Source of the DNA: Promethearchaeota archaeon
GTDB lineage: Archaea; Asgardarchaeota; Lokiarchaeia; Sigyniarchaeales; SOKP01
Direction: 5' to 3'
DNA length: 64,000 nucleotides
Assembly: GCA_048939995.1 (NCBI GenBank)
Contig: JBHLOY010000004.1
Location: 64,001-128,000, forward strand
Positions 1 through 64,000 of the stretch are shown piece after piece. The notes below the pieces were generated by a model, which saw nothing but the letters and a program-made list of their open reading frames with translations, did no database searches and had not been told where the DNA came from. Position numbers and translations under genes: made by a program. Position 1 is the stretch's first letter; each line of letters opens with the position of its first letter.

Positions 1-147
1 TATCCATGAGGGAGATTTCACAAGGCTTCTCATTAATTTTGCGTCAGCACTTAATTGATTTATAATTATCTTTTCGATTAGCATTCCTAAGAAATGTGAA
101 ATTCCTGACAAAACGGCTAGTAAGACTCCTAACCAATAAATTAACAT
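1..147 (-). CDS. Membrane protein, DMT/EamA (NIPA-like) transporter family; 3' end runs off the window
   Basis: Hand translation from ATG at 147: MLIYWLGVLLAVLSGISHFLGMLIEKIIINQLSADAKLMRSLVKSPSWI. It has a hydrophobic first helix and an 'L.K.P.W' motif typical of DMT/NIPA N-termini. Not in the ORF track. Confidence 0.5.
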   Translation of the reverse strand, partial: MLIYWLGVLLAVLSGISHFLGMLIEKIIINQLSADAKLMRSLVKSPSWI

Positions 148-220
148 TTAGCTACACTATGGTATTGACATCCTTAATAATTTAATATTGATTCACATAA
201 ATTTAAGTCTTAAATTATTG

Positions 221-2713
221 TTAGATTTTAACCTTAAATCCCAATTCTAGAAATTCATTTTTAATAACTCCAAAAGAGACTTCATTTAAGAATAATTCTA
301 TTCCAGCATATGGAGTTCCTCGAGCTTTAATGGTTATTCGTTTTTTCTCGGGTAGCTTCTCAAAAACTATTTTTATTCTATTCTCATTAAAATCAAATGA
401 TTTTATTAGAATGCTATCTATTCCAAATACAAATTTCTTCTTAAAATCTATGAATAAATCACCAAAATGATTTTTAGCATAAGCTGTGGCCATTGAAGCA
501 GTACCTACCCCCCAATCGAAAGTTATCTGACCAGGTACTCTATAATCACTCCCTGTATGACCATAATTTTCATAAATTGCCCCTTTATCAACCGCAGCAA
601 TTGTGTTTATACCCTTTATATTACCAGGGCATATCTCTTCGTATTGCTTAAGTAACTGTAAAGCCCAAGATGCTCGTAATGCTGCAAGAGCTCTTTCCAT
701 ATATTCCTCTTTTTCAGTTAAAAGATAATAGTCCATATAAGTTCTAACAAATAAGGCTTGTCGAGCATCGCTTAATTCGACATCACCATTTTGGACTCCA
801 AAACCCCCAAATGTATTATAACTAATATAAGGCATATTCCAAACTTGTTGAAACAAGGATAAGACAGCTAGAATGTGTTCTCCTATATGAAGGTAATCAA
901 CGTTTTTAGTTATTTTATATAGTTCCTTAAACCCCTCTGCACACCAATAAATACATAATGTATTCATGACATGACTATTTGTATAATTGTCAAAAAAGTT
1001 GGATGGGAATTTAGTACAACTATAAAATAGTTCAAAATCGTGCCATTTATTTTCAACAATTATGTTTTCTTGGATATAATTTGCAATTGTCTGCATCAAG
1101 TCAATAATCTCTTGATTTTCATCCTTTTTATATAATTCTGTCAAAAACATCAATATTGCGCCTGAACTGGCTGAATCGGATAAAGTATCGTTGATTATAA
1201 TATCTTCTCCTGAAAAATTGATAAATACTGGAATATGAGATGTTTTTTGCCAAATATCAGAAATTAGTTTAAATAATTCTTTACTCTTTCCAATTATTTC
1301 CTCCTTTCTCTCAAGATCTTCGTAATAAATCAGAGCCCAATACATCGCAAGACAAGCATCTACTAGATTATACTCATCACTGTAAAGATAAGCCTTAGAC
1401 CCATTAATATATGAAATTATTGAAGATTCTGGAGCTGCTGGAAAGATTATACTTGGAAAAATTCCTTTAATTCTTGGTAGATTTAGCAGAGTGTCTAAGA
1501 TAAGATTTGATTTATCGATAAGCTCATTATTATTCCATTCTTTTCCGAAATAATTTAAGCTATATGCTGTTCTAATATTAAGAAACCAAGCATTGTTCCA
1601 AATTTCGGCAGTTCTTGGAACAAAGGCATGTTTAAAGATATAATTGTCGAACCATTTCACTTTTTCAATATCGTAAGTCATCTCATTTATCATTTTATGA
1701 ATTCCTTTAACGGAACTGGCCGTTTCAGTGGTATTTCTTTGTTTATGATTTTCAAGATCTTCAGGTCTTATAAATTCGATTGGCCTTTTTTTAGCACCTG
1801 CCCATGATCTCTGCCAAATTCCTCCGCATTCTACTCCATCAATTTTAAATATTCCCCAATAGTTATGTCTTTGAAATATAGCTTCAAAACCTTCTCTAAC
1901 ATTCGTTTCATAAGGCAATACTTGTGGATTGAAGCTTTCATAAAGATTTTTTCTAATATATTTCTGCCAGAAGAAACTGTTAATGGATTGTAATATCTCA
2001 GATACACTCTTCTTAATAAAAATAATGATATAATATCGAAAAGTTAAATCTGTGTCCTTTTCAACTTTCCATATTTTAGATGGGTCATGTTTGAAAAAAG
2101 TGTGAGCTATTGGGTGATAATTTCCAAAACCATAACTAATTTGAGGCTGATTAGTGGGATTTTCAAGATTTAAATTAAAATCCATAAATGATTGAAAAGG
2201 GTGGTTTATTCCTAGAGTTTTCAAATCCGGTATAAAAGCAAAAGCTATATCTAGTTTTTTATATACAATTACTGGAGAACGAAATATATGATCTCCCATA
2301 ACATACCCTTTTTCTGGACGAAGATGAGGTACCCATATAAAATCCGGTTTACCTTCAAGAAATATAGAATAGTTTACAATTAACTTACTTAACTCCAAGT
2401 CTCTTTTACTAGATATTTTATATCTTATATGAAGTATTTCACTTTCTTCAAGACAATAATCCAAATTAAGTAGAAAATCATCATCATCTATTTGATAATA
2501 CAATTTCTTCTTTTTATCTTTTAGAAAATTTAATTTTTTAGTATGCTTAATACTATTTTCCCAATAATTTAATGTACTAAAACCTGTATTACTTCCAAGA
2601 AGAGGTACCCAAAGATCATTACACTTAACCTCAATCATCTCTGAAGTAAATTCATTATGTTGCTCTATGGTGACTCTTAGTAAATCTCTTTCAAGGAGGT
2701 GTTTGTTATTCAT
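221..2713 (-). CDS. Large uncharacterised protein (830 aa), probable (alpha/alpha)6-barrel glycoside hydrolase-like fold
   Basis: Long ORF with a beta-rich N-terminus. The C-half has repeated helical segments ending in 'ELYK....Y' and conserved-looking motifs WHDFELFYSC, TFGGFGVQNGD, SDARQ and ENYGH. Confidence 0.5.
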   Translation of the reverse strand: MNNKHLLERDLLRVTIEQHNEFTSEMIEVKCNDLWVPLLGSNTGFSTLNYWENSIKHTKKLNFLKDKKKKLYYQIDDDDFLLNLDYCLEESEILHIRYKISSKRDLELSKLIVNYSIFLEGKPDFIWVPHLRPEKGYVMGDHIFRSPVIVYKKLDIAFAFIPDLKTLGINHPFQSFMDFNLNLENPTNQPQISYGFGNYHPIAHTFFKHDPSKIWKVEKDTDLTFRYYIIIFIKKSVSEILQSINSFFWQKYIRKNLYESFNPQVLPYETNVREGFEAIFQRHNYWGIFKIDGVECGGIWQRSWAGAKKRPIEFIRPEDLENHKQRNTTETASSVKGIHKMINEMTYDIEKVKWFDNYIFKHAFVPRTAEIWNNAWFLNIRTAYSLNYFGKEWNNNELIDKSNLILDTLLNLPRIKGIFPSIIFPAAPESSIISYINGSKAYLYSDEYNLVDACLAMYWALIYYEDLERKEEIIGKSKELFKLISDIWQKTSHIPVFINFSGEDIIINDTLSDSASSGAILMFLTELYKKDENQEIIDLMQTIANYIQENIIVENKWHDFELFYSCTKFPSNFFDNYTNSHVMNTLCIYWCAEGFKELYKITKNVDYLHIGEHILAVLSLFQQVWNMPYISYNTFGGFGVQNGDVELSDARQALFVRTYMDYYLLTEKEEYMERALAALRASWALQLLKQYEEICPGNIKGINTIAAVDKGAIYENYGHTGSDYRVPGQITFDWGVGTASMATAYAKNHFGDLFIDFKKKFVFGIDSILIKSFDFNENRIKIVFEKLPEKKRITIKARGTPYAGIELFLNEVSFGVIKNEFLELGFKVKI

Positions 2714-2817
2714 AAAAAGATTATTTTTCTTCTTAATTTTAAATTATGATTTAGCTTAGTTTAATCTTTTTATGAATATTTGACTTACTAAAAAGATTAT
2801 TATAAAAAAAGAAAAAA

Positions 2818-3210
2818 TTAAAATCTATCCCATGCTGCATGGACAGCTTTACCAGTCAGTTCTATAACTGGTTTCATCTTGTCAGCGGTAGCTAAACCCA
2901 CTTCAGGAGCTATTTTCATTATTGAAGCATGGCTTACATAAACTTTCCCTTTTTCTTCATAGACAACAAAACTACATGGGAATAGCAAACCAACGTTTTT
3001 TGAAACATCTAATGCTCCTTTTGCAAACTCTGGACCACAAGCAAGTATAATAGTATATTTATCATAATCTATTCCTAACTTTTTCTTAAAAATTTCATCA
3101 ATCGATTTAGTTAGCATATGGCTAAAACCTTCTTCAATAATAATTTTCTCAATATGCTGTACTGCTTTATCAAAATCCATATTTAATTCTTTTTTCAATA
3201 TATCAACCAT
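2818..3210 (-). CDS. DUF302 domain protein
   Basis: Motifs 'KKKLG..Y..Y.I..AC.P.FA..AL' and 'VGLLFPCSFVVYE'; ATG at 3210 follows an AAGTGA SD. Confidence 0.85.
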   Translation of the reverse strand: MVDILKKELNMDFDKAVQHIEKIIIEEGFSHMLTKSIDEIFKKKLGIDYDKYTIILACGPEFAKGALDVSKNVGLLFPCSFVVYEEKGKVYVSHASIMKIAPEVGLATADKMKPVIELTGKAVHAAWDRF

Positions 3211-3253
3211 TTCTTTCACTTTTTTGATTAATTAAATTTTAGATTAGAAAAAT

Positions 3254-3595
3254 CTATTTTTTAAAATCTTCTAAAGCTTTAAAGACATATTTAGTAAACA
3301 TTAGCGAAGGACCGCCTCCTAAGGTTCCAGCAACCATACTAGCTTCAATTATTTCCTCTTCCGTAGCTCCATGATCTAATGCATGTTTAACATGCCAAGC
3401 TACGCAAAATTTACATTGAGAAGCAATTGAAAGAGCAATCCCGATTAATTCTTTTGACTTAGCTGATAATGCCCCATCCGCTTTCGCAGCCCCGAAAAAT
3501 TGTTGAAATCCTTTCATAGCATCAGGATGCGCTTGTCTTAATCTCTGAAGACTATTTTGAGCTGCTTTAAAATATTCATTCATATCATCATCCAT
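3254..3595 (-). CDS. Carboxymuconolactone decarboxylase (CMD)/AhpD family protein
   Basis: 'GALSAKSKELIGIALSIASQCKFCVAWHVKHALDHGATEEEI' includes the CxxC..H motif; GGTGA SD before ATG at 3595. Confidence 0.9.
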   Translation of the reverse strand: MDDDMNEYFKAAQNSLQRLRQAHPDAMKGFQQFFGAAKADGALSAKSKELIGIALSIASQCKFCVAWHVKHALDHGATEEEIIEASMVAGTLGGGPSLMFTKYVFKALEDFKK

Positions 3596-3745
3596 ATTAG
3601 TTTCACCAAATTTTGTAATTATTAACTTAAACACGATTTGAAATATAATAAAAATTCTCTTTATGAATTAAAAATCCCTGTTATTAATCCTTAAAATTTT
3701 TAAAAATAAAAATGCAGAAAATTATTACTTTAAAAATTCATATTA

Positions 3746-5116
3746 TTACTTTTTAATTGGATATTTTGCTTTCTTCCAGGCTTTCATACTCCCTAATACA
3801 TTGAAAACATTTTTAAATCCATTTCTCTTTAAAATACTGGTTGCCATACTAGCTCGAGCTCCATTCCTGCAGACTGTTACTATTGGGACATCTTTAGGTA
3901 AATCCCCCGCTCTTTTTTCAATTTCACCAACATAAATATTTTTCGCTCCTTCTATATAACCATCTTTTAATTCAGGAGCACCACGAACATCGATAAGATA
4001 GGTTTCTTCTCCTTGATCTAACCTTTCTTTTAATACATCAGCTGTCATCATGCCAGTTGTTTCCGTTGGTAAATGGTTGCTGTACCAAGCAATTATTCCA
4101 CCTACTAAATAACCCATAATATTATCATAACCCAATCTTAGAAGATATTTATAAGCTTTATTTAAGTCTTCGAAATTTTCTACAACAAGTAGGATTGGTT
4201 TATCATAAGGGAGAACCCAACCCACATAGGATGGTAATCCTTTTAGCCATATATTGTATGATTCTTTAATATGTACTGAACCAAAAGATGCTGGATTTCT
4301 AGTATCAACGACAATTCCCCCCTCTTCTATTTTAGGTTTAAATTCTTCAGGAAGTAATGGTTTGAATCGCGGTAAATCTTTTAATAGGGGTGGCCCTTGT
4401 AAATTATATATTTCCATTTGTTTAAAATAAGGTGCAAAATAATGCTTCTCATTTAATTTGAATTCTACAAACTTTTCTTTATCTTTCAATTGTAATGCTG
4501 GATTTTGCAAGCGTTCTAAACCAATAGTGCTTAATTCCCTTTCATTTATGGCAGCACCACAGACAGAACCTGCTCCATGAGCTGGCATTATAACAGCCTG
4601 ATCCCCGAAAGGTAAAATTTTATTAAATAAACTATTATAGAGATTTTCAGCATTCTTTTTTGATAGATCAGGACCATACATATCAATCCGTCCAGTATCA
4701 CCAACAAATAGAGCATCTCCCGTAAATATCATAATTGCTTCATCTCCTGTAGTTGTATCAAATATAGCATAACAAGTACTTTCATCAGTATGACCCGGAG
4801 TATGGATAGCTCTAATCCTTAAAACACCGAGTGTGAATTCTTGTCCATCTTTAAGGGTATTTCCATACTTCCAATCCAAACCAGGACCGTGGTAAATCTC
4901 AACATCAACAACATCAGCAATTTCTTTAGATCCAATTACATAATCTTCATTACGATGTGTTTCAAATACAAACTTTATATTCGCTTCAGCATCCCAAGCT
5001 AATTTAAGAAAAACTTTAGCATCCCTTCTTGGATCTATAATACATGCCTCATTTCCAGAAGCTAAAAAATATGATAAAGATGCTATTCCTTCACTTTTTA
5101 CTTTATGAAGAATCAT
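3746..5116 (-). CDS. MBL-fold metallo-hydrolase fused to two rhodanese domains (CstB/persulfide dioxygenase-like)
   Basis: IIDPRRD, ETHRNEDY, HTPGHT, FTGDALFVGD and PAHGAGSVCG motifs; C-terminal rhodanese active loop VCRNGARAS. Confidence 0.9.
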   Translation of the reverse strand: MILHKVKSEGIASLSYFLASGNEACIIDPRRDAKVFLKLAWDAEANIKFVFETHRNEDYVIGSKEIADVVDVEIYHGPGLDWKYGNTLKDGQEFTLGVLRIRAIHTPGHTDESTCYAIFDTTTGDEAIMIFTGDALFVGDTGRIDMYGPDLSKKNAENLYNSLFNKILPFGDQAVIMPAHGAGSVCGAAINERELSTIGLERLQNPALQLKDKEKFVEFKLNEKHYFAPYFKQMEIYNLQGPPLLKDLPRFKPLLPEEFKPKIEEGGIVVDTRNPASFGSVHIKESYNIWLKGLPSYVGWVLPYDKPILLVVENFEDLNKAYKYLLRLGYDNIMGYLVGGIIAWYSNHLPTETTGMMTADVLKERLDQGEETYLIDVRGAPELKDGYIEGAKNIYVGEIEKRAGDLPKDVPIVTVCRNGARASMATSILKRNGFKNVFNVLGSMKAWKKAKYPIKK

Positions 5117-5283
5117 TTTTTCCTTCTGATCAAAATTTCTTAAAACTTAATTTTATAATTCCCTCATCCTATAATAATCTATTTTCTATAGTCTAAAAGT
5201 ATACATTATTATTTAGATGGTATTCAACATTTCTGAGCTCAATTATTCAAAAGTTTTAATTAAAATTTGTGCCTTTTATAATT

Positions 5284-6315
5284 ATGATCCCTTCAATTGA
5301 ATGGATAAATAACAAAGTTAAAATGATTGATCAAACTCAACTTCCTTACACTTTACAATTTCTCGAGTTTGACAATTTTAGAGATGTAGCAAATGCAATT
5401 AAGATAATGAATATTAGAGGTGCTCCTGCGATAGGAGTTGCAGCAGCTATGGGTGTAGCATTAGCAACGATTGAATATAAAGAATTACCAAAAGAAAGGT
5501 TTTCAGAAAAAATAGCTGAAGCTGCGACTATAATAAGAAAAACTAGACCTACAGCCTCTAATTTATTCTGGGCGGTAGACAGAGTCATGAAAATTGTTCA
5601 AACATATCCAGATAATCCCACTAATATATCTAATTTAGTTGTGGAAGAAGTAAAAATCATGGCGCAAGAAGACATTAATGTAAATAAAAGAATCGGGAAA
5701 AATGGAGCTAAATTATTAGAAGATGGGGACGTTATTTTGACTCACTGTAATGCTGGATCTCTGGCTACTGTTCAATATGGAACTGCTTTAGCTCCTGTTA
5801 GGACTGCTATTGAGGAGGGGAAAAAAATTAGTGTAATCGCTGATGAAACACGCCCAAGATTACAAGGGGCTAGACTAACAGCTTTTGAGTTGCAATATGA
5901 TAAAATTCCTGTAAAGGTAATTTCTGATACTTCGTCAGGATTATTGATGCGTTTAGGAAAAGTTAAGAAAGTGATAGTGGGAACAGATCGTGTAACATCA
6001 GAAGCAGTTTTTAATAAAATAGGTACATATTTGGTAGCTTTGGCTGCAAATGATAATAGCATACCTTTTTATGTAGCAGCACCAAGTTCAACATTATCAC
6101 TTCAAGAAACCATAGAGGATGTGACAATTGAGCAAAGGGATAGTAGTGAAGTAAGTCAAATCTTAGGTAAACTTCAAATCGTACCTGATGGTGTAGACTG
6201 TTTGAATTATGCGTTTGATATAACGCCTTTTCGACTCGTAACGGCGATAATAACTGAAGACGGAGTTTTTAGTCCAGAAGAATTACTAAAAAAATATAAG
6301 ATTTCAAGTATTTAA
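5284..6315 (+). CDS. mtnA: S-methyl-5-thioribose-1-phosphate isomerase (eIF2B-related family)
   Basis: DQTQLP, IRGAPAIG, RPTASNL, THCNAGSLAT, ETRPRLQGARLT and NKIGTY motifs. Alternative GTG start at 5269. Confidence 0.9.
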   Translation: MIPSIEWINNKVKMIDQTQLPYTLQFLEFDNFRDVANAIKIMNIRGAPAIGVAAAMGVALATIEYKELPKERFSEKIAEAATIIRKTRPTASNLFWAVDRVMKIVQTYPDNPTNISNLVVEEVKIMAQEDINVNKRIGKNGAKLLEDGDVILTHCNAGSLATVQYGTALAPVRTAIEEGKKISVIADETRPRLQGARLTAFELQYDKIPVKVISDTSSGLLMRLGKVKKVIVGTDRVTSEAVFNKIGTYLVALAANDNSIPFYVAAPSSTLSLQETIEDVTIEQRDSSEVSQILGKLQIVPDGVDCLNYAFDITPFRLVTAIITEDGVFSPEELLKKYKISSI

Positions 6316-6343
6316 AATATCATTCATTAACATACTGACGATT

Positions 6344-6589
6344 ATGAAGCTAGCAAAAAAAGAATCTGTTCGTTTTAGAATATTTATATTCATTATTATT
6401 GAATTTCTATGTTTAATTTATTATTATGTAATTTCAGGAATAACCGGAAACTATTCTTGGACAATAATAGAACTAACAACGACTATAGAGGGATTTCTAA
6501 TCCAAATTATAAATTTGATAGCTATAATTATTGGCTTGATTCTTGCAGTTCATATAATGATGTATATTGCTATACTTTATAGAGGATAA
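6344..6589 (+). CDS. Small two-TM hypothetical membrane protein
   Basis: 81 aa with two hydrophobic segments, directly downstream of mtnA. Confidence 0.65.
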   Translation: MKLAKKESVRFRIFIFIIIEFLCLIYYYVISGITGNYSWTIIELTTTIEGFLIQIINLIAIIIGLILAVHIMMYIAILYRG

Positions 6590-6591
6590 TA

Positions 6592-7593
6592 CTAATTCAT
6601 AGAATTTTCAAAATAAAGCTGTAATGCGTGCTTCAAATTTGTTAAATCTTTTGTTTTGGAAAGTCTCTGTCTAATTATATTAGAATCTCTAATATTTTTT
6701 GTTAACCAAATAGCGTTTCGCTTTAATTCCTTAAACTTGTATTTTTCCCTTGAATCAGGGATTAAATAGCTTTCATCAATAAATTCATCTAAACATTTTT
6801 CATAAATTTCGATAAGTCTTCTCATTCTCTCTTTGTCATTTTGAAAGGGATAAATTTTTCCATATTTTAGAAAGACATTAATTTGGTTAAAGATTTCTGG
6901 ATTTCCTATAGAACCTCTCCCAATCATAATTGCATCTACATTTGTATAATCTAAAAAACTTTTTGCAATTAAAGGATTATCTATATTTCCGTTCCCTACA
7001 ACTGGTATATTAACTCGGGCTTTAATCTGTTTAATAGTCTCAATATCTAATTTGGAATCATCATATCTATCATTAGCAGTCCTCCCATGAATAGTTAGAA
7101 ATTCAATGTTAGAATTATTGATTAATGCTGAAAATTCTGTGATATTAATTTTATCCGATATCCCCGTTCTCATCTTTAAGGATATAGGCCTGGAGGAAAA
7201 CTTAGAAGCGATATTTACAAGTTTTTTTAAAAGATCTAGATCCTGCAATAAATATGCTCCCTCTTGAGAATTATTTGCTCGTTTAGAAGGACATCCAACA
7301 TTGAGATCAATAATATTAAATTTATAACTCTCAAGGAATAGTATAGTTTCTTTTAATGCCTTTAAATCGGAGCCTATCAGTTGAATACTTATTGGAATCT
7401 CTTCTTCTATCCTATACAAATCAGGAATGATGGTTTTTGGATTTTTTATAACTCTTTTAGTGTATATCATCGGGACGGAAACTAAACCAATCTTTTGAAA
7501 CATTCTACAAAATCTCCTATATGGAGCAGTAGTTACTGCTTGCATAGGAGCTAATAACAAATTATTGTCTAGATGAAGAGTTCCTAGTTTCAT
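6592..7593 (-). CDS. dus: tRNA-dihydrouridine synthase family protein
   Basis: LLAPM, QLIGSD, DLNVGCPS, TIHGRT, VVGNGNI and MIGRGSIGNP motifs. Confidence 0.92.
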   Translation of the reverse strand: MKLGTLHLDNNLLLAPMQAVTTAPYRRFCRMFQKIGLVSVPMIYTKRVIKNPKTIIPDLYRIEEEIPISIQLIGSDLKALKETILFLESYKFNIIDLNVGCPSKRANNSQEGAYLLQDLDLLKKLVNIASKFSSRPISLKMRTGISDKINITEFSALINNSNIEFLTIHGRTANDRYDDSKLDIETIKQIKARVNIPVVGNGNIDNPLIAKSFLDYTNVDAIMIGRGSIGNPEIFNQINVFLKYGKIYPFQNDKERMRRLIEIYEKCLDEFIDESYLIPDSREKYKFKELKRNAIWLTKNIRDSNIIRQRLSKTKDLTNLKHALQLYFENSMN

Positions 7594-7701
7594 ATTACGA
7601 TTTCAAAATTTTCTAAATTTTTTCAAAATATAATCATGAAATTTTTATAAAAAATGATTTTTATCATTACTATATTTGTTCTTAATTAGAATAATATAAA
7701 A

Positions 7702-8226
7702 ATGAAAAAATTTACTATGTATCAATATCGCCAAAAATTTGAATTCAAAAGACCTCCAAGAAATATTTCATATCCAGATGGTAATCCTTTAATTTTAAGT
7801 AATGAATTCAGCTTTTTTCATAATAAAAATAAATTTAGAAAAGAATTGAATCGATTGCAATTTCTGTTTAAAGATTATACTGATAACCCTTTAACTGCTG
7901 CAGGAATAAGAGATTCTTATTTAAAAGAAGAGTTCAGTGAAGAATTTTTTATAATTCTTTTTACCACAAATGAGATCGTTAGGAAGACTAATCAAATTGT
8001 TGAGAAATTTATTAAAACTGAATATGTACCTGGTTGTTTTTACTTGGAATCAACTTCTGATTACATTTTATTAATTACAAAAGATATGGATGGACTAATT
8101 TATGGAATTGATATCTTAGAGGAAATTTTTACTCAAACCTTTGAAGATTACTTAAAACAAGAAGCTTTTGAGGATTATGTTAAAGTAAGACCATTTTTAA
8201 TTCACAATTGTGGAATAGTTGATTAA
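7702..8226 (+). CDS. Stand-alone GH20 domain-2 (beta-hexosaminidase N-terminal)-like protein
   Basis: 'PPRNISYPDG' and 'GCFYLESTSDYILLITKDMDGLIYGIDILEEIF' match the 'EGY.L.v....i.i...d..GlfYG..TL.Ql' pattern; no catalytic barrel follows. Confidence 0.55.
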   Translation: MKKFTMYQYRQKFEFKRPPRNISYPDGNPLILSNEFSFFHNKNKFRKELNRLQFLFKDYTDNPLTAAGIRDSYLKEEFSEEFFIILFTTNEIVRKTNQIVEKFIKTEYVPGCFYLESTSDYILLITKDMDGLIYGIDILEEIFTQTFEDYLKQEAFEDYVKVRPFLIHNCGIVD

Positions 8227-9944
8227 TCAAAATATTTCCAAGGTCTTTGCTTTTTCAATTTATAAGCTCTTTCAGCATACTCTTCAATCATACGATGAGT
8301 ATTGAAATATGCAGCAAGAGAAATAGCATTCTTACATTTAAATAACCATTCATCATGATTCAAATAGGTTGGTATAATCTTATTTTCTAAAATATTATAA
8401 ATTTCCTTAGAATCGACATCCCAGCTATTTGATAAGCCTGGATCTTTTGGATTTTTATCGTTAGGTCCGATAGCCCATCCTGATAAATTATTCCTTTTAT
8501 ATCCTTCTAGCCACCATCCATCTTGAATACTGAAATTTAATACTCCATTTAATGCTGCCTTCATTCCACTGGTGCCACTTGCTTCACGATATCTTTCGGG
8601 AGTATTAAGCCAAATATCACAACCCGACACTAGCATATGTGCTAAATCCATATTATAATTTTCCATTAAAGCTACTTTAACTCCATAATTCTCATATAAA
8701 TAATTTCCTGATTCATAGACTTTCTTGATATAATCTTTCCCCATTTGATCTTTAGGATGTGCCTTTCCTGCAAATATAAATTGAACATTTCCTTTACAAA
8801 TTTTTCCTAATCTATCTATATCATGAAATATTAAGGTAGCTCTTTTATAGCTGGCAAATCTTTTTGCAAAACCAATTGTAATAAGTTCTTCATCCAACAA
8901 ATTCCATGAATGCCCTTTTTGATAGCTTATTAGACTAAATTTATTTTCTATGTGAGCATCAAATAAATCTAAATCATCCAACTCGATTGCATTCTGTAAC
9001 AAAGAAGGATTTGCTTTCCAATTAGGAAATTTCCTATCAAATATTTTTCTAAATGGTTGTGATATCCAAAAAGGTAAATGAATACCGTTGGTAATAGAAT
9101 CAATTTCATATTTAGGAAACATTTGTCTAGTTATTTCAGCGTGTTTTTTTGAAACTCCATTCCTATATCTTGAAAGATTCATCCCTAAATATGTCATATT
9201 AAATTGTCCATTATCTTCTCCAAGTTTCCGAATTTGATCGGGAATTCTGTTCTCGAAGACTTTATTTACCAGACTCTGATCAAAGCGATCATGTCCCGCT
9301 GGAACCGGCGTGTGAGTGGTGAAAACTACTTTAGATCTGACCTTATCAATATCTCCCTTTAGCATTTTAAATAATTCTACTGTGGCAAAACTTCCATGTC
9401 CCTCATTTAGATGGTAAGTCTTAATATTATTATATCCTAATGAATTTAAAAGTCGTACTCCCCCAACTCCCAAAATTATTTCCTGCACAATCCGGTTCCA
9501 TTTTGAAGTTGAATCATACAATGATCCTGTCATTTTTTTCATCCATAATTCATTCCCCTCAACGTCAGTAGTAAGAAGATAAACTGGTAAGACATGCCCA
9601 GACTGACCAATAACTTTATACAACCATGCAGAAACTTTGACTTCTCTATTTTCAATTTTGATGCAAATGGGTTTTTCTACTTTATCAAACTCATAAAAGA
9701 AATTCCATTCTACTTCTTTCTCTTTTTGTTCACCTGTTTCGTTGAATAGTTGAAAAAAGTATCCTGAGCTATAGCATAGGCATACAGCAACCATTGGAAT
9801 CTCTAAATCTGCTGCTGATCTCACCGTATCTCCTGATAATACTCCTAAACCTCCACTATAAGTGGGAATATTAGAATCTAAACCTATTTCCATGGATATA
9901 TAAGCAACATAGGTATTATTTTTTAGATTATCATCAATTTCCAA
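8223..9944 (-). CDS. glgP: Alpha-glucan (glycogen/maltodextrin) phosphorylase
   Basis: YSGGLGVLSGD, HLNEGH, FTTHTPVPAGHD, FAGKAHP and the PLP motif EASGTSGMK; TTG start after AAGGA. Confidence 0.96.
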   Translation of the reverse strand: MEIDDNLKNNTYVAYISMEIGLDSNIPTYSGGLGVLSGDTVRSAADLEIPMVAVCLCYSSGYFFQLFNETGEQKEKEVEWNFFYEFDKVEKPICIKIENREVKVSAWLYKVIGQSGHVLPVYLLTTDVEGNELWMKKMTGSLYDSTSKWNRIVQEIILGVGGVRLLNSLGYNNIKTYHLNEGHGSFATVELFKMLKGDIDKVRSKVVFTTHTPVPAGHDRFDQSLVNKVFENRIPDQIRKLGEDNGQFNMTYLGMNLSRYRNGVSKKHAEITRQMFPKYEIDSITNGIHLPFWISQPFRKIFDRKFPNWKANPSLLQNAIELDDLDLFDAHIENKFSLISYQKGHSWNLLDEELITIGFAKRFASYKRATLIFHDIDRLGKICKGNVQFIFAGKAHPKDQMGKDYIKKVYESGNYLYENYGVKVALMENYNMDLAHMLVSGCDIWLNTPERYREASGTSGMKAALNGVLNFSIQDGWWLEGYKRNNLSGWAIGPNDKNPKDPGLSNSWDVDSKEIYNILENKIIPTYLNHDEWLFKCKNAISLAAYFNTHRMIEEYAERAYKLKKQRPWKYFD

Positions 9945-10156
9945 GTTGAATCCTTTTATCTATTGTTTACTTTTTTATGAATCTTTGATTATTTAATACT
10001 ATGTATTATATTTAAAGTAATTTAGATTTCAGGTAAATAACAGTTTAAGTACAAAAAGGGATTTGCACTAAATTTATATATATTAGAAACTCTAAATTAA
10101 ATTACAAATCAAAATTTATTGTTAAACAAATAAAATATTAAATCTAGGCCAAATAT

Positions 10157-11107
10157 ATGACAGAAATTATTTTCGAAGTAATATTTCCATTAATTTTAAT
10201 AGGGCTTCTTATAATTATTTTAATCAGTGGAATTCCTAATAGAAAACCAAATCAACAATTTATGACATCTGATGATTTTATCAAAGACTGGCTAAAAGAT
10301 CATGGTCAAGCTCACAAGCTAGAAGCGCAGTTTAATCAAATGAAAAAGGACCCTGCTGGACGGATTTATATGCCAATAACATATAAGGGGGCAAAAATCT
10401 TTGTAAAGTGGGGGTTAAGCCCAAATAAAGTGTCATTTATGAATTTAATTCTATCCTTCCTAATCTTTTATTGTGTTGTTATGCTTGGTAAAGGGACTTT
10501 ACCTAGTGTTGATTTATTTTCTGAACAACCTTTTTACGGTGTATGGTTTCTTCCTTTAGCAATATTAGTGCTCTTTACAGGTATTATTGATGGAATAGAT
10601 GGAGCAATAGCTCGTTTACTAAATATAAAATCAAAAAGAGGTGCTTGGTTAGATAATGTAATCGATCGAATAAGTGATACTTTAATGTTTGTATGCTTAA
10701 TACCCGCGAATTTCATGGTCATAACAGCTTATGGACTTAATTTTAGATGGATAGTTTGGACAAATATCTTTCTAATTTTTATTTATGAATATATGAGGGC
10801 TCGTCATGAAGGTTTAGGAATGCATGAAACAAAACCCTTTGTCGGTGAAAGAATTACACGATTTTTAGTAACAGCTACATTTTTTGCAATGTATGGAATT
10901 TCTAGCCTTGGAGTGTTGATTACATATGTGATCAATCCCTCTGGTACAACTTTATGGGCATCAACACATCCTTGGGTAATTACATGGACAATGTTCATTT
11001 TTCAAATTAGTTTGTTAATTATTATGGTCTTATCAGTTATACTTTTTGGGCGATACATTTATAAAGGATTAAAAGAAATGGATAAAAAAGATGGAGTATT
11101 AAAATAA
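10157..11107 (+). CDS. CDP-alcohol phosphatidyltransferase family membrane protein
   Basis: Signature DGIDGAIAR...GAWLDNVIDRISD, plus SPNKVS and multiple TM helices. Confidence 0.92.
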   Translation: MTEIIFEVIFPLILIGLLIIILISGIPNRKPNQQFMTSDDFIKDWLKDHGQAHKLEAQFNQMKKDPAGRIYMPITYKGAKIFVKWGLSPNKVSFMNLILSFLIFYCVVMLGKGTLPSVDLFSEQPFYGVWFLPLAILVLFTGIIDGIDGAIARLLNIKSKRGAWLDNVIDRISDTLMFVCLIPANFMVITAYGLNFRWIVWTNIFLIFIYEYMRARHEGLGMHETKPFVGERITRFLVTATFFAMYGISSLGVLITYVINPSGTTLWASTHPWVITWTMFIFQISLLIIMVLSVILFGRYIYKGLKEMDKKDGVLK

Positions 11108-11129
11108 AAAACAAGAGAGTGATTCTCAT

Positions 11130-12482
11130 ATGAAATTATCAAAAATTATATTATATGGATTTTTCTTAGTAGTTTTATATGTTCTCTTTCACATTTACTT
11201 TCCATCTTTCTGGACATCTGGAGTAAGGGATTCAATTAATGCTTTCTTTACTGATCCTCTCACCTATTGGTGGTTTATATTTCCATTAGTAGGCCTTATT
11301 ATGTTATGGGGGTTGCTTATTTACTATGGAATTCACTTTTTAGCTTCATTCGGAAGTGGTTATAAAACTAAAACACCTTATTACCCTAATATAAGTATTA
11401 TGATTGCCTCTAAAAGCGAGAGAGTCTTATTGGAGAGAACATTAAATTCTATTGTTAATTCAAATTATCCAAAAGAGAATATTCAAATTGTAATAATTAC
11501 AAGCGGTTCCACAGATGACACTACAGAATTTTGTCAAAAATTTGCCCTGAAATACAATACAATAGATATTAAGGTTTTATCGGAGCATATAGCCAAAAAA
11601 GGGAAACCTCCAGCTTTGAATTATGGTTTAAAATATGTGAAACATGATATTGTCCTTCTTTATGATTCAGGTTGTATTTTAGAAGCGAATACCTTAAAAG
11701 ATTTAATATCTCCATTTCAAGATGATAAAACTAATGCAGTTATCGGACCAGTATTAGTCAAAAATTGGAAAGAAAATAAGTTGACTCGAGGAATTCTTCT
11801 TGATTATGCTATGGTATCAGGTGGAGGCTTGCTTTTTGAAATAAAAAATAGGTTAGGGTCTTCAGCTTATTCATTTGGACGAAATTTTGCAGTTAGAACA
11901 AAATTTCTACGAAATTATGGAGGATTTAACGAAGATTCTATGACAGAAGATCTTTATTTATGCGTTCTATTAAATTTAGATGGAGTAAAAATACTTTTTT
12001 CTCCCAAGGCTAAAATCTATGAATATGTGCCAAGTACATGGGAAATTTTAACCCAACAACGCACAAGATGGCTTGCTGGTTTCATTTTTGATATGCCTCA
12101 GTTAATGGCAATGAAAAGTGAACATAAAAATGGGAAATCTTTAATTATTGCCCGAAATATGACAATGATGCTTATAGGGAATATAGATACATGGATTCCT
12201 ATAGTTATTGGATTTATGGTACTTTTCTTCCTAATAGGAGAATTTTATTTCCTTATATGGAGCAGTTCTTGTTTACTTTTCATGTTTGGGTATCTTGTCA
12301 ATGCGATACGAAAATATGGGGATAAACACTATAGTGTTTTGCTCCTCTTTTTAGTCAGTGGGTATATTCATTTATATATGTTCTTACGTCAGTTTAAACT
12401 TCCAAAAGAATTAAGTTGGGAAAAAACTCCTATGCTATTTGAAAAACAAGAAGCTGAAATAATAGCATTATCTACAAAATAA
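11130..12482 (+). CDS. Membrane GT2 glycosyltransferase (processive, cellulose-synthase-like)
   Basis: KGKPPALN, TED and QQRTRW (QxxRW) motifs with N- and C-terminal TM helices; the DxD position is degenerate (YDSG). Confidence 0.88.
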   Translation: MKLSKIILYGFFLVVLYVLFHIYFPSFWTSGVRDSINAFFTDPLTYWWFIFPLVGLIMLWGLLIYYGIHFLASFGSGYKTKTPYYPNISIMIASKSERVLLERTLNSIVNSNYPKENIQIVIITSGSTDDTTEFCQKFALKYNTIDIKVLSEHIAKKGKPPALNYGLKYVKHDIVLLYDSGCILEANTLKDLISPFQDDKTNAVIGPVLVKNWKENKLTRGILLDYAMVSGGGLLFEIKNRLGSSAYSFGRNFAVRTKFLRNYGGFNEDSMTEDLYLCVLLNLDGVKILFSPKAKIYEYVPSTWEILTQQRTRWLAGFIFDMPQLMAMKSEHKNGKSLIIARNMTMMLIGNIDTWIPIVIGFMVLFFLIGEFYFLIWSSSCLLFMFGYLVNAIRKYGDKHYSVLLLFLVSGYIHLYMFLRQFKLPKELSWEKTPMLFEKQEAEIIALSTK

Positions 12483-12586
12483 ATTTTTTTTCCTTTTTAC
12501 TTAAATTTAAAGTGAATATATATAAAAATAGAAAAATAAATTTATTATAATCAATTCAAAACAATTTTAAATCCTAGTTGATTTTC

Positions 12587-13888
12587 TTGAAATACAAAGT
12601 ACATGACTATTTACCCGAAGAATTAAAAACAAAATATTTTGATTCTGAACCTCGTCATTATTCGGATAAACAATTTTGCGATGCCTTATTAGAACAAATA
12701 AAATTATCCAATAATAATTGTAGATACTATAGGGAAGATCTTTGTAACAGATTTAAATTTTCGATTCCTGATGAAATTGATATTAATACACTAGATACAA
12801 TTCCCTATATTCCATCTGATCTTTACAAAAAAAGTGGAAATCGAGTTCTAAACCTTTTAAAAGTGCCTCTTGATCAAATTATCCTTTTTTCATGTTCATC
12901 TTCTACATCGGGGGATCCATCTATAGTTCCTCGCACTTTAGACGATTTCGATCAAATCCAATATAATTCAATTAAGGTATTTACTGAATTTTTTAGATGG
13001 AAAGAATTAAGAACAGAAAATAGTCGTAGTATCATATTTAACTTTGCACCAGGTCGATTTTTGATGTCAATGATGGCAAAAAAAAATGCTACTGGTTTCG
13101 AGCATGTTAAAAAGACACGATATTTTACGGCATGTATGAATAAACCCTGGGAATATTATGGCTATGAGGAATATATGGTGAAAGGAAAATTTTTCAAAAC
13201 TATTTGGGCAATCCTATCAACTTTTTCAATTAAAGGTGGCTTTGTTTTGGATGTAAGTAGAATGTTAAAAATGATTAAAAAGATCGTAGCTACAGGACAT
13301 TGGAAAAACATAAAAGTTTGTAAAATCTTATTCGGGGGAAGTCCTCTCTTAATGAATAATATGTTTAAGAATCGACTACTCAAGGAGAATGTATTTTATG
13401 ATTTAGATGGAATTTCCTTTGTTGGATGTGGTGGAGGAGGGTGGGATGGAACTAAAGGTGAGGCAAAATTAGATGCTGTTGATAAACTTACATTTATTCA
13501 GAATTATGAGAAAGTTTTTAATATTAAACCAAAAGATATCGCTGATATTTATGCTTTTACTGAAGGTCCAACACTTTTTGGGGGGCATTGGTCCGAAAAA
13601 TACCAAGACTTTTTATTACATTGCCCTAATACTTCAAGGATTATCGTTCGGGATACAGAAAATCTTAATCCTGTAAGTGATGGAATGGAAGGACTTTTAG
13701 AAGTAATCACTCCTTATGGTGTAAATGGTAGTGTAAATCAAGCAGTTCTAGTTGACGATATTGTAGAACTTATTTCAAACAAGAATTGTCCAGAATGTGG
13801 GTATGAGGGTGCCACTTTTAGGATTATCGGGCGACTAAAAAATCTACAAGGAAAAAGTTGTTCTTCTATTATTGATTGGCTACATTAA
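12587..13888 (+). CDS. LuxE-like acyl-protein synthetase (ANL-related)
   Basis: IPYIPSDLYK, SSSTSGDPS, GGGGW, DIYAFTE, and C-terminal FRIIGRL...KSCS with the LuxE acyl-accepting Cys position. TTG start after AGTTGA (track start 12578). Confidence 0.8.
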   Translation: MKYKVHDYLPEELKTKYFDSEPRHYSDKQFCDALLEQIKLSNNNCRYYREDLCNRFKFSIPDEIDINTLDTIPYIPSDLYKKSGNRVLNLLKVPLDQIILFSCSSSTSGDPSIVPRTLDDFDQIQYNSIKVFTEFFRWKELRTENSRSIIFNFAPGRFLMSMMAKKNATGFEHVKKTRYFTACMNKPWEYYGYEEYMVKGKFFKTIWAILSTFSIKGGFVLDVSRMLKMIKKIVATGHWKNIKVCKILFGGSPLLMNNMFKNRLLKENVFYDLDGISFVGCGGGGWDGTKGEAKLDAVDKLTFIQNYEKVFNIKPKDIADIYAFTEGPTLFGGHWSEKYQDFLLHCPNTSRIIVRDTENLNPVSDGMEGLLEVITPYGVNGSVNQAVLVDDIVELISNKNCPECGYEGATFRIIGRLKNLQGKSCSSIIDWLH

Positions 13889-14858
13889 TCCGTCTATTTA
13901 ATTTTCCTCTTTTTAAAATGTAAATAATAGTATAAAAGATTATACTAAAAGTTATGCTAAACTTGTATAATTTGTAAATTACATCAATTTTTATTACAAA
14001 CCGAAACAAAAGATATATGAAAAGAAAAGAGAGACCATTTAAAATCGAAAATCCAAAAATTTTATTAAATAGGAAAAAACTGCCAATAAAAAATGTTAAA
14101 AATAAAACGTTAGAATAGATTATTAATGGTAGATATGCTCTAACTGATTTAGAATTAAAAATTGGTTCTGATTTGAATATAAATTCCATATCATGGATAG
14201 AGACAATTTCAGAATAAGCTTTCCCGTATTGAAAGTATTTTTTAATATTTTGGAATGGATTTCTTTTTCCATAATGAATTACTAGACCCTTTGGAACATA
14301 AATTAATTTATAACCTTTTTTTAAAGATCTCCAAGAAAATTCTAAATCTTCAATTCTATAATTTAAGAAACCACCCGATAAATTCCATACTTCTTTTTTA
14401 AACAACATATTAGATGTATTGAGAAAATTTATGTTTGATTCTCGGTTAATAATAACCTTATTTTTGTAATTAAAAGGATTTAATTTACCTTCTGATTTGT
14501 CACGGAATACCACTTTTCCTCCCACTATATCATATTCATTTAAAAATGGAACTAAATTTATTAGCCAATTTCTTGAGACAAAACAATCTGAATCAGTAAG
14601 AGCTATAATTTTATATTTTGCCTGTTTAATCCCAATATTTCTCGCGTTTGCTGATCCAACTGACTTGGATAAAATTATTGATTTGATTTGGAATTTCTTT
14701 AAAATTTCCTTTGTATTATCAACTGAACCATCGTCAACAATAATAATCTCATATTGCGGATAATTCAAATTTGAGAGATTTTTTATCAAACTGGGTAGTA
14801 CATTACCTCTATTTTTAGTTGGAATAACTATTGAGATAGGTTCCAAAACTTGAGTCAT
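13869..14858 (-). CDS. GT2 glycosyltransferase with C-terminal TM helices
   Basis: SIVIPTKN, IIVDDGS, ARNIG, TDSDC and EDLEFSWR motifs. Confidence 0.92.
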   Translation of the reverse strand: MTQVLEPISIVIPTKNRGNVLPSLIKNLSNLNYPQYEIIIVDDGSVDNTKEILKKFQIKSIILSKSVGSANARNIGIKQAKYKIIALTDSDCFVSRNWLINLVPFLNEYDIVGGKVVFRDKSEGKLNPFNYKNKVIINRESNINFLNTSNMLFKKEVWNLSGGFLNYRIEDLEFSWRSLKKGYKLIYVPKGLVIHYGKRNPFQNIKKYFQYGKAYSEIVSIHDMEFIFKSEPIFNSKSVRAYLPLIIYSNVLFLTFFIGSFFLFNKIFGFSILNGLSFLFIYLLFRFVIKIDVIYKLYKFSITFSIIFYTIIYILKRGKLNRRINVANQ

Positions 14859-14920
14859 TAATATTTTTTAGTAGTCTTACTTATTTTAATCTATTCTGAT
14901 TAAGAGAATTTAATTTAATA

Positions 14921-15949
14921 ATGAATAAAAAAAATAAAATCTTAAGAAAACTGGGAATAAGTTACATAAAAAGAATTTTAAGGGTAATAGATGGACCAGT
15001 GTTTGTCAGCATATTTTTTACTCGTAAATGTAATCTCAATTGTTATTATTGCGTTGCTTCGAAAAAAAGCTATAAGGCAGATATATCGGTAAGTAAATGG
15101 AAATCTATTATAAATGAAATCTATAACCAAGGATGTAGGTTTATTACAATATATGGAGGAGAACCAACACTTCGACCAGATTTAGGAGAGCTTTTAGAAT
15201 ACTGCATAGATTTAAATATTTTTACGCATGTAGTAACCAACGGATGTTTATTAGACGCAGATTTACTTGAAAGATTTGCTTCGTATGGATACTTTCTTTT
15301 GGGTATAAGTATTGATGGATTAAAAGAAACTGATATAAGTCCTAAAAAGTATCGTCCAGAATTGGTTCAAATACTTTATGAAGTCAAAAAGAAGTATCCG
15401 GAAAATATTGATTATAGTATTCACATTGTGCCTACTAAAGATAATATCCAAGAATTAATTCCTTTGATAAAAATCATAAATTCAAAACTTGACTGCCGCT
15501 TCTCAATAGATCCAGTCCACTCATCAATGAATCCAAATGAACAATATCAATATAGAAACTATTGCCCTGATTTATTGTTAAAGAAAGAACAAATAAACCA
15601 ATTGAGAAACACAATCCAAAATCTTAAAAGAAAAGGGATTCAATTCTTTTCTCCTAATACTTATTATTATTTTATGAATAAATGGTATCAAAAACTATAT
15701 GATTGGAACTGTGATGCTGGAGATTTATATTATGCCATTAATAACGATGGTTCTATAATGCTTTGTGAAGATGTTAATACTAATATTCAATTTAATGATT
15801 TTATTATGTTATCGCATAAGAAAAGAGTCAAAAAAATTAGGCAATTTAAATTTGAATACTGTAATTGTTTTAAACCTTGTTATTGGAATCCCTCAAATTT
15901 TGTTAAACACCCAATTAGAAATTTCATATATCAAAATATCTTAAAATAA
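14921..15949 (+). CDS. Radical SAM protein with C-terminal SPASM/twitch-like Cys cluster
   Basis: CNLNCYYC (CxxxCxxC), GGEPTLR, VTNG and ISIDG motifs; auxiliary CDAG..INNDGSIMLC..CNCFKPCY. Confidence 0.92.
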   Translation: MNKKNKILRKLGISYIKRILRVIDGPVFVSIFFTRKCNLNCYYCVASKKSYKADISVSKWKSIINEIYNQGCRFITIYGGEPTLRPDLGELLEYCIDLNIFTHVVTNGCLLDADLLERFASYGYFLLGISIDGLKETDISPKKYRPELVQILYEVKKKYPENIDYSIHIVPTKDNIQELIPLIKIINSKLDCRFSIDPVHSSMNPNEQYQYRNYCPDLLLKKEQINQLRNTIQNLKRKGIQFFSPNTYYYFMNKWYQKLYDWNCDAGDLYYAINNDGSIMLCEDVNTNIQFNDFIMLSHKKRVKKIRQFKFEYCNCFKPCYWNPSNFVKHPIRNFIYQNILK

Positions 15950-15965
15950 TTTTGTAGATAATTAA

Positions 15966-16748
15966 ATGCCGTTTATTAAAGTTAGTCAATCAAGGTTTTT
16001 TTATGCTGAGAATAAGTTACAAACCATTCCAGTTTTATTCATTCATGGTTGGCTAGGAAGTTCTAATGAATGGACTCATCAAATTTGTTACTTTAATTCC
16101 AAACAACATATCATTATATTAGATTTACCCGGTTTTGGAAAGTCTAGTAAACCAAACATGAAATATTCAATTGATTTCTTTTCATCACAAATATTAGAAT
16201 TTCTTAAGATCCTTGGATACAATGAAGTGAATCTAGTAGGTCATTCTTTGGGGGGGATGATTGCATTAAATATTGCCATGAAAAATATAAACTTGGTAAA
16301 AAAGATAGTTCTAATTAGCACTAGCGCTTCATTCTCCTCTTCATATAAGGATAAATTTATGTTATTTTGGGTTAACTTAATTTTTAAGTTCTCTTATAGA
16401 AGGTTTCTTAAATCTATCATTAGAAGAATTGTCTCTAATACAACTGAAAATAAAGTATTTAAGAAATTGTATTTATCTGCTATGAAAATTCCTAAATCAG
16501 TTGTATTAAGCACATTTAAAAATATGACACAAAAATTCCACCTGGGCAAAAAAGATCTATTGATTTCTCAACCAGTGCTCATAATCTATGGCAGTGAAGA
16601 TAAAATTATTACCAAACCCATGTTTAATAATTTAAGTAAACTAATTCCAAATTCAGAAGCTATCATTATTGAAAACAGTCCTCATAGAGTAATGGTTCAG
16701 AAACATATGAAAGTGAATGAACTTATTGAAAACTTCCTCAAATCGTAA
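15966..16748 (+). CDS. Alpha/beta hydrolase
   Basis: FIHGW, DLPGFGKS, the nucleophile elbow GHSLGG, GSEDKI and SPH (Ser-Asp-His triad). Confidence 0.92.
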   Translation: MPFIKVSQSRFFYAENKLQTIPVLFIHGWLGSSNEWTHQICYFNSKQHIIILDLPGFGKSSKPNMKYSIDFFSSQILEFLKILGYNEVNLVGHSLGGMIALNIAMKNINLVKKIVLISTSASFSSSYKDKFMLFWVNLIFKFSYRRFLKSIIRRIVSNTTENKVFKKLYLSAMKIPKSVVLSTFKNMTQKFHLGKKDLLISQPVLIIYGSEDKIITKPMFNNLSKLIPNSEAIIIENSPHRVMVQKHMKVNELIENFLKS

Positions 16749-16749
16749 T

Positions 16750-17835
16750 TCAATAAGTCTTATTTACTTCCTCTTTCTCAGGATCCGTTAGTTCCCTAAC
16801 AACCTTCGCCGGAGATCCTAGTGCAATGCAGTATGGGGGAATGTCTTCTGCCACTACTGAGTGTGCTCCAATAATTGATCCTTTTCCAATTGTAACTCCA
16901 GGTAGGATAATCGAATATGCCCCTATTCTAGCATTTTCACAGACTTTAATGGGTCCAAAACTGAAGCTGCCATGCTTTATATTCATTGCATTATGAGTTA
17001 ACAACTTTACACCAATCCCGCACCCACTACCATCTTCGAACTCAATTAGATCGGGTAATAAAGGATCTGGTATAGCTTTTTGTGAAATATGACAATTCTT
17101 CCCTATTTTCATCCCTAAAAAGCGAAATAACATATTCCTAGCAGTTGGCCACCCTATTAAGTATGATATAATAAGTGAAAATAAATGATTAAAAGCACCC
17201 TTTACAAACCAAGCAATTGAATATCGCTTTTGTTGAAGATGTTTAGCTATAATTAACATAGGTACTGGTGTAAAAATAAATTCATCAGTTTCGATATTAA
17301 TATAAGTCATTTTCCCTTTCTCTTTTATATCAAACTTTGGTCTATTATGCTTCCACACTTTTCTAGATTTAATCAAATCTTTAAGAAAAAGGTAGAAATC
17401 GATGTTTACCAAAAAAAGAATTAAGGTTATTGCAAAATTTACTGGTAGAAAAAGAAGAAATAACATTAACCTAGTATTAATAGTCAGATCTTGATTGAAT
17501 AATATACTAAAATAAGTATATATAGATGCTAATAAAATAATTATTACGTATCCCAATAAACTGAAAATGTATATAATTGAACCCGTTAATTGATTAGATT
17601 TTGCTATATTATATCCTAACACAAATAAGGGAAGCAGAGCTACAAAACAGAGTATAATTCCACCATAGACATATATGTTATACTGATAAAAAATTAAGGC
17701 TAACCAAGGTCTTATAAAATCATATATTATATTAATCCAAGGAATTGAAAAAAATACTCGTGATAATATGATTAAAATAAGAACTGTTGCACTAGCGATA
17801 AGAAAAATAAAGGGTATTATAAACGCTTTTTTCAT
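16750..17835 (-). CDS. Hexapeptide-repeat (left-handed beta-helix) acyltransferase with N-terminal multi-TM domain
   Basis: C-terminal GMKIGKNC..GPIKVCENARIGAYSIILPGVTIGKGSIIGAHSVVAEDIPPYCIALGSPAK; about 4 N-terminal TM segments. ATG at 17835 after AGTGA (track start 17901). Confidence 0.88.
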   Translation of the reverse strand: MKKAFIIPFIFLIASATVLILIILSRVFFSIPWINIIYDFIRPWLALIFYQYNIYVYGGIILCFVALLPLFVLGYNIAKSNQLTGSIIYIFSLLGYVIIILLASIYTYFSILFNQDLTINTRLMLFLLFLPVNFAITLILFLVNIDFYLFLKDLIKSRKVWKHNRPKFDIKEKGKMTYINIETDEFIFTPVPMLIIAKHLQQKRYSIAWFVKGAFNHLFSLIISYLIGWPTARNMLFRFLGMKIGKNCHISQKAIPDPLLPDLIEFEDGSGCGIGVKLLTHNAMNIKHGSFSFGPIKVCENARIGAYSIILPGVTIGKGSIIGAHSVVAEDIPPYCIALGSPAKVVRELTDPEKEEVNKTY

Positions 17836-17955
17836 TTTTGTCACTATTAGATTATTAAATTTAAATCTGTTCTTAAATATTAAGAAACCATATATTCTCA
17901 AATGAATGAATTAAAGTATAATAATCATTCTAGTTAATATAATATAGAAAATTAA

Positions 17956-18723
17956 ATGAAGGCAAATAACCAGATGTTCAAGCCAAAAATATCAGTAGTG
18001 ATTCCCGCTTATAACGAGGAGAATTTAATAAAAGAAACCTTAATAGCTGTTAAGAAGCAAATTTGTACCTTTCCTTATGAAATAATTGTAAGTGATGGAC
18101 AAAGTACAGATGAAACAGTATCAATTGCTAAAAATTTTGCGACAGTCTATATATCACCTAAAAAAGGTAAGGCTTATCAGCTAAATTACGCTGCTCAGAA
18201 AACATCAGGAGATATATTGTTATTTTTAGATGCTGATACCCTAATAGATCCATTCTTTTTACAAAAAGCCTTAAAAATATTTAATAAAAATGAAAATCTT
18301 TTTGCGTGCAGTGCCAGAATCAAATATTATGATGGAATTGCTTTTTCATTTAATATTGGGACTCCTAAATATACCATCACAAAATACTTTTTTCAAAATC
18401 TAGGCAGCCATTTATATTATTTTTGTAAAAGCTTAGTTGGATATCCTGAACTCTCAGGAACTAATATGATTGTTAGAAGAGACATCTTCTTTAAATCGGG
18501 GGGATTTAAACAACCACCAAATTCTTTAGGAATTGACAAGGTTTTCTCTGATTCTTTAATATATTTAAGTCGAAAATTAAAAAAAGGGAAGATTAAAACT
18601 CTAACTTTCATTTCAGTATTAACAAGTGGAAGGCATTTAACTGTTAAACGAAGCCTTAAACGTGTCCGTCAATATTATTCCAAGAAAGATATGTATCTTG
18701 ATTTAGCAAAAAAAATTAAATAG
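17956..18723 (+). CDS. GT2 glycosyltransferase
   Basis: SVVIPAYNEE, SDGQSTDET, GKAYQLN, FLDADT and TSGR motifs. Confidence 0.92.
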   Translation: MKANNQMFKPKISVVIPAYNEENLIKETLIAVKKQICTFPYEIIVSDGQSTDETVSIAKNFATVYISPKKGKAYQLNYAAQKTSGDILLFLDADTLIDPFFLQKALKIFNKNENLFACSARIKYYDGIAFSFNIGTPKYTITKYFFQNLGSHLYYFCKSLVGYPELSGTNMIVRRDIFFKSGGFKQPPNSLGIDKVFSDSLIYLSRKLKKGKIKTLTFISVLTSGRHLTVKRSLKRVRQYYSKKDMYLDLAKKIK

Positions 18724-18776
18724 TTTATAAATAAAATGTTTTAGCCACACATACCTTAGAGATTGAAACTAGTATA

Positions 18777-19526
18777 ATGAAAATCGCTCTAACTTTTGAT
18801 GTTGAACGAGACATTCCCAATGTTTTGAATACCTACTTTGGAACCAGATTCGGACTTATAAAAATATTAAAGATTTTAGATGATTTTAACATTAAAGGGA
18901 CTTTTTTCTGCACTGGAAACGTTGCAAATCATTTACCACAGTATATAAAATTAATTAATCATAAAGGACATGAGATTGGATGTCATGGATTAGCTCATGA
19001 GAGATTGAGTCAGTTGAATTATAAAGACTGTGAGAAAATAATAGAACAAAATAAGCAGATTCTAGAAAAAATATGCCAAGATGAAGAAATTGTAGGTTTT
19101 AGAGCTCCATATTTAAAAACTCCAAATTATTTATTTACAATTTTAAAGAGTTTAGGATTTAAATATGATTCTTCAATTAAGACACACAAATTGAAAGCAC
19201 AAAAACCGAAAACGAATAAAGAAATTCAAGAATTCCATCCGAATTTCAATATAATTTTTAGATTACCGCTTTTATACCCCTCTTTACGTAATTGGATCTT
19301 TAAAAGAGAATTATTAGTGTTATATTTACACCCTTGGGAAGCAATAAAGATGAAAACTATATTATTTAGTCATACAAATACATTAGATTTATTGAACAAT
19401 GCTCTTTTTAGACCAGATAGGTGGATTAGTACAGGAGATATGTTCCTATCTCGATTTAAAAACTTTTTAAGAGAATCACTAACTAATAAAGCTGAATTTG
19501 TTATGTTAAAGCAGTTATTACAATAA
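18777..19526 (+). CDS. Polysaccharide deacetylase (NodB/CE4) family protein
   Basis: LTFDVE, GTFF, HEIGCHGLAH, GFRAP, YDSS and YLHPWE motifs. Confidence 0.92.
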   Translation: MKIALTFDVERDIPNVLNTYFGTRFGLIKILKILDDFNIKGTFFCTGNVANHLPQYIKLINHKGHEIGCHGLAHERLSQLNYKDCEKIIEQNKQILEKICQDEEIVGFRAPYLKTPNYLFTILKSLGFKYDSSIKTHKLKAQKPKTNKEIQEFHPNFNIIFRLPLLYPSLRNWIFKRELLVLYLHPWEAIKMKTILFSHTNTLDLLNNALFRPDRWISTGDMFLSRFKNFLRESLTNKAEFVMLKQLLQ

Positions 19527-19580
19527 CCTAAATTAGAAATAAAAAAAAGTTATGTTGGATTAAATGAAATTGAATTTACT

Positions 19581-19895
19581 TTAATCTTCTAATTGCTTTT
19601 TTAATTTTATTATCAGAGGAATCATTTTTGTAGCATCCATAGCCGGTGTAGTTTTCATAACCTTAATATAACCTGGTTTAGCAAGTCTCCACATATTTGA
19701 CCCTTTTGCCATTTGTTCTTCATTATCAGCTTCTTCAATTGTAATACCCCAATAATCAGATGTACTAATATAAAATCCGATTTGTTTAACTCCCTCGACG
19801 GGATATAGTTTCTTACTCATTAGCTTCTGGGCGATTTCAGCTAATTCTGATGGATCAAAATCTTGATTTAATTCCCAATACGTTATAAATAACAT
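19581..19895 (-). CDS. Small ferredoxin-like fold protein (DUF3303-like)
   Basis: MLFITYWEL...P.EGVK.IG.Y....WGITI.EAD...TTPAM; AAGGTGA SD before ATG at 19895. Confidence 0.65.
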   Translation of the reverse strand: MLFITYWELNQDFDPSELAEIAQKLMSKKLYPVEGVKQIGFYISTSDYWGITIEEADNEEQMAKGSNMWRLAKPGYIKVMKTTPAMDATKMIPLIIKLKKQLED

Positions 19896-20076
19896 TAAAT
19901 TTATCACCTTCTTAATAATATATTTTGGATTCACAAGATATAGATTTCAATTTATATCGTATTACTCAATATTCATCTAAATATATATAAGAATTATTGT
20001 TTTAGATGATCTTTTAACTTATTGATCTAAATGTAACTAAAAAAGTGTTTAAAAAACTAGTTAAAACATTAATTTT

Positions 20077-20844
20077 CTAAGCCTTGGTTTTACTTTTTGT
20101 AATTTCATTGTAAATGGAGTTCCATATTTTATGGACTTTCAATCCATGGGTTGGACAATCTACTGTTATTAAAGCCCAAGGTCCTGAGTATTTTGCATGA
20201 AACAATTTGGCTTCTTGCCCACATTTAGGGCAACGAAATATAGCGTCTAGGAAATGGGAAATAGAACCATCCTTTAATCTTATTGGAAGTTCAAAATGTC
20301 TCCCTCCATGGAAAGGACATTTTTGTTTCACTAAAAATTTATCTTGAACAAGTTTTACAAAATAAATCGCACCAATAGTTCCACATTTGGGACAGTTGAA
20401 CATATTAACTAAATCTAATTGAGTCATTGAATCCAATTTCTTCCTCTTCTTTGAATTTCTTGCGAAATTTAATGGAGAACCTACAATCAAAAGTGTTCCC
20501 CCTATTATACAGACATAGGGAAAAATGAATGCTATTGAATATTGGGGGTTAAAAATTGGTAAATGCATTGCATAAAGTAATAGATATATTCCATAATAGA
20601 TCATCAACCCTCCAAGAACACATCCAATAATAACCCAAAAAATTCTGGTAGAGCGCTTACTAGGTAATATCATAGAAATTCCAAAGATAGTACAAATAGG
20701 TCCAAGAAATACACCAGTGAAAAATAACTCTATGCCCAAAATTGTATAATTATTATAAAATAATATTATAAATACATCAAAAACAATTCCTATTGACAGT
20801 AAAAGTATCCCGAATATTAAACCAACCACTTTTTTCGTTTCTAT
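20077..20844 (-). CDS. Four-TM membrane protein with tandem C-terminal zinc-binding repeats
   Basis: Four hydrophobic helices, then CPKCG..CPFHG and CPKCG..CPTHG. Probable ATA start at 20844 behind GGTGA (track GTG start 20829). Confidence 0.75.
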   Translation of the reverse strand: METKKVVGLIFGILLLSIGIVFDVFIILFYNNYTILGIELFFTGVFLGPICTIFGISMILPSKRSTRIFWVIIGCVLGGLMIYYGIYLLLYAMHLPIFNPQYSIAFIFPYVCIIGGTLLIVGSPLNFARNSKKRKKLDSMTQLDLVNMFNCPKCGTIGAIYFVKLVQDKFLVKQKCPFHGGRHFELPIRLKDGSISHFLDAIFRCPKCGQEAKLFHAKYSGPWALITVDCPTHGLKVHKIWNSIYNEITKSKTKA

Positions 20845-20945
20845 ATTAAATCACCAAATAAGAAATGAATGGTTTATATTATGATCATATTTTATTTAAC
20901 GTTTTTGTATGAGGGTAAAAAAAGAGAGAAGTAAAAAAATTGAAT

Positions 20946-21593
20946 TTATATTCTTAAAGATTTATTCTCTAAGATCTCGACTCTAATATTTGGATCTTTC
21001 TTTTTCATTATTTCCTTATACTTATTTAGGTCAGCTCCCCAGGAGTGCATCGGGACAACAACTTGTGGCTTAATATCAATAGCCGCATCAGTAGATTCTT
21101 CAAAATCCATGGTATATGTGCCTCCACATGGTAATAATGCCACTGTTATATTTCTTTTGGCCAAGACTTTCATTTCAGGAATTCTTTCTGTATCTCCAGC
21201 GTGATAAACACTTTTTGTACCCGATTCAATAATTGTACCAGACCATTGATTATTCTTTGGATGAGTAGGTTTTTTTATTGTATATGATGGAAATAATTCT
21301 ATACGTAGATCTTTATAGTCAAAACTATCTCCTATCCTCAGAGGTTTCCCGTTAAAAGCCTTTAGACTGCTTGCAATACTCTCAGGTCCAATTAAAATTG
21401 TATTATCTTGCCATACTTTTTCTATATCTGCTTTGGAAAAATGATCACCATGCGTATGGGAGGTCACCACTATATCTGCTTTTTCTTTTGCTTCTTTAAT
21501 ATTGTATGGGTCTAAATAAATAATACTTCCACTAAACATCTTAATTTTAAAGGCAGCATGACCTAGCCAAAAAATCTCCATTTGATAATCCAA
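20946..21593 (-). CDS. MBL-fold metallo-hydrolase (UlaG/UPF0173-like)
   Basis: WLGHAAF, TSHTHGDH, YHAGDT, GGTYTM and VPMH motifs. Confidence 0.92.
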   Translation of the reverse strand: MDYQMEIFWLGHAAFKIKMFSGSIIYLDPYNIKEAKEKADIVVTSHTHGDHFSKADIEKVWQDNTILIGPESIASSLKAFNGKPLRIGDSFDYKDLRIELFPSYTIKKPTHPKNNQWSGTIIESGTKSVYHAGDTERIPEMKVLAKRNITVALLPCGGTYTMDFEESTDAAIDIKPQVVVPMHSWGADLNKYKEIMKKKDPNIRVEILENKSLRI

Positions 21594-21713
21594 AATATAT
21601 CACCTTTCATTAATTTAAATTGGATATTAATTATTAATTGCAGTGATAATTTAAATAAGTGTGTTGAAAATTATCACCTAACTTAATTAAATGCAACTAA
21701 GTATAGGTCGAAA

Positions 21714-22070
21714 TTAATCTTTATCTTTAAGATTTAACTCTTTTTCTGATAAGGGAATTTTCTCTGAAATTCCAAACTTATCAAAATTGGCAATATTGAT
21801 ATCTTTGAGTTTTTCAATTAGAATTTTGTTTTCAAAATTAGGTATTTGACCTATCACCTTAGGAATTGGAACAGTATGAGTAAAATTAGGTCTTAGGCCC
21901 TCAATTTTACTTTTATTGTTAAAATGTTGTTTAAAGGCGGGATTTATTGGTTTAAGTAAATTTGCATTAACAAGATTTGATCCTAAATCATTTGATGGTC
22001 TTGTATTAGTAGAAATTCGACAGATGGGACAACTAATTATATCAAAACCATGTTTACAAATCATAAACAT
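21714..22070 (-). CDS. Hypothetical protein with N-terminal CxH..CPxC zinc knuckle
   Basis: ICKHGFDIISCPIC at the N-terminus; the ORF fills the gap between neighbours. Confidence 0.6.
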   Translation of the reverse strand: MFMICKHGFDIISCPICRISTNTRPSNDLGSNLVNANLLKPINPAFKQHFNNKSKIEGLRPNFTHTVPIPKVIGQIPNFENKILIEKLKDINIANFDKFGISEKIPLSEKELNLKDKD

Positions 22071-22142
22071 TTAACTCTTATAGATATTCTAACTTGAATT
22101 CTTTAAATTAATTTTATTTTATATTTTTTGTTATTATTATTT

Positions 22143-23255
22143 ATGAATAATTTTTTAGCAGAGATAAAATCGCAACCACAAGCGTTAAGAGATACTTTGA
22201 ATTATATTTTGAATGAAGGAAAATCTCAATTCTTAATTGTAAAAGATTTCATAAAAAAAGGAGGTATCAATAAGCTAATATTCACAGGCGCAGGCTCGAG
22301 TTTTATCTCAACTTATTTACCCTATTACATTTTGAACCAATATGGAATAACAACAGAAATCCGGGATTCGGGAGAATTTTTATTTAACTTATTTCCTGAA
22401 AAAAGGCAAGATATCTTTAAGAACACGGGAATAGTTATCATCTCTCAATCTGGTGAGTCGAGTGAGATCAGAGAGTTACTAAGGAAAATTAATTCAATTG
22501 AGGATACACCTCTTACCATAGGCATTACAAATAATCCCAATAGCTACCTTGCTTCAATGACTGAATTACAGATTTTAATGAATTTTGATAAGGAAACGTC
22601 TGTAACTTCAAAAAGCTACGTCTGCACTCTATTATTACTATATGTTTTGGCAAAGGCAATAATCGGTGAATTTTTCATAACTGACAAAGAACATGAAATT
22701 GTGGAAATGTTAATTAAAGAGATCGATACATTGATAACTAAAGAGGAAAAAATAAATAAAGTTTGGACGGATCTAGTGGATTTTATTGGAACTGACCTAG
22801 ATTTTATTGAAATTTTATCCCGGGGATCTTCAATGGTTACTGCATATCAAGCAGCACTAAGTTGTAAGGAAATTCTTAAAACATACTCAGAGGCTTGTTC
22901 AATATCATCATTTCGTCATGGAGGGATTGAATGTCTCAACGATGATAGTAATATAATTCTAATTACTGCAGATAATAAAAACTTAGATCTTAGTTGTAAA
23001 TTTCTAGATCAGCTTATAAATAAATGGAAATGTAAAAAGATTTTGCATATAACTAATCAAAATTTTGACCAAAAACTTGAGGAGATCCATAATAATGCTA
23101 AAGTTTTGGTCTATAAACACGATGTTATTGAGAATCACTTAGCCCCAATTATGGAAATTATAATTTTACAACTACTCTTTTATAAGATTGCTGAAAAAAG
23201 GGGAATTGACCCCGGTGTATTCTACTTTAGTAAGAAAGTGATAAATGACCTTTAA
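22143..23255 (+). CDS. Double-SIS domain sugar-phosphate isomerase/deaminase (GlmS isomerase module, GlmD/FrlB-like)
   Basis: EIKSQP, GAGSS, ISQSGES, ITNNPNS, TSKSY, KEI and FRHG motifs; no glutaminase domain. Confidence 0.85.
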   Translation: MNNFLAEIKSQPQALRDTLNYILNEGKSQFLIVKDFIKKGGINKLIFTGAGSSFISTYLPYYILNQYGITTEIRDSGEFLFNLFPEKRQDIFKNTGIVIISQSGESSEIRELLRKINSIEDTPLTIGITNNPNSYLASMTELQILMNFDKETSVTSKSYVCTLLLLYVLAKAIIGEFFITDKEHEIVEMLIKEIDTLITKEEKINKVWTDLVDFIGTDLDFIEILSRGSSMVTAYQAALSCKEILKTYSEACSISSFRHGGIECLNDDSNIILITADNKNLDLSCKFLDQLINKWKCKKILHITNQNFDQKLEEIHNNAKVLVYKHDVIENHLAPIMEIIILQLLFYKIAEKRGIDPGVFYFSKKVINDL

Positions 23256-23369
23256 AACCATTTAAAACCCATCTTTTAAGATTTTTAATAAACGTATAAA
23301 CTTTTTATATTAAAGTCTATTAATTATTGTTTATACCGTCTAAAAATGATATAAAAAGGTCTAATTTCT

Positions 23370-25142
23370 ATGAAGAAATTTTATGTTAATGAAGATAAAA
23401 GTTGGTTTCATCATTGGTGGCCTCAAGGAATCCCTTTTAATACTGAATTCGAAAATATAAGCCTTGGAGAATTTTTTGAAAGACAAAAAAAAAAGTATTC
23501 TGATTATAACCTTATGTGGTTTTTAGATACTTGGATGACGTATAATGAAGCAGGAAAATATATTGATTCTTTCGCAACAGCACTTCATAATCTAGGTGTA
23601 AGTAAAAATGACGTAGTTGCATTATTATTACCAAATTGTTTTCAATATGTGATTGCCTTCTATGCATGTGCAAAATTGGGAGCAATATCTACTGGTATAA
23701 ATCCCACGTATAAGCCTTTAGAAGTACGACATCATTTAGAATTAACAAAAGCTAAAGTACTAATTGTATTTGATTCGCTGTATAAAGATTTGGTAGCACC
23801 TATCATTGATAAGACAAATATAGAATTAGTAATATATACAAATATTATTGATTTAGCCAAAGGAATTAAAGGTGTTAAAAAAATCTTAGGAAAAATTCTG
23901 GGAAAATTGCCTTCCGGAAAAGTTGATTTTTCACCTTCTTACAAATTTTTGGAGCTTTTAAATACACCTTCAAATATTCCACAAGTTAGTTTTGATCCTA
24001 TAAATCACACAGCCACATATATAATGACAGGAGGAACTACAGGAGTCCCTAAGGCGACAGTTTTAACGCATTTTAATCTAGTTTCAAACGTAAAGCAGGT
24101 GGTAGAAATTTTTGGTGGTGAGCAGCCAGGTATTGGTGATGTAGGTGTTTTACCCTTATTCCACTCATTCGCTATGACTGCTGTAATGAATGTGGCTATT
24201 GGTCTCGGAGGATGGATGATGCTTTTTGTTAGGCCTCCTTCTACAGAAGATTTACTTAAAACAATCGATAAATTACCTGCTCCCCAAGGTCTTGCTTATG
24301 CAGGAGCAGAAATATTATTCAAGAGGATAACGGACTATCCACACTTAAAGAAATTCCCTCAATTGATGGGAAAAATGAAATTAAACGTGTCTGGAGCTGG
24401 TCCGCTCCATTCTCCTATAAGAGACGCATTTGAAAAAAGAACAGGAGGTAGAATTGTAGAGGGATATGGATTATCAGAAGCAAGCCCTATTGTAAGTGCT
24501 GGTAACCTTTTTGGAGAAAGTCCAATAGGTACAATTGGTATGCCTTTGCCAGGGACAGATTGGGGTATTTTTGATGCTGGAGCTCCATCTCTAGAAAATG
24601 GACCAATTGCTGATGGATTACCCGGCTCGAAATATGGGGAAAAAAATGTAGGAGAAGTATGTATTTTTGGTCCACAAGTAATGAAAGAATATTTAGATCA
24701 ACCAGAAGAAACTAAAGAGACTTTACAACAATGGGATGGTAGAATTTGGTTAAGAACTGGTGATATCGGATATATGCGAGAAGATGGAACTATTACATTA
24801 ATGGATAGAAAAAAGCAATTGATTAAAGTTGCTGGTCACTCGGTATTCCCTACAGAAATCGAAACAATGCTCATGAAACATGATGCTGTGTCTGAAGCTG
24901 CTGTTGCCGGGTTACCAGATCCAGAAGGAAAAGTCGGAGAAATAGCCAAAGCATGGGTTGCATTAAAATCCGATTATGTTGGAAAGGTTTCTGAACAAAT
25001 TATCCTAAATTGGGCAGAAGAAAATATGACACACTGGAAAATACCAAAATATATAGAATTTATTGATGAAATTCCTAAAAGTATAATGGGAAAAGTTCAA
25101 AGAAGGCTACTTCAAGAAGCAGATCGACTTTTTAAAAAGTAA
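23370..25142 (+). CDS. Long-chain fatty acid-CoA ligase
   Basis: TGGTTGVPK, LPLFHSF, EGYGLSE, RTGDIG, DRKK and MGKVQRR adenylation motifs. Confidence 0.93.
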   Translation: MKKFYVNEDKSWFHHWWPQGIPFNTEFENISLGEFFERQKKKYSDYNLMWFLDTWMTYNEAGKYIDSFATALHNLGVSKNDVVALLLPNCFQYVIAFYACAKLGAISTGINPTYKPLEVRHHLELTKAKVLIVFDSLYKDLVAPIIDKTNIELVIYTNIIDLAKGIKGVKKILGKILGKLPSGKVDFSPSYKFLELLNTPSNIPQVSFDPINHTATYIMTGGTTGVPKATVLTHFNLVSNVKQVVEIFGGEQPGIGDVGVLPLFHSFAMTAVMNVAIGLGGWMMLFVRPPSTEDLLKTIDKLPAPQGLAYAGAEILFKRITDYPHLKKFPQLMGKMKLNVSGAGPLHSPIRDAFEKRTGGRIVEGYGLSEASPIVSAGNLFGESPIGTIGMPLPGTDWGIFDAGAPSLENGPIADGLPGSKYGEKNVGEVCIFGPQVMKEYLDQPEETKETLQQWDGRIWLRTGDIGYMREDGTITLMDRKKQLIKVAGHSVFPTEIETMLMKHDAVSEAAVAGLPDPEGKVGEIAKAWVALKSDYVGKVSEQIILNWAEENMTHWKIPKYIEFIDEIPKSIMGKVQRRLLQEADRLFKK

Positions 25143-25231
25143 AGTTTCTTCAAATTAACTTCAAGCTCAAAAACTACAAATATAAATCTTTATTTCTTAC
25201 TATATTAGAATTATACTTTATCAAAATTGAT

Positions 25232-26494
25232 ATGAATACCATAGCAACGAGTGGCACTTTTAAGAGTTACCTCTTTTTTTGGGGCGGTCAATTATTTTCA
25301 TTACTTGGCTCATCCATAGTACATTTTGTCATTATCTGGTGGATTAATGTAGTCACTCCTGATCGAGATCTAGCAGCTTTTTTACTCGGTTTAGCAAATT
25401 TCTTAGGGATGCTCCCGTTAATAGTTCTGAGCCCTATTGCTGGGGTTTTTATTGATAAATGGAATAGAAAACATATTATAATGATTGCGGATTCTTTACA
25501 AGCTTTTATCACATTCTTGTTAATACTGATCTTTTTTTTTAGAATAGAAGAAGTTATGATTGTAATCGTGATCAATAGCCTTAGGGGAATTTGTCAAGCG
25601 TTTCATTTTCCAACAATAAAAGCGATAATTCCATTAATGATTCCTAAAGATAAGTTAAGTAGAATGAATGCAATAGATTATGGAGTAAATGGATTAGTTC
25701 AAATAGCTGGACCTGCTGTTGGAGCGCTTCTTTATAGTTTCTTTCCAATCGCTACAGTTTTATGGGTTGATGTTATTACCTTTTTTATTGCACTATTACC
25801 CCTAATCTTAGTTAAGATTCCGAAAATTAAGCAGAATGGGATTAAAAAAGACCAGTTTTCCTTTTTTAAGGATTTTAGGCAAGGTATTCGAGGAGTAAAA
25901 CAAGTTCCCGGGCTTATAATTTTGTTAGTACTTATTTCAGTAGTAAACTTCTTAGGCGTACCTTTTGGTACATTATTACCTTTATTTGTGACAGATATAC
26001 ATAATGGAGATCCAAATGGGGTTGCCTATGCTTTCATTATTGCATTAATGCAAATAGGAATGGTTATCGGAGCTATAATAGCCACAATTAAGAAGGATTA
26101 TAAAAATAGAGTGTTAGTAATTACCGGCTGTATTCTTATTTCGGCTGTTGGTTACTTTATGTCAGCACTTTCTCCTATTGGTTTATTCATAATGATAGGC
26201 ATTGGTGGGATGATACGTGCCGCAATGACTCCTTTGATTAATACAAACTTTCTAACAATTATCCAGTTACATGTCCCACCAGAAAAACAAGGAAAAGTAA
26301 TGTCAATCGTTGTTTCTCTTGCGTGGCTTGTAATACCTCCGGCAAGTTTAATAGCTGGTACTTTTGCAGTGTTAATCGGGATTATACCTCTTTATTTAAC
26401 TTTTGCCTCTTTGATCATAATATCAGTTATTATAACATTATTATTTACAAATATACGTTCTGTTAAATATAAACATGTTTATGACAAAGAATAA
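25232..26494 (+). CDS. MFS transporter (MefA/DHA3-like)
   Basis: WGGQLFSLLGS and motif A GVFIDKWNRK; about 12 TM helices. Confidence 0.92.
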   Translation: MNTIATSGTFKSYLFFWGGQLFSLLGSSIVHFVIIWWINVVTPDRDLAAFLLGLANFLGMLPLIVLSPIAGVFIDKWNRKHIIMIADSLQAFITFLLILIFFFRIEEVMIVIVINSLRGICQAFHFPTIKAIIPLMIPKDKLSRMNAIDYGVNGLVQIAGPAVGALLYSFFPIATVLWVDVITFFIALLPLILVKIPKIKQNGIKKDQFSFFKDFRQGIRGVKQVPGLIILLVLISVVNFLGVPFGTLLPLFVTDIHNGDPNGVAYAFIIALMQIGMVIGAIIATIKKDYKNRVLVITGCILISAVGYFMSALSPIGLFIMIGIGGMIRAAMTPLINTNFLTIIQLHVPPEKQGKVMSIVVSLAWLVIPPASLIAGTFAVLIGIIPLYLTFASLIIISVIITLLFTNIRSVKYKHVYDKE

Positions 26495-26589
26495 GTAAAA
26501 AAATGAATTAAGATAATTATCGTTATAAATCTAAATTTTTTTTAAAAAATATTAATTACTTACAAATACTCAAATAAAGGACTTATGAA

Positions 26590-27726
26590 ATGACTAAAGG
26601 GATAATTTTATCTGGAGGTTGGGGAACACGGCTTAGACCCCTAACATGTACTATTCCTAAATCTCTGATACCTGTTGTTAATAAACCTGTTATAGAACGA
26701 CAGATATTGCTCTTGAAGTCCGCTGGAATTAAAGAAATAATTCTTGCTGTAAGTGTAATGTCTGAGGTTGTACAAAGCTATTTCAAAGATGGCAACAGAT
26801 TGGGAGTAAAAATTCACTATACAAACGAAAAACATCCTATGGGAACTGCCGGAGCAATCAAATTAGCCGAGTCCTATTTAAAAGATGAAAATTTTTTCAT
26901 GTTAAATGGAGATGTAATTGTAAACTTTGATTTTAAAGATATGCTTCATTTTCATGAAAGATCTAAAGCAAAGGGCACAATTGCTAGCAAAATAGTTCAG
27001 GATCCTTCACCCTATGGAGTCCTCATAGTGAATCCAGAGACTTACCAACTCCAAAAATTTCTTGAAAAAGAGGAATATCTACCACCAAAAGGGAAGCATA
27101 TTCCAATGCCTATAAATGCAGGTGTATATATCTTAGAGCCTGAAATTTTTAGATATATTAAACCAAACAAAAAGATATCAATGGAAAGAGATATTTTTCA
27201 TAAATTAGCTGCTGAAAATTCATTGTATCACTTTCCAATTACCGGCATATGGAAAGATATTGGAAAGCCTTATGATTTACTAAAAGGAAGTATCTTATTA
27301 ATGAATGATATTTTAGATAATTTAAATGAAAAAAGGCAGTCTTTAATTGATGCTTCAGCTGATATTGATCCGACTACTAAAGTTATCCATCCTTGTGTAA
27401 TAGGAGGAAAAGTTATTATCAGAGGAGATAGCACTATAGGTCCTAATGTCATTATTGGTGATAATGTCTACATAGACAAAGGAACGCAAATCAAAGAAAC
27501 TTTGATATATAATGAATCATATATTTCCAAGAATGTAGATATTGAAAAATCAATAATTTCTGATAATTGTCTTCTTGAGGAAAACGTTCAATTAAAAGGT
27601 CAAAACGAGGATTTAGTCATATTAGCTTCTTATGTTAAAGTTTTAAAAAATATTAAACTCATTACTAAAAATAATCAATCAATTAACTTCTGTCACCATG
27701 AAGTGGTAAACAAAAGCTTAATCTAA
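26590..27726 (+). CDS. NDP-sugar pyrophosphorylase (mannose-1-phosphate guanylyltransferase-like)
   Basis: ILSGGWGTRLRPLT..PK, GTAGAI, NGD, INAGVY and WKDIG motifs, then hexapeptide repeats. Confidence 0.92.
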   Translation: MTKGIILSGGWGTRLRPLTCTIPKSLIPVVNKPVIERQILLLKSAGIKEIILAVSVMSEVVQSYFKDGNRLGVKIHYTNEKHPMGTAGAIKLAESYLKDENFFMLNGDVIVNFDFKDMLHFHERSKAKGTIASKIVQDPSPYGVLIVNPETYQLQKFLEKEEYLPPKGKHIPMPINAGVYILEPEIFRYIKPNKKISMERDIFHKLAAENSLYHFPITGIWKDIGKPYDLLKGSILLMNDILDNLNEKRQSLIDASADIDPTTKVIHPCVIGGKVIIRGDSTIGPNVIIGDNVYIDKGTQIKETLIYNESYISKNVDIEKSIISDNCLLEENVQLKGQNEDLVILASYVKVLKNIKLITKNNQSINFCHHEVVNKSLI

Positions 27727-27751
27727 TTAAAAATTATACAAGCTATTAAAG

Positions 27752-29092
27752 ATGGATAAAAATCTTAATCCAAATAAAATTTATGAAGATTTTAAAAAGA
27801 ATAAAATTAATAAATTTGAGACTTTAAAGATTCTTGAATCGCTTATAAATGAAAGTGATAATGAAGACATAAGAGCTCAAGCCATTAACTTAATTGGGAA
27901 ATTATCGCTATTTAATGAGAGAATTTCACGAATCATTGAAAAAAGTATCATCACTGATGAATCCACTTTAGTCAAGATAAATGCTGCTAAAATATCTCTT
28001 AGAAATAATCTTGATCAGACAGAGAAGGCATTGGATTGGCTTATTGAGAATGAGAAGTCAATTCTATTCTTTAAGAAAATGTTGGATTTCACTGAGCAAT
28101 CACAAAATCCAAAATTAAAAATTTTTCATGAAAAGCTTCTAAAAAAGTTAGAAAAGATTTATAATTTAAATAAACAAGAAGCTAGATTCATATTAGAATT
28201 AGATTACCTCGATTATGAGAAATTTATAGAAACTTTTAGAGAATTTTCATCTAAATTCGAAATTAAGGAAACAGAAAAAAAAAAGTTATTTAAGGAGAAT
28301 ACAGAGATAGGATTTAAAGGATTAGGGAGGATTAAATCGATAAGAGAAAGATGCATTACGGGTTTGGTACTAGATGGCTTTGATAGATTACCAAAATCGC
28401 TCCAATGTCTCTCAAAGTTAGAAAATTTAGTAATTAAACGAAGTAAAATTGGAAATTTACCAGATAAGTATGGTTATCTCTCCAATCTTAAAAATTTTGT
28501 ATTACAAAATAATCAAATTGAAACAATTCCAAAATGGGTATTAACTATAGCTTCAAAAGATTATTACATTAAAAAATACATTAAAAGTGGAGTAAATGCA
28601 AAGGAGGTTTCATTATTAGGATTATTAGAAATTCTGACTGGTCAAGCTTTTATTCGATTAGATCTAGATGTTTTTCCTTCTCATTCATTATTATTTTATT
28701 ACAAAACTAATAAGGTGGGCAATATAACGACTCTTTATTTATCCTCTGAGCTTTCACGTATAGGTATCTTTCCGAAAGAACTATGCAAATTAAAATTCTT
28801 AGAGGAAATTTGTATGGTAAATCAAAATATTAGATTTATACCTGAATGTATAGGAGATTTAAGAAACTTAAAGATTTTAAATTTAAACTATAATGAAATT
28901 AGTGAACTACCTGCTTCTATTGGCAACTTAGAAAAATTAGAATATCTTTGTCTTAGAAAAGATGGAGGAAAGCTTAGTATTATTCCGAAGAATTTGGTTA
29001 ATTTAAAAAATCTTAAGGTTTTAGATCTTACTGGAAATACGGTAGAAAATATGCCAGAATCAATTAAATCATTGGATTCACTGAAAATTTGA
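27752..29092 (+). CDS. HEAT-repeat plus leucine-rich-repeat protein
   Basis: N-terminal HEAT-like 'IRAQAINLIG..DESTLVKINAA' and two blocks of LxxLxLxxNxIxxLP repeats. Confidence 0.85.
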   Translation: MDKNLNPNKIYEDFKKNKINKFETLKILESLINESDNEDIRAQAINLIGKLSLFNERISRIIEKSIITDESTLVKINAAKISLRNNLDQTEKALDWLIENEKSILFFKKMLDFTEQSQNPKLKIFHEKLLKKLEKIYNLNKQEARFILELDYLDYEKFIETFREFSSKFEIKETEKKKLFKENTEIGFKGLGRIKSIRERCITGLVLDGFDRLPKSLQCLSKLENLVIKRSKIGNLPDKYGYLSNLKNFVLQNNQIETIPKWVLTIASKDYYIKKYIKSGVNAKEVSLLGLLEILTGQAFIRLDLDVFPSHSLLFYYKTNKVGNITTLYLSSELSRIGIFPKELCKLKFLEEICMVNQNIRFIPECIGDLRNLKILNLNYNEISELPASIGNLEKLEYLCLRKDGGKLSIIPKNLVNLKNLKVLDLTGNTVENMPESIKSLDSLKI

Positions 29093-29094
29093 GT

Positions 29095-31461
29095 TCAATA
29101 AATATATAAGGACAATTTCTTATTCTGAACTCTTCGAATAATAAAATATAGAATTATGAATACAATACAAAAAACCAAAGAAAATAGCATGCTCCAAAGT
29201 GATATCAACCAAATTAGACAGATTCCTGTAAAGATTAAAATAATGTAACATAAAAAGAATGATTTTTTAGGGCGATTTTTTTCCCAGATAAATAACCAAC
29301 CTCCAAATATCACTCCGAGATCATAACCTATACTTAAAAAAGGTTTTAAATTACTATAATTCATTACTGCCAATGAAAAGGCTCCAAATAAACCCACAAT
29401 TAGAAATATCCAGACATTCTTTCGTTCTTTCTCTTCAAAAGCTGTTTTTTTAATATATTTAAACCCATTTCGATAAAGTGCCCAAAATACAAGAGCAGTA
29501 CTAAAAATTTTTAAGTAAAAGTGACCAAAAAATAGATCCAGATTCTCTAAAAAAGTAAGATCAAGATTATATCCAAAATTTACTAATAAATTCAGAAAAG
29601 ATTTAGGAATTGAAAATTCAAATATAAAATTAATTGAAGGAATTAGCTCAATTGATAAAAGGATCTTTACAGCTGCCCTTATAGACCATATTAGATATAA
29701 TATAACGAAGATGTCAAAATATTTATAAATTCGCCATCTAAAAACTATAACGGAAATTTTGAGATATCGAGATAATGTTGCAATAATACAAGCCCCAATT
29801 AGGAGATTAATTATTAAAGAACCAAGGAAAAAAAGCCATACTAAAAAATTTGAGGTTAGACTTACGATATTAACATTTATAAAGGTTATTGTTCCTATTA
29901 ACGCGATTAAACTAGCGTAGACTAAAGATTTAATGAATCCTATTCTCTTTCTTACTAATCTACGTTTCACACCTTTAATGAAATCTTCTTCCAATTTACA
30001 AGTTTCACTGAGCGACATCAAACGCTCATACTTTTCACCAGTTGCTTTTAAAGCTAAAGCTTTAAACTTTTCTGAGCCCTTCTTTCGTAGGGGGTTATTT
30101 TTTAAATTGATACTTTTAAGATTTAAAAGCTGGTTAAGAGAATCAGGTAAAGATATTAACTTATTATTTTCTAAATTTAGATTTTCAAGTAATTTTAAAT
30201 TTCCAATGGATTCTGGTATAGTTGTTAATTTATTATCATAGAGATCTAAAATTCTTAGTCCTTCTAAATTCCCAAAAGAGTTTGGTAAATATGTGAGGTT
30301 ACAAGAACTTAAATCCAATTTCCGTAAGGCTTTTAGTTTTCCAAAATTATCTGGTAATTCTTTTAAGTCTCCCTTAAAAAAGAAAGCTGGAGCTTCTAAA
30401 TTTAGATCTCGTAGATTAGCTAAATTACTAATAGAGGTTGGCAAACTTGAAATGGGATTATTTGCTAAGTTAAGAAATTTTAATAATTGAAGATTTCCAA
30501 TTGAATCAGGGATTAATACTAATTTATTATTTTCTAGATGTAACTGTACTAATTTATTCAGCTTTCCAAAATCTTCTGGTACAAATGATAAATCAGTCAG
30601 AGCTAAATCTAAGAACTCAATATTACGTAAGTTTAAGAGTACACTTGGAACTTTATTTAATGGATTACACCTCAAAGTTATTCTTTTTAGAAATTTGAAG
30701 TTTTCTAAAAAATCTGGAAGTGTTTTTAAATTACAATTGAATAATCCTATTCCAGTTATATTTCCATTTTTAACAGTAATACCAAAAGAATTATTATCAA
30801 TTCCAAATAATAAAGGAAAACCCTCTTTCTCAAGTTTGCTCAAGTTATAGATAACATATGGAATATAATTTTCGACTAAAAATTCTTCAATTCTTTCTAT
30901 ATTCTCAATTTCTTTAGACTCTAAATTATATTTTCTATATTTACTTTCAATACTATAATCAATCTTCTGATAATGACTCTTAATAATTTTTATCATCGAT
31001 AAGAAGGATTCACTCAGATTATTACCTGTTTTAGCTGATACAGAGAATTCAGGAAGACTATTGAATTGAGTTTTTATTGTATCCTTTTGTCTTATTAGGT
31101 CAGATTTAGTTGAAATTATGAAAATCGGAATATCAAATTCATAATTTGTCTTAACATATTCATACCATCTGGTTGCTGCTAATATAAAATCATTAATCGT
31201 TGATTGGATTACAATTATAACAGCATCAACAGATTTAAAGATTTTTTCTTTTATTTGATCTTTCTGAATTGTTAAACCTCCAGTATCCCAGAAAACAATA
31301 TTAATCTCTTTATCATTATTAAGCTGAACAACCTTTTTTATAATATTAAAACCTATTGTAGGATAATGGAATTCTGAAAATTCATTAAAGACAAATCTAT
31401 TTATTAGCGATGTTTTTCCAACTTGATAGTCTCCCAAAACAATAATTTTAAAGTTTCTCAA
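29095..31461 (-). CDS. Rab-like small GTPase - LRR - multipass membrane fusion protein
   Basis: G1 GDYQVGKTS, G2 PTIG, G3 WDTGG, G4 TKSD and G5 SAKTG; about 9-10 LRRs; about 8 C-terminal TM helices. Confidence 0.88.
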   Translation of the reverse strand: MRNFKIIVLGDYQVGKTSLINRFVFNEFSEFHYPTIGFNIIKKVVQLNNDKEINIVFWDTGGLTIQKDQIKEKIFKSVDAVIIVIQSTINDFILAATRWYEYVKTNYEFDIPIFIISTKSDLIRQKDTIKTQFNSLPEFSVSAKTGNNLSESFLSMIKIIKSHYQKIDYSIESKYRKYNLESKEIENIERIEEFLVENYIPYVIYNLSKLEKEGFPLLFGIDNNSFGITVKNGNITGIGLFNCNLKTLPDFLENFKFLKRITLRCNPLNKVPSVLLNLRNIEFLDLALTDLSFVPEDFGKLNKLVQLHLENNKLVLIPDSIGNLQLLKFLNLANNPISSLPTSISNLANLRDLNLEAPAFFFKGDLKELPDNFGKLKALRKLDLSSCNLTYLPNSFGNLEGLRILDLYDNKLTTIPESIGNLKLLENLNLENNKLISLPDSLNQLLNLKSINLKNNPLRKKGSEKFKALALKATGEKYERLMSLSETCKLEEDFIKGVKRRLVRKRIGFIKSLVYASLIALIGTITFINVNIVSLTSNFLVWLFFLGSLIINLLIGACIIATLSRYLKISVIVFRWRIYKYFDIFVILYLIWSIRAAVKILLSIELIPSINFIFEFSIPKSFLNLLVNFGYNLDLTFLENLDLFFGHFYLKIFSTALVFWALYRNGFKYIKKTAFEEKERKNVWIFLIVGLFGAFSLAVMNYSNLKPFLSIGYDLGVIFGGWLFIWEKNRPKKSFFLCYIILIFTGICLIWLISLWSMLFSLVFCIVFIILYFIIRRVQNKKLSLYIY

Positions 31462-31576
31462 ATAATTCCCTTTAAAGAATTTATAAGTGTTAGTAGATTT
31501 TCAGGAAAAATTATTCCATCAAATATCCTATATATTAGAACTTTATAAATTTAAAGAAATAGTGTGTTAGATTTTC

Positions 31577-31864
31577 TCAAGTCTCCTTTTTTAATAAATC
31601 TGTATATTCTCCATCCATTATTCTAGCAATATAACGTCTCCCTTTTATAATCCACATAATCTTATGACCTTCACGTGCCTTTTTGCCCCATTCTGATTTC
31701 TTCTTCCAATTTTGTTGAATATAACGATAACCAAAAAGATCTAAATATTTAATACCACTTGAGAATTTTTCAATAGGATATTCTATCTCATCAATAATAA
31801 CTTTTTTTTTCCCTTCGAATATAGCTTCATATATTATTAAAGCATTTTTCTTTATATCTTCCAT
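31577..31864 (-). CDS. Small basic hypothetical protein
   Basis: Conserved-looking 'YIQQN..K.SEW.K.AREGHKIMW' segment; ATG at 31864 after GTGA. Confidence 0.7.
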   Translation of the reverse strand: MEDIKKNALIIYEAIFEGKKKVIIDEIEYPIEKFSSGIKYLDLFGYRYIQQNWKKKSEWGKKAREGHKIMWIIKGRRYIARIMDGEYTDLLKKET

Positions 31865-31957
31865 TAATATCACATATTTGAATTTTAATGTAATAGAGAA
31901 AAGATAAAATTTAATGCTTACTATTGTCGCTTATTAGAATTTTATTAGGTATTAACT

Positions 31958-33430
31958 TTGAAAGATAACATAATTAACGACAAATGGATTTTAGAGAGAA
32001 TCTCTTCTCAAAGTAAAAGCTTTAATAATTGGTTAAATAACCTAATTGACACTGTCGAAAAAGCTGTAAAAGAAATACCATCTGAAACACTTGAAGAACT
32101 TAAAAAACATGGAGATATATCCTCCCTCAAAGATATTGATCAAAACTTAGCTGTTGTTAGAAAAGAAATTCCTAATATTCAAAAAGAATTGTCAAATTTA
32201 GGATTTTTAGGGAAAAAATTTGGGACAGACTTAGCTAATAAAATAATGAGCTCAGTTCAAAATGAAATTAAAGGACAGTTAAGCCAAGAATTTGATCTTG
32301 ACTTTGTAACAGGAAGGCGAAAAAACTTATCCGTTGCTCTCTATGACGTGTCAAAAGAACGTGGGATTGATTCCGAAGGGATACTATATTTATTACGTGC
32401 TTTACCAGATTTAGAAGCATTTTTATATAGTACTAGTGTTAAAAAATATTATAGAGATCATACTGAACATGCACTCCGAGTTGCTGTTTTAGGAGATTTT
32501 CTTCTAGAACAAGATTTGGGGCAAGGTAATTTAGCGGGAGTTATTTCAGATTTGACTGAATTAGAAAAGAGCGAAATTAAAGATAAATTTTGGTGGATTG
32601 CAGGGTTAATTCACGATATTGGTTACCCTCTAGGTAAGATGACAACAGCAATTAATTTTTCATTAGTAAATCAATTACTAAAATGTTATCCCACCCTTGA
32701 TCTTGAATTTATACCCTTTGAAATTGGTTTATCATGGAAAGGCTCACAAGAAGATTATTTAAAAATAATTGAAGAGGATCTCTCAAAGGAAGCACGCTCA
32801 CTTATAAGAGCCGGAGCGGGAGTTGATAATCCAAGTTTAACCCCTCAAGAAACTCAAGTATATCTCAAAACAGAAGAAGGTCATCCAGAATACAACTATT
32901 CAAATCTATTAAATTTGGATCATGGCGTAATTTCTGCCCTATCTTTATTGAATAGTTTAGGCACACCAGAAGAAATTAAAAACAATGATGAACTCTCAGG
33001 ATACCTTTTAGTGGCTAAAGCAATAGCTTTACACAATTTTAAGGCACAATTGAAAGAATATACTTTTGATAATCACCCATTAGCTTTTTTCTTATTGTTA
33101 ATTGATGAGCTTCAAGAGTGGGGCAGACCAATTCCAATTAAGGTGAGAGACACCTATTTTACAACTGAATTGAAAAAGATCACTTTACTTGATGAAATAA
33201 TACTTAATTTAGATGAGTTCAATTGGTTAATGAAATTCAAGAATAAAAGTGCTGAAAAGCTTATGGATTTCAATTTTAGAATTTTCTCAAAAGAAAAAAA
33301 GAATACATTTAATAGATTAAATAGAGGAAATAAATTTTCTCAGACCAAAATTCAATTGCAAGATATTAAAACAGATTTGAAACCTAAAAGCAAGGAGAAA
33401 ATCCTTGATGAGATGACAATAATTATATAA
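31958..33430 (+). CDS. HD-superfamily metal-dependent phosphohydrolase
   Basis: YRDHTEHALRV, LIHDIGYP, DHGVISA, IALHN and LLIDELQEWGR motifs; N-terminal helical extension. Confidence 0.8.
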   Translation: MKDNIINDKWILERISSQSKSFNNWLNNLIDTVEKAVKEIPSETLEELKKHGDISSLKDIDQNLAVVRKEIPNIQKELSNLGFLGKKFGTDLANKIMSSVQNEIKGQLSQEFDLDFVTGRRKNLSVALYDVSKERGIDSEGILYLLRALPDLEAFLYSTSVKKYYRDHTEHALRVAVLGDFLLEQDLGQGNLAGVISDLTELEKSEIKDKFWWIAGLIHDIGYPLGKMTTAINFSLVNQLLKCYPTLDLEFIPFEIGLSWKGSQEDYLKIIEEDLSKEARSLIRAGAGVDNPSLTPQETQVYLKTEEGHPEYNYSNLLNLDHGVISALSLLNSLGTPEEIKNNDELSGYLLVAKAIALHNFKAQLKEYTFDNHPLAFFLLLIDELQEWGRPIPIKVRDTYFTTELKKITLLDEIILNLDEFNWLMKFKNKSAEKLMDFNFRIFSKEKKNTFNRLNRGNKFSQTKIQLQDIKTDLKPKSKEKILDEMTIII

Positions 33431-33746
33431 TCTTTTCTTTAAATGCCATAATTCTTAAATTCTTGATTATAATATTATTTGAAGCTTAGATATTTATGAC
33501 AAGTTTCTCAATTGATTAATCAATTAAAAGTAAAACAAAATTCATTGAGAAGATTCGAGATAATATTAATAGATAGTGGGAGCCATTTCCCACGCTACTT
33601 TTTAGAAAGCTACTAAATCATGTAGATACTTAGCAATTAAGTTAATGATGCGATAATAATTGGACTCCAAATTATTTTTAATCCTTATTGACGATATATC
33701 AATTAGGAGTAAATTATAATAAATTAAGAATCTATAAAGTTATGAG

Positions 33747-33935
33747 ATGAATGTAAGAATGGAAAGTAATGTAGATTATTACGAGTTTCTAGATTTTGTT
33801 AACAAATCTTCTAAGAAGCAAAAATCAATACAAAGAGATGCTGCTAAGATAGTTTTTGAAAACTTTCATCTATGCTTAATCAAGAAAGAATTAGAAATTG
33901 AGATACAAAAAATAACTAAATTATTGTCAAATTAA
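33747..33935 (+). CDS. Small hypothetical protein
   Basis: 62-aa ORF (alternative ATG at 33759) in an otherwise empty gap; no recognisable motif. Confidence 0.4.
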   Translation: MNVRMESNVDYYEFLDFVNKSSKKQKSIQRDAAKIVFENFHLCLIKKELEIEIQKITKLLSN

Positions 33936-33963
33936 GCATTATAAACATTCAAACATAACCTAC

Positions 33964-34563
33964 TTATTTCATACTCAGTTTTTTGGCTATTAATTCTAAA
34001 TAAGAATCTCTTATTGAGTCTTTTTCAGTTATTCCGAACTGTTTAAGAAAATCAAAAATTAGGTCTTTACTCTTAATCATCTCTATTTTATCCTCTATTT
34101 GTATTTCAGCTTCTATGAAATTTTGATTTAGAATTGGTAAATAATCGAGTAATAAATCTATCTTTTTGTTTTTAAACCAAAATTCATATAATTCTCTTTC
34201 CTTCTTTACAGTTAAGATCTCTTTAAAACCCAAATGGCTTAACAAATTTCTCATACTTCTTATATCTTTTATTTCCGTTTCAATTTCTTCTCGAGTTTTT
34301 GTTGTTTGATCAATTCTTTTTCCTTTGTAAGTAATATAAAATTTTTTTAAGTAAGGTTTTTCATCCTTATTCTTATTAAATTCGATAGCTTCTCTTAACC
34401 GAAGAGCTTCATCTGTTTTTTTGAAATCTCTTAATCCTTTGGGCATGTTGAAATAGGTATCCTCATGATTTAGCGATATAATATACTTCCCATTTAATTT
34501 GGTTATTTTATTATATAATAAATCTGGATTATAATTAGCTACTTTAATTTCGACCTCAATCAT
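33964..34563 (-). CDS. cyaB: CYTH-family protein (class IV adenylate cyclase/triphosphate tunnel metalloenzyme)
   Basis: IEVEIK (ExExK), DTYF, ALRLR, TYKG, REEIE, VKKER, FIEAE and SYLEL motifs. Confidence 0.9.
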   Translation of the reverse strand: MIEVEIKVANYNPDLLYNKITKLNGKYIISLNHEDTYFNMPKGLRDFKKTDEALRLREAIEFNKNKDEKPYLKKFYITYKGKRIDQTTKTREEIETEIKDIRSMRNLLSHLGFKEILTVKKERELYEFWFKNKKIDLLLDYLPILNQNFIEAEIQIEDKIEMIKSKDLIFDFLKQFGITEKDSIRDSYLELIAKKLSMK

Positions 34564-34648
34564 GATGTTCAACTTAATTTACTGATAACAAATATAATTT
34601 ATTATTTTTTATTAAGTATTAATGTAAATAAATTGAGTTGACAATAAA

Positions 34649-35614
34649 ATAACCAATCCTCAAAAAAGAAGTCAAGAGCTCGCCCAAAAATTTGGTTATC
34701 TTCCTTATATGATTGAAAGGTATATTCAATTCTTAGGTTTAGAAGATACTATAAAACTTTTAGAAGCAAATGAAAGAACATTGATTCCCTCCATTAGAGT
34801 CAATACATTAAGAATATCCCCCGCGGTTTTAAGAGATAAATTAATAAAAAAAGATTTCAAGTTAAGAGTCTTAGAATGGGTCCCTTATGGATTTGAAGTT
34901 TTAAAAACTAAATTAAACTTAGGGTCTACTCATGAATACTTACAAGGATATTATTATTTGCAAAATAAAGCATCTATGCTCCCACCAATAATTCTTGCTC
35001 CCAAACCAAACGAAACGGTAATCGATATGTGTGCTGCTCCAGGAGGAAAATCTACCCATTTAGCTCAAATAATGAATAATCAAGGAGCTCTTATTTTAAT
35101 TGAAAAGAATCCGAGGAGAATTTCTTCCTTAGAAATGAATATACGTAGGATGGGAATTACTAATTCAATCATTTTGAATACTGACGCAAGAAATATAACA
35201 GAATTGAACATTAAAGCAGATCGCATCTTATTGGACGCCCCTTGTACTGGTGAAGGGTTGATTCGAGAGGATCCAAGCAGAAAAGTAAGTAGAACTATAA
35301 CTGATTTAGAAAAAATGGCTGAAATACAGAAAAAATTATTAAATTCTGGGCTCCATTCCTTGAAAAAAGGAGGGTTCTTATTGTATAGTACTTGTTCGAT
35401 TAGTCCTGAAGAAAATGAATTTGTAATAGATGAACTTCTAAGAAGTCAGTCCAAATTTAAAATTCAGAAAATTGAAAAAACCTATGGAATTCAAGGGATT
35501 ACACATTTCAACGGAAATAACCTCTTAGACGATCTTATCTACTCTCAGAGATTGTATCCTCATCTCCATGATACAATTGGATTCTTTCTCTGCTTAATTA
35601 AAAGAATAAAATAA
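34649..35614 (+). CDS. nop2: NOL1/NOP2/Sun family RNA m5C methyltransferase
   Basis: IRVNTL, DMCAAPGGKS, LLDAPCTGEG and YSTCSISPEENE motifs. The frame is open upstream of the track ATG (34709), giving a probable ATA start at 34649. Confidence 0.92.
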   Translation: MTNPQKRSQELAQKFGYLPYMIERYIQFLGLEDTIKLLEANERTLIPSIRVNTLRISPAVLRDKLIKKDFKLRVLEWVPYGFEVLKTKLNLGSTHEYLQGYYYLQNKASMLPPIILAPKPNETVIDMCAAPGGKSTHLAQIMNNQGALILIEKNPRRISSLEMNIRRMGITNSIILNTDARNITELNIKADRILLDAPCTGEGLIREDPSRKVSRTITDLEKMAEIQKKLLNSGLHSLKKGGFLLYSTCSISPEENEFVIDELLRSQSKFKIQKIEKTYGIQGITHFNGNNLLDDLIYSQRLYPHLHDTIGFFLCLIKRIK

Positions 35615-35617
35615 GAG

Positions 35618-36181
35618 CTAGTTTTCTTTTCTTAGATAATAACCTTTATCAACTAAATTAGCTACAATTAAATCCTCGGAGTGAAATTTATTGAAATAAT
35701 TGCCGTCAATTTTATTTAACCCAATTGCTAATAATTCTTTTATTTCGTTTAAAATAATAACTATTCTATTGATTTTTATTTCAAGGGGGAAAGATAATAT
35801 CATTTTTTTTAAGACATTATTTCCGTAAAGAATTGCCTTTTCTCCTTCTTCGTTTACAATTAATTGGCATTTTTTGGAAATGTAATTCTCTTTATATAAA
35901 AATTCAGCTCCTTCTAAACTCAAAAAAAAAACTCCTTTTTTTATAAAACCAAAATAAAGACCAAGAGAATAAATATTTGGAAAATTAACTATCTGCTTGA
36001 AAAGGTTTAGTTTTTCATGAATTAGGTAAACTGGAATTTGATTCTTCTTAGATTCTTGATTTAAGATTACATTAAGATAATATCTATTCTCTCCTAATAA
36101 TACAGTGAATTTATTTGAAATTTGAGATAGAGAATTACTTATGATTTTTTTTTCAAAATCATTAATTTGTCTAACGCTCAT
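35618..36181 (-). CDS. NIP7-like ribosome biogenesis protein (pre-PUA + PUA)
   Basis: SLGLYFG, LSLEG, GEKAILYGNNV and DKGYYLR motifs. Confidence 0.85.
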   Translation of the reverse strand: MSVRQINDFEKKIISNSLSQISNKFTVLLGENRYYLNVILNQESKKNQIPVYLIHEKLNLFKQIVNFPNIYSLGLYFGFIKKGVFFLSLEGAEFLYKENYISKKCQLIVNEEGEKAILYGNNVLKKMILSFPLEIKINRIVIILNEIKELLAIGLNKIDGNYFNKFHSEDLIVANLVDKGYYLRKEN

Positions 36182-36259
36182 TATGCCAAAAAATCAAAAA
36201 AAATAAGTAGATTTATTAATATTAATCAAGTAAGATATTAAAAAATAGTGTTAAGTAGA

Positions 36260-36976
36260 ATGGGTATTCGAAAAATAGAAGATGATATTGACTTAGAAGA
36301 AGCAATCAAGAAAAAAGCAGCAGAGCTAAGAATTAAAGACATCCAAGCAAAAGCAGAAACAGAAAAGTTTACCAAAGAAAGGTTAAGAGAATTAGCTAAA
36401 AAGCACGGGGTTATTTTAGCATTAACTCCTGAATTGAAGGATGAAGTAAAATATTTACAGAAAGAGTATAAGATTCCTACCTCCAAAATTATAACTGAAC
36501 AAATTACAGAGCATGATGTATTAAAAAAATCTTCTAAAGTAGATCATGAAAAGCTAGGGATGCTAGCATACCAAAGAGTTCTTATGCAGAAAGAAGAAAT
36601 TGGGGCCGGGATAATTCCAATTTCAGATGTTTTTGAGATGATACATACTGGAATTTTAAAAGGGAACGTTGAAATTAAAGATTTAAAAAAGGCTTTAAAA
36701 CTATTAAAGAAAAATCAAGTAATTGATGATGTTGAGGAATTAGATTCTGGTACAATTATGATAAGATTTTTTCCAGTTCAATATACTAGTGATCAAGTAA
36801 AAGTTATAGAAGTTGCCAAAGATAAGGGTTATGTGTCATTAGAAGATGTTTGTGTCGCTTTAAATTGGCCTCAAGACAGGGCTTTAAAAACTTTAAGTTC
36901 TCTTGAACAAACTGGTATTGCAAAGTTTAGAGAATCTCTTTTAAAGGGTAAACAATGGTACTTTCCATCAATATAA
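36260..36976 (+). CDS. ESCRT-II Vps22/Vps36-like (EAP30 domain) protein
   Basis: MGIRKIE N-terminus and tandem winged helices ('GIIPISDV..DLKKALKLL', 'LNWPQDRALKTL..L..GI..QWYFP'); ESCRT locus context. Confidence 0.85.
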   Translation: MGIRKIEDDIDLEEAIKKKAAELRIKDIQAKAETEKFTKERLRELAKKHGVILALTPELKDEVKYLQKEYKIPTSKIITEQITEHDVLKKSSKVDHEKLGMLAYQRVLMQKEEIGAGIIPISDVFEMIHTGILKGNVEIKDLKKALKLLKKNQVIDDVEELDSGTIMIRFFPVQYTSDQVKVIEVAKDKGYVSLEDVCVALNWPQDRALKTLSSLEQTGIAKFRESLLKGKQWYFPSI

Positions 36977-36980
36977 TATT

Positions 36981-37877
36981 TTACTCTACCTTAATTTTGA
37001 AGGAAATTTGCCCATCCTCGGATTTAATTATTCTGCCACGTTCATTTTTTTCTAGTCGTTTGAAAATTTCAAGTAAATCTTCTTTTGGTAGGTTGCTAAA
37101 GGCTCTATTAGATTCTCTGATCTCAAATATCAAAATAGGTTCTAGTGGTGAAATCTCCATTGCCCATTCATAAATCTCCTCGGCCCAATTATCAAGAGTT
37201 TTCCAATATATCCTTAGTTTCTCTTTACTTTTTGAAAGCCATTCTGCCTGTTTTTTATCTACTAATTCCTGGGCAATTATTTCTAATGCTGTATTTCTAT
37301 CCTCAAATTTAGAAAATGGTTTTTCTGATTCTAATTTTCTTAAATATAAAATATGAAGGATTGCATATCTTGCATAATCAAAAAGGACCTTTGACCATTC
37401 ACTCTTCCATGATTCAAAATCTTTAAGATCAATTTTTTTATTAGGGATAGAGTACATGAATATATACCTTTTTTCTTCAAGCCACGGATAATCATTAAGT
37501 AATAACTCATAAGTGGAGACCTCTTTAGCAATAACACCCTCTTCTCCAACTAATTCTAATTCTATACTTTTAAGTTCCTTCTCTATTTGAGCAGAATGTT
37601 GCTTATATGCTTCTAAATCCACGTCTCCTAATGTACTTGTTAGAAAGTCCTCAATTTTGTCTAAGCGAGTTTCAATATTTTCTTCTATTGGCTTCTCAGC
37701 AATCTCAGAAGATATTTCTCCTTCAACAATATTCTCTTCTTGAGGTTTGTCCAACTCTCTTTGTCTTTTTAATTCTTTTAAACGGACTAATTCTTTCCTT
37801 AAATCTTCTAAATCTATCTCAGATTTTTCCTCAATTTCTTCCATAAGGTCTTTAGGTTTTTCTCTTTGTTCTTCCAT
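36981..37877 (-). CDS. vps25: ESCRT-II Vps25-like protein with long acidic N-terminal extension
   Basis: 'W..EWSKVLFDY', 'AEW....K..IYWKTLDNWAEEIYEWA' and 'L.K..RG.I' Vps25 winged-helix motifs; starts 1 nt after the vps4 stop. Confidence 0.85.
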   Translation of the reverse strand: MEEQREKPKDLMEEIEEKSEIDLEDLRKELVRLKELKRQRELDKPQEENIVEGEISSEIAEKPIEENIETRLDKIEDFLTSTLGDVDLEAYKQHSAQIEKELKSIELELVGEEGVIAKEVSTYELLLNDYPWLEEKRYIFMYSIPNKKIDLKDFESWKSEWSKVLFDYARYAILHILYLRKLESEKPFSKFEDRNTALEIIAQELVDKKQAEWLSKSKEKLRIYWKTLDNWAEEIYEWAMEISPLEPILIFEIRESNRAFSNLPKEDLLEIFKRLEKNERGRIIKSEDGQISFKIKVE

Positions 37878-37878
37878 A

Positions 37879-39096
37879 CTAAAATTCTCCGAATTCCTCA
37901 GCCCATTGTTGATATTTTTTCAATTCAGATTTAGTTGTCATTGGTTTTATTTTCTTAATTGTTTTCAAAAAATCTTTTAGGTTTATATCTCTCACAACTA
38001 CTTCTTTATCTGGATCTTCTAATAATCCTCCCATATCTAATTCCCTTACAGGAATCATAATTACTTCACGACATATATTAGATATGTCCCGGCCTGAGTA
38101 GCTGTCAGTACGAACAGCTAATTCAATATAATCTTCTTCTGTTAAGGCTGAATTTACTCCTGAAGTATGAATTTTAAAGATCCCTACTCTTGCCGCTTGA
38201 TCTGGAAGTGGGACATATACCTTCTTTTCAAATCTACTTAACATTGCTATATCTATATCCCATGGTCGGTTGGTAGCTCCCAGTACGAGCATTGGTCTAT
38301 CATGAGTTGATTTAACTCCTTGAATTTCTTGTAATAGCTGTGTTTTAACTCTTCTTTCACCCCCGCCTTCATGACCACTACCTCTAGTTGTGGCTACAGA
38401 ATCGATTTCATCCATAAAAATCAGACTTGGGGCTCTAGCACGAGCTAATTTGAATAGAGACGAGATTAATTTTTCGCTTTCGCCTAACCATTTACTTAAT
38501 AAGTCTGCAGATGAAACACTGAAAAAAGTTGCCTTGCATTCAGTAGCTGCAGCTTTTGCTAATAAAGTTTTTCCACACCCGGGGGGTCCAAATAGTAAAA
38601 TTCCTGACCATGGCTTTCTAGCGCCTGTAAATAAGTCAGGTTTCATGATTGGCAATACTATCGCTTCTCTTACTGCTTGTTTACAATCACCCAAGCCTGC
38701 AATTTCATTCCATTTAACATTAGGAGATTCTGTCAAGATTGTATCCGAAATTGAATCCATTAATTCTTGCTCTTCAGTGGATAAACCTCCAATTTCCGGT
38801 TTTGGTTCTCCTTCATTTGGTTCGCTGGGAGTTGATTTTGGACGAGATCTCCGAACTCGTGGACCACTTAGATGTTCTTTAAGAACTTGACCTCTAGTCA
38901 TATACTGTTCTATCTGATCTTTACATCTTCTTATCATTATTGGATTTTTATTGTATTTAATAAATTGAATAAGTATCTCCGCTGCTCTAAAATACTTATT
39001 CATTGCTTGGTGGAGATGACCTTTTTGGTCTAATTCAATTGCTTTATTTGCTTCCTCAACAGCATACTGATATAGTTTCGACTCAACTGACGAGAT
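37879..39096 (-). CDS. vps4: Vps4 AAA+ ATPase with N-terminal MIT domain
   Basis: PNVKWNEIAGL, Walker A GPPGCGKT, SKWLGESEK, Walker B FMDEID and ATNRPW. MIT helix 1 (YQYAVEEANKAIELDQKG) lies upstream of the track ATG (39003), giving a probable ATC start at 39096. Confidence 0.95.
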   Translation of the reverse strand: MSSVESKLYQYAVEEANKAIELDQKGHLHQAMNKYFRAAEILIQFIKYNKNPIMIRRCKDQIEQYMTRGQVLKEHLSGPRVRRSRPKSTPSEPNEGEPKPEIGGLSTEEQELMDSISDTILTESPNVKWNEIAGLGDCKQAVREAIVLPIMKPDLFTGARKPWSGILLFGPPGCGKTLLAKAAATECKATFFSVSSADLLSKWLGESEKLISSLFKLARARAPSLIFMDEIDSVATTRGSGHEGGGERRVKTQLLQEIQGVKSTHDRPMLVLGATNRPWDIDIAMLSRFEKKVYVPLPDQAARVGIFKIHTSGVNSALTEEDYIELAVRTDSYSGRDISNICREVIMIPVRELDMGGLLEDPDKEVVVRDINLKDFLKTIKKIKPMTTKSELKKYQQWAEEFGEF

Positions 39097-39354
39097 AATA
39101 AAAACCTCTTATTTTTAGCTTATTTTATTTTATAATATTTCAATTGTTATTTAAATTAATCTAATACCAATCTTCACTTATATTAAATATTAAATAAAAG
39201 CTATTTCAAATTTTCTTTTTCCTACAATATCAAGATATCTCCTTAACATATATTATTTTACTCAAATAACAATCGTAATTATTGGTCTACAAAAAATTAT
39301 ATAATCTCGAATTTTTTTATATAATATAAAATAACGAAAATTTGTTGAATCAAA

Positions 39355-39981
39355 ATGGGTTTTCTTAAAGATTTAAGTGGTTGGCTTTCTGGTGGAAGGA
39401 AAAAGGACACTGTACGCTCTGCAACAGTTAAATTAAAAGTTTTTAATAAACGATTAATGAGACAAACTAAAAAAATGGAAATGTCAGCGAAACTAGCAAG
39501 AGATAAAGCTGTCAAGCTTCGAAAGGAAGGTGATATGCAAGGATCAGAATTCCATGCTCGTAACTTTCTCCAAGTAAAAAAACAGAGCCGTGCAATAGAC
39601 CTCTTCCGAACAAACCTCGAAGGGATGGTCTTTAAATTAGAACAAGCTAGTGCGGTAAAAGACGTAGCTGAAATTATGCGAGGAATTGCGATGAGTCTTG
39701 GTGCGCTAAAAAATTCATTATCTATCCCACAAATTACAGAACTAATGACTCAAATTGGAGTAGATATTGAAGATTTTAACGTAACAGAAGAAATTACATC
39801 TGACGGAATAAATGATATGATGGTTGATACCGCTGTAACTGATAGTGATGTAAAAGAAGTGTTAGGTGAGATCGATGCGGAGATTGGAGCAGAAATTGGT
39901 GGAGCCTTACCTTCTGTAGAACCTGACGGAAAAATTAAGGAATTAGAAGAAGAACTTAATAAGTTAAAGTCAAGAGATTAA
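39355..39981 (+). CDS. ESCRT-III Vps2/24/46-like (Snf7 domain) protein
   Basis: Amphipathic MGFLKDLSGWL N-terminus, basic helical hairpin, acidic C-half and C-terminal MIM1-like ELEEELNKLK; divergent from vps4. Confidence 0.92.
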   Translation: MGFLKDLSGWLSGGRKKDTVRSATVKLKVFNKRLMRQTKKMEMSAKLARDKAVKLRKEGDMQGSEFHARNFLQVKKQSRAIDLFRTNLEGMVFKLEQASAVKDVAEIMRGIAMSLGALKNSLSIPQITELMTQIGVDIEDFNVTEEITSDGINDMMVDTAVTDSDVKEVLGEIDAEIGAEIGGALPSVEPDGKIKELEEELNKLKSRD

Positions 39982-40081
39982 ACTCAACCTTTTTCTTAAA
40001 AATTTTGAAGTAAAATTATTTAAGATAAAACGTTATCTTTAATTTATTCTTTAAGTCAATTTTTAAATCATCGTGGTTTTA

Positions 40082-41101
40082 ATGGAAAATAATTTTGATT
40101 TGATTTCTATTGGTAGTTGCACTCTTGATTGTATAATATCTGTTAAAGATATTCTTAGATTTGAGCTATTTGAAAATGAATCAGTTAAAAAATATACAGC
40201 CATCGAATATAGTCGCAAATTAAATATTGATAATGTAACATTTGTTCCAGGAGGTTCTGGTGCTAATATTGCTTCAAATTGTGCGATGTTAGGGTTAAAA
40301 TCAACTTATATAGGAGTCATTGGTAATGATTTCTCGGCAAAAATATGTTTAGACGATTTAAAGGAGAGAGGTGTAGATACCTCCAATATAAAACAAACAG
40401 ATGAAGATAATACAGCATTTTCAGTAATTTTGAAAACCGAGTGGGGAAAAGATAGAAGTATTTTAGCTTTTAAGGGGGCTAATAATTTACTTTCTCCGAA
40501 GGAAGTAAAAGAAGAATTATTTAAAGGGATTAAAGCTTTTGCTTGGACTTCTTTAACATCTGAAAATGGATGTCAAGCCATTGAGAAGGCAATAAACTTT
40601 ACAAAAGAAAATGGGGGTATAGTATTTGGTGCACCAAGTATGTCAATCATTAAGAATAATCCTAAATGGGCAAAAAAATTGATAAATAAATCTGATGTCA
40701 TTTCCATGAACGCGGAAGAAGCAAAGGAATTTACGGCCGAATCTGATAATTACTATAGCATCAGAAAGATCTATGAATTGGGTCCAAAATTAGTTTCAAT
40801 TACAGATGGAGCAAATGGTTCGTTGTTAACTGATGGAAAGAAATTAATCAAAAGTTCAATCTATAACGTTGATGTAAAGGATACTACTGGCGCTGGAGAT
40901 GCTTTTTTAAGCGGAGTATTGGTCTCTAAACTAAATCAATTTCCCTTAGACCATACAATTAAACTAGCAACGGCACTTTCTTCATTAGAATGCATGGAGG
41001 TTGGAGTTCGAGAAGGAATTCCTAATAATATACAAGAAGTAGAAGAATTTGCATCTTCCCATCAATTGACTCAAATAATTTCAGAATTTTCAAAATTTTA
41101 G
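40082..41101 (+). CDS. PfkB/ribokinase-family carbohydrate kinase
   Basis: PGGSGANIA, NAEEA, TDGANGS and DTTGAGDAF motifs. Confidence 0.93.
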   Translation: MENNFDLISIGSCTLDCIISVKDILRFELFENESVKKYTAIEYSRKLNIDNVTFVPGGSGANIASNCAMLGLKSTYIGVIGNDFSAKICLDDLKERGVDTSNIKQTDEDNTAFSVILKTEWGKDRSILAFKGANNLLSPKEVKEELFKGIKAFAWTSLTSENGCQAIEKAINFTKENGGIVFGAPSMSIIKNNPKWAKKLINKSDVISMNAEEAKEFTAESDNYYSIRKIYELGPKLVSITDGANGSLLTDGKKLIKSSIYNVDVKDTTGAGDAFLSGVLVSKLNQFPLDHTIKLATALSSLECMEVGVREGIPNNIQEVEEFASSHQLTQIISEFSKF

Positions 41102-41240
41102 ATCACTAATTTTAATTTTAATTCAATATATTCTTTATTTTTAAATCTATGGAATAGTTAATTCTTATATTATAAATTTAGTATACTGTTGATAAGAAAT
41201 ATAAATTATCCATGCGAATAATTCGTCTCAATTTTTAAAA

Positions 41241-41765
41241 ATGGAAGATACCAAGTATAAAGTATGTATATTTGGAGATGCAGCAGTAGGGAAAACTACA
41301 CTAACACACAGATATCTTTCCGGTGTTTTTAAAGAATCCTACAAATTAACTATAGGTATGGATTTTTATGTAAAGAAGCTTGAATTTAATGGCAATAAGA
41401 TTACTCTTCACATATGGGATTTTGCAGGAGAAGAGAAGTTTAGATTTTTATTACCCAGTACCGTAGTTGGTGCACATGGAACTATCTTCATGTATGATAT
41501 CACACGATATAATACGTTAAACAATTTAACAGACTGGCTTTCAGTATATGATAATTCTATGAGTTTGCTAACTCATAATCAAATTGTGCCTAAGATCTTG
41601 ATAGGTAGTAAATTAGATCTCAAAGAGAATAGGACAGTCTCTCAAGAAGAAGCTTATAATTTTGCTAAAGAAAAAAATTTCTTAGAATATTTAGAATGTT
41701 CTTCTAAAACTGGAGAAAATGTAGATCTAATATTTGAGAAAATTAGTCAGATTATGGTGAAATAA
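41241..41765 (+). CDS. Rab-like small GTPase
   Basis: GDAAVGKT, TIGMDF, IWDFAGEEKF, YDIT, SKLD and CSSKTG motifs; no C-terminal prenylation cysteines. Confidence 0.95.
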   Translation: MEDTKYKVCIFGDAAVGKTTLTHRYLSGVFKESYKLTIGMDFYVKKLEFNGNKITLHIWDFAGEEKFRFLLPSTVVGAHGTIFMYDITRYNTLNNLTDWLSVYDNSMSLLTHNQIVPKILIGSKLDLKENRTVSQEEAYNFAKEKNFLEYLECSSKTGENVDLIFEKISQIMVK

Positions 41766-41767
41766 AT

Positions 41768-42631
41768 ATGAAGAATAGTAAATATAAGCGTGCACTATTG
41801 TTCTTTTTGGTTTATTGTTTATTTTGGATCGGAATATCTATAGCGTTATCTTTAATTATTGGAAGGAGTGACGATCTAACTAAATTAATTCCTATTTCTG
41901 ATATGGGATTAGAAACAGCTTTACTTTCTATCCTCCTATTGCCAATTTCTTCACTACTAGGCTTATTTGTAGGGGGATATGCAATTTCACCCCTTTTCCT
42001 CTATATTCACAAAAAAATCTTTAAATCTAAAATGGAATATGGGATTTATGATAAGCCAGAATTCCCTAAATTTAAATATTTCTCTTCTGGTTTATTCTCT
42101 GCATTAATGGCTATAAATTTTTCACTATTCTTATTAACACCTGAAATTGTAACCTTTTCAAGAGGAAATATTCCTACAAGTCAGGCAGATTATGCCACCA
42201 CTTTTGTTGTATTATTAGTAATAACTTTTTTTCTAGCGACAATACTTTTCGCTACTACTTGGTTTTTAAGCGATTCAGGTATACTGTATTCAAATAAAAA
42301 TGCGTTAGATAAGACTCCAAATCCCCCAGAAGTGCGTTCGATAGGACGTTGGTATGGACAATTTCTAAAAGGTTATGCTGGAGTTTCAGTTGTATTTTCT
42401 TATTTTGAATTTATTACTATATTTTTAGTTGAAACTGCGAGTCTAACAAGTTTATTTTCTATTTTATTAGCAATTTTCATTCCATTCCCTTTTTTTATGG
42501 TCCTCCCTTTTATTCCAACATTAATAGTCTCAGATTTACTAAAAAACCATCGAACTGAATATATTAGAAGATATGCAAGCAAGTTAGGTATAATAAAATC
42601 CGTTGAAATAACTTTTGAATTAAGAGATTAA
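41768..42631 (+). CDS. Multipass hypothetical membrane protein
   Basis: About 6 TM helices; starts 2 nt after the GTPase stop. Confidence 0.8.
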   Translation: MKNSKYKRALLFFLVYCLFWIGISIALSLIIGRSDDLTKLIPISDMGLETALLSILLLPISSLLGLFVGGYAISPLFLYIHKKIFKSKMEYGIYDKPEFPKFKYFSSGLFSALMAINFSLFLLTPEIVTFSRGNIPTSQADYATTFVVLLVITFFLATILFATTWFLSDSGILYSNKNALDKTPNPPEVRSIGRWYGQFLKGYAGVSVVFSYFEFITIFLVETASLTSLFSILLAIFIPFPFFMVLPFIPTLIVSDLLKNHRTEYIRRYASKLGIIKSVEITFELRD

Positions 42632-42700
42632 CCAAACATTAATTTTTTCTTTAATATATTATAGAATAAAAATTGAAAAAAAATTTCTAATGAAAAAGTA

Positions 42701-44194
42701 TTATATATGAATAATTGGTTTCTTAATTTTCATCTTTTTACTTTCTTTTAAAATTGAGTGTCGATTTTCTATAAATGCGGTAATAAAAGACTTTCCTACT
42801 AATTGAGTGCATTTTATTATAAACTCTTCCTTTTCAATCTCGTTCTCGTTATATTGAGTAAGAATACTTACTATTTTCTTGAAATCAATACTAAGATTTT
42901 TCCTTAGAAATTTTTCGATATCTCCTATTTGATCTAATAATGATACTAATTGTTCTGAATAATCTCGAATGAGTTCATTTGTGCTTTTTAATTCGATTAA
43001 TTTCATGTTTATATCCTTTAAGATTTCGTTTAAAACCCACTCTCTTCTTCCCTCCGCCTTAATAAATACTTTATTTAAATTTTCTGAAATTCTTTGGATT
43101 TTAATATTTAAAGAAATATCTTCAGAATCATCCTTTAATTCAGCAAAACCATATAAATGATTTAAGCCCTTATCACTGATTAAAGGATCTGATCTTTTTT
43201 TTACTTTTTTTTTAGGAGTTTGGATATCTTTCAATCCCGGAACGAAAAAATTATTTTCCTGCAAAATCAACCCCATTTTTAACCCTAAATCTTTTGAAGT
43301 TATATCAGTATCAAAAATTAACGACTTTTCTGTTGTTTCTGGATTTAATTCTTTGAAATCTGTTTCCGTAATCCACTTTGGAACTAAAAATTTAGTAAAT
43401 TCTCTTAGAGGTTCAATTTCTAACTTTTTTAATATCATTTGATAAATATCTTCAATCGTGGTATATGGATCACTTTCTTTAAATTGTATCCCTAGTTTAG
43501 TCGATAATAAGGCAGGAATATCATTTGGTTCAACAAATATAGGAATTAATTTCTTACCCAATTTTAAAGCTGAACGCCACTCCATTTTAACAGCTTCAGA
43601 GTAGAGTGAATTTTTTGAACAAAATAAAAGAACGACTTTACATTGTTTTAAATTATCATCCATATACTGATATATATCATCATGCATATCTGCTTCCCAA
43701 TATAATATTTCTTTAATTTCTGGATAACTAGATAATACTCGCGTGATTTTGGGGATTTGAAAAAAATCTGAATCTACTGTTGCATAACTGATAAAAATTA
43801 ATTCTCTATCAATTGGAAAAGATTTAATAAGTGCCGGCGCTCTGATGTGCTTAATCAATTTCTTCTTCCTTCTACTAAAAAATATAGAAAGCACTGTAAC
43901 TAATAAAACACTTAAAGGTTCGAAAAAAATATAGAAAATTATAGAGTAATATGACATTGGGGCCATGTAAGAAATATTGAGGTAAAAAATAAGCATAGCT
44001 AATAGTGGAATACCATAAAATAACAAAGGAATTATTATATATGCTACAAAGAAAACTATCCATGTAATTAAAATAGTATACTTATATTTCTGTTTAATTG
44101 AATTGATGACCATCAATATAATAAAAACTATAAAAGCATAATGAATGAGATCGAATGGAGAAACTGCAAAATCGGGAGTATATTGAAATATCAT
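42701..44194 (-). CDS. Membrane-anchored TIR-domain protein with a putative coatomer/adaptin appendage-platform C-terminal domain
   Basis: Three N-terminal TM helices; TIR motifs IFISYA..D, CKVVLLFCSKNS..S..V..EW..A and LIPIF. C-terminal similarity is judged by eye. Confidence 0.8.
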   Translation of the reverse strand: MIFQYTPDFAVSPFDLIHYAFIVFIILMVINSIKQKYKYTILITWIVFFVAYIIIPLLFYGIPLLAMLIFYLNISYMAPMSYYSIIFYIFFEPLSVLLVTVLSIFFSRRKKKLIKHIRAPALIKSFPIDRELIFISYATVDSDFFQIPKITRVLSSYPEIKEILYWEADMHDDIYQYMDDNLKQCKVVLLFCSKNSLYSEAVKMEWRSALKLGKKLIPIFVEPNDIPALLSTKLGIQFKESDPYTTIEDIYQMILKKLEIEPLREFTKFLVPKWITETDFKELNPETTEKSLIFDTDITSKDLGLKMGLILQENNFFVPGLKDIQTPKKKVKKRSDPLISDKGLNHLYGFAELKDDSEDISLNIKIQRISENLNKVFIKAEGRREWVLNEILKDINMKLIELKSTNELIRDYSEQLVSLLDQIGDIEKFLRKNLSIDFKKIVSILTQYNENEIEKEEFIIKCTQLVGKSFITAFIENRHSILKESKKMKIKKPIIHI

Positions 44195-44376
44195 GGTTTA
44201 AACCCTTATAAAGTTAATTTTTTGTTATATAACCTCTTATCATTAATTACTATAAATGCCTTGGTGCAATAATTGCATGTTTTTTCAAAAGTCCGAATTT
44301 AAAGGTATCTTGAAATTTTATTAAATTTTCAATAGATTTTAATTTGTTAATATATTAGAAATTACATACGGAAAAA

Positions 44377-44467
44377 GCGTCGTTAGTATAGTGGTAGAAT
44401 TCGCGCCTGCCATTTTATATTTAAAAGCAGAACGCGCGGGACCCGGGTTCAAATCCCGGACGACGCA
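44377..44467 (+). tRNA. tRNA-Gly(GCC) with 20-nt canonical (37/38) intron at 44413-44432
   Basis: Acceptor stem GCGTCGT/ACGACGC, anticodon stem CGCGC/GCGCG with loop CTGCCA, T-loop GTTCAAATC, BHB helix CTGC/GCAG. Confidence 0.95.
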
Positions 44468-44537
44468 TTTTCATGCTTAAATTAGTCTGTTTTCTATACG
44501 GTTATTTTCTATTTTGTTGAAATTTTCGTGAAATGTC

Positions 44538-44566
44538 TGTTTCACGTGAAAATTTAATTTTATAAA
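44538..44566 (+). promoter_or_regulatory. Palindromic operator-like site (TTTCACGTGAAA) next to a TATA box (TTTATAAA) upstream of the enoyl-CoA hydratase gene
   Basis: Perfect 12-bp palindrome at 44540-44551; TATA box at 44559-44566, about 25 nt before the ATG at 44589. Confidence 0.45.
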
Positions 44567-44588
44567 TATTGTAGTTGAATCCATAATT

Positions 44589-45422
44589 ATGGAATTTAAA
44601 CAATTAATATACCAAGAAAAAGAGAAAACGGCTTGGATAACATTAAATAGACCAGAAGTGATGAATGCTTTAAGCATGCAACTTTCGGATGAACTAGTAT
44701 TAGCAATTGAGGAGGTTCGAAGATCTACAAAACTAAAATTTCTTGTCATAAAAGGGGCGGGAAATAATTTTTGTGTAGGAGATGATATCAAAGAAATGAT
44801 GCAATGGGGGGATGCTAATGATATCATGCGAAGGGCAAGATATTATCAAAATATGGCTAATCAATTGGAGGAATTGGACAAAATAACAATTGCAGCTGTT
44901 GATGGCTATGCTGTGGGTGGTGGATTAGAAATTACAATGGTCTGTGATTTCGTAATAGCTACTGAAAGGGCTAAGTGGGGTATGCCCGAAGTGGATGTGG
45001 GTATAACTCCTGGATGGGGTGGAACAACTCGATTATCACGCCTTATTGGAAGACGTAGAGCCAAAGAAATAAATTTTATTGGAGCGATGCATTCTGCTCA
45101 GAGGGCAGTAGATTGGACTTTATGGAATCGCGTTGTACCTAATAATCAACTTGATTCAGAGGTTGAGAATTTACTTAAAGTGTTGCAATCTAAAAACCAA
45201 CAAGGTTTACGTCAGTTAAAGTTTATTATTAACCGTGGAGTTGAATGCGATTTATATACCGCCCAAGGTTTTGAAGCTCTCTCAGGTGCACTTATAGGGG
45301 CAATAAATGGAATGTGGAAAGTTAAAGATGGTGACCAAGGCGTAGGTATATTAGGATTCTCTGAAAAAAATGAATTATGGAGAAAAAGAAGAAGCTTAGC
45401 TCTTAACTTCTGGTCGGATTAA
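44589..45422 (+). CDS. Enoyl-CoA hydratase/isomerase (crotonase) family protein
   Basis: ITLNRPE.MNA, FCVGDD, AVGGGLE and PEVDVGITPGWGG motifs. Confidence 0.93.
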   Translation: MEFKQLIYQEKEKTAWITLNRPEVMNALSMQLSDELVLAIEEVRRSTKLKFLVIKGAGNNFCVGDDIKEMMQWGDANDIMRRARYYQNMANQLEELDKITIAAVDGYAVGGGLEITMVCDFVIATERAKWGMPEVDVGITPGWGGTTRLSRLIGRRRAKEINFIGAMHSAQRAVDWTLWNRVVPNNQLDSEVENLLKVLQSKNQQGLRQLKFIINRGVECDLYTAQGFEALSGALIGAINGMWKVKDGDQGVGILGFSEKNELWRKRRSLALNFWSD

Positions 45423-45497
45423 ATTATTCTTTAGAATTAAGTGAAAAGTATTACTGAGTATATGAGTTCATTTTACATTAAATTTATTACCATGAAT

Positions 45498-46340
45498 TTA
45501 TAAGGTTCCAAGAAAATTGGAAATACCTGATGTTTTTGGAATTTGTACCTCAAAATAATTTTCTACAATTTCATAAAGAAAATCCAAATACGGTATAGCT
45601 ATCTTTATATTATGTTTCTTCTCTAACTCAGTAATTAACTTCTTAGAATAGAGTCTTTCATTTTCTTTCAGGTTATGAATGAATTCTACAATCGTTTTTG
45701 AGAGCTGAAATGCCTTTTGAATTTCATTCTTCAAAATGATCAAGCTTGTCATTGGATCATATTCATTTAAAAACTTTTGAATTATCGTTTTCTCGACATT
45801 TATTTTCTTAGTTTGGAGCTTACCTTCAAAATCGGTAATAATTTCTCGACCTTTAAAGGCAAAATGATTGCCATATGAGCTCTTATCATATTGAGCCTCA
45901 CTAATTAAAATTAAATCTATACCAAAAGAATTTTCAGTAAGATAATGAAAAAAATTTGAAATTTGATTAAATAAATATTGTTGATTAGAAATTAATACTA
46001 TTTTTTTTTTAAAGATCATAGCTTTTAGAACATAGCCCAATAAAGAGGCAGTTAAATTTAACTTAATCAAATCTATGTCAAATAGTTTTGATAATTCACT
46101 TTTTTTTTCAACAGTTTCTTCAGGCATAGTACTTGGAAGTTCAATTTGAAAATCTGCTATGAAAGCATCTCTAACAGCAAAATTTTTATCAACATATGCC
46201 ACAAAAGAATGTTCACAAACTATACCCTCAGCGACGTTTACAGCAAAAAGCCCTTTAGAAGCTTTTTTGACTTCATCATCTGAAACCTCAACAAAATTAC
46301 TTTTTGAACAAGCAGGACATCGAATTTGTATTTTAACCAT
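45498..46340 (-). CDS. Hypothetical protein with N-terminal zinc ribbon and possible DENN-like central region
   Basis: CPAC...CEHSF N-terminus; central 'MIFKKKIVLIS....L.....F..L'. Confidence 0.65.
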   Translation of the reverse strand: MVKIQIRCPACSKSNFVEVSDDEVKKASKGLFAVNVAEGIVCEHSFVAYVDKNFAVRDAFIADFQIELPSTMPEETVEKKSELSKLFDIDLIKLNLTASLLGYVLKAMIFKKKIVLISNQQYLFNQISNFFHYLTENSFGIDLILISEAQYDKSSYGNHFAFKGREIITDFEGKLQTKKINVEKTIIQKFLNEYDPMTSLIILKNEIQKAFQLSKTIVEFIHNLKENERLYSKKLITELEKKHNIKIAIPYLDFLYEIVENYFEVQIPKTSGISNFLGTL

Positions 46341-46476
46341 GATCCTAATTAGATATTTTTTTCTAGGGTTGATCTATCTAGTTCGTGAATTATTAATTTA
46401 TATACATAATAACTGTTTTGGTATTAAACTATTATGATCTCTTAATCCATATTATAATTTGCTAAAGAAAAACATA

Positions 46477-46956
46477 TTAGTATCTTTTCACTTTTCCAAA
46501 TCTTTTCTCAATAAGATTTGCTATAAGTAAGCAGACTAAAGTTGAAAAAATTTCAGCAACTAAAAATGCAAATAAATTACCTATATAGTAAAGTGTAGCA
46601 TAAAACGCAATAAAGAACAAAGGAGTAAAGATTATGTATATAATAAGCAATGGTTTAACAACAGGAAACTCTAATAGTCTCTTAATTACCGGAAAATCTA
46701 ATCGTGACTTTTGATATTGAGTTTTCAATTTCCTTCTTCGCTCCTCTTGAGCAAAAGCTTCAAAAATCATAGTGGTTCCAAAATATAATCCAATAATTGC
46801 TCCAAAAGGAACTAAAATTACAATTATATAATTTCCAACTCTTAATAAGTATTGAGCTATAAATATAAACAGAACCTGAAAAAGTCCACATCCCCCCAAA
46901 ATCATTAAGGCAAAATGTATATATTCCCTTGTTCTCCAACGAACTCTAATTGGCAT
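46477..46956 (-). CDS. Four-TM hypothetical membrane protein
   Basis: Two pairs of hydrophobic helices around a basic loop. Confidence 0.8.
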   Translation of the reverse strand: MPIRVRWRTREYIHFALMILGGCGLFQVLFIFIAQYLLRVGNYIIVILVPFGAIIGLYFGTTMIFEAFAQEERRRKLKTQYQKSRLDFPVIKRLLEFPVVKPLLIIYIIFTPLFFIAFYATLYYIGNLFAFLVAEIFSTLVCLLIANLIEKRFGKVKRY

Positions 46957-46991
46957 CTTTGTTTATCATTCCTTTATATTTACTTTAATAG

Positions 46992-47082
46992 TGGGCCCGG
47001 CGTGATTTGAACACACGACCTTCCGCACGTCAAGCGGACGTCACTCCAGGCCTATAAGCTTACCAGGCTAGACCACGGGCCC
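46992..47082 (-). tRNA. tRNA-Val(GAC) with 17-nt non-canonical D-loop intron (47044-47060)
   Basis: Minus strand reads GGGCCCG-TG-GTCT-AGCCTGGTA-[AGCTTATAGGCCTGGAG]-TGAC-G-TCCGC-TTGACGT-GCGGA-AGGTC-GTGTG-TTCAAAT-CACGC-CGGGCCC-A; 74 nt after intron removal. Confidence 0.92.
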
Positions 47083-47263
47083 TTCTTATAATTTTATCAT
47101 TTAATAATTATCGAAATTAATAATATGTAATTTATTTTATTAAAGAATAAATATTTTATTGGTTTTTTTTACCTTTTTGGTATTTTAAGCTCAAAAACAT
47201 AAAGTCCCAAAAAAAAAAGTAAGGATTAATAATTTAATTGTAAATATATTATAGAAATTTTAT

Positions 47264-47419
47264 CTAGCCTTTTTCTCTTTCAAATACTAAGTAGAAAGAA
47301 GCTGCTAACTTTAATTCCCAACCCTCTACTGCCTGATTATTTAAGATTTCTTCGAATTCTTTTGCACGTTTTGAATTGGAATAGATATTACCTACAGTTT
47401 CTACCTTATATTCTTTCAA
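47264..47419 (-). CDS. Small DUF4177-like protein (51 aa), below the ORF-track cutoff
   Basis: Hand translation from TTG: MKEYKVETVGNIYSNSKRAKEFEEILNNQAVEGWELKLAASFYLVFEREKG. Matches the 'EYK..EE.LN....GWEL..FER' pattern; GGGTG SD upstream. Confidence 0.8.
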   Translation of the reverse strand: MKEYKVETVGNIYSNSKRAKEFEEILNNQAVEGWELKLAASFYLVFEREKG

Positions 47420-47568
47420 TTTTATTAACACCCAAAAAATGTGTTATGCAATCTAAAGTTAGGATTTTTATTATATAATTGTTAGGTATCTTTCTTAACA
47501 AGTTTAATTGAGATTATAAAAGTCACCATAAGACCAATTTAAATAAAAAAAAAAGAAATTGATTAAAA

Positions 47569-48213
47569 TTATAGAAGTCCAATAAAAAGTAAGAATTGAA
47601 AAGAGTAGATAGCTAGAAATAAAGAACCGAAAATAATAAACAAAGCTCTTTTAGTAAAGATACTGAAGATAAAAATTAGGATGACTGCCGCGATCATTGT
47701 GACATATGCAATCCAATTTAAAACATACAATATATACCCAAATGGAATTGGAATGCTAAATACTGCTGACGTTAATAAGATGATATTTCCAACCATGTTA
47801 AGTATCCATGTTATTAAGTATAGGATACCACCAACCAAGATGACAGTTCCACCATGTTCTCTATTGTTACTTCCGACCTTAATAAATCCAATTCCTAATA
47901 TAATATGTAAAACCTGGTAAACTATCCCGAATCCTAGAAACAAGTTATAGATATAAGCAATGATTATTTCCATTGGAGTTGGTGAAGAAAGGGAAATTGA
48001 TGGAATAACAAGCCGTTCCAGAATATACCAGACTAAAAGTATGATGCCGATGATAAATAAGAGCTTAGTAGACGCAAAATTGTGCTTTTTTAGATCCTTG
48101 CTTCCTAAAATGAGAAATAAGTATGCAAGGGTTAAAAGGATAAAAAAAATCCATGTTAACCAGGTCCAATACAGAAATACAAGCGGAAAAAAAAAATTAA
48201 ACGTTATGGTCAT
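47569..48213 (-). CDS. Multipass hypothetical membrane protein
   Basis: About 6 TM helices; GGTGA-6nt-ATG start. Confidence 0.8.
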   Translation of the reverse strand: MTITFNFFFPLVFLYWTWLTWIFFILLTLAYLFLILGSKDLKKHNFASTKLLFIIGIILLVWYILERLVIPSISLSSPTPMEIIIAYIYNLFLGFGIVYQVLHIILGIGFIKVGSNNREHGGTVILVGGILYLITWILNMVGNIILLTSAVFSIPIPFGYILYVLNWIAYVTMIAAVILIFIFSIFTKRALFIIFGSLFLAIYSFQFLLFIGLL

Positions 48214-48363
48214 TTTAAATCACCAAAATATTGGATGCTTTAATATTTAGAGTTATTACTATATAAAGCTTATCAAAAAAGAGTTGCAGGATTACTTTTT
48301 CAATTTAAACTTCGTTTAGTTATGGCTTAATTGAAAAAATTAAAAAATAAAATTTGGATTTAT

Positions 48364-49584
48364 TTAGATTTTCTTCTCTCTTAATGCTCTTATCATTGGG
48401 AGATCGTTGCCTGAAAGGATTTCTAACATTGCTCCTCCTGCAGTAGAAATAAATGAGACCTCATCTGCTAAACCTGCCATAGAAGCAGCAGCTCCCATTT
48501 CACCGCCCCCTATTATTGTTAATGCCCCATTTTCTTTCGTTGCCTTGACCATCGTCTTAACCATCTCATTGGTGGCCTCTCTGAAAACTTCTTTCTCAAA
48601 GATTCCTGGAGGTCCGTTTGCTACAATAGTTTTGCATTTCATTATAATCTCTTTGAATTTCTCTTCGGTTTTAGGACCAATATCTCCAGTTGTAGTATTA
48701 TATATTCCAGCATCATCAATAGTAATTACTTTTCTACTACCATTATCATCTATTACTAAATCTTCAGGAAGGATTATCTTATCTCTATATTTTTCATAAG
48801 TTTCTTTAATCATATCTTTATTTTCCTCTAGATCTTTAGCAATGATTTTATGATTTGGTTCTCCCATATTTTTACCGAGTGCTTCAAAAATCAAGATGGC
48901 AGTTAGTCCAGAACAAAGGGCATAATCTAGCTTTTCATTATCAAAATTATATTTCATAGCCTTGAATTTATCAATTGCCTTAGCACCACCTATTAACATA
49001 GACATAGGTTTTTCTGGTATATCCATTATTTTTTTTAAAGCATTTAATTCATTAGCGGTAATAGGACCAGCTAACATTTTAGGCCAACCCACGATAGAAA
49101 CGTGGGCTCGGTGGGCTGCTCCAAACGCGTCTACAATAACATAATCAACTAGGGGATATAATGTTTTAACCATCTCAGTATTTTCAGCATCTTTAAAAGT
49201 TTTGTATTTTGCCATTTCACCCTCCCATTTTCTAATATTATTCAAAACTAGGATTTCTCCTGGTTTTAAATCTTTAATTGCTTGAACAGCTTTTTCACCA
49301 AAAATATCGGGCACAAATTTTACTGGACGCCCTAATTCTTTTTCAATCTCCCTAGCATGAAGATCTAAATCCGTGAAATCTTCATTTCCGGGTCGCGATT
49401 GATGTGCCATTATTATCACCGCGCTATCTTTTATTTCTTCTAAGGCGGGAACTAATGCACGAATTCTTGGAGAATCCCTTATCTCCATCTTCTCAACATC
49501 AATATTAGAATTGATGTCTACACGCATTAACACTTTTTTTCCTTTTAAATCAACATCTTTATAGGATGTGTAATCGATTTTCAT
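48364..49584 (-). CDS. pgk: Phosphoglycerate kinase
   Basis: RVDINS, HQSRPG, DAFGAAHR, GGAK, NGPPGIFE, IGGG and STAGGA motifs. Confidence 0.96.
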   Translation of the reverse strand: MKIDYTSYKDVDLKGKKVLMRVDINSNIDVEKMEIRDSPRIRALVPALEEIKDSAVIIMAHQSRPGNEDFTDLDLHAREIEKELGRPVKFVPDIFGEKAVQAIKDLKPGEILVLNNIRKWEGEMAKYKTFKDAENTEMVKTLYPLVDYVIVDAFGAAHRAHVSIVGWPKMLAGPITANELNALKKIMDIPEKPMSMLIGGAKAIDKFKAMKYNFDNEKLDYALCSGLTAILIFEALGKNMGEPNHKIIAKDLEENKDMIKETYEKYRDKIILPEDLVIDDNGSRKVITIDDAGIYNTTTGDIGPKTEEKFKEIIMKCKTIVANGPPGIFEKEVFREATNEMVKTMVKATKENGALTIIGGGEMGAAASMAGLADEVSFISTAGGAMLEILSGNDLPMIRALREKKI

Positions 49585-49706
49585 TTCAATTATCACTTTT
49601 ATTTTAGATTTGAAAGTAGATTTTACATGATTATAATATTTACTATCAGAAAAGTATTGATAAGTTAATACTTTTTTTGTATGCTAATTAAAAACTAATT
49701 TTCAAT

Positions 49707-50447
49707 TTAACTAACTTTTTGCATGATATAAAACACATAACCATAAAATTTAGAATATTTTCTGAAAATCTCAATTTCTTCTAGCTCCTCATCTAGTTGC
49801 TTCTGAATCTTATGATCATTTTGATATTATTTACGTAAAAAAGAAATCCTTTTCTCTAAAGGGTGATAATAATTATCCCACCAACTCGAATCTGGAACAT
49901 TGAAAAAGTTTATCATTTCATAATTATTTTCTATGATTAGCTTTTGATTCTCTTCAATAGTTTTAATGGCTGGGTAAGCTTTATCCCAAAAATCTTTTAA
50001 TTCAGAAGGAGGATTCTCCTTTAACCATGAAACTTCCGTGACTACAAAAAATCCCTTACTTTTTAAGAATTTCTGCCAGTCTTTTAGAGCATTTTCAAAT
50101 CCATAAATGTACACAGCTCCTTCCGACCAAATAATATGAAAACTCTCCTCAGCAAAATCCAGAGAAAACATCGATTTATTTATTGTTTGTATTTTATTAA
50201 TCACACCTACTTTTTTAGCCCGTTTAACTAATTCATCCAAAAAAGGTTGATGATTATCAAGCGCGATTATTGTTCCATTTATTAGTTTAGCTAACTGTAT
50301 TGTTTGCATTCCAGGTCCACATCCAACATCTAAAATACAAATATTAGCTGGTAAACCTTTGAGGTATAAATAAGCTTTTTTAGTGGATTTATTATCGCCT
50401 GGACCTTCTCTGGGTAAATTACTATGAATTTCAAAAAAAAATTCCAT
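49707..50447 (-). pseudogene. Class I SAM methyltransferase interrupted by an in-frame TAA at 49827-49829
   Basis: LPREGPG, LDVGCGPG and IWSEGA motifs. After the TAA the same frame continues YQNDHKIQKQLDEELEEIEIFRKYSKFYGYVFYIMQKVS*, which is the family's usual C-terminus. Confidence 0.75.
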
Positions 50448-50503
50448 TTATAATCAATCCTATTTATTTGATTTAATTAGAAGTAATCATTAAAATATAT
50501 TAA

Positions 50504-51013
50504 ATGATAACATTTGAGAAGGGAAAAAAGCGATTTGCCTTTAGAATTGCTGGTGTTGCTATTTCAAACAACAATATTTTGTTGCATAGGAGTGTAGGAG
50601 ATGATTTTTGGGCCCTACCTGGAGGACGATGTGAACTTTTGGAAAATTCTAAGGATACACTCATAAGAGAGATAAAAGAAGAAATCGGAGTTGAGATTAA
50701 GATTGTAAGACCACTCTATTTTGTAGAAAATTTTTTTAATTATGAAAATCGAGCCTGTCATGAAGTATCAATTATCTATTTGATGCAATTTCCTCCAGAA
50801 TCTAAAAAAGTTGTTGAAAAAGATACTTTTTATGGACATGAATCTCAGCTAGGGTTTGAAAAAGATGACGTTTATGGAAAAGAACTTAGACTAATCTTTA
50901 GATGGTTTAATATAAACGAACTTGAAAATCTTAAGGTATACCCCTCATTTTTACGTACATCACTTAAGAATATTAAACCTTTTCCCGAACACATAATACA
51001 TAAAGATAATTAG
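50504..51013 (+). CDS. NUDIX hydrolase
   Basis: Nudix box WALPGGRCELLENSKDTLIREIKEEIG. Confidence 0.92.
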   Translation: MITFEKGKKRFAFRIAGVAISNNNILLHRSVGDDFWALPGGRCELLENSKDTLIREIKEEIGVEIKIVRPLYFVENFFNYENRACHEVSIIYLMQFPPESKKVVEKDTFYGHESQLGFEKDDVYGKELRLIFRWFNINELENLKVYPSFLRTSLKNIKPFPEHIIHKDN

Positions 51014-51042
51014 GAGCAATTATTAATCTATTGTGAAAGTAT

Positions 51043-51822
51043 ATGGAAGATATGAGAGATATTTTGAACAAACTATTGAATAAGGAATGTTCTATTGAAG
51101 AAGCAGAGAAACTATTAAAAGCTAACTTGATTGAGGAAGTAGGAGATCTTGCTAAATTAGATATTTATAGAAAGACTCGTACAGGCGTAGTTGAAGTAAT
51201 ATATGCTGAAAATAAAATACCTACTACTGTTATTGAAATTGCTAAAAAATTCTTAAAGAGTAAGAGATTTACCATAATTTCAAGATATAAAAAAGATCAA
51301 AAAGATGCTATTAAGAAAGAATTTGAAAATAATGAGAACTATGTTTTACACTTCAATGAATTGGCTAAGACTATAATTATAAAGGAAAAAGACCTTGAAT
51401 TCCAAAAAAAAAGTGGGATTGTAGGAATAATAACTGCTGGAAGCTCTGACATTCCGGTAGCAGAAGAAGCAAAAGTCATCGCCGAGTCGATGGGTTGCAA
51501 AGTTATTACTAGTTATGATTTAGGTATTGCAGGAATCCACCGTATTTTTAACCCTCTTAGTGATATGATAAAAAACGGAGTTCACATTATTATCGTCTGT
51601 GCTGGAATGGAGGGAACGTTACCTGGTGTTGTTGCTGCTCTTGTAGATGTCCCAGTTATAGGTGTTCCAGTATCAAGCGGTTATGGTTTAGGAGAAAAAG
51701 GTTTAGGCGCTTTAACAACTATGTTACAATCTTGTTCTCCCGGACTTTTGGTAGTAAATATTGATAATGGTTTTGGAGCAGGAGCTTCTGCTGCTTTAAT
51801 TGCAAATCAAATAGCTAAGTAA
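51043..51822 (+). CDS. larB: Nickel-pincer cofactor biosynthesis carboxylase/hydrolase LarB
   Basis: R..RTG..EVIY...K, AGSSDIPVAEEA, GIAGIHR, AGMEGTLP, PVSSGYG and VNIDNGFGA motifs. Confidence 0.93.
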   Translation: MEDMRDILNKLLNKECSIEEAEKLLKANLIEEVGDLAKLDIYRKTRTGVVEVIYAENKIPTTVIEIAKKFLKSKRFTIISRYKKDQKDAIKKEFENNENYVLHFNELAKTIIIKEKDLEFQKKSGIVGIITAGSSDIPVAEEAKVIAESMGCKVITSYDLGIAGIHRIFNPLSDMIKNGVHIIIVCAGMEGTLPGVVAALVDVPVIGVPVSSGYGLGEKGLGALTTMLQSCSPGLLVVNIDNGFGAGASAALIANQIAK

Positions 51823-51923
51823 TTGTTTCAAGAATATTTGATTCATAAAAAACTATAAATATATCTTAAATGAATTAAATAAACAATCTATTTTAAAAAG
51901 AAATTGAAAATGGTTGATTTGAT

Positions 51924-52589
51924 ATGGTTCCTACTCCTGCTTCATTAGAAGCGTGGTCAAAATTGAGGGTATTAAATCCCGATACAGGATGGTACATAAT
52001 CCCCCTCCTCGCTATTGTGCTCTATATTTACGGAGTCGAAATTAAAAAAGCAAGAGAGACGAAGGATTGGAGTACTATATTTGCAGGATTGACGATCTTA
52101 GGCTTAGACTTAATTAATGAAATCTGGAACGCTTTGGTTTTCGCTTTTTCTCAATATTCTGCTTTTTGGACGACTCCAGGAGCAAGTGCTTATATAATTT
52201 TAGTTGGATGGAATATTGAGATTTTCTTCATGTTTGCAATTGCTGGGATTATTTTTGCCAAGTTTCTCCCTAAAGATAAAGACGAAAGGATGTTTGGAGG
52301 TAGAATCCCAAATAGATGGGCCATGGCTACAGGCTTTGCACTATTTTGTGTTATTGTAGAAGTATTTCTAAACTTAGGAGGCTATCTTATTTGGGAATAT
52401 CCGTTCTGGCATTGGACATGGGGATTTGGTTTGATACCTATTTTCTTCATAGGTTACTTCTATTTCTTCGTAGGTGCTTTTTATGTATATGATAAACCGG
52501 AGTTAAAAGATAAAATAAAGATAGTTGGGATAATCTATGCCATCGGAATAGTTGCCTTATGTATTTTCATTCCACTTGGTTTGATGTAA
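51924..52589 (+). CDS. Conserved multipass membrane protein
   Basis: About 6 TM helices; WYIIPLLA, NEIWNAL and LVGWNIEI.FMF motifs. Confidence 0.8.
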   Translation: MVPTPASLEAWSKLRVLNPDTGWYIIPLLAIVLYIYGVEIKKARETKDWSTIFAGLTILGLDLINEIWNALVFAFSQYSAFWTTPGASAYIILVGWNIEIFFMFAIAGIIFAKFLPKDKDERMFGGRIPNRWAMATGFALFCVIVEVFLNLGGYLIWEYPFWHWTWGFGLIPIFFIGYFYFFVGAFYVYDKPELKDKIKIVGIIYAIGIVALCIFIPLGLM

Positions 52590-52936
52590 ACAATAATTTT
52601 TTTCTTTTTTATAAAAATTACGATTTCAATTTCATTAAACAGAGATAAAAAAAATATTATTTTTGCATCTAATTTTTTGTTGTTTTTTCATAATTTTGGA
52701 TTTATATAAACGATTATTTGAACAAAATTACATAAAACATCCTTATAATCTTATTAAGAATTAGACCATATTTTATTAACATTCACAACACCAAGCTAAA
52801 AAAGTAGTTTTCGGGCGTAAGACACATACTTTAGAATAATAGGAAAGTATAAATAGGTAAATCAATATAGATAATATTGAAGCTAATTCTATATAAAATC
52901 TACAGAAAAAAATTTTGTAAACTATAGTTGAGACCG

Positions 52937-53470
52937 ATGGTCGCAACCATTGAAGATTTTGAAAGGTCAAAACAATTTTTTGAAAGTGGCGATATACTTA
53001 GCACCATAGAGAGCTATGAGAAAGCGATTAATCACATTGAGCGCTCGAAAACAATTCAGAAAGAGGAATTAATAAATTTCTTGGATAATATTTTAAAATA
53101 TTGTCAAGAAAATAACTTAAAGACCGAGGAGGCAATGGTTCTTAGAGCTATAGGCCGCACATATACTAAATTCAAACAATATCCATTAGGCTTAAAATAT
53201 TCCTACCAATCATTAAAGATCCAGAAGAAACTCGGTAAAAAACTGGATATAGCAGAAAGTCTAGTGTTTTTGGCAGAGGATCTTGAGGTTTCTGGTAATT
53301 ATAACGAATGTATTAAAACATTTAACGAAGCTGCAGAAATATTCCATGAGTTAGGTAAATTAAGAAAAGAAAAGGACATTAAAAGAGAGATTTCTCGGTT
53401 GAAAGAATTTTCAAAGGAAATAACTGAAGATGAATACCTATTACATAAATTTAACATTGATAAATTTTAA
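52937..53470 (+). CDS. TPR-repeat protein
   Basis: Repeats such as 'EAMVLRAIGRTY....YPLGLKYSYQSLKI' and 'AESLVFLA.......Y..C...F..A..IF'. Confidence 0.85.
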   Translation: MVATIEDFERSKQFFESGDILSTIESYEKAINHIERSKTIQKEELINFLDNILKYCQENNLKTEEAMVLRAIGRTYTKFKQYPLGLKYSYQSLKIQKKLGKKLDIAESLVFLAEDLEVSGNYNECIKTFNEAAEIFHELGKLRKEKDIKREISRLKEFSKEITEDEYLLHKFNIDKF

Positions 53471-53526
53471 ATTAGAATAGAATCAAAAGAAAAAATCAAC
53501 TTACTTTCTTTTTTTTTATATATTTA

Positions 53527-54825
53527 TTAGTAATCAAAACCCTTAACCTCTTCGGATAAAGACTTTAACTTTTCTTGAGCATAAGTGAGAATTTGTTTCA
53601 CAGGAATTCCAGTTTCTTTACTAACTCTTTTAAGATCTTCATATTCAGGTTTAATATTAACAATTTTTTTTCCCTTTTCTGTTTCATAATAAGAGATCTT
53701 ATATGAGATGCGGTAAAGGTTCCCTTGGACTTTCAATTCTGCAGTAACTATATCCCTATCTATACATACCCTTTTTAGAGCGTTAAATCTTACACCAAGA
53801 GTTCCTAATTCATCTAGTAAAGTTTCAATAATTTTAAAACTGTTTTCGGGGTGACACAATACTTTTACGATGTGACCCGGTCTATTTTTTTTAGTAATAC
53901 TCGGGATAACTTGAATATCAAGAATCTGTTTATTTTCCAAAATTTTAATTAAATTTCCTAATAATTCTCCAGAAACATCATCAACATCGGTTTCAATCAC
54001 AACAATATCCTCGACATATCTTTTCAAGAAATGTTGATTAGATTGAATTGCCTTATTGGATTCCTCACCATAGAAAATCCGTAAGATATTAAGGAAATCC
54101 TTAAACTCTTTATCCCCTGTGCTATAAACTACTTTTTTAATTATCATTTCATTAACATAGCTAGAGAATTTGGGCTTTAGATTAACTAATAAAGCTGCGC
54201 CAGTTGGAGTAACTAATTCATTCTCTATAGGACCGGATTCAGTTGTTAAGTTAGAATTTTCTAATATTTTTATCGTAGCTGGTGCGGGAATAGCTAGTAT
54301 TCCATGTGCTGTTTTAATTTTACCTGCTCCTAATGGTAGTTTGCTACAATATATTTCAAAAGGTTCTCCAAAATATCCTATAATATCTAAAGTTTTTGAT
54401 ACTCCTATTATATCCAATAATGTGTCCACTGAACTCAATTCATGTAAATGAATATTATTTATTAAAGAATCATGAACTTCTCCTTCTGCTTGAAATAAAG
54501 TCCCTAAAACATTAATAGCGTACTCTTTTGCTGATTCAGAAAACTTTTTTTCATTTAAAAATCTTTGTAATGAATCTTTTAGGTTATTTGCTGACCTATC
54601 ATGCTTATTTTCTTCAATATCTAGTTTAAGATGATTAACCACTATTCCAGTTCTTTTTACTTTTTCTAAATCAATCTCAAGCTTTTTAACTCCTTTGATG
54701 TAATTCTTTAAAATTTTTAGCTCATCTAATACATATTTAGGGTCAGAAATCAAACCTAATAAGGCAGCCAAGAGCATATCTCCAGAAATTCCAGAATTAG
54801 AGGTGTCAATATACAATACTTTCAT
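53527..54825 (-). CDS. larC: Nickel-pincer cofactor nickel insertase LarC
   Basis: SGISGDMLLAAL, AEGEVH, HLHE...DT..DI, HGILAIPAPAT, ELVTPTGAA, ETDVDD, KKNRPG, TLGVR and KPEYED motifs. Confidence 0.94.
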   Translation of the reverse strand: MKVLYIDTSNSGISGDMLLAALLGLISDPKYVLDELKILKNYIKGVKKLEIDLEKVKRTGIVVNHLKLDIEENKHDRSANNLKDSLQRFLNEKKFSESAKEYAINVLGTLFQAEGEVHDSLINNIHLHELSSVDTLLDIIGVSKTLDIIGYFGEPFEIYCSKLPLGAGKIKTAHGILAIPAPATIKILENSNLTTESGPIENELVTPTGAALLVNLKPKFSSYVNEMIIKKVVYSTGDKEFKDFLNILRIFYGEESNKAIQSNQHFLKRYVEDIVVIETDVDDVSGELLGNLIKILENKQILDIQVIPSITKKNRPGHIVKVLCHPENSFKIIETLLDELGTLGVRFNALKRVCIDRDIVTAELKVQGNLYRISYKISYYETEKGKKIVNIKPEYEDLKRVSKETGIPVKQILTYAQEKLKSLSEEVKGFDY

Positions 54826-54986
54826 TCATTACTCACTTTTCAAGAAATTAAATAATTTTTTCTTTAATAAGAATTGGGGTAAAATACTAGTACTAAAAAT
54901 AATAAATTCTAATTATTTTATGATAATTATTATAATAATTAAGAACTAATAATATTAAATTAAACTAATAATTTTGGGACTATAGA

Positions 54987-55721
54987 ATGAGTGAACTTCA
55001 AACTATTAAATGTTATTTGAACCAGTTACCTGCTACATTTTTAAAATTACTAAATATTGATCCTCCTCTTGATGTCCTTCCAGAACCAGTAGATTCTATG
55101 ATCGAAGCATATCAAGGCATTGAAAGAATCAGTATAAATCTCATTGATAATTTTGGTCTTTTTGAAATCACATATCATAAACCTGAGTTTATGATTAGGC
55201 AATCAGAAATGATGTTGTTATTATCCACTAAAAATCCATATACTTTAGGGGTGCTTCACCAAATTTTTTATGGGGGTTTTACGATGGAACCCAATGGTTT
55301 TCACCTTTTGCGATATCTTAATGAAAACGGAAAAAAATCATGCTTAATTGGTAGAAAGAAAGATGTAGAGCGATATGCTGGTGGAACGCTTTCAGTCCCT
55401 AAAGATACTGACATGGCAACTTGGATTGAGAGTGCGAAAACCATTAATAATTTTGACATATCACTAATGCATTATCTAGATTTTGAAAATCTTCATAAAC
55501 AACAACAAGCTTTGAAACAAAGGACTCCCGAAGACTTGATTGAAAAGTTAATTCTTCGTACAGATAAATGGATTTTAAGTAATTACAAACAATTAAGAGC
55601 TAATTCTTTAATGATAATTCTTGGAGATCATGGGCGCGTAAAACTAAACTTAGAATATTCTGGTAAGATTGCACAATGGCGTGAAGCATCAGTTCCAATT
55701 GCGATTGTTATAAAGAAATAA
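54987..55721 (+). CDS. Short alkaline-phosphatase-superfamily-like protein
   Basis: LIDNFGL, HYLDFENLH, IILGDHG and SVP correspond to the AP/NPP core strands; the protein is reduced in size. Confidence 0.55.
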   Translation: MSELQTIKCYLNQLPATFLKLLNIDPPLDVLPEPVDSMIEAYQGIERISINLIDNFGLFEITYHKPEFMIRQSEMMLLLSTKNPYTLGVLHQIFYGGFTMEPNGFHLLRYLNENGKKSCLIGRKKDVERYAGGTLSVPKDTDMATWIESAKTINNFDISLMHYLDFENLHKQQQALKQRTPEDLIEKLILRTDKWILSNYKQLRANSLMIILGDHGRVKLNLEYSGKIAQWREASVPIAIVIKK

Positions 55722-55750
55722 ATCAAACTAATTATACTATTTTATGAAAT

Positions 55751-56302
55751 ATGGAAGAATATAAACGATTTACAGTCTCTCTTCCCAAAGATCTTTATGA
55801 TGAATTTGAGATTTTTAGAGAAACTATAAATATTTCTAGGTCTGACGCAATTAGGAAAGCAATGAAATCATTAATGGTGAGTGAAGAATATATCTCTGTT
55901 ATCTCTGGAAATGTTGTTGGTTGCATCTCTATAATCATGACTCATAAACACTTTGAGCAAAAAGATATTAATGAAAGTAAAGAGAAAATATACGATTTAA
56001 ATCGACATCAACATGGAATGGATCACGATGAATCTTATCATAGCCATGATTTTAGTTCAAGACCTGTTTATGCAAATATCCTACAGACAGATGAAATTTT
56101 AAAGAATGATATTCAACATCATTTTCATGACATTATTATATCTGCTTTGCATGTTCACTTAGAATATGAAAAATGTTTGGAAATTATTGCTGTTTCAGGA
56201 CCATATCAACGAGTAAGAAAGTTAAAAGATGATTTACAGAGATTAAAAAGTGTTTTATCAATAGGTTTTTTCATTGTTGATAAGGAATTAAAAAGAGATT
56301 AG
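55751..56302 (+). CDS. nikR: Nickel-responsive regulator NikR with His-rich insertion
   Basis: RHH domain RFTVSLP..SRSDAIRKA; Ni-binding domain DIQH..ISALHVHL...CLEII.V.G. Confidence 0.9.
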   Translation: MEEYKRFTVSLPKDLYDEFEIFRETINISRSDAIRKAMKSLMVSEEYISVISGNVVGCISIIMTHKHFEQKDINESKEKIYDLNRHQHGMDHDESYHSHDFSSRPVYANILQTDEILKNDIQHHFHDIIISALHVHLEYEKCLEIIAVSGPYQRVRKLKDDLQRLKSVLSIGFFIVDKELKRD

Positions 56303-56333
56303 CGTTTAAAGATTTAAGGAGAAGGAGAGAATG

Positions 56334-56407
56334 TAGAATAAAAAATTCTACTTAAAAAGGGTAGGGTTAACGGATAAGGCGATTTTTTTTTAGAATTTTT
56401 TATTCTA
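56334..56407. repeat. Perfect 17-bp inverted repeat with 40-nt spacer
   Basis: TAGAATAAAAAATTCTA (56334-56350) and TAGAATTTTTTATTCTA (56391-56407). Confidence 0.8.
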
Positions 56408-56648
56408 TAAGTTGTGTATGTAATGACTATAAATTATAAAAAACATAATTTAAATGAAAATACAGTATAAAATTTTTGATTTTCTCTTGTTCTCATCTTA
56501 TTTTTATCATTTTTTGACGTATAAGTAAGATTTTTATATCTAATCATTATTATACATTGTGTTGAAATCTAAGAAAAAACTAATTATATTATAATTCAAA
56601 TGATTTCAAGAAAATTGATTTTCTTCTAATCATATAGGTGCTCAAAAA

Positions 56649-57977
56649 ATGCATAAAACTAAAGTAAAAATTCTAATACTCATCCTAATTATGGGATTAT
56701 CAATTTTTGCTTTTCCCTTAGGAGCTACGGCATGTAAAAAACCTAAGTTAAAATTACTGGCTGGAGCATCTTCATTACCAATAACACCAATGACCACACC
56801 TGAAGGGGTTCCTATAAATCCAGATGGATCGCCTGTTTTTCTTGCTGGATTTGGCAGTTTTGGAGATCGCCCCGCAGTAGCTGTTCATGATGATATCTAT
56901 GTTCGTTGTTTAATTTTAAATTATGGCGGAATTTCAATTGTACTCGTAGCACTTGACTTAATCGGATATGATATCGATCTAGTTGACGATATTAGACAAG
57001 AAATCGAGATGGAATATGGTATAGATGCGAATAATGTTATTATAGCTTGTACGCACACTCACTCTGGACCTGACACTTTAGGACTTTGGACCCCACCACT
57101 TCCAGATTGGGGAGTTAATTGGCCATATATGGAATATATCAAAAATCAAATTCTAGAATGTATCAGTCAATCTTATTATAATTTAGAAAAAGCTAGAATA
57201 CGATTTGCTGCAACCAGTGTTCCAGGATTGATGAAAAATGCCCGTGATCCAGGAAGAGTATATCCCAATTTAGATCTAATGAAAGTAGAGGACAAAAGGG
57301 GAAATACCATCTCTACAATGATCAATTATGCAGGTCACCCAGAAGTTCTTTGGTCTGATAATTTCGTTATAACTTCAGATTATGTCGGATATCTCCGTGA
57401 TAAGGTCGAAGAAAAACTTGGTGGAATTGCAATCTTCTTCAATGGCGCTTTAGGAGGGATGATTACTCCAGATGTAGAGGAACATAAATTTGAGGAAGCG
57501 AAAGAAATAGGCTATACACTTGCTGAAGCCACAATTAATGCCTTAAAGCCCCCCAGATGGGTCAAAAAAGCACCTCCTAAAATGGCTTTTAACGTGGAAA
57601 AAGAATTATTTTCAGTTCCTTTAGAAAATGAGCAATTTTACGGTGCAATGTTGATGGGTATACTTTCTAGAGGAGAACCTTGGTATGTTGATCATCCAGG
57701 AATGGGAATAATAACTACAGAAGTTAATCTAATTACTATCGGAAATGCTCAAATGATCACATTGCCTGGAGAAGTCTTACCTAGTATAGGTTTTCGTCTA
57801 AGAGAAGCTATGACTGGAAAATTTAAGTTTCAGATAGGACTAGGTAATGATGAGTTAGGTTATATTATCCCGGAGGATGAATGGGATATAACAGAGTATG
57901 AAGAATCGATGTCCATAGGTGTACAAACTGGTATTATGATGGAAGCTATCCTCTTGGAAATGCTTGAGGGAACTTGA
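56649..57977 (+). CDS. Secreted neutral/alkaline ceramidase-family (N-terminal domain) amidohydrolase
   Basis: Signal peptide; HDDIYVR, THTHSGP, NYAGHP, DYVG, GALG, LPGE and GYI motifs. Confidence 0.85.
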   Translation: MHKTKVKILILILIMGLSIFAFPLGATACKKPKLKLLAGASSLPITPMTTPEGVPINPDGSPVFLAGFGSFGDRPAVAVHDDIYVRCLILNYGGISIVLVALDLIGYDIDLVDDIRQEIEMEYGIDANNVIIACTHTHSGPDTLGLWTPPLPDWGVNWPYMEYIKNQILECISQSYYNLEKARIRFAATSVPGLMKNARDPGRVYPNLDLMKVEDKRGNTISTMINYAGHPEVLWSDNFVITSDYVGYLRDKVEEKLGGIAIFFNGALGGMITPDVEEHKFEEAKEIGYTLAEATINALKPPRWVKKAPPKMAFNVEKELFSVPLENEQFYGAMLMGILSRGEPWYVDHPGMGIITTEVNLITIGNAQMITLPGEVLPSIGFRLREAMTGKFKFQIGLGNDELGYIIPEDEWDITEYEESMSIGVQTGIMMEAILLEMLEGT

Positions 57978-58073
57978 GCAAATAAGAAAACACAAAATTA
58001 AATTTCTTTTTTTTTTTTTATAAATATTAGAAAAAAAATATATTTAATTTATTACCTAATCAACCAATTCGGT

Positions 58074-58271
58074 CTAAAGATCTCTTTCTTGAACAGTTTT
58101 TCTATTGTTTGCCTTAGCGCGTTCGACAGCCTTATTTAATAAATCAAGTAAGATGGCGTTTAACTTATTTCCATCGAGAACTTCTGATGCGGTATTACAG
58201 CCCTTACCTTTGATGTATTCCTTTACTTTGCTTTTTACGAAAAGAGTATCTTGTGTGGGTTTTTTAGCCAT
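58074..58271 (-). CDS. Histone-fold protein with truncated alpha3 (face-to-face type histone)
   Basis: LFVKSKVKEYI...AVERAKANNRKTVQERDL* with the RxTxxxxD motif at the extreme C-terminus; GGAGG SD. Confidence 0.88.
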   Translation of the reverse strand: MAKKPTQDTLFVKSKVKEYIKGKGCNTASEVLDGNKLNAILLDLLNKAVERAKANNRKTVQERDL

Positions 58272-58672
58272 TTTTTATTCCTCCTTTTATAATTTTAAAT
58301 TGTTTTGAAAATAAATTTGTATTTAAAATATAATTCTCTTAGCTTATATTTAAACTTAGTTGAAAAACCATCATAGAAGGTTAATATTATCAGTCTAGCC
58401 TTACTTTAAAAAAATCAATCTTTTAGGTGGTATACTATAAGATTTTAAATGTTTACAAATTTCTCAATAAAATTAGCCAATTACTCTGATTTAAATAGGT
58501 TCTAGATGAGTTTATTTTAAAACTTTTAAAAAGTATGTGTAGAGTTAAAAGAAACCAATCAAAAAATGAAGTAATGAGAGGTTGATACATTAAACGGTTT
58601 CATTATTATATTTTCTAATATTTTTTTAATTAAGTGTTTTACTCAATAATTTTTTAATTAGGATTAATTTGG

Positions 58673-60475
58673 ATGGAAACAATTTCTCTAAATGGAAAGT
58701 GGAAATGTAAGCCAGATTTTAATAATATTGGAATCTCTGAAAAGTGGTATAGTCCTAACAATTATAGCATAAATGATAATGAACTATTGGATATAGATAT
58801 TCCAAAAAGCTTTAATCTATTGAGGGGATTTGAGAATTTCGAGGGAATATTTTGGCATTTTTATCAATTTGATCTTAATGAAAAGCTAGACTTAGATAGT
58901 TATGTTTATAAACTTCGAATTAAAGGAAGCAACTATCACACGAAAGTTTGGCTAAATGGAAGTTTTCTAGGAGAGAATGATGGAGGTTTTCTTCCATTTT
59001 CTTTCAGACTGAAAGATACGATCCATCAACAAGAAAATCTTCTTATAATTCGAACTGAAAATTTACGAAGAAAAGAAAGACTACCGTCTCTTCATTTTGA
59101 TTGGTTAAATTGGGGTGGAATCTATAGGGACATTGACTTATTGATTTTAAGTAAAAGTAGAATAGAAAATGTGAAAATAAAGACGACTATTATTTCACAA
59201 AATAAGGCGAATATAGAGATTTATGTGAAAGCAATTGGTAGGGTATCTCTAATTTGGCAAGTATTAGATACAGATTTTACGACCCTTTTACATCAAGGAG
59301 AGGGTTCTGTATTTAATAGTGAGGATATGTTTTCTCTCTACATAAAGCATCCAAAACTATGGTCTCCTAATAAACCAAACTTATATTATTTAAAAATATA
59401 CTCCAATTCCCCTAATATTAACAAAACTACATTATTTGAAACTTATTTTGGAATCAGGCAAATTGAAGTTAAGGGTATAAACATTTATTTGAATAAAGAG
59501 AAGATAAAGTTAAAAGGAGTAAGCCTACATGAAGAGTACATGCCTTATGGAAGGACGATACCTTATGAAAAACGAAAAGAAGACATTTTAAATATCAAGG
59601 CCTTAGGATTTAACGCCATAAGAACCGCCCATTATCCACATGATGAAAGTATAGTAGAATTAGCTGATAAACTAGGGATTTTTATTTTGGAAGAAATCCC
59701 TGTTTATCAATATTGCGATTTCAAGAATGAAGATACTTTTAGATTAGCAATAAAAATGATTTATAAACTAATAAAGAGGGACTTTAATCATCCGAGTGTA
59801 ATTTGGTGGAGCGTTGGGAATGAAATCCCCGTACATCGCAGAGAGTGTGCAAAATTTATCATAAGATTAATGGAATTTGCACGAAAACTTGATGATACAA
59901 GAATAGTAACTTATGTTACTATGAAATTATCTCACGACTTTTTAAGAAGGTCTGCTGATGTTGCTACAATAAATACTTATTTTGGATGGTACTTTGGGAA
60001 TGTAAAGTTAATTAGCTTAGTTCTAGATACTATGAGAACACCGATATTTAACAAACCTTGGGTGTATACTGAATTTGGAGCAGGAGCAAAATATGGATTT
60101 CATGCTGATTGGAAAAAGCAAATAAGATTTAGTGAAGAGAAACAACTGTATGTGTTAGATTATACAATTAGAACGTTAAACTCAAAGAATTACATTGCAG
60201 GTTGGTTTATATGGATATATCGAGATTTTCGATCTCCAATTAGAACTTCAACTTATCAACAAGGCTATAATAGAAAAGGATTGGTAAGCGGTGAAAGAAA
60301 TGAAAAGAAGTTAATTTATCACCGATTTCCTAATTTAATTGACGATAAAAGAAAGATTTTTAATACTCAAGTACTAGGAATGATGATTTGGATAATCTTT
60401 TTTCCTTTTGTCTATTTTACATTTAGACACATTAACAGTTTTATTCATAAATTATACACTGCTAAAAAACTCTAA
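58673..60475 (+). CDS. GH2 glycoside hydrolase, probable beta-glucuronidase, with C-terminal TM segment
   Basis: DWLNWGGIYR, RTAHYP, WSVGNE (acid/base), YFGWY, TEFGA (nucleophile) and NRKG (NxK motif). Confidence 0.9.
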   Translation: METISLNGKWKCKPDFNNIGISEKWYSPNNYSINDNELLDIDIPKSFNLLRGFENFEGIFWHFYQFDLNEKLDLDSYVYKLRIKGSNYHTKVWLNGSFLGENDGGFLPFSFRLKDTIHQQENLLIIRTENLRRKERLPSLHFDWLNWGGIYRDIDLLILSKSRIENVKIKTTIISQNKANIEIYVKAIGRVSLIWQVLDTDFTTLLHQGEGSVFNSEDMFSLYIKHPKLWSPNKPNLYYLKIYSNSPNINKTTLFETYFGIRQIEVKGINIYLNKEKIKLKGVSLHEEYMPYGRTIPYEKRKEDILNIKALGFNAIRTAHYPHDESIVELADKLGIFILEEIPVYQYCDFKNEDTFRLAIKMIYKLIKRDFNHPSVIWWSVGNEIPVHRRECAKFIIRLMEFARKLDDTRIVTYVTMKLSHDFLRRSADVATINTYFGWYFGNVKLISLVLDTMRTPIFNKPWVYTEFGAGAKYGFHADWKKQIRFSEEKQLYVLDYTIRTLNSKNYIAGWFIWIYRDFRSPIRTSTYQQGYNRKGLVSGERNEKKLIYHRFPNLIDDKRKIFNTQVLGMMIWIIFFPFVYFTFRHINSFIHKLYTAKKL

Positions 60476-60552
60476 TATAAGCAATATTTCCTCCAAAAAT
60501 TTGTTTTTATTAAAAGTTGGTGCTTTTTATATTTTAGTAATAACAAAGAGAT

Positions 60553-61359
60553 ATGACTTTACCAGAGAACTCTTCAGTTATCTCAAAAATTAAAAGATCC
60601 TCTGAAATATTAAGTATTCATAATTTGCTTGTGTTTAATAGGTCTGGAATTTGCATTTATGGAATTAGCTTTACAGATGTTTTTAGACTAGAACAAGAGC
60701 AACTTATATCCTCTTTTTTTACAGCTCTTATGTCTTTTACAAAAGAATTAATAGGAGATAAAATAAAAACCCTAGAAATGGGTGGAGGAGTAAAACTCAT
60801 TATTCTCGAGAAAGGAACTCTTTACTATGCTCTATTATGTGATGTTCATGAAAATCCGATTATACTTGAAAGAATCATATCTAGAGTGAATGTAAAATTT
60901 ATGAAGTATGTCAAGAAAAATCATATTAAAACAGGAATAGAGTACATTTATGATGATCAATTAGACCAGATTATTAAACACATCATCAAAGAGATGTCCA
61001 GCAGTGATTATAATCTAGAAAAAGAAGATAAAGTGATCAAATATTTAAAAATGATTCAATCGAATGATGAGATAAGTGAATTAGTCTTTTTAACTGATGG
61101 AGGGAAAATTCTTTATTCTACTGCCAGAAATAAAATATCTTTAAAGAAAGTCTTGAAAGAAATAGATTTTAGGATCAAGATTTGTAATAATTCTATTTTA
61201 AAAATGTTTTATACATCCAAAGACAATGAGTTAATATTTTCAGAATATTTTAATGAGAATTATCTAATTATTTTAATATTTGATACTAAGACTAAATTTG
61301 GTGTAGCTGAATTTTATTTACATAAAATTGTAGCTAAAATCAGAGAATTATTAAATTAA
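60553..61359 (+). CDS. Longin-like plus roadblock/LC7-like two-domain protein
   Basis: N-terminal 'IHNLLVFNRSGICIY..LISSFFTALMSFTKEL..IKTLEM' (longin); C-terminal 'ISELVFLTDGGKILYST..YLIILIF..FGVAEF' (roadblock). Confidence 0.72.
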   Translation: MTLPENSSVISKIKRSSEILSIHNLLVFNRSGICIYGISFTDVFRLEQEQLISSFFTALMSFTKELIGDKIKTLEMGGGVKLIILEKGTLYYALLCDVHENPIILERIISRVNVKFMKYVKKNHIKTGIEYIYDDQLDQIIKHIIKEMSSSDYNLEKEDKVIKYLKMIQSNDEISELVFLTDGGKILYSTARNKISLKKVLKEIDFRIKICNNSILKMFYTSKDNELIFSEYFNENYLIILIFDTKTKFGVAEFYLHKIVAKIRELLN

Positions 61360-61480
61360 CTGTTTATTATTTTCCATTCATAGGTTGTTTTCAATTAATT
61401 TATGAATTATAAAAATGAAATTAAAATTTTATCTTTTCTTCACTTAAAATTAATTAACTAAAATCATTATAAGATATAAT

Positions 61481-61981
61481 ATGACAAAAACAGAAGAAGG
61501 ATTGAAAGAGGCTTTTGCTGGTGAATCTCAAGCAAACAGAAAATATTTAGCTTTCGCAAAAAAAGCAGAACAAGAGGGTTATCCTGGTGTAGCTTTACTA
61601 TTTAGAGCTGCTGCTGCTGCTGAAACAGTTCATGCCCACAATCATTTAAGAGCACTGGGTGGTATAAAATCCACAATGGAAAACTTAAAAGATGCTATCG
61701 GCGGTGAATTTTACGAATTCACTAAAATGTATCCTGAATTTATTAATTATGCCAAAGTGGAACAAATTAAAGATGCAGAAAGATCCTTTAATTATGCTAA
61801 TGAGGTAGAAAAAATTCATCATAAATTATATGAAAAAGCATTAAAATTAGTGGAACAAGGAGAAGATCTAATGGTTAAAGAGATGCACATATGTTCAGTT
61901 TGTGGATATACCCATGAAGGAGAACCCCCCGATAAATGTCCTGTTTGTGGGGCTGCAAAAAAGGCTTTTCAAAAAGTATAA
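61481..61981 (+). CDS. rbr: Rubrerythrin
   Basis: AFAGESQANRKY, ETVHA, EKIH and rubredoxin-type CSVCG..CPVCG. Confidence 0.95.
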   Translation: MTKTEEGLKEAFAGESQANRKYLAFAKKAEQEGYPGVALLFRAAAAAETVHAHNHLRALGGIKSTMENLKDAIGGEFYEFTKMYPEFINYAKVEQIKDAERSFNYANEVEKIHHKLYEKALKLVEQGEDLMVKEMHICSVCGYTHEGEPPDKCPVCGAAKKAFQKV

Positions 61982-61996
61982 TCCTTTTTTTTATTT

Positions 61997-63553
61997 TTAA
62001 ATATTCCAAGGTTTATATCCTGATTTTATTTTCAACAAATAATCATCAATTGAGAGCTTTAGCTCTTTTTCAGCCCTTCTCAAAGCTCCAGGAGTGGCTC
62101 CATAATAGTAATGTTTGATTAAAAGTTCAGAAATAGTCTCATCTCCTAAAGAAAAAATAGTTTGAACCCTAGCTTTCTTAACAATTTCTTTTAAATTTTG
62201 AAATTTCAATTTAATTGCTGGTATTTTTTTTAATTCACGTTCAAGTTTCTTATATTTATTAATTAATAACATTAAGTTTTGTGATAGAAAAGAATCTACT
62301 TCGTTTTCAAAGGGTGTATTAAATTTAGGTATAAAGGGATTGATATTAACTTTAAGTGAATTAAATTCAAATCCAAATTCAGAAACTTTTCTCAATAATT
62401 TAATTATTTGGGTAATATCTTCATCGGTTTCTTCAGGCAAACCAATTAGAAAATAAAATTTAACATTTCTAATTCTTGAATTTTCAATTAAATGAAGAAC
62501 GTCTAGTATTCTCTTATTTGAAATTTGCTTATTTAGTGAATATCTTAATGACTCAGTAGCAGTTTCTGGGGCGATCGTAACTGATTTGAAATTTGCTTTT
62601 TCAAAGATATTAATTATTTTTGGTGTTATATGGTCAATCCTAATTGAAGGAATACTTAATTTCTTTCCTTGATTTACAATAAATTCACATATTTCAGAAA
62701 ATTTAGGATGGGATGACACACAAGAACCAATAAACGAAATCTTTTCAAAATGAGAATATTCTATTGCTTCTTCCACGGTTTTTAAAATATTTTCATAACT
62801 TCTATTACGAAATGGAGAGTTATGGTATGAAGATATACAGAATTTACATTGAAAAGGACATCCTCTATTTATTTCGAGAAAGAAATTTTCTTCAAATACT
62901 TTTTTTTCCTCGTTTGATTTAGTAATAAATTGAAATATGGGAATGTGTGATTCATCTAGATTTTCTAAGGTTACTCTTTTTATCTTGTTCTTTAATTCAG
63001 GAATATATATTCCTTTTATTGATCTTAATTCCTTTAGAAATATATCAAAATCAGTTTTATTGGTTTTAAATTCTAAGAATTTGGCTAAAAATTGATTAAG
63101 GTTAGGCTCGCAGTCTCCAATAAAGAAAAGATCAAAAATTTTACTCAATGGTAGCGGATTTGAAGTTACAACATGACCTCCACCAATCATTAATGGATAA
63201 TTCCCTTTTCGTTCCTTGGAATAGAAGGGAATACTTCCTTTTTCTAATATCCACAATATATTTTTAAAATCATGTTCATCATGAATAGAAAATCCTAGAA
63301 TATCAAAATCTAGAAGTAATCTTTTATTTTCTATGCTCCTTATATCATTTGTAGAATAGTCTGAAGAAGCGGGGTATCTTACTTTTTTTGGGAGAAATAT
63401 TCTTTCACATACATAATTCTCATGAGAATTTATTAAATAATAAAGTAGTCTAATTGTATATGAGGACAAACCTAATTCATACTGGTTAGGAAACACTAAA
63501 CCAAATGATAGATCTACTTTTCTCCAATCTTTTTTAATAATAACTTCATTCAT
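61997..63553 (-). CDS. Radical SAM protein (TIGR03960/YgiQ-like)
   Basis: FPNQY.LG.S, NPLP, EINRGCPFQCKFC, TIAPE, YFLIGLPEE and FIPK.NTPF motifs. Confidence 0.88.
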   Translation of the reverse strand: MNEVIIKKDWRKVDLSFGLVFPNQYELGLSSYTIRLLYYLINSHENYVCERIFLPKKVRYPASSDYSTNDIRSIENKRLLLDFDILGFSIHDEHDFKNILWILEKGSIPFYSKERKGNYPLMIGGGHVVTSNPLPLSKIFDLFFIGDCEPNLNQFLAKFLEFKTNKTDFDIFLKELRSIKGIYIPELKNKIKRVTLENLDESHIPIFQFITKSNEEKKVFEENFFLEINRGCPFQCKFCISSYHNSPFRNRSYENILKTVEEAIEYSHFEKISFIGSCVSSHPKFSEICEFIVNQGKKLSIPSIRIDHITPKIINIFEKANFKSVTIAPETATESLRYSLNKQISNKRILDVLHLIENSRIRNVKFYFLIGLPEETDEDITQIIKLLRKVSEFGFEFNSLKVNINPFIPKFNTPFENEVDSFLSQNLMLLINKYKKLERELKKIPAIKLKFQNLKEIVKKARVQTIFSLGDETISELLIKHYYYGATPGALRRAEKELKLSIDDYLLKIKSGYKPWNI

Positions 63554-63588
63554 GAAATTTATCCAAAATTATAAAGAAAAATAAAAAA

Positions 63589-63999
63589 TTAAATATTTAC
63601 TTCTCGCTCTTGCTTAATTTTTTTAATTTCCTCAACTATTAATGGCAAAATGATTCCAGTCTTATTTCGAATCACAATTTCAGCTCTTTCGTCCAAAGGA
63701 GTTGGTTGATCGTTTACAATAATTAATTTGCCACCATCTCTTAAAGTATATAGAGGTAAATCACATATAGGAGCTACTTCTAAAGATGATCCCGCAATTA
63801 GCATAATATCTGCTTTCTGAGATAATGCTCGCGATTGAAATATTTCAAAATTAGGTAAACCCTCTCCAAATAAAACAACTGATGGTTTTAAAGGTGCTCC
63901 ACAATAATCACATAAAGGAGCCCCCTTTTTTTCTTTTTTAAGTTTTCTCATAATCTGATCTTTATTATATGAAGACTTACATCCAAGGCAATTAAATCG
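63589..63999 (-). CDS. cobB: Sir2/CobB NAD-dependent protein deacylase; 5' end runs off the window
   Basis: The frame continues upstream of the track start (RFNCLGCKSSY). Zn ribbon CxxC..CDYC, LKPSVVLFGE, GSSLEVAP and IVN..PT..D motifs. Confidence 0.92.
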   Translation of the reverse strand, partial: RFNCLGCKSSYNKDQIMRKLKKEKKGAPLCDYCGAPLKPSVVLFGEGLPNFEIFQSRALSQKADIMLIAGSSLEVAPICDLPLYTLRDGGKLIIVNDQPTPLDERAEIVIRNKTGIILPLIVEEIKKIKQEREVNI

Positions 64000-64000
64000 A

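Follow-up and report, generated by a model that had tools for sequence, protein, structure and literature searches.

Initiation at single AUH codons (AUU, AUA or AUC) is already known in bacteria, where infC, the gene for IF3, starts at AUU and is under translational autocontrol (Butler et al. 1987, cited in a passage of PMC4705826). In eukaryotes, eIF1 is autoregulated through the poor context of its AUG (Ivanov et al. 2010, cited in passages of PMC4705826 and PMC6237735). Discrimination against AUU by aIF1 is described for Sulfolobus (same source, PMC4705826). The start codons of archaea are given as AUG, GUG and UUG in a passage of PMC7531240, and a stronger Shine-Dalgarno (SD) motif is said to compensate for weak GUG and UUG starts in a passage of PMC5622118; neither of these two passages lists AUH as a regular start. 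In Ribo-seq of H. volcanii, near-cognate codons appear only among putative alternative sites, which were set aside (PMC7261190). Our literature search, whose coverage left out most subscription papers, returned no report that Asgard archaea routinely use AUH starts, or that aIF1 is autoregulated.

The Lokiarchaeia family described here is similar to infC in that a third-base near-cognate start codon lies behind an SD motif, and in that a fidelity factor, here aIF1, is itself AUU-started. It differs in its archaeal machinery and in involving dozens of genes per genome, including vps4, nop2 and PheT- and ABCE1-like genes. The feedback of infC is known; its aIF1 counterpart here is a proposal. 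The family aIF1 and eIF1 are homologous factors with weak start sites of their own; however, eIF1 uses an AUG in poor context and scanning, while the putative start of the family aIF1 is a non-AUG codon positioned through an SD motif. AUH starts share SD register and spacing with standard archaeal starts, and the weaker codons bear stronger SD motifs.

The vps4 locus and other putative AUH starts in the window

The window is a stretch of 64,000 nucleotides (positions 64,001 to 128,000 of contig JBHLOY010000004.1) from a Promethearchaeota genome, referred to below as G000. The vps4 gene (37879..39096, minus strand) is flanked by a divergent ESCRT-III gene of the Snf7 family (39355..39981, plus strand; Pfam) and by ESCRT-II genes (36260..37877; EAP30/Vps36 family on the plus strand, Vps25 on the minus strand), all with ATG starts. 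Counted from the ATC discussed below, its product has 405 residues, and Pfam detects MIT, AAA ATPase, lid and Vps4_C in the full frame, as expected for a Vps4. Asgard Vps4 has the same MIT, AAA and Vps4_C organization in an ESCRT-II/III locus (PMC7240154); only the start codon differs here.

Read along the minus strand, an in-frame TAA (39109..39111) shuts the vps4 frame upstream, followed by the SD motif GAGGT (39104..39108), which pairs with the 16S tail of relatives, a 7-nt spacer and the candidate start codon ATC (39094..39096). The first in-frame ATG is at 39003, 31 codons past the ATC, and no ATG, GTG or TTG is found in frame from the TAA to this ATG, so that no canonical codon precedes the essential N-terminal sequence. 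The 31 codons (39004..39096) correspond to helix 1, at the N-terminal end of the MIT domain. The Pfam MIT model (PF04212) matches residues 14–78 of the stop-to-stop frame with an E-value of 1.4e-9, and the match disappears when the product begins at ATG 39003. The claim of the first-pass annotation that MIT needs these codons is thus borne out, and its proposal of a non-canonical start is supported: in an alignment with 73 orthologues, a check it had called for, the ATC coincides codon for codon with their starts (58 ATG, 13 TTG and 2 GTG), and it also lies at SD distance.

Two other genes in the window have the ATA codons that had been reported as starts. The nop2/RsmF gene (plus strand; Pfam RsmF) has a putative ATA start at 34649..34651 behind an SD-like GAGTTGA with one mismatch (34635-34641), and its first ATG is at 34709. 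The start slot is ATA, ATT or ATC in 17 of 19 distinct orthologues, which argues that nop2 swaps among AUH codons yet avoids ATG. A membrane-protein gene on the minus strand has a putative ATA start at 20842..20844, the SD motif GGTGAT at 20855-20850 and its first GTG at 20829. In a relative (G010), both the SD motif and the ATA are kept, and the downstream GTG is GTA.

Such starts had been predicted to truncate automated annotations systematically. This is the case for most callers: proteins of the vps4 cluster are 352–386 residues long in Logan/JGI calls, and the NCBI calls for nop2 (301 residues) and the membrane protein (250 residues) are shortened. It does not extend to vps4 in NCBI, where the cluster is called at full length (405/406 residues).

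AUH codons behind SD motifs in the genome and the family

In G000, we scanned ORFs 100 or more codons long in which an SD match lies ahead of the first canonical codon. Motifs of the type GGAGGTGAT, to which the 16S tail of relatives is complementary, are enriched ahead of ATG starts. Among 450 SD sites that match at 5 or more bases, a canonical codon is within reach in 317 and absent in 133; 78 of the latter have an in-frame ATH (ATT, ATA or ATC) 3–7 nt from the register. ATH codons peak in frame at a distance (d) of 5 from the SD register, the same as canonical starts. Against a baseline of in-frame positions 12–35 nt away from the register, ATH is found at start distance in 81 of 200 cases with an SD of at least 5 bases, compared to 13% farther out (p=3e-22), an excess of ∼63 genes. 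With at least 6 bases, the figures are 41 of 77 and 12.5% (p=1e-17), giving an excess of ∼36 genes next to 89 canonical ones; ATH is the putative start of ∼29% of strong-SD genes.

At d=4–6, the observed (expected) counts are 34 (8.4) for ATT, 23 (6.3) for ATA, 10 (2.7) for ATC and 4 (0.6) for CTG. The three ATH codons are enriched about equally, 3.7–4-fold, ATT being the commonest AUH start. Only these four codons are clearly enriched, and GTH, TTH, CTH and AAG show no enrichment at this distance; general NUN initiation was considered and ruled out on the lack of enrichment of GTH, TTH and CTH. Where an orthologue could be fetched, 10 of the 12 testable AUH candidates align with a canonical or an ATH/CTG codon. 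An EM start-site model gave 6.9% ATH for the whole genome and 0–2% for 300-gene subsamples; since this estimate is unstable, the firm figure is a lower bound of at least 2% of the 3222 ORFs. At the sequence level, it is confirmed that at least ∼60 genes per genome have an ATT, ATA or ATC behind an SD motif as their predicted start. The suggestion that AUH starts are routine in this lineage therefore stands, with an excess above background in the genome as well as in the family.

In pooled samples from the family (G008, G019 with G010, and G145 with G078), AUH accounts for 20 of 122 cases with an SD of at least 5 bases and 8 of 31 with at least 6. The corresponding numbers are 11 of 242 and 2 of 72 for five other Asgard genomes and the Clostridium plasmid pSOL1 (31% GC), taken as small control samples of 150–400 kb. 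The difference is significant (p=2.5e-4 and p=9e-4, respectively), with the reservation that the family samples are small too and that related genomes are not independent. An Odinarchaeia-like genome of another family (G041, f5; L284-L293) has a few SD-led ATT or ATA candidates, 4 of 46 with an SD of at least 5 bases, and AUH starts may thus exist outside the family at a lower rate.

Switches between AUH and canonical starts in G000 and G008 go in both directions. Six genuine AUH-versus-canonical pairs were detected by homology and chosen by eye out of antisense shadow-ORF noise; in each of them, the SD motif of the AUH allele is the stronger one. These comparisons support AUH use as a trait of the whole Lokiarchaeia family. 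A restriction to the clade with the vps4 ATC was rejected, as G008 and genus g14 have AUH starts of their own.

Several individual genes in G000 outside the window were also noted. The small subunit of a hydrogenase-like enzyme (C13:242250-244314, plus strand) has an SD-led ATC start that G019 shares. In the large subunit, whose first canonical codon comes 95 codons in, GTA stands in place of the ATG of G019; since GTH is not enriched genome-wide, this GTA may be an isolated case or an error. SD-led ATT starts are seen in an ABCE1/RLI-like gene (C5, minus strand, ORF 5482-7291 in reverse-strand coordinates), whose orthologue in G078 has ATG at this codon, and in a PheT-like gene (C28, minus strand, ORF 455596-457279 in reverse-strand coordinates), both named by N-terminal likeness only. 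A flavodoxin-like gene (C16, 15499-15961, plus strand) has CTG where four orthologues show ATG or GTG.

Initiation factors and initiator tRNA

The gene for aIF1 has an ATH codon as its putative start in all 63 family sequences (57 ATT, 4 ATA and 2 ATC; L119:1426-1428 and 62 other loci in L111-L140 and L314-L363). This codon always lies 6–7 codons ahead of the first cysteine. No in-frame canonical codon is present in 54 of the sequences, and the nearest one in the other 9 is a GTG inside an SD-like motif. The relatives therefore have a gene for a fidelity factor in which a putative non-AUG start is conserved. ATA is also the putative aIF1 start in genus g5 of family f2 (L126, L133), and in several other Asgard archaea no canonical start lies ahead of the zinc knuckle of aIF1 (L181, L186, L187, L196, L198). 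As non-AUG aIF1 starts occur in some other lineages, the aIF1 start alone does not explain what is special about the family.

The first-pass annotation had suggested that the initiator tRNA or the initiation factors might carry fidelity changes. This was not borne out in the relatives: no Sui-type change was found in their aIF1, aIF2-beta, initiator tRNA or anti-SD, where subtle changes are possible. The zinc knuckle and basic loop 1 of aIF1 align normally with solved archaeal aIF1; the initiator tRNA has a CAU anticodon and the three canonical G-C pairs; and the 16S tail GGAUCACCUCC (G008, G017 and G145) is a canonical anti-SD complementary to the SD motif. In several genus members (L303, L305, L306, L308, L312), the initiator tRNA gene appears to be split beyond the anticodon arm, in the variable or T region, probably by non-canonical introns; the gene at L309 is uninterrupted.

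The G000 assembly, listed at 98% completeness, lacks the genes for aIF1, aIF2-beta, initiator tRNA and 16S rRNA. In relatives these genes form one linked block of about 27–37 kb, and we read their absence as an assembly gap, since the neighbors of the block are missing as well. Loss of aIF1 as the cause of AUH use was rejected on account of this gap and of the presence of aIF1 in clade members G019 and G021. The genes for aIF1A, aIF2-alpha and uS9 are present in G000, all ATG-started, and aIF1A has two paralogues (C37:42804-43010 and C38:57760-57966).

Readings of the vps4 start and a proposed mechanism

We favor, with a probability of about 85%, the reading that vps4 is intact and that the ordinary initiator Met-tRNA starts its translation at AUC, as part of a family-wide, SD-anchored tolerance of third-base mismatches.

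A further possibility, compatible with this reading but going beyond it, is that AUC was selected to lower or regulate the Vps4 level relative to ESCRT-III. The codon is kept in 10 of 10 genomes of its clade (10 distinct sequences), TTG, also weak, is fixed in another clade, and the neighboring ESCRT genes mostly retain canonical starts. Yet most orthologues have ATG, and the invariance of ATC is weak evidence of selection, because 4 of 24 internal isoleucine columns in the clade, as well as 12 of 119 four-fold columns, are likewise invariant. The SD motif, moreover, is strengthened alongside (GAGGT in the ATC clade, AGGT in the TTG clade, and no clear SD in many ATG-start lineages), which would offset any attenuation. 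We regard such tuning as unlikely for vps4; a tolerated substitution is the more likely explanation, and the switch looks like an SD-compensated one fixed once in a clade. The start codon of vps4 is labile, whereas AUH is kept in nop2 and aIF1, where it is probably a selected feature conserved across the family.

Instead of being admitted by relaxed proofreading, the codons could be recognized by an initiator tRNA with a modified wobble base, or be edited to AUG in the mRNA. Modified-wobble reading of AUH by an initiator tRNA has a mitochondrial precedent, and the near-equal enrichment of the three ATH codons is what a third-base-blind reader would give. This appears quite improbable given the canonical tRNA gene, the enrichment of CUG, a dependence on strong SD motifs that fits weak near-cognate pairing, and the three edits needed for three different codons. 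Slightly less plausible still is initiation at the in-frame ATT at 39099, just upstream of the ATC. ATT is the commonest AUH start in G000, and one NCBI protein of the cluster is annotated from this codon (406 residues), but it is the ATC that aligns with ATG. The ATT also follows the SD register by just 1 nt, compared to the usual 3–8 nt, and is ACT in G021, which favors ATC.

Initiation at ATG 39003, with the upstream codons as a relic and a protein lacking MIT helix 1, has very little to recommend it beyond the fact that this is the only canonical start and the one used in Logan/JGI calls. The methionine is not conserved, the first ATG of a sister subclade being codon 52, and no second vps4 orthologue was found in G000. 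In Asgard Vps4, ESCRT-III is bound by the MIT domain, a bundle of three helices (PMC7240154). In 71 distinct orthologue segments, the 31 upstream codons contain no stops and have 688, 379 and 1283 mismatches at codon positions 1, 2 and 3, indicating that they evolve as coding DNA under purifying divergence. As judged from these comparisons, vps4 almost certainly begins at ATC rather than ATG. An error for ATG, conceivable in a metagenome-assembled genome, has a negligible chance, as the identical ATC occurs in 10 independently assembled genomes and errors would also yield AAG, ACG and AGG, which show little or no excess at SD distance; the ten genomes form one clade (SH-aLRT 99 in a quick tree, 84–100% protein identity), indicating that the ATC is a single old substitution.

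In the favored reading, the SD duplex would fix the 30S subunit so that the codon ∼5 nt past the SD register is placed in the P site, where Met-tRNAi of this family would accept a third-base mismatch (AUU, AUA or AUC; more rarely CUG) and methionine would presumably be the first residue. Initiation would be slower than at AUG, offset by a stronger SD motif, and the tolerance would be good enough for dozens of genes, some of them essential, to depend on it. Its cause stays a matter of inference, since no change is seen in tRNAi, the anti-SD or loop 1 of aIF1. Because AUU is rejected by aIF1 in Sulfolobus (PMC4705826), an aIF1 whose own gene starts at AUU would hold down its synthesis as IF3 does, and could thereby determine how stringently every AUH gene is initiated; we give this proposal, drawn by analogy, an even chance. 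More tentative is the wider scheme, in which AUU, AUA and AUC form a regular fourth class of starts for several percent of genes and aIF1 serves as a feedback dial through which nop2, vps4 and genes for translation and redox functions are regulated together.

Gene callers restricted to ATG, GTG and TTG shorten at least ∼60 proteins per genome, including the eukaryotic-signature protein Vps4, and proteins shortened in this manner are open to misreading as domain loss. Leaving out AUH genes, which have the strongest SD motifs, may also bias the view that SD motifs are rare in Lokiarchaea. An Asgard family with putative AUH starts in essential genes is a test case for the way start-codon stringency was established before AUG became strictly required in eukaryotes. 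If true, the proposed control by aIF1 would parallel, in archaea and within the lineage closest to eukaryotes, the stringency control exerted by IF3 and eIF1.

Follow-up and report, generated by a model that had tools for sequence, protein, structure and literature searches.

A membrane-anchored TIR protein of Promethearchaeota with a domain resembling the appendage platforms of coat adaptors

The gene, its neighbours and the membrane anchor

The gene described here occupies positions 42701..44194 of the minus strand (stop codon included) in a window of 64,000 nucleotides, which is the whole stretch of DNA that was analysed, and according to the list of open reading frames and the translation it encodes a protein of 497 aa, designated P0001. 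The window is AT-rich, with a GC content of about 30%. The start codon can be regarded as sound because the orthologues of P0001, which share 61-72% identity with it, begin in the same way (MIFQ/MTYQ). An ESCRT cluster is found in the same window, with genes for an EAP30/Vps22-like protein (36248-36976), Vps25 (36981-37877), Vps4 (37879-39003) and Snf7 (39355-39981), and there are also genes for a Ras/Rab-like GTPase (41241-41765) and a 287-aa membrane protein (41768-42631). A PfkB kinase gene is present in the window as well, and a search with ARAGORN detected no tRNA gene in the interval 40-48 kb. Measured from the P0001 gene, the distances are 2.7 kb to Snf7, 3.7 kb to Vps4 and 0.9 kb to the Ras-like GTPase gene, and the nearby ESCRT locus and Rab-like gene, to which a first-pass annotation of this DNA had drawn attention, are both real.

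The N-terminal part of P0001 is a membrane anchor (residues 17-107; 43874..44146, minus strand) delimited by Kyte-Doolittle hydropathy, which gives segments at 8-35, 37-76 and 83-108. The hydrophobic stretches, at approximately residues 17-33, 41-76 (one or two helices) and 83-107, form three or four helices joined by loops of only a few residues and leaving no ectodomain; three transmembrane helices had been counted at first reading. Stretches rich in K/R are located at residues 34-40 and 108-125; since the latter follows the anchor, the positive-inside rule places the remaining part of the protein in the cytoplasm. Among the orthologues (alignment A1) the anchor region is weakly conserved, and the TIR domain together with the C-terminal module described below is strongly conserved, with a mean column identity of 58% across orders. 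The order of domains that had been proposed, namely transmembrane helices, a TIR domain with its Glu kept and an appendage-platform-like domain, is supported by Pfam, by the structural model and by structure comparison.

The TIR domain and its conserved glutamate

The TIR domain extends over residues 133-242 (43469..43798, minus strand), where Pfam TIR_2 (PF13676) matches with an E-value of 6.7e-15 and a score of 56.1 bits (cut-off 28), and where an overlapping match to Pfam ThsB_TIR is weaker (25.8 bits). The limits given for it in the first-pass annotation (about 43420-43800) were correct to approximately 50 nt. The Glu of the motif SEAVKMEW, said there to be retained at the usual catalytic position, is indeed encoded by the DNA as a GAG codon at 43580..43582 (minus strand) and corresponds to Glu205, which is putatively catalytic. 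It is invariant in the 21 full-length orthologues (A1) and in 26 aligned TIRs of the same subfamily, other architectures included (alignment A6); besides Glu205, about 30 positions are invariant across this TIR subtype in all of its architectures. Members of the subtype are 52-91% identical pairwise to P0001 (A6) and are distributed across at least six architectures, whose carriers include proteins with an N-terminal TIR and LRR, proteins with TPR and a C-terminal TIR, a 296-aa Asgard family, and proteins in which WD40 or SBP/NosD/PBP parts are combined with both the TIR and the C-terminal module. The genome encodes seven TIR_2 proteins, all of them multidomain.

In regard to the identity of Glu205, the A6 profile aligned the stretch 'SEAVKMEW..ALK..K.IIPIF' to a stretch of SARM1 (containing 'WVHKEI') and to 'EDWVHKELKCAF' of C. 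elegans TIR-1 (containing 'WVHKEL'), pairing Glu205 with the motif Glu of both proteins, which in SARM1 is the catalytic E642. These alignments are weak (E 0.6-1.3), and the match is therefore a pointer and no proof. In a search of the PDB with the same TIR-only profile, a bacterial SEFIR domain was matched with an E-value of 2e-4. When P0001 and its neighbours were submitted to PADLOC, the only match of P0001 was a marginal one to bSEFIR (E 0.0013), with no stretch passing alone; no defence-system model fitted and no neighbour was matched.

Prokaryotic TIR domains assayed to date are mostly NAD+-processing enzymes, and TIR domains may also serve as pure scaffolds. It is possible, though in our estimate rather improbable, that the TIR of P0001 is such a non-enzymatic scaffold, and that the protein is a membrane adaptor nucleating TIR-TIR assemblies in the manner of TLR/MyD88, with the Glu kept for structural reasons. 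The high identity of the TIR cassette over all those architectures would be expected if a common TIR-TIR interface were being preserved, the seven TIR proteins of the genome could provide the partners, and in the window no SIR2, Macro or SLOG gene neighbours the P0001 gene, nor is any effector or NAD-related gene evident beside it. However, none of the 26 aligned TIRs departs from Glu at the catalytic position, the tested prokaryotic TIRs are mostly NAD+-processing, and a NUDIX gene beside one orthologue hints at nucleotide chemistry, all of which count against a pure scaffold.

Among known systems, P0001 shares a TIR with Glu in the catalytic motif with Thoeris ThsB, 2TM/1TM-TIR proteins, SPARTA TIR-APAZ and SARM1-type NADases. 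Its family also resembles the TIR defence proteins of prokaryotes in the variable sensor and anchor fusions, in the patchy distribution and in the clustering with other TIR genes. Unlike in Thoeris, neither a ThsA-like protein nor another effector partner is encoded near P0001, and no C-terminal appendage module was found in the TIR and defence literature searched.

The platform domain and the helical tail

Residues 264-404 (42983..43405, minus strand) form the domain that had been likened to the platform subdomains of alpha-adaptin and beta-COP. Searches of residues 255-497 against Pfam and NCBIfam gave no match above cut-off, Pfam gave no match of P0001 to Coatomer_b_Cpla, Alpha_adaptin_C or B2-adapt-app_C, and PDB sequence searches with P0001 and with the A1 and A2 alignments gave no appendage or TIR match at a useful E-value. 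A2 is a 51-sequence alignment of the module, by which we mean the platform together with the helical tail behind it (residues 255-497), and it served as the input for an AlphaFold2 model of these residues. The model has a mean pLDDT of 85.8 and a pTM of 0.77, and pLDDT exceeds 90 in the platform except for a Lys-rich disordered loop at approximately residues 325-342 (model residues 71-88). A two-copy complex prediction for self-association of the module scored 0.01, a value that speaks neither for nor against it.

When the model was compared with the PDB by Foldseek, the top rows were appendages of the COPI leaf, beta2-adaptin, gamma-COP and alpha-adaptin, with E-values from 5e-4 to 1e-2. Alignment with VIA-align gave the best score with a COPI-leaf chain (9qpq_H, residues 823-953; Z 13.9 over 125 residues, rmsd 2.9), followed by alpha-adaptin 821-938 (Z 13.2), beta2-adaptin 820-937 (Z 12.6) and gamma-COP 759-874 (Z 12.4). 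Overall, the appendage matches of the platform span 109-125 aligned residues with rmsd of 2.4-3.4 A and Z of about 11-14, while the BBS7 platform reaches Z 9.2-9.4. In a scan of 48,161 PDB chains made independently of Foldseek, all of the top five rows were appendage platforms (Z 13.0-10.6), in an order that agrees with that of VIA-align, so that the domain does model as the fold which the first-pass annotation had named, within limits correct to about 15 nt. Shape searches of the ESM Atlas returned hypothetical proteins of Thor- and Promethearchaeota, including one cluster with HEAT repeats, together with gamma-COP, AP-3 beta and 'coatomer gamma appendage platform' clusters; feature searches of the same resource with the module and with the paralogue P0085 returned no usable match. 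At the level of sequence, six of the 51 relatives match Coatomer_b_Cpla below threshold (E <=1), with best E-values of 1.3e-4 and 2e-4; the best relative scores 22.3 bits, where the cut-off is 32.7. From these structure rankings and sub-threshold matches, residues 264-404 have the fold of an appendage platform and are likely to be homologous to the appendage platforms.

Alternatively, residues 264-404 could belong to a generic class of domains, of TBP/helix-grip or KA1 type, that might bind lipids or be autoinhibitory; the likeness to coat appendages would then have arisen by convergence and carry no information. This seems to us very unlikely. The next fold class in the comparison, that of KA1, AMPK and CIPK, does come within about 2.5-3 Z units of the appendage matches (Z 9-10.7), P0001 has no Pfam appendage match, and its platform is only 10-17% identical to solved platforms. 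On the other hand, members of this class align over 88-93 residues against 109-125 for the appendages, whose alignment includes the first beta-alpha unit absent from KA1, and the unbiased scan lists five appendage platforms ahead of any other fold. Relatives match Coatomer_b_Cpla below threshold and have a GAE-like sandwich just before the platform, as in an ear, and the Atlas neighbours gamma-COP and AP-3 beta also count against convergence.

The appendage platform is the better description of the domain, and in AP-2 (alpha and beta2 adaptin) and COPI (beta and gamma) the platforms share its fold over about 110-125 residues, with sequence matches that stay below the Pfam cut-offs. Family relatives of P0001, like the adaptin and COPI ears, carry a GAE-type sandwich immediately upstream of the platform. 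P0001 itself differs in having a TIR domain instead of the beta-sandwich and an extra helical tail after the platform. The adaptin and COPI large subunits also contain a HEAT/adaptin trunk and a hinge, unlike P0001, in which there is no Adaptin_N match.

The tail comprises residues 405-497 (42704..42982, minus strand) and was delimited from the AlphaFold2 model and a sub-threshold match to Pfam RST. Folded alone (residues 398-497), it reaches a pLDDT of 84.7 and consists of a long hairpin followed by three short helices. RST scores 16.3 bits with the C-terminal part of P0001 and 15.1 bits with the whole protein, below the cut-off of 22.7, and it rises above this cut-off in two relatives that have only the tail (P0111 with 29.0 bits and P0121 with 24.1 bits). 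It is matched in 27 of the 51 module members, where it covers approximately the last 45 residues of the tail, and BLOC1_2 is matched over the hairpin in 28 of the 51, matches that may reflect coiled-coil composition. The structural searches were less clear: Foldseek with the tail model found nothing significant (E 2.6 or worse), and with VIA-align the best Z was 5.3, more than half of the best 50 rows being PYD, CARD or DD, while TAF4-RST and RCD1-RST had Z of 4.2-4.3 over 61 residues. Such Z values, obtained with a predicted model, are in the chance range for small helical bundles, and the death-fold likeness would therefore be a lead only. The tail end thus resembles the RST, or alpha-alpha-hub, domains of RCD1 and TAF4, with death-fold domains scoring equally well, and sequence profiles appear to support RST better than structure does. 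Vps28-C was considered as a further identity for the tail and rejected, as hhalign gave a probability of 0.3% for alignment A3 against a 24-sequence Asgard Vps28 alignment (A5) and of 0.8% against the Vps28 of the same genome. Vps28-C is absent among the best 50 structural rows for the tail model, an absence that would not by itself speak against the fold, and Vps28 does not figure in the top Pfam tallies of the 51 module members.

Tails without a platform are also found, and they occur behind a TIR (P0126), LRR (P0120), a ParA-like ATPase (P0128), PCI (P0133) and a TAF9-like histone fold (P0111). The occurrence of the tail on such varied partners would be typical of shuffled adaptor domains.

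The module family and the possible role of the protein

In an exhaustive HMMER search, the module was collected as 86 cluster representatives, and in nearly all of them it is located at the extreme C-terminus of proteins that range from 80 to 1828 aa. All named relatives come from Asgard MAGs (Promethearchaeota, Lokiarchaeota, Hodarchaeota, Hermodarchaeota and Helarchaeota), and in the genomes sampled the family is one of Loki-type lineages. The front ends of these proteins are sensor- or scaffold-like: SBP_bac_5/NosD/Peripla_BP_6, WD40, SBBP propeller, TPR and PCI. In the majority consensus of 56 full-length module proteins, the place immediately before the platform is occupied by a conserved domain some 110 aa long, and further upstream parts are TPR (12/56), PCI (7/56), NosD/beta-helix (6/56) and also SBBP propeller or solute-binding domains. 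Among the members devoid of TIR, the segment before the platform matches PTHB1_GAE (23/35, best E 7e-5), GAE_BBS1 (8/35) and AP3B1_C (3/35), in all cases below cut-off, and when the PDB was searched with a profile of the paralogues' GAE-like region (A7), no significant match was obtained. Judged from these profile matches, the TIR-less members probably possess a GAE-like sandwich and a platform, that is, a full 'ear'.

In one subgroup the sandwich is replaced by a TIR that is highly conserved. In an unrooted maximum-likelihood tree of the module, the 15 TIR-linked copies all fall to the same side of a branch supported at 100/99 (the TIR of P0062 was confirmed by BLAST), a topology that is consistent with a single exchange between sandwich and TIR in either direction. 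The TIR cassette and the module are both mobile.

The TIR-less paralogues can be compared with two described groups of proteins. The BBSome subunits BBS1/2/7/9 are ordered as beta-propeller, GAE, platform and helical part, and the paralogues share this order, beginning with a propeller or TPR; their sandwich matches PTHB1_GAE and GAE_BBS1 best, all below the Pfam cut-offs. P0001 itself has neither propeller nor GAE domain, and the likeness to the BBSome is a resemblance and no proof of homology. The second group consists of the 'adaptin appendage region' proteins of Asgard and other archaea described by Makarova et al. 2024 (PMC10936438), among them multidomain proteins of Asgard archaea that are built from appendage, Vps28-C, TPR, PCI and IG parts. 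Compared by description, the TIR-less paralogues fit this group, with an IG-like part and a TBP-like ear, TPR and PCI, and P0138 of the same genome is a PCI-IG-platform-Vps28C protein of this architecture. The tail of P0001, unlike the C-terminal part of those proteins, is not detectably Vps28-C; comparing the module with the C-terminal part of P0138 by hhalign gave a probability of 0.1%, although a single-sequence template makes a weak test.

The architecture had been presented as undescribed, which holds for the fusion of a TIR to an appendage platform, of which no mention was found in the literature searched, and fails for the appendage domains as such. Alpha_adaptin_C and B2-adapt-app_C domains in Asgard archaea were reported by Eme et al. 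2023 (PMC10307638), with which the ears of the TIR-less members agree as well, and the main texts of PMC10307638 and PMC10936438 contain the term 'TIR' zero times. Both the appendage domains in Asgard archaea and the general presence of TIR proteins there are already known.

In regard to genomic distribution, the module profile matches 35 of 151 genomes of the phylum. Within the genus, the module is present in four of 12 genomes, in full form in three of them (the source genome, where it is single-copy, included), and is missing from eight that are 85-100% complete. The neighbours of P0006, P0020 and the 72%-identical congeneric orthologue are thioesterase, enoyl-CoA hydratase, PFL, permease and NUDIX genes, the NUDIX gene adjoining one orthologue. 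No ESCRT or Ras gene was found within 6-10 kb of the orthologues in the congeneric genome and at the MAG loci L001 and L002, and tblastn of 13 window proteins against L001, L002 and L006-L009 detected no conserved ESCRT/Rab synteny. The sole synteny match was a gene 3.5 kb from the congeneric orthologue, whose product shares 39% identity with the membrane protein encoded at 41768-42631. At several orthologue loci a second TIR gene lies 2-7 kb away; at L001 its product is an SBP/NosD/PBP-TIR protein of 1830 aa, similar in type to P0055, which bears the module.

These observations bear on the possibility that P0001 couples TIR signalling to membrane remodelling by ESCRT, Rab or coat-like machinery, with the module docking on ESCRT components in the way proposed for Asgard proteins that combine an appendage with Vps28-C; this we hold to be unlikely. 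The fold of the platform is that of coat appendages, the P0001 gene is close to Snf7 and the Ras-like GTPase, appendage domains have been linked to archaeal ESCRT loci (PMC10936438), and P0138 is such a protein in this very genome. However, the adjacency is not conserved in the congeneric genome, L001 or L002, the tail shows no likeness to Asgard Vps28, and eight of the 12 congeneric genomes lack the module although nearly complete and although ESCRT is a core system. The first-pass annotation had seen in P0001 a receptor that links immune-type signalling to the vesicle-coat machinery, which is not borne out, as the protein has no ectodomain and its neighbourhood with ESCRT and Rab genes is not kept; the functional tie to ESCRT and Rab also finds no support in the tail or in the patchy occurrence of the gene in its own genus.

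Both the patchiness of the gene and the TIR paralogues that lie near it in relatives indicate a role in conflict, defence or stress response rather than in core membrane traffic. As a separate observation, the mean column identity of 58% exceeds that of many fast-evolving defence genes, which counts against reading P0001 as a defence-type enzyme.

Appendage ('ear') domains are interaction hubs of eukaryotic coat adaptors, and short peptide motifs in partner proteins are the ligands that appendage platforms and alpha-alpha hubs recognise in eukaryotes. The explanation that we favour, with reasonable but not strong confidence, is that P0001 is an accessory TIR protein of signalling or defence type, that its platform and tail make up a peptide-docking hub through which the TIR is clustered at the membrane, and that this TIR, in analogy to other TIRs bearing the Glu, is an enzyme that processes NAD+ or generates a signal. 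A partner would be recognised through its short peptide motifs by the platform and tail, or would itself bind to them, and docking would concentrate P0001 at the membrane. Since TIR enzymes are switched on by bringing TIR domains together, clustering would allow the TIR domains to meet and become active, and the activated TIR would then cleave NAD+ or yield an NAD-derived signal. Several observations count against this explanation, namely that the TIR may be a scaffold, that no PADLOC model and no adjacent effector accompany it, and that the alignment with SARM1 is weak.

It could further be imagined, as a quite improbable extension, that the module is a dedicated dock by which Asgard TIR enzymes and sensor-like scaffolds are wired into one membrane-proximal signalling assembly, with the TM-TIR protein as its membrane-bound output. 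Ear-type hubs would then have served in immune-type or stress signalling before, or alongside, their recruitment to coats and the BBSome.

For the biology of these archaea, the proximity of ESCRT genes in one genome is a poor guide to the function of the protein. TIR is among the immune modules common to all domains of life, and archaeal forerunners of ear domains bear on the origin of the endomembrane system. The family, whose named members are all Asgard, joins a TIR and an ear platform in one protein, with the TIR in the place usually occupied by the sandwich. P0001 therefore offers a concrete, expressible protein with which it can be asked what the ligands of archaeal ear platforms are and whether Asgard TIRs are enzymes.

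Module paralogues without a TIR domain

The domain order of the TIR-less Asgard paralogues of the C-terminal module of P0001, the TM-TIR-module protein, is that of the BBSome subunits BBS1/2/7/9: a beta-propeller, TPR or PCI region is followed by a GAE-like sandwich, the platform and the helical tail (P0058, P0067, P0072, P0077, P0085 and others; alignments A4 and A7). The best matches of the sandwich in these proteins are PTHB1_GAE and GAE_BBS1, both sub-threshold, and our literature search found no paper connecting Asgard archaea with the BBSome.

Partial and recombined forms of the module

The two halves of the module are also found apart. Proteins of 350-430 aa matching its platform half only are present in 24 of the 26 genomes of family f7 of the phylum, and in two of them form tandem arrays of three (G087:C18:43513-47239 and G140:C2:26085-30596). 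The RST-like tail, in turn, is fused to a TAF9-like histone fold in the 177-aa protein P0111, where the tail exceeds the cut-off (29 bits) and the histone fold falls slightly below it (TFIID-31kDa, 27.8 bits); this combination is reminiscent of TFIID parts.

In the own genome of the archaeon, P0138 (locus L005, contig C28:163431-163712; at least 598 aa in an open frame of 796 aa) joins wHTH/PCI repeats, an IG-like domain and a platform-like stretch to a Vps28-C match of 24.8 bits, and is of the 'appendage + Vps28-C' type of Makarova et al. (PMC10936438). A separate full-length Vps28 of 213 aa is encoded on contig C23.

The TIR subtype and its gene neighbours

One TIR subtype, with 52-91% pairwise identity to P0001 (alignment A6; P0029-P0054, Asgard MAGs), is carried by LRR, TPR, WD40, SBP, TM and 296-aa architectures; such conservation is unusually strong for a shuffled domain.

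In the window, the TIR gene is convergent to that of a 287-aa multi-pass membrane protein without family (41768-42631, + strand), of which a congeneric genome encodes a 39%-identical homologue 3.5 kb from the TIR orthologue (L006:11567-12469). A 280-aa protein (45498-46340, - strand), with no match in Pfam or PADLOC, has a zinc-ribbon-like CxxC...C/H at its N-terminus. Elsewhere, on three contigs, the gene of a 574-aa NUDIX protein (L002:11756-13480) immediately adjoins that of the TM-TIR-module orthologue P0020, which may represent a link to NAD-derived nucleotides.
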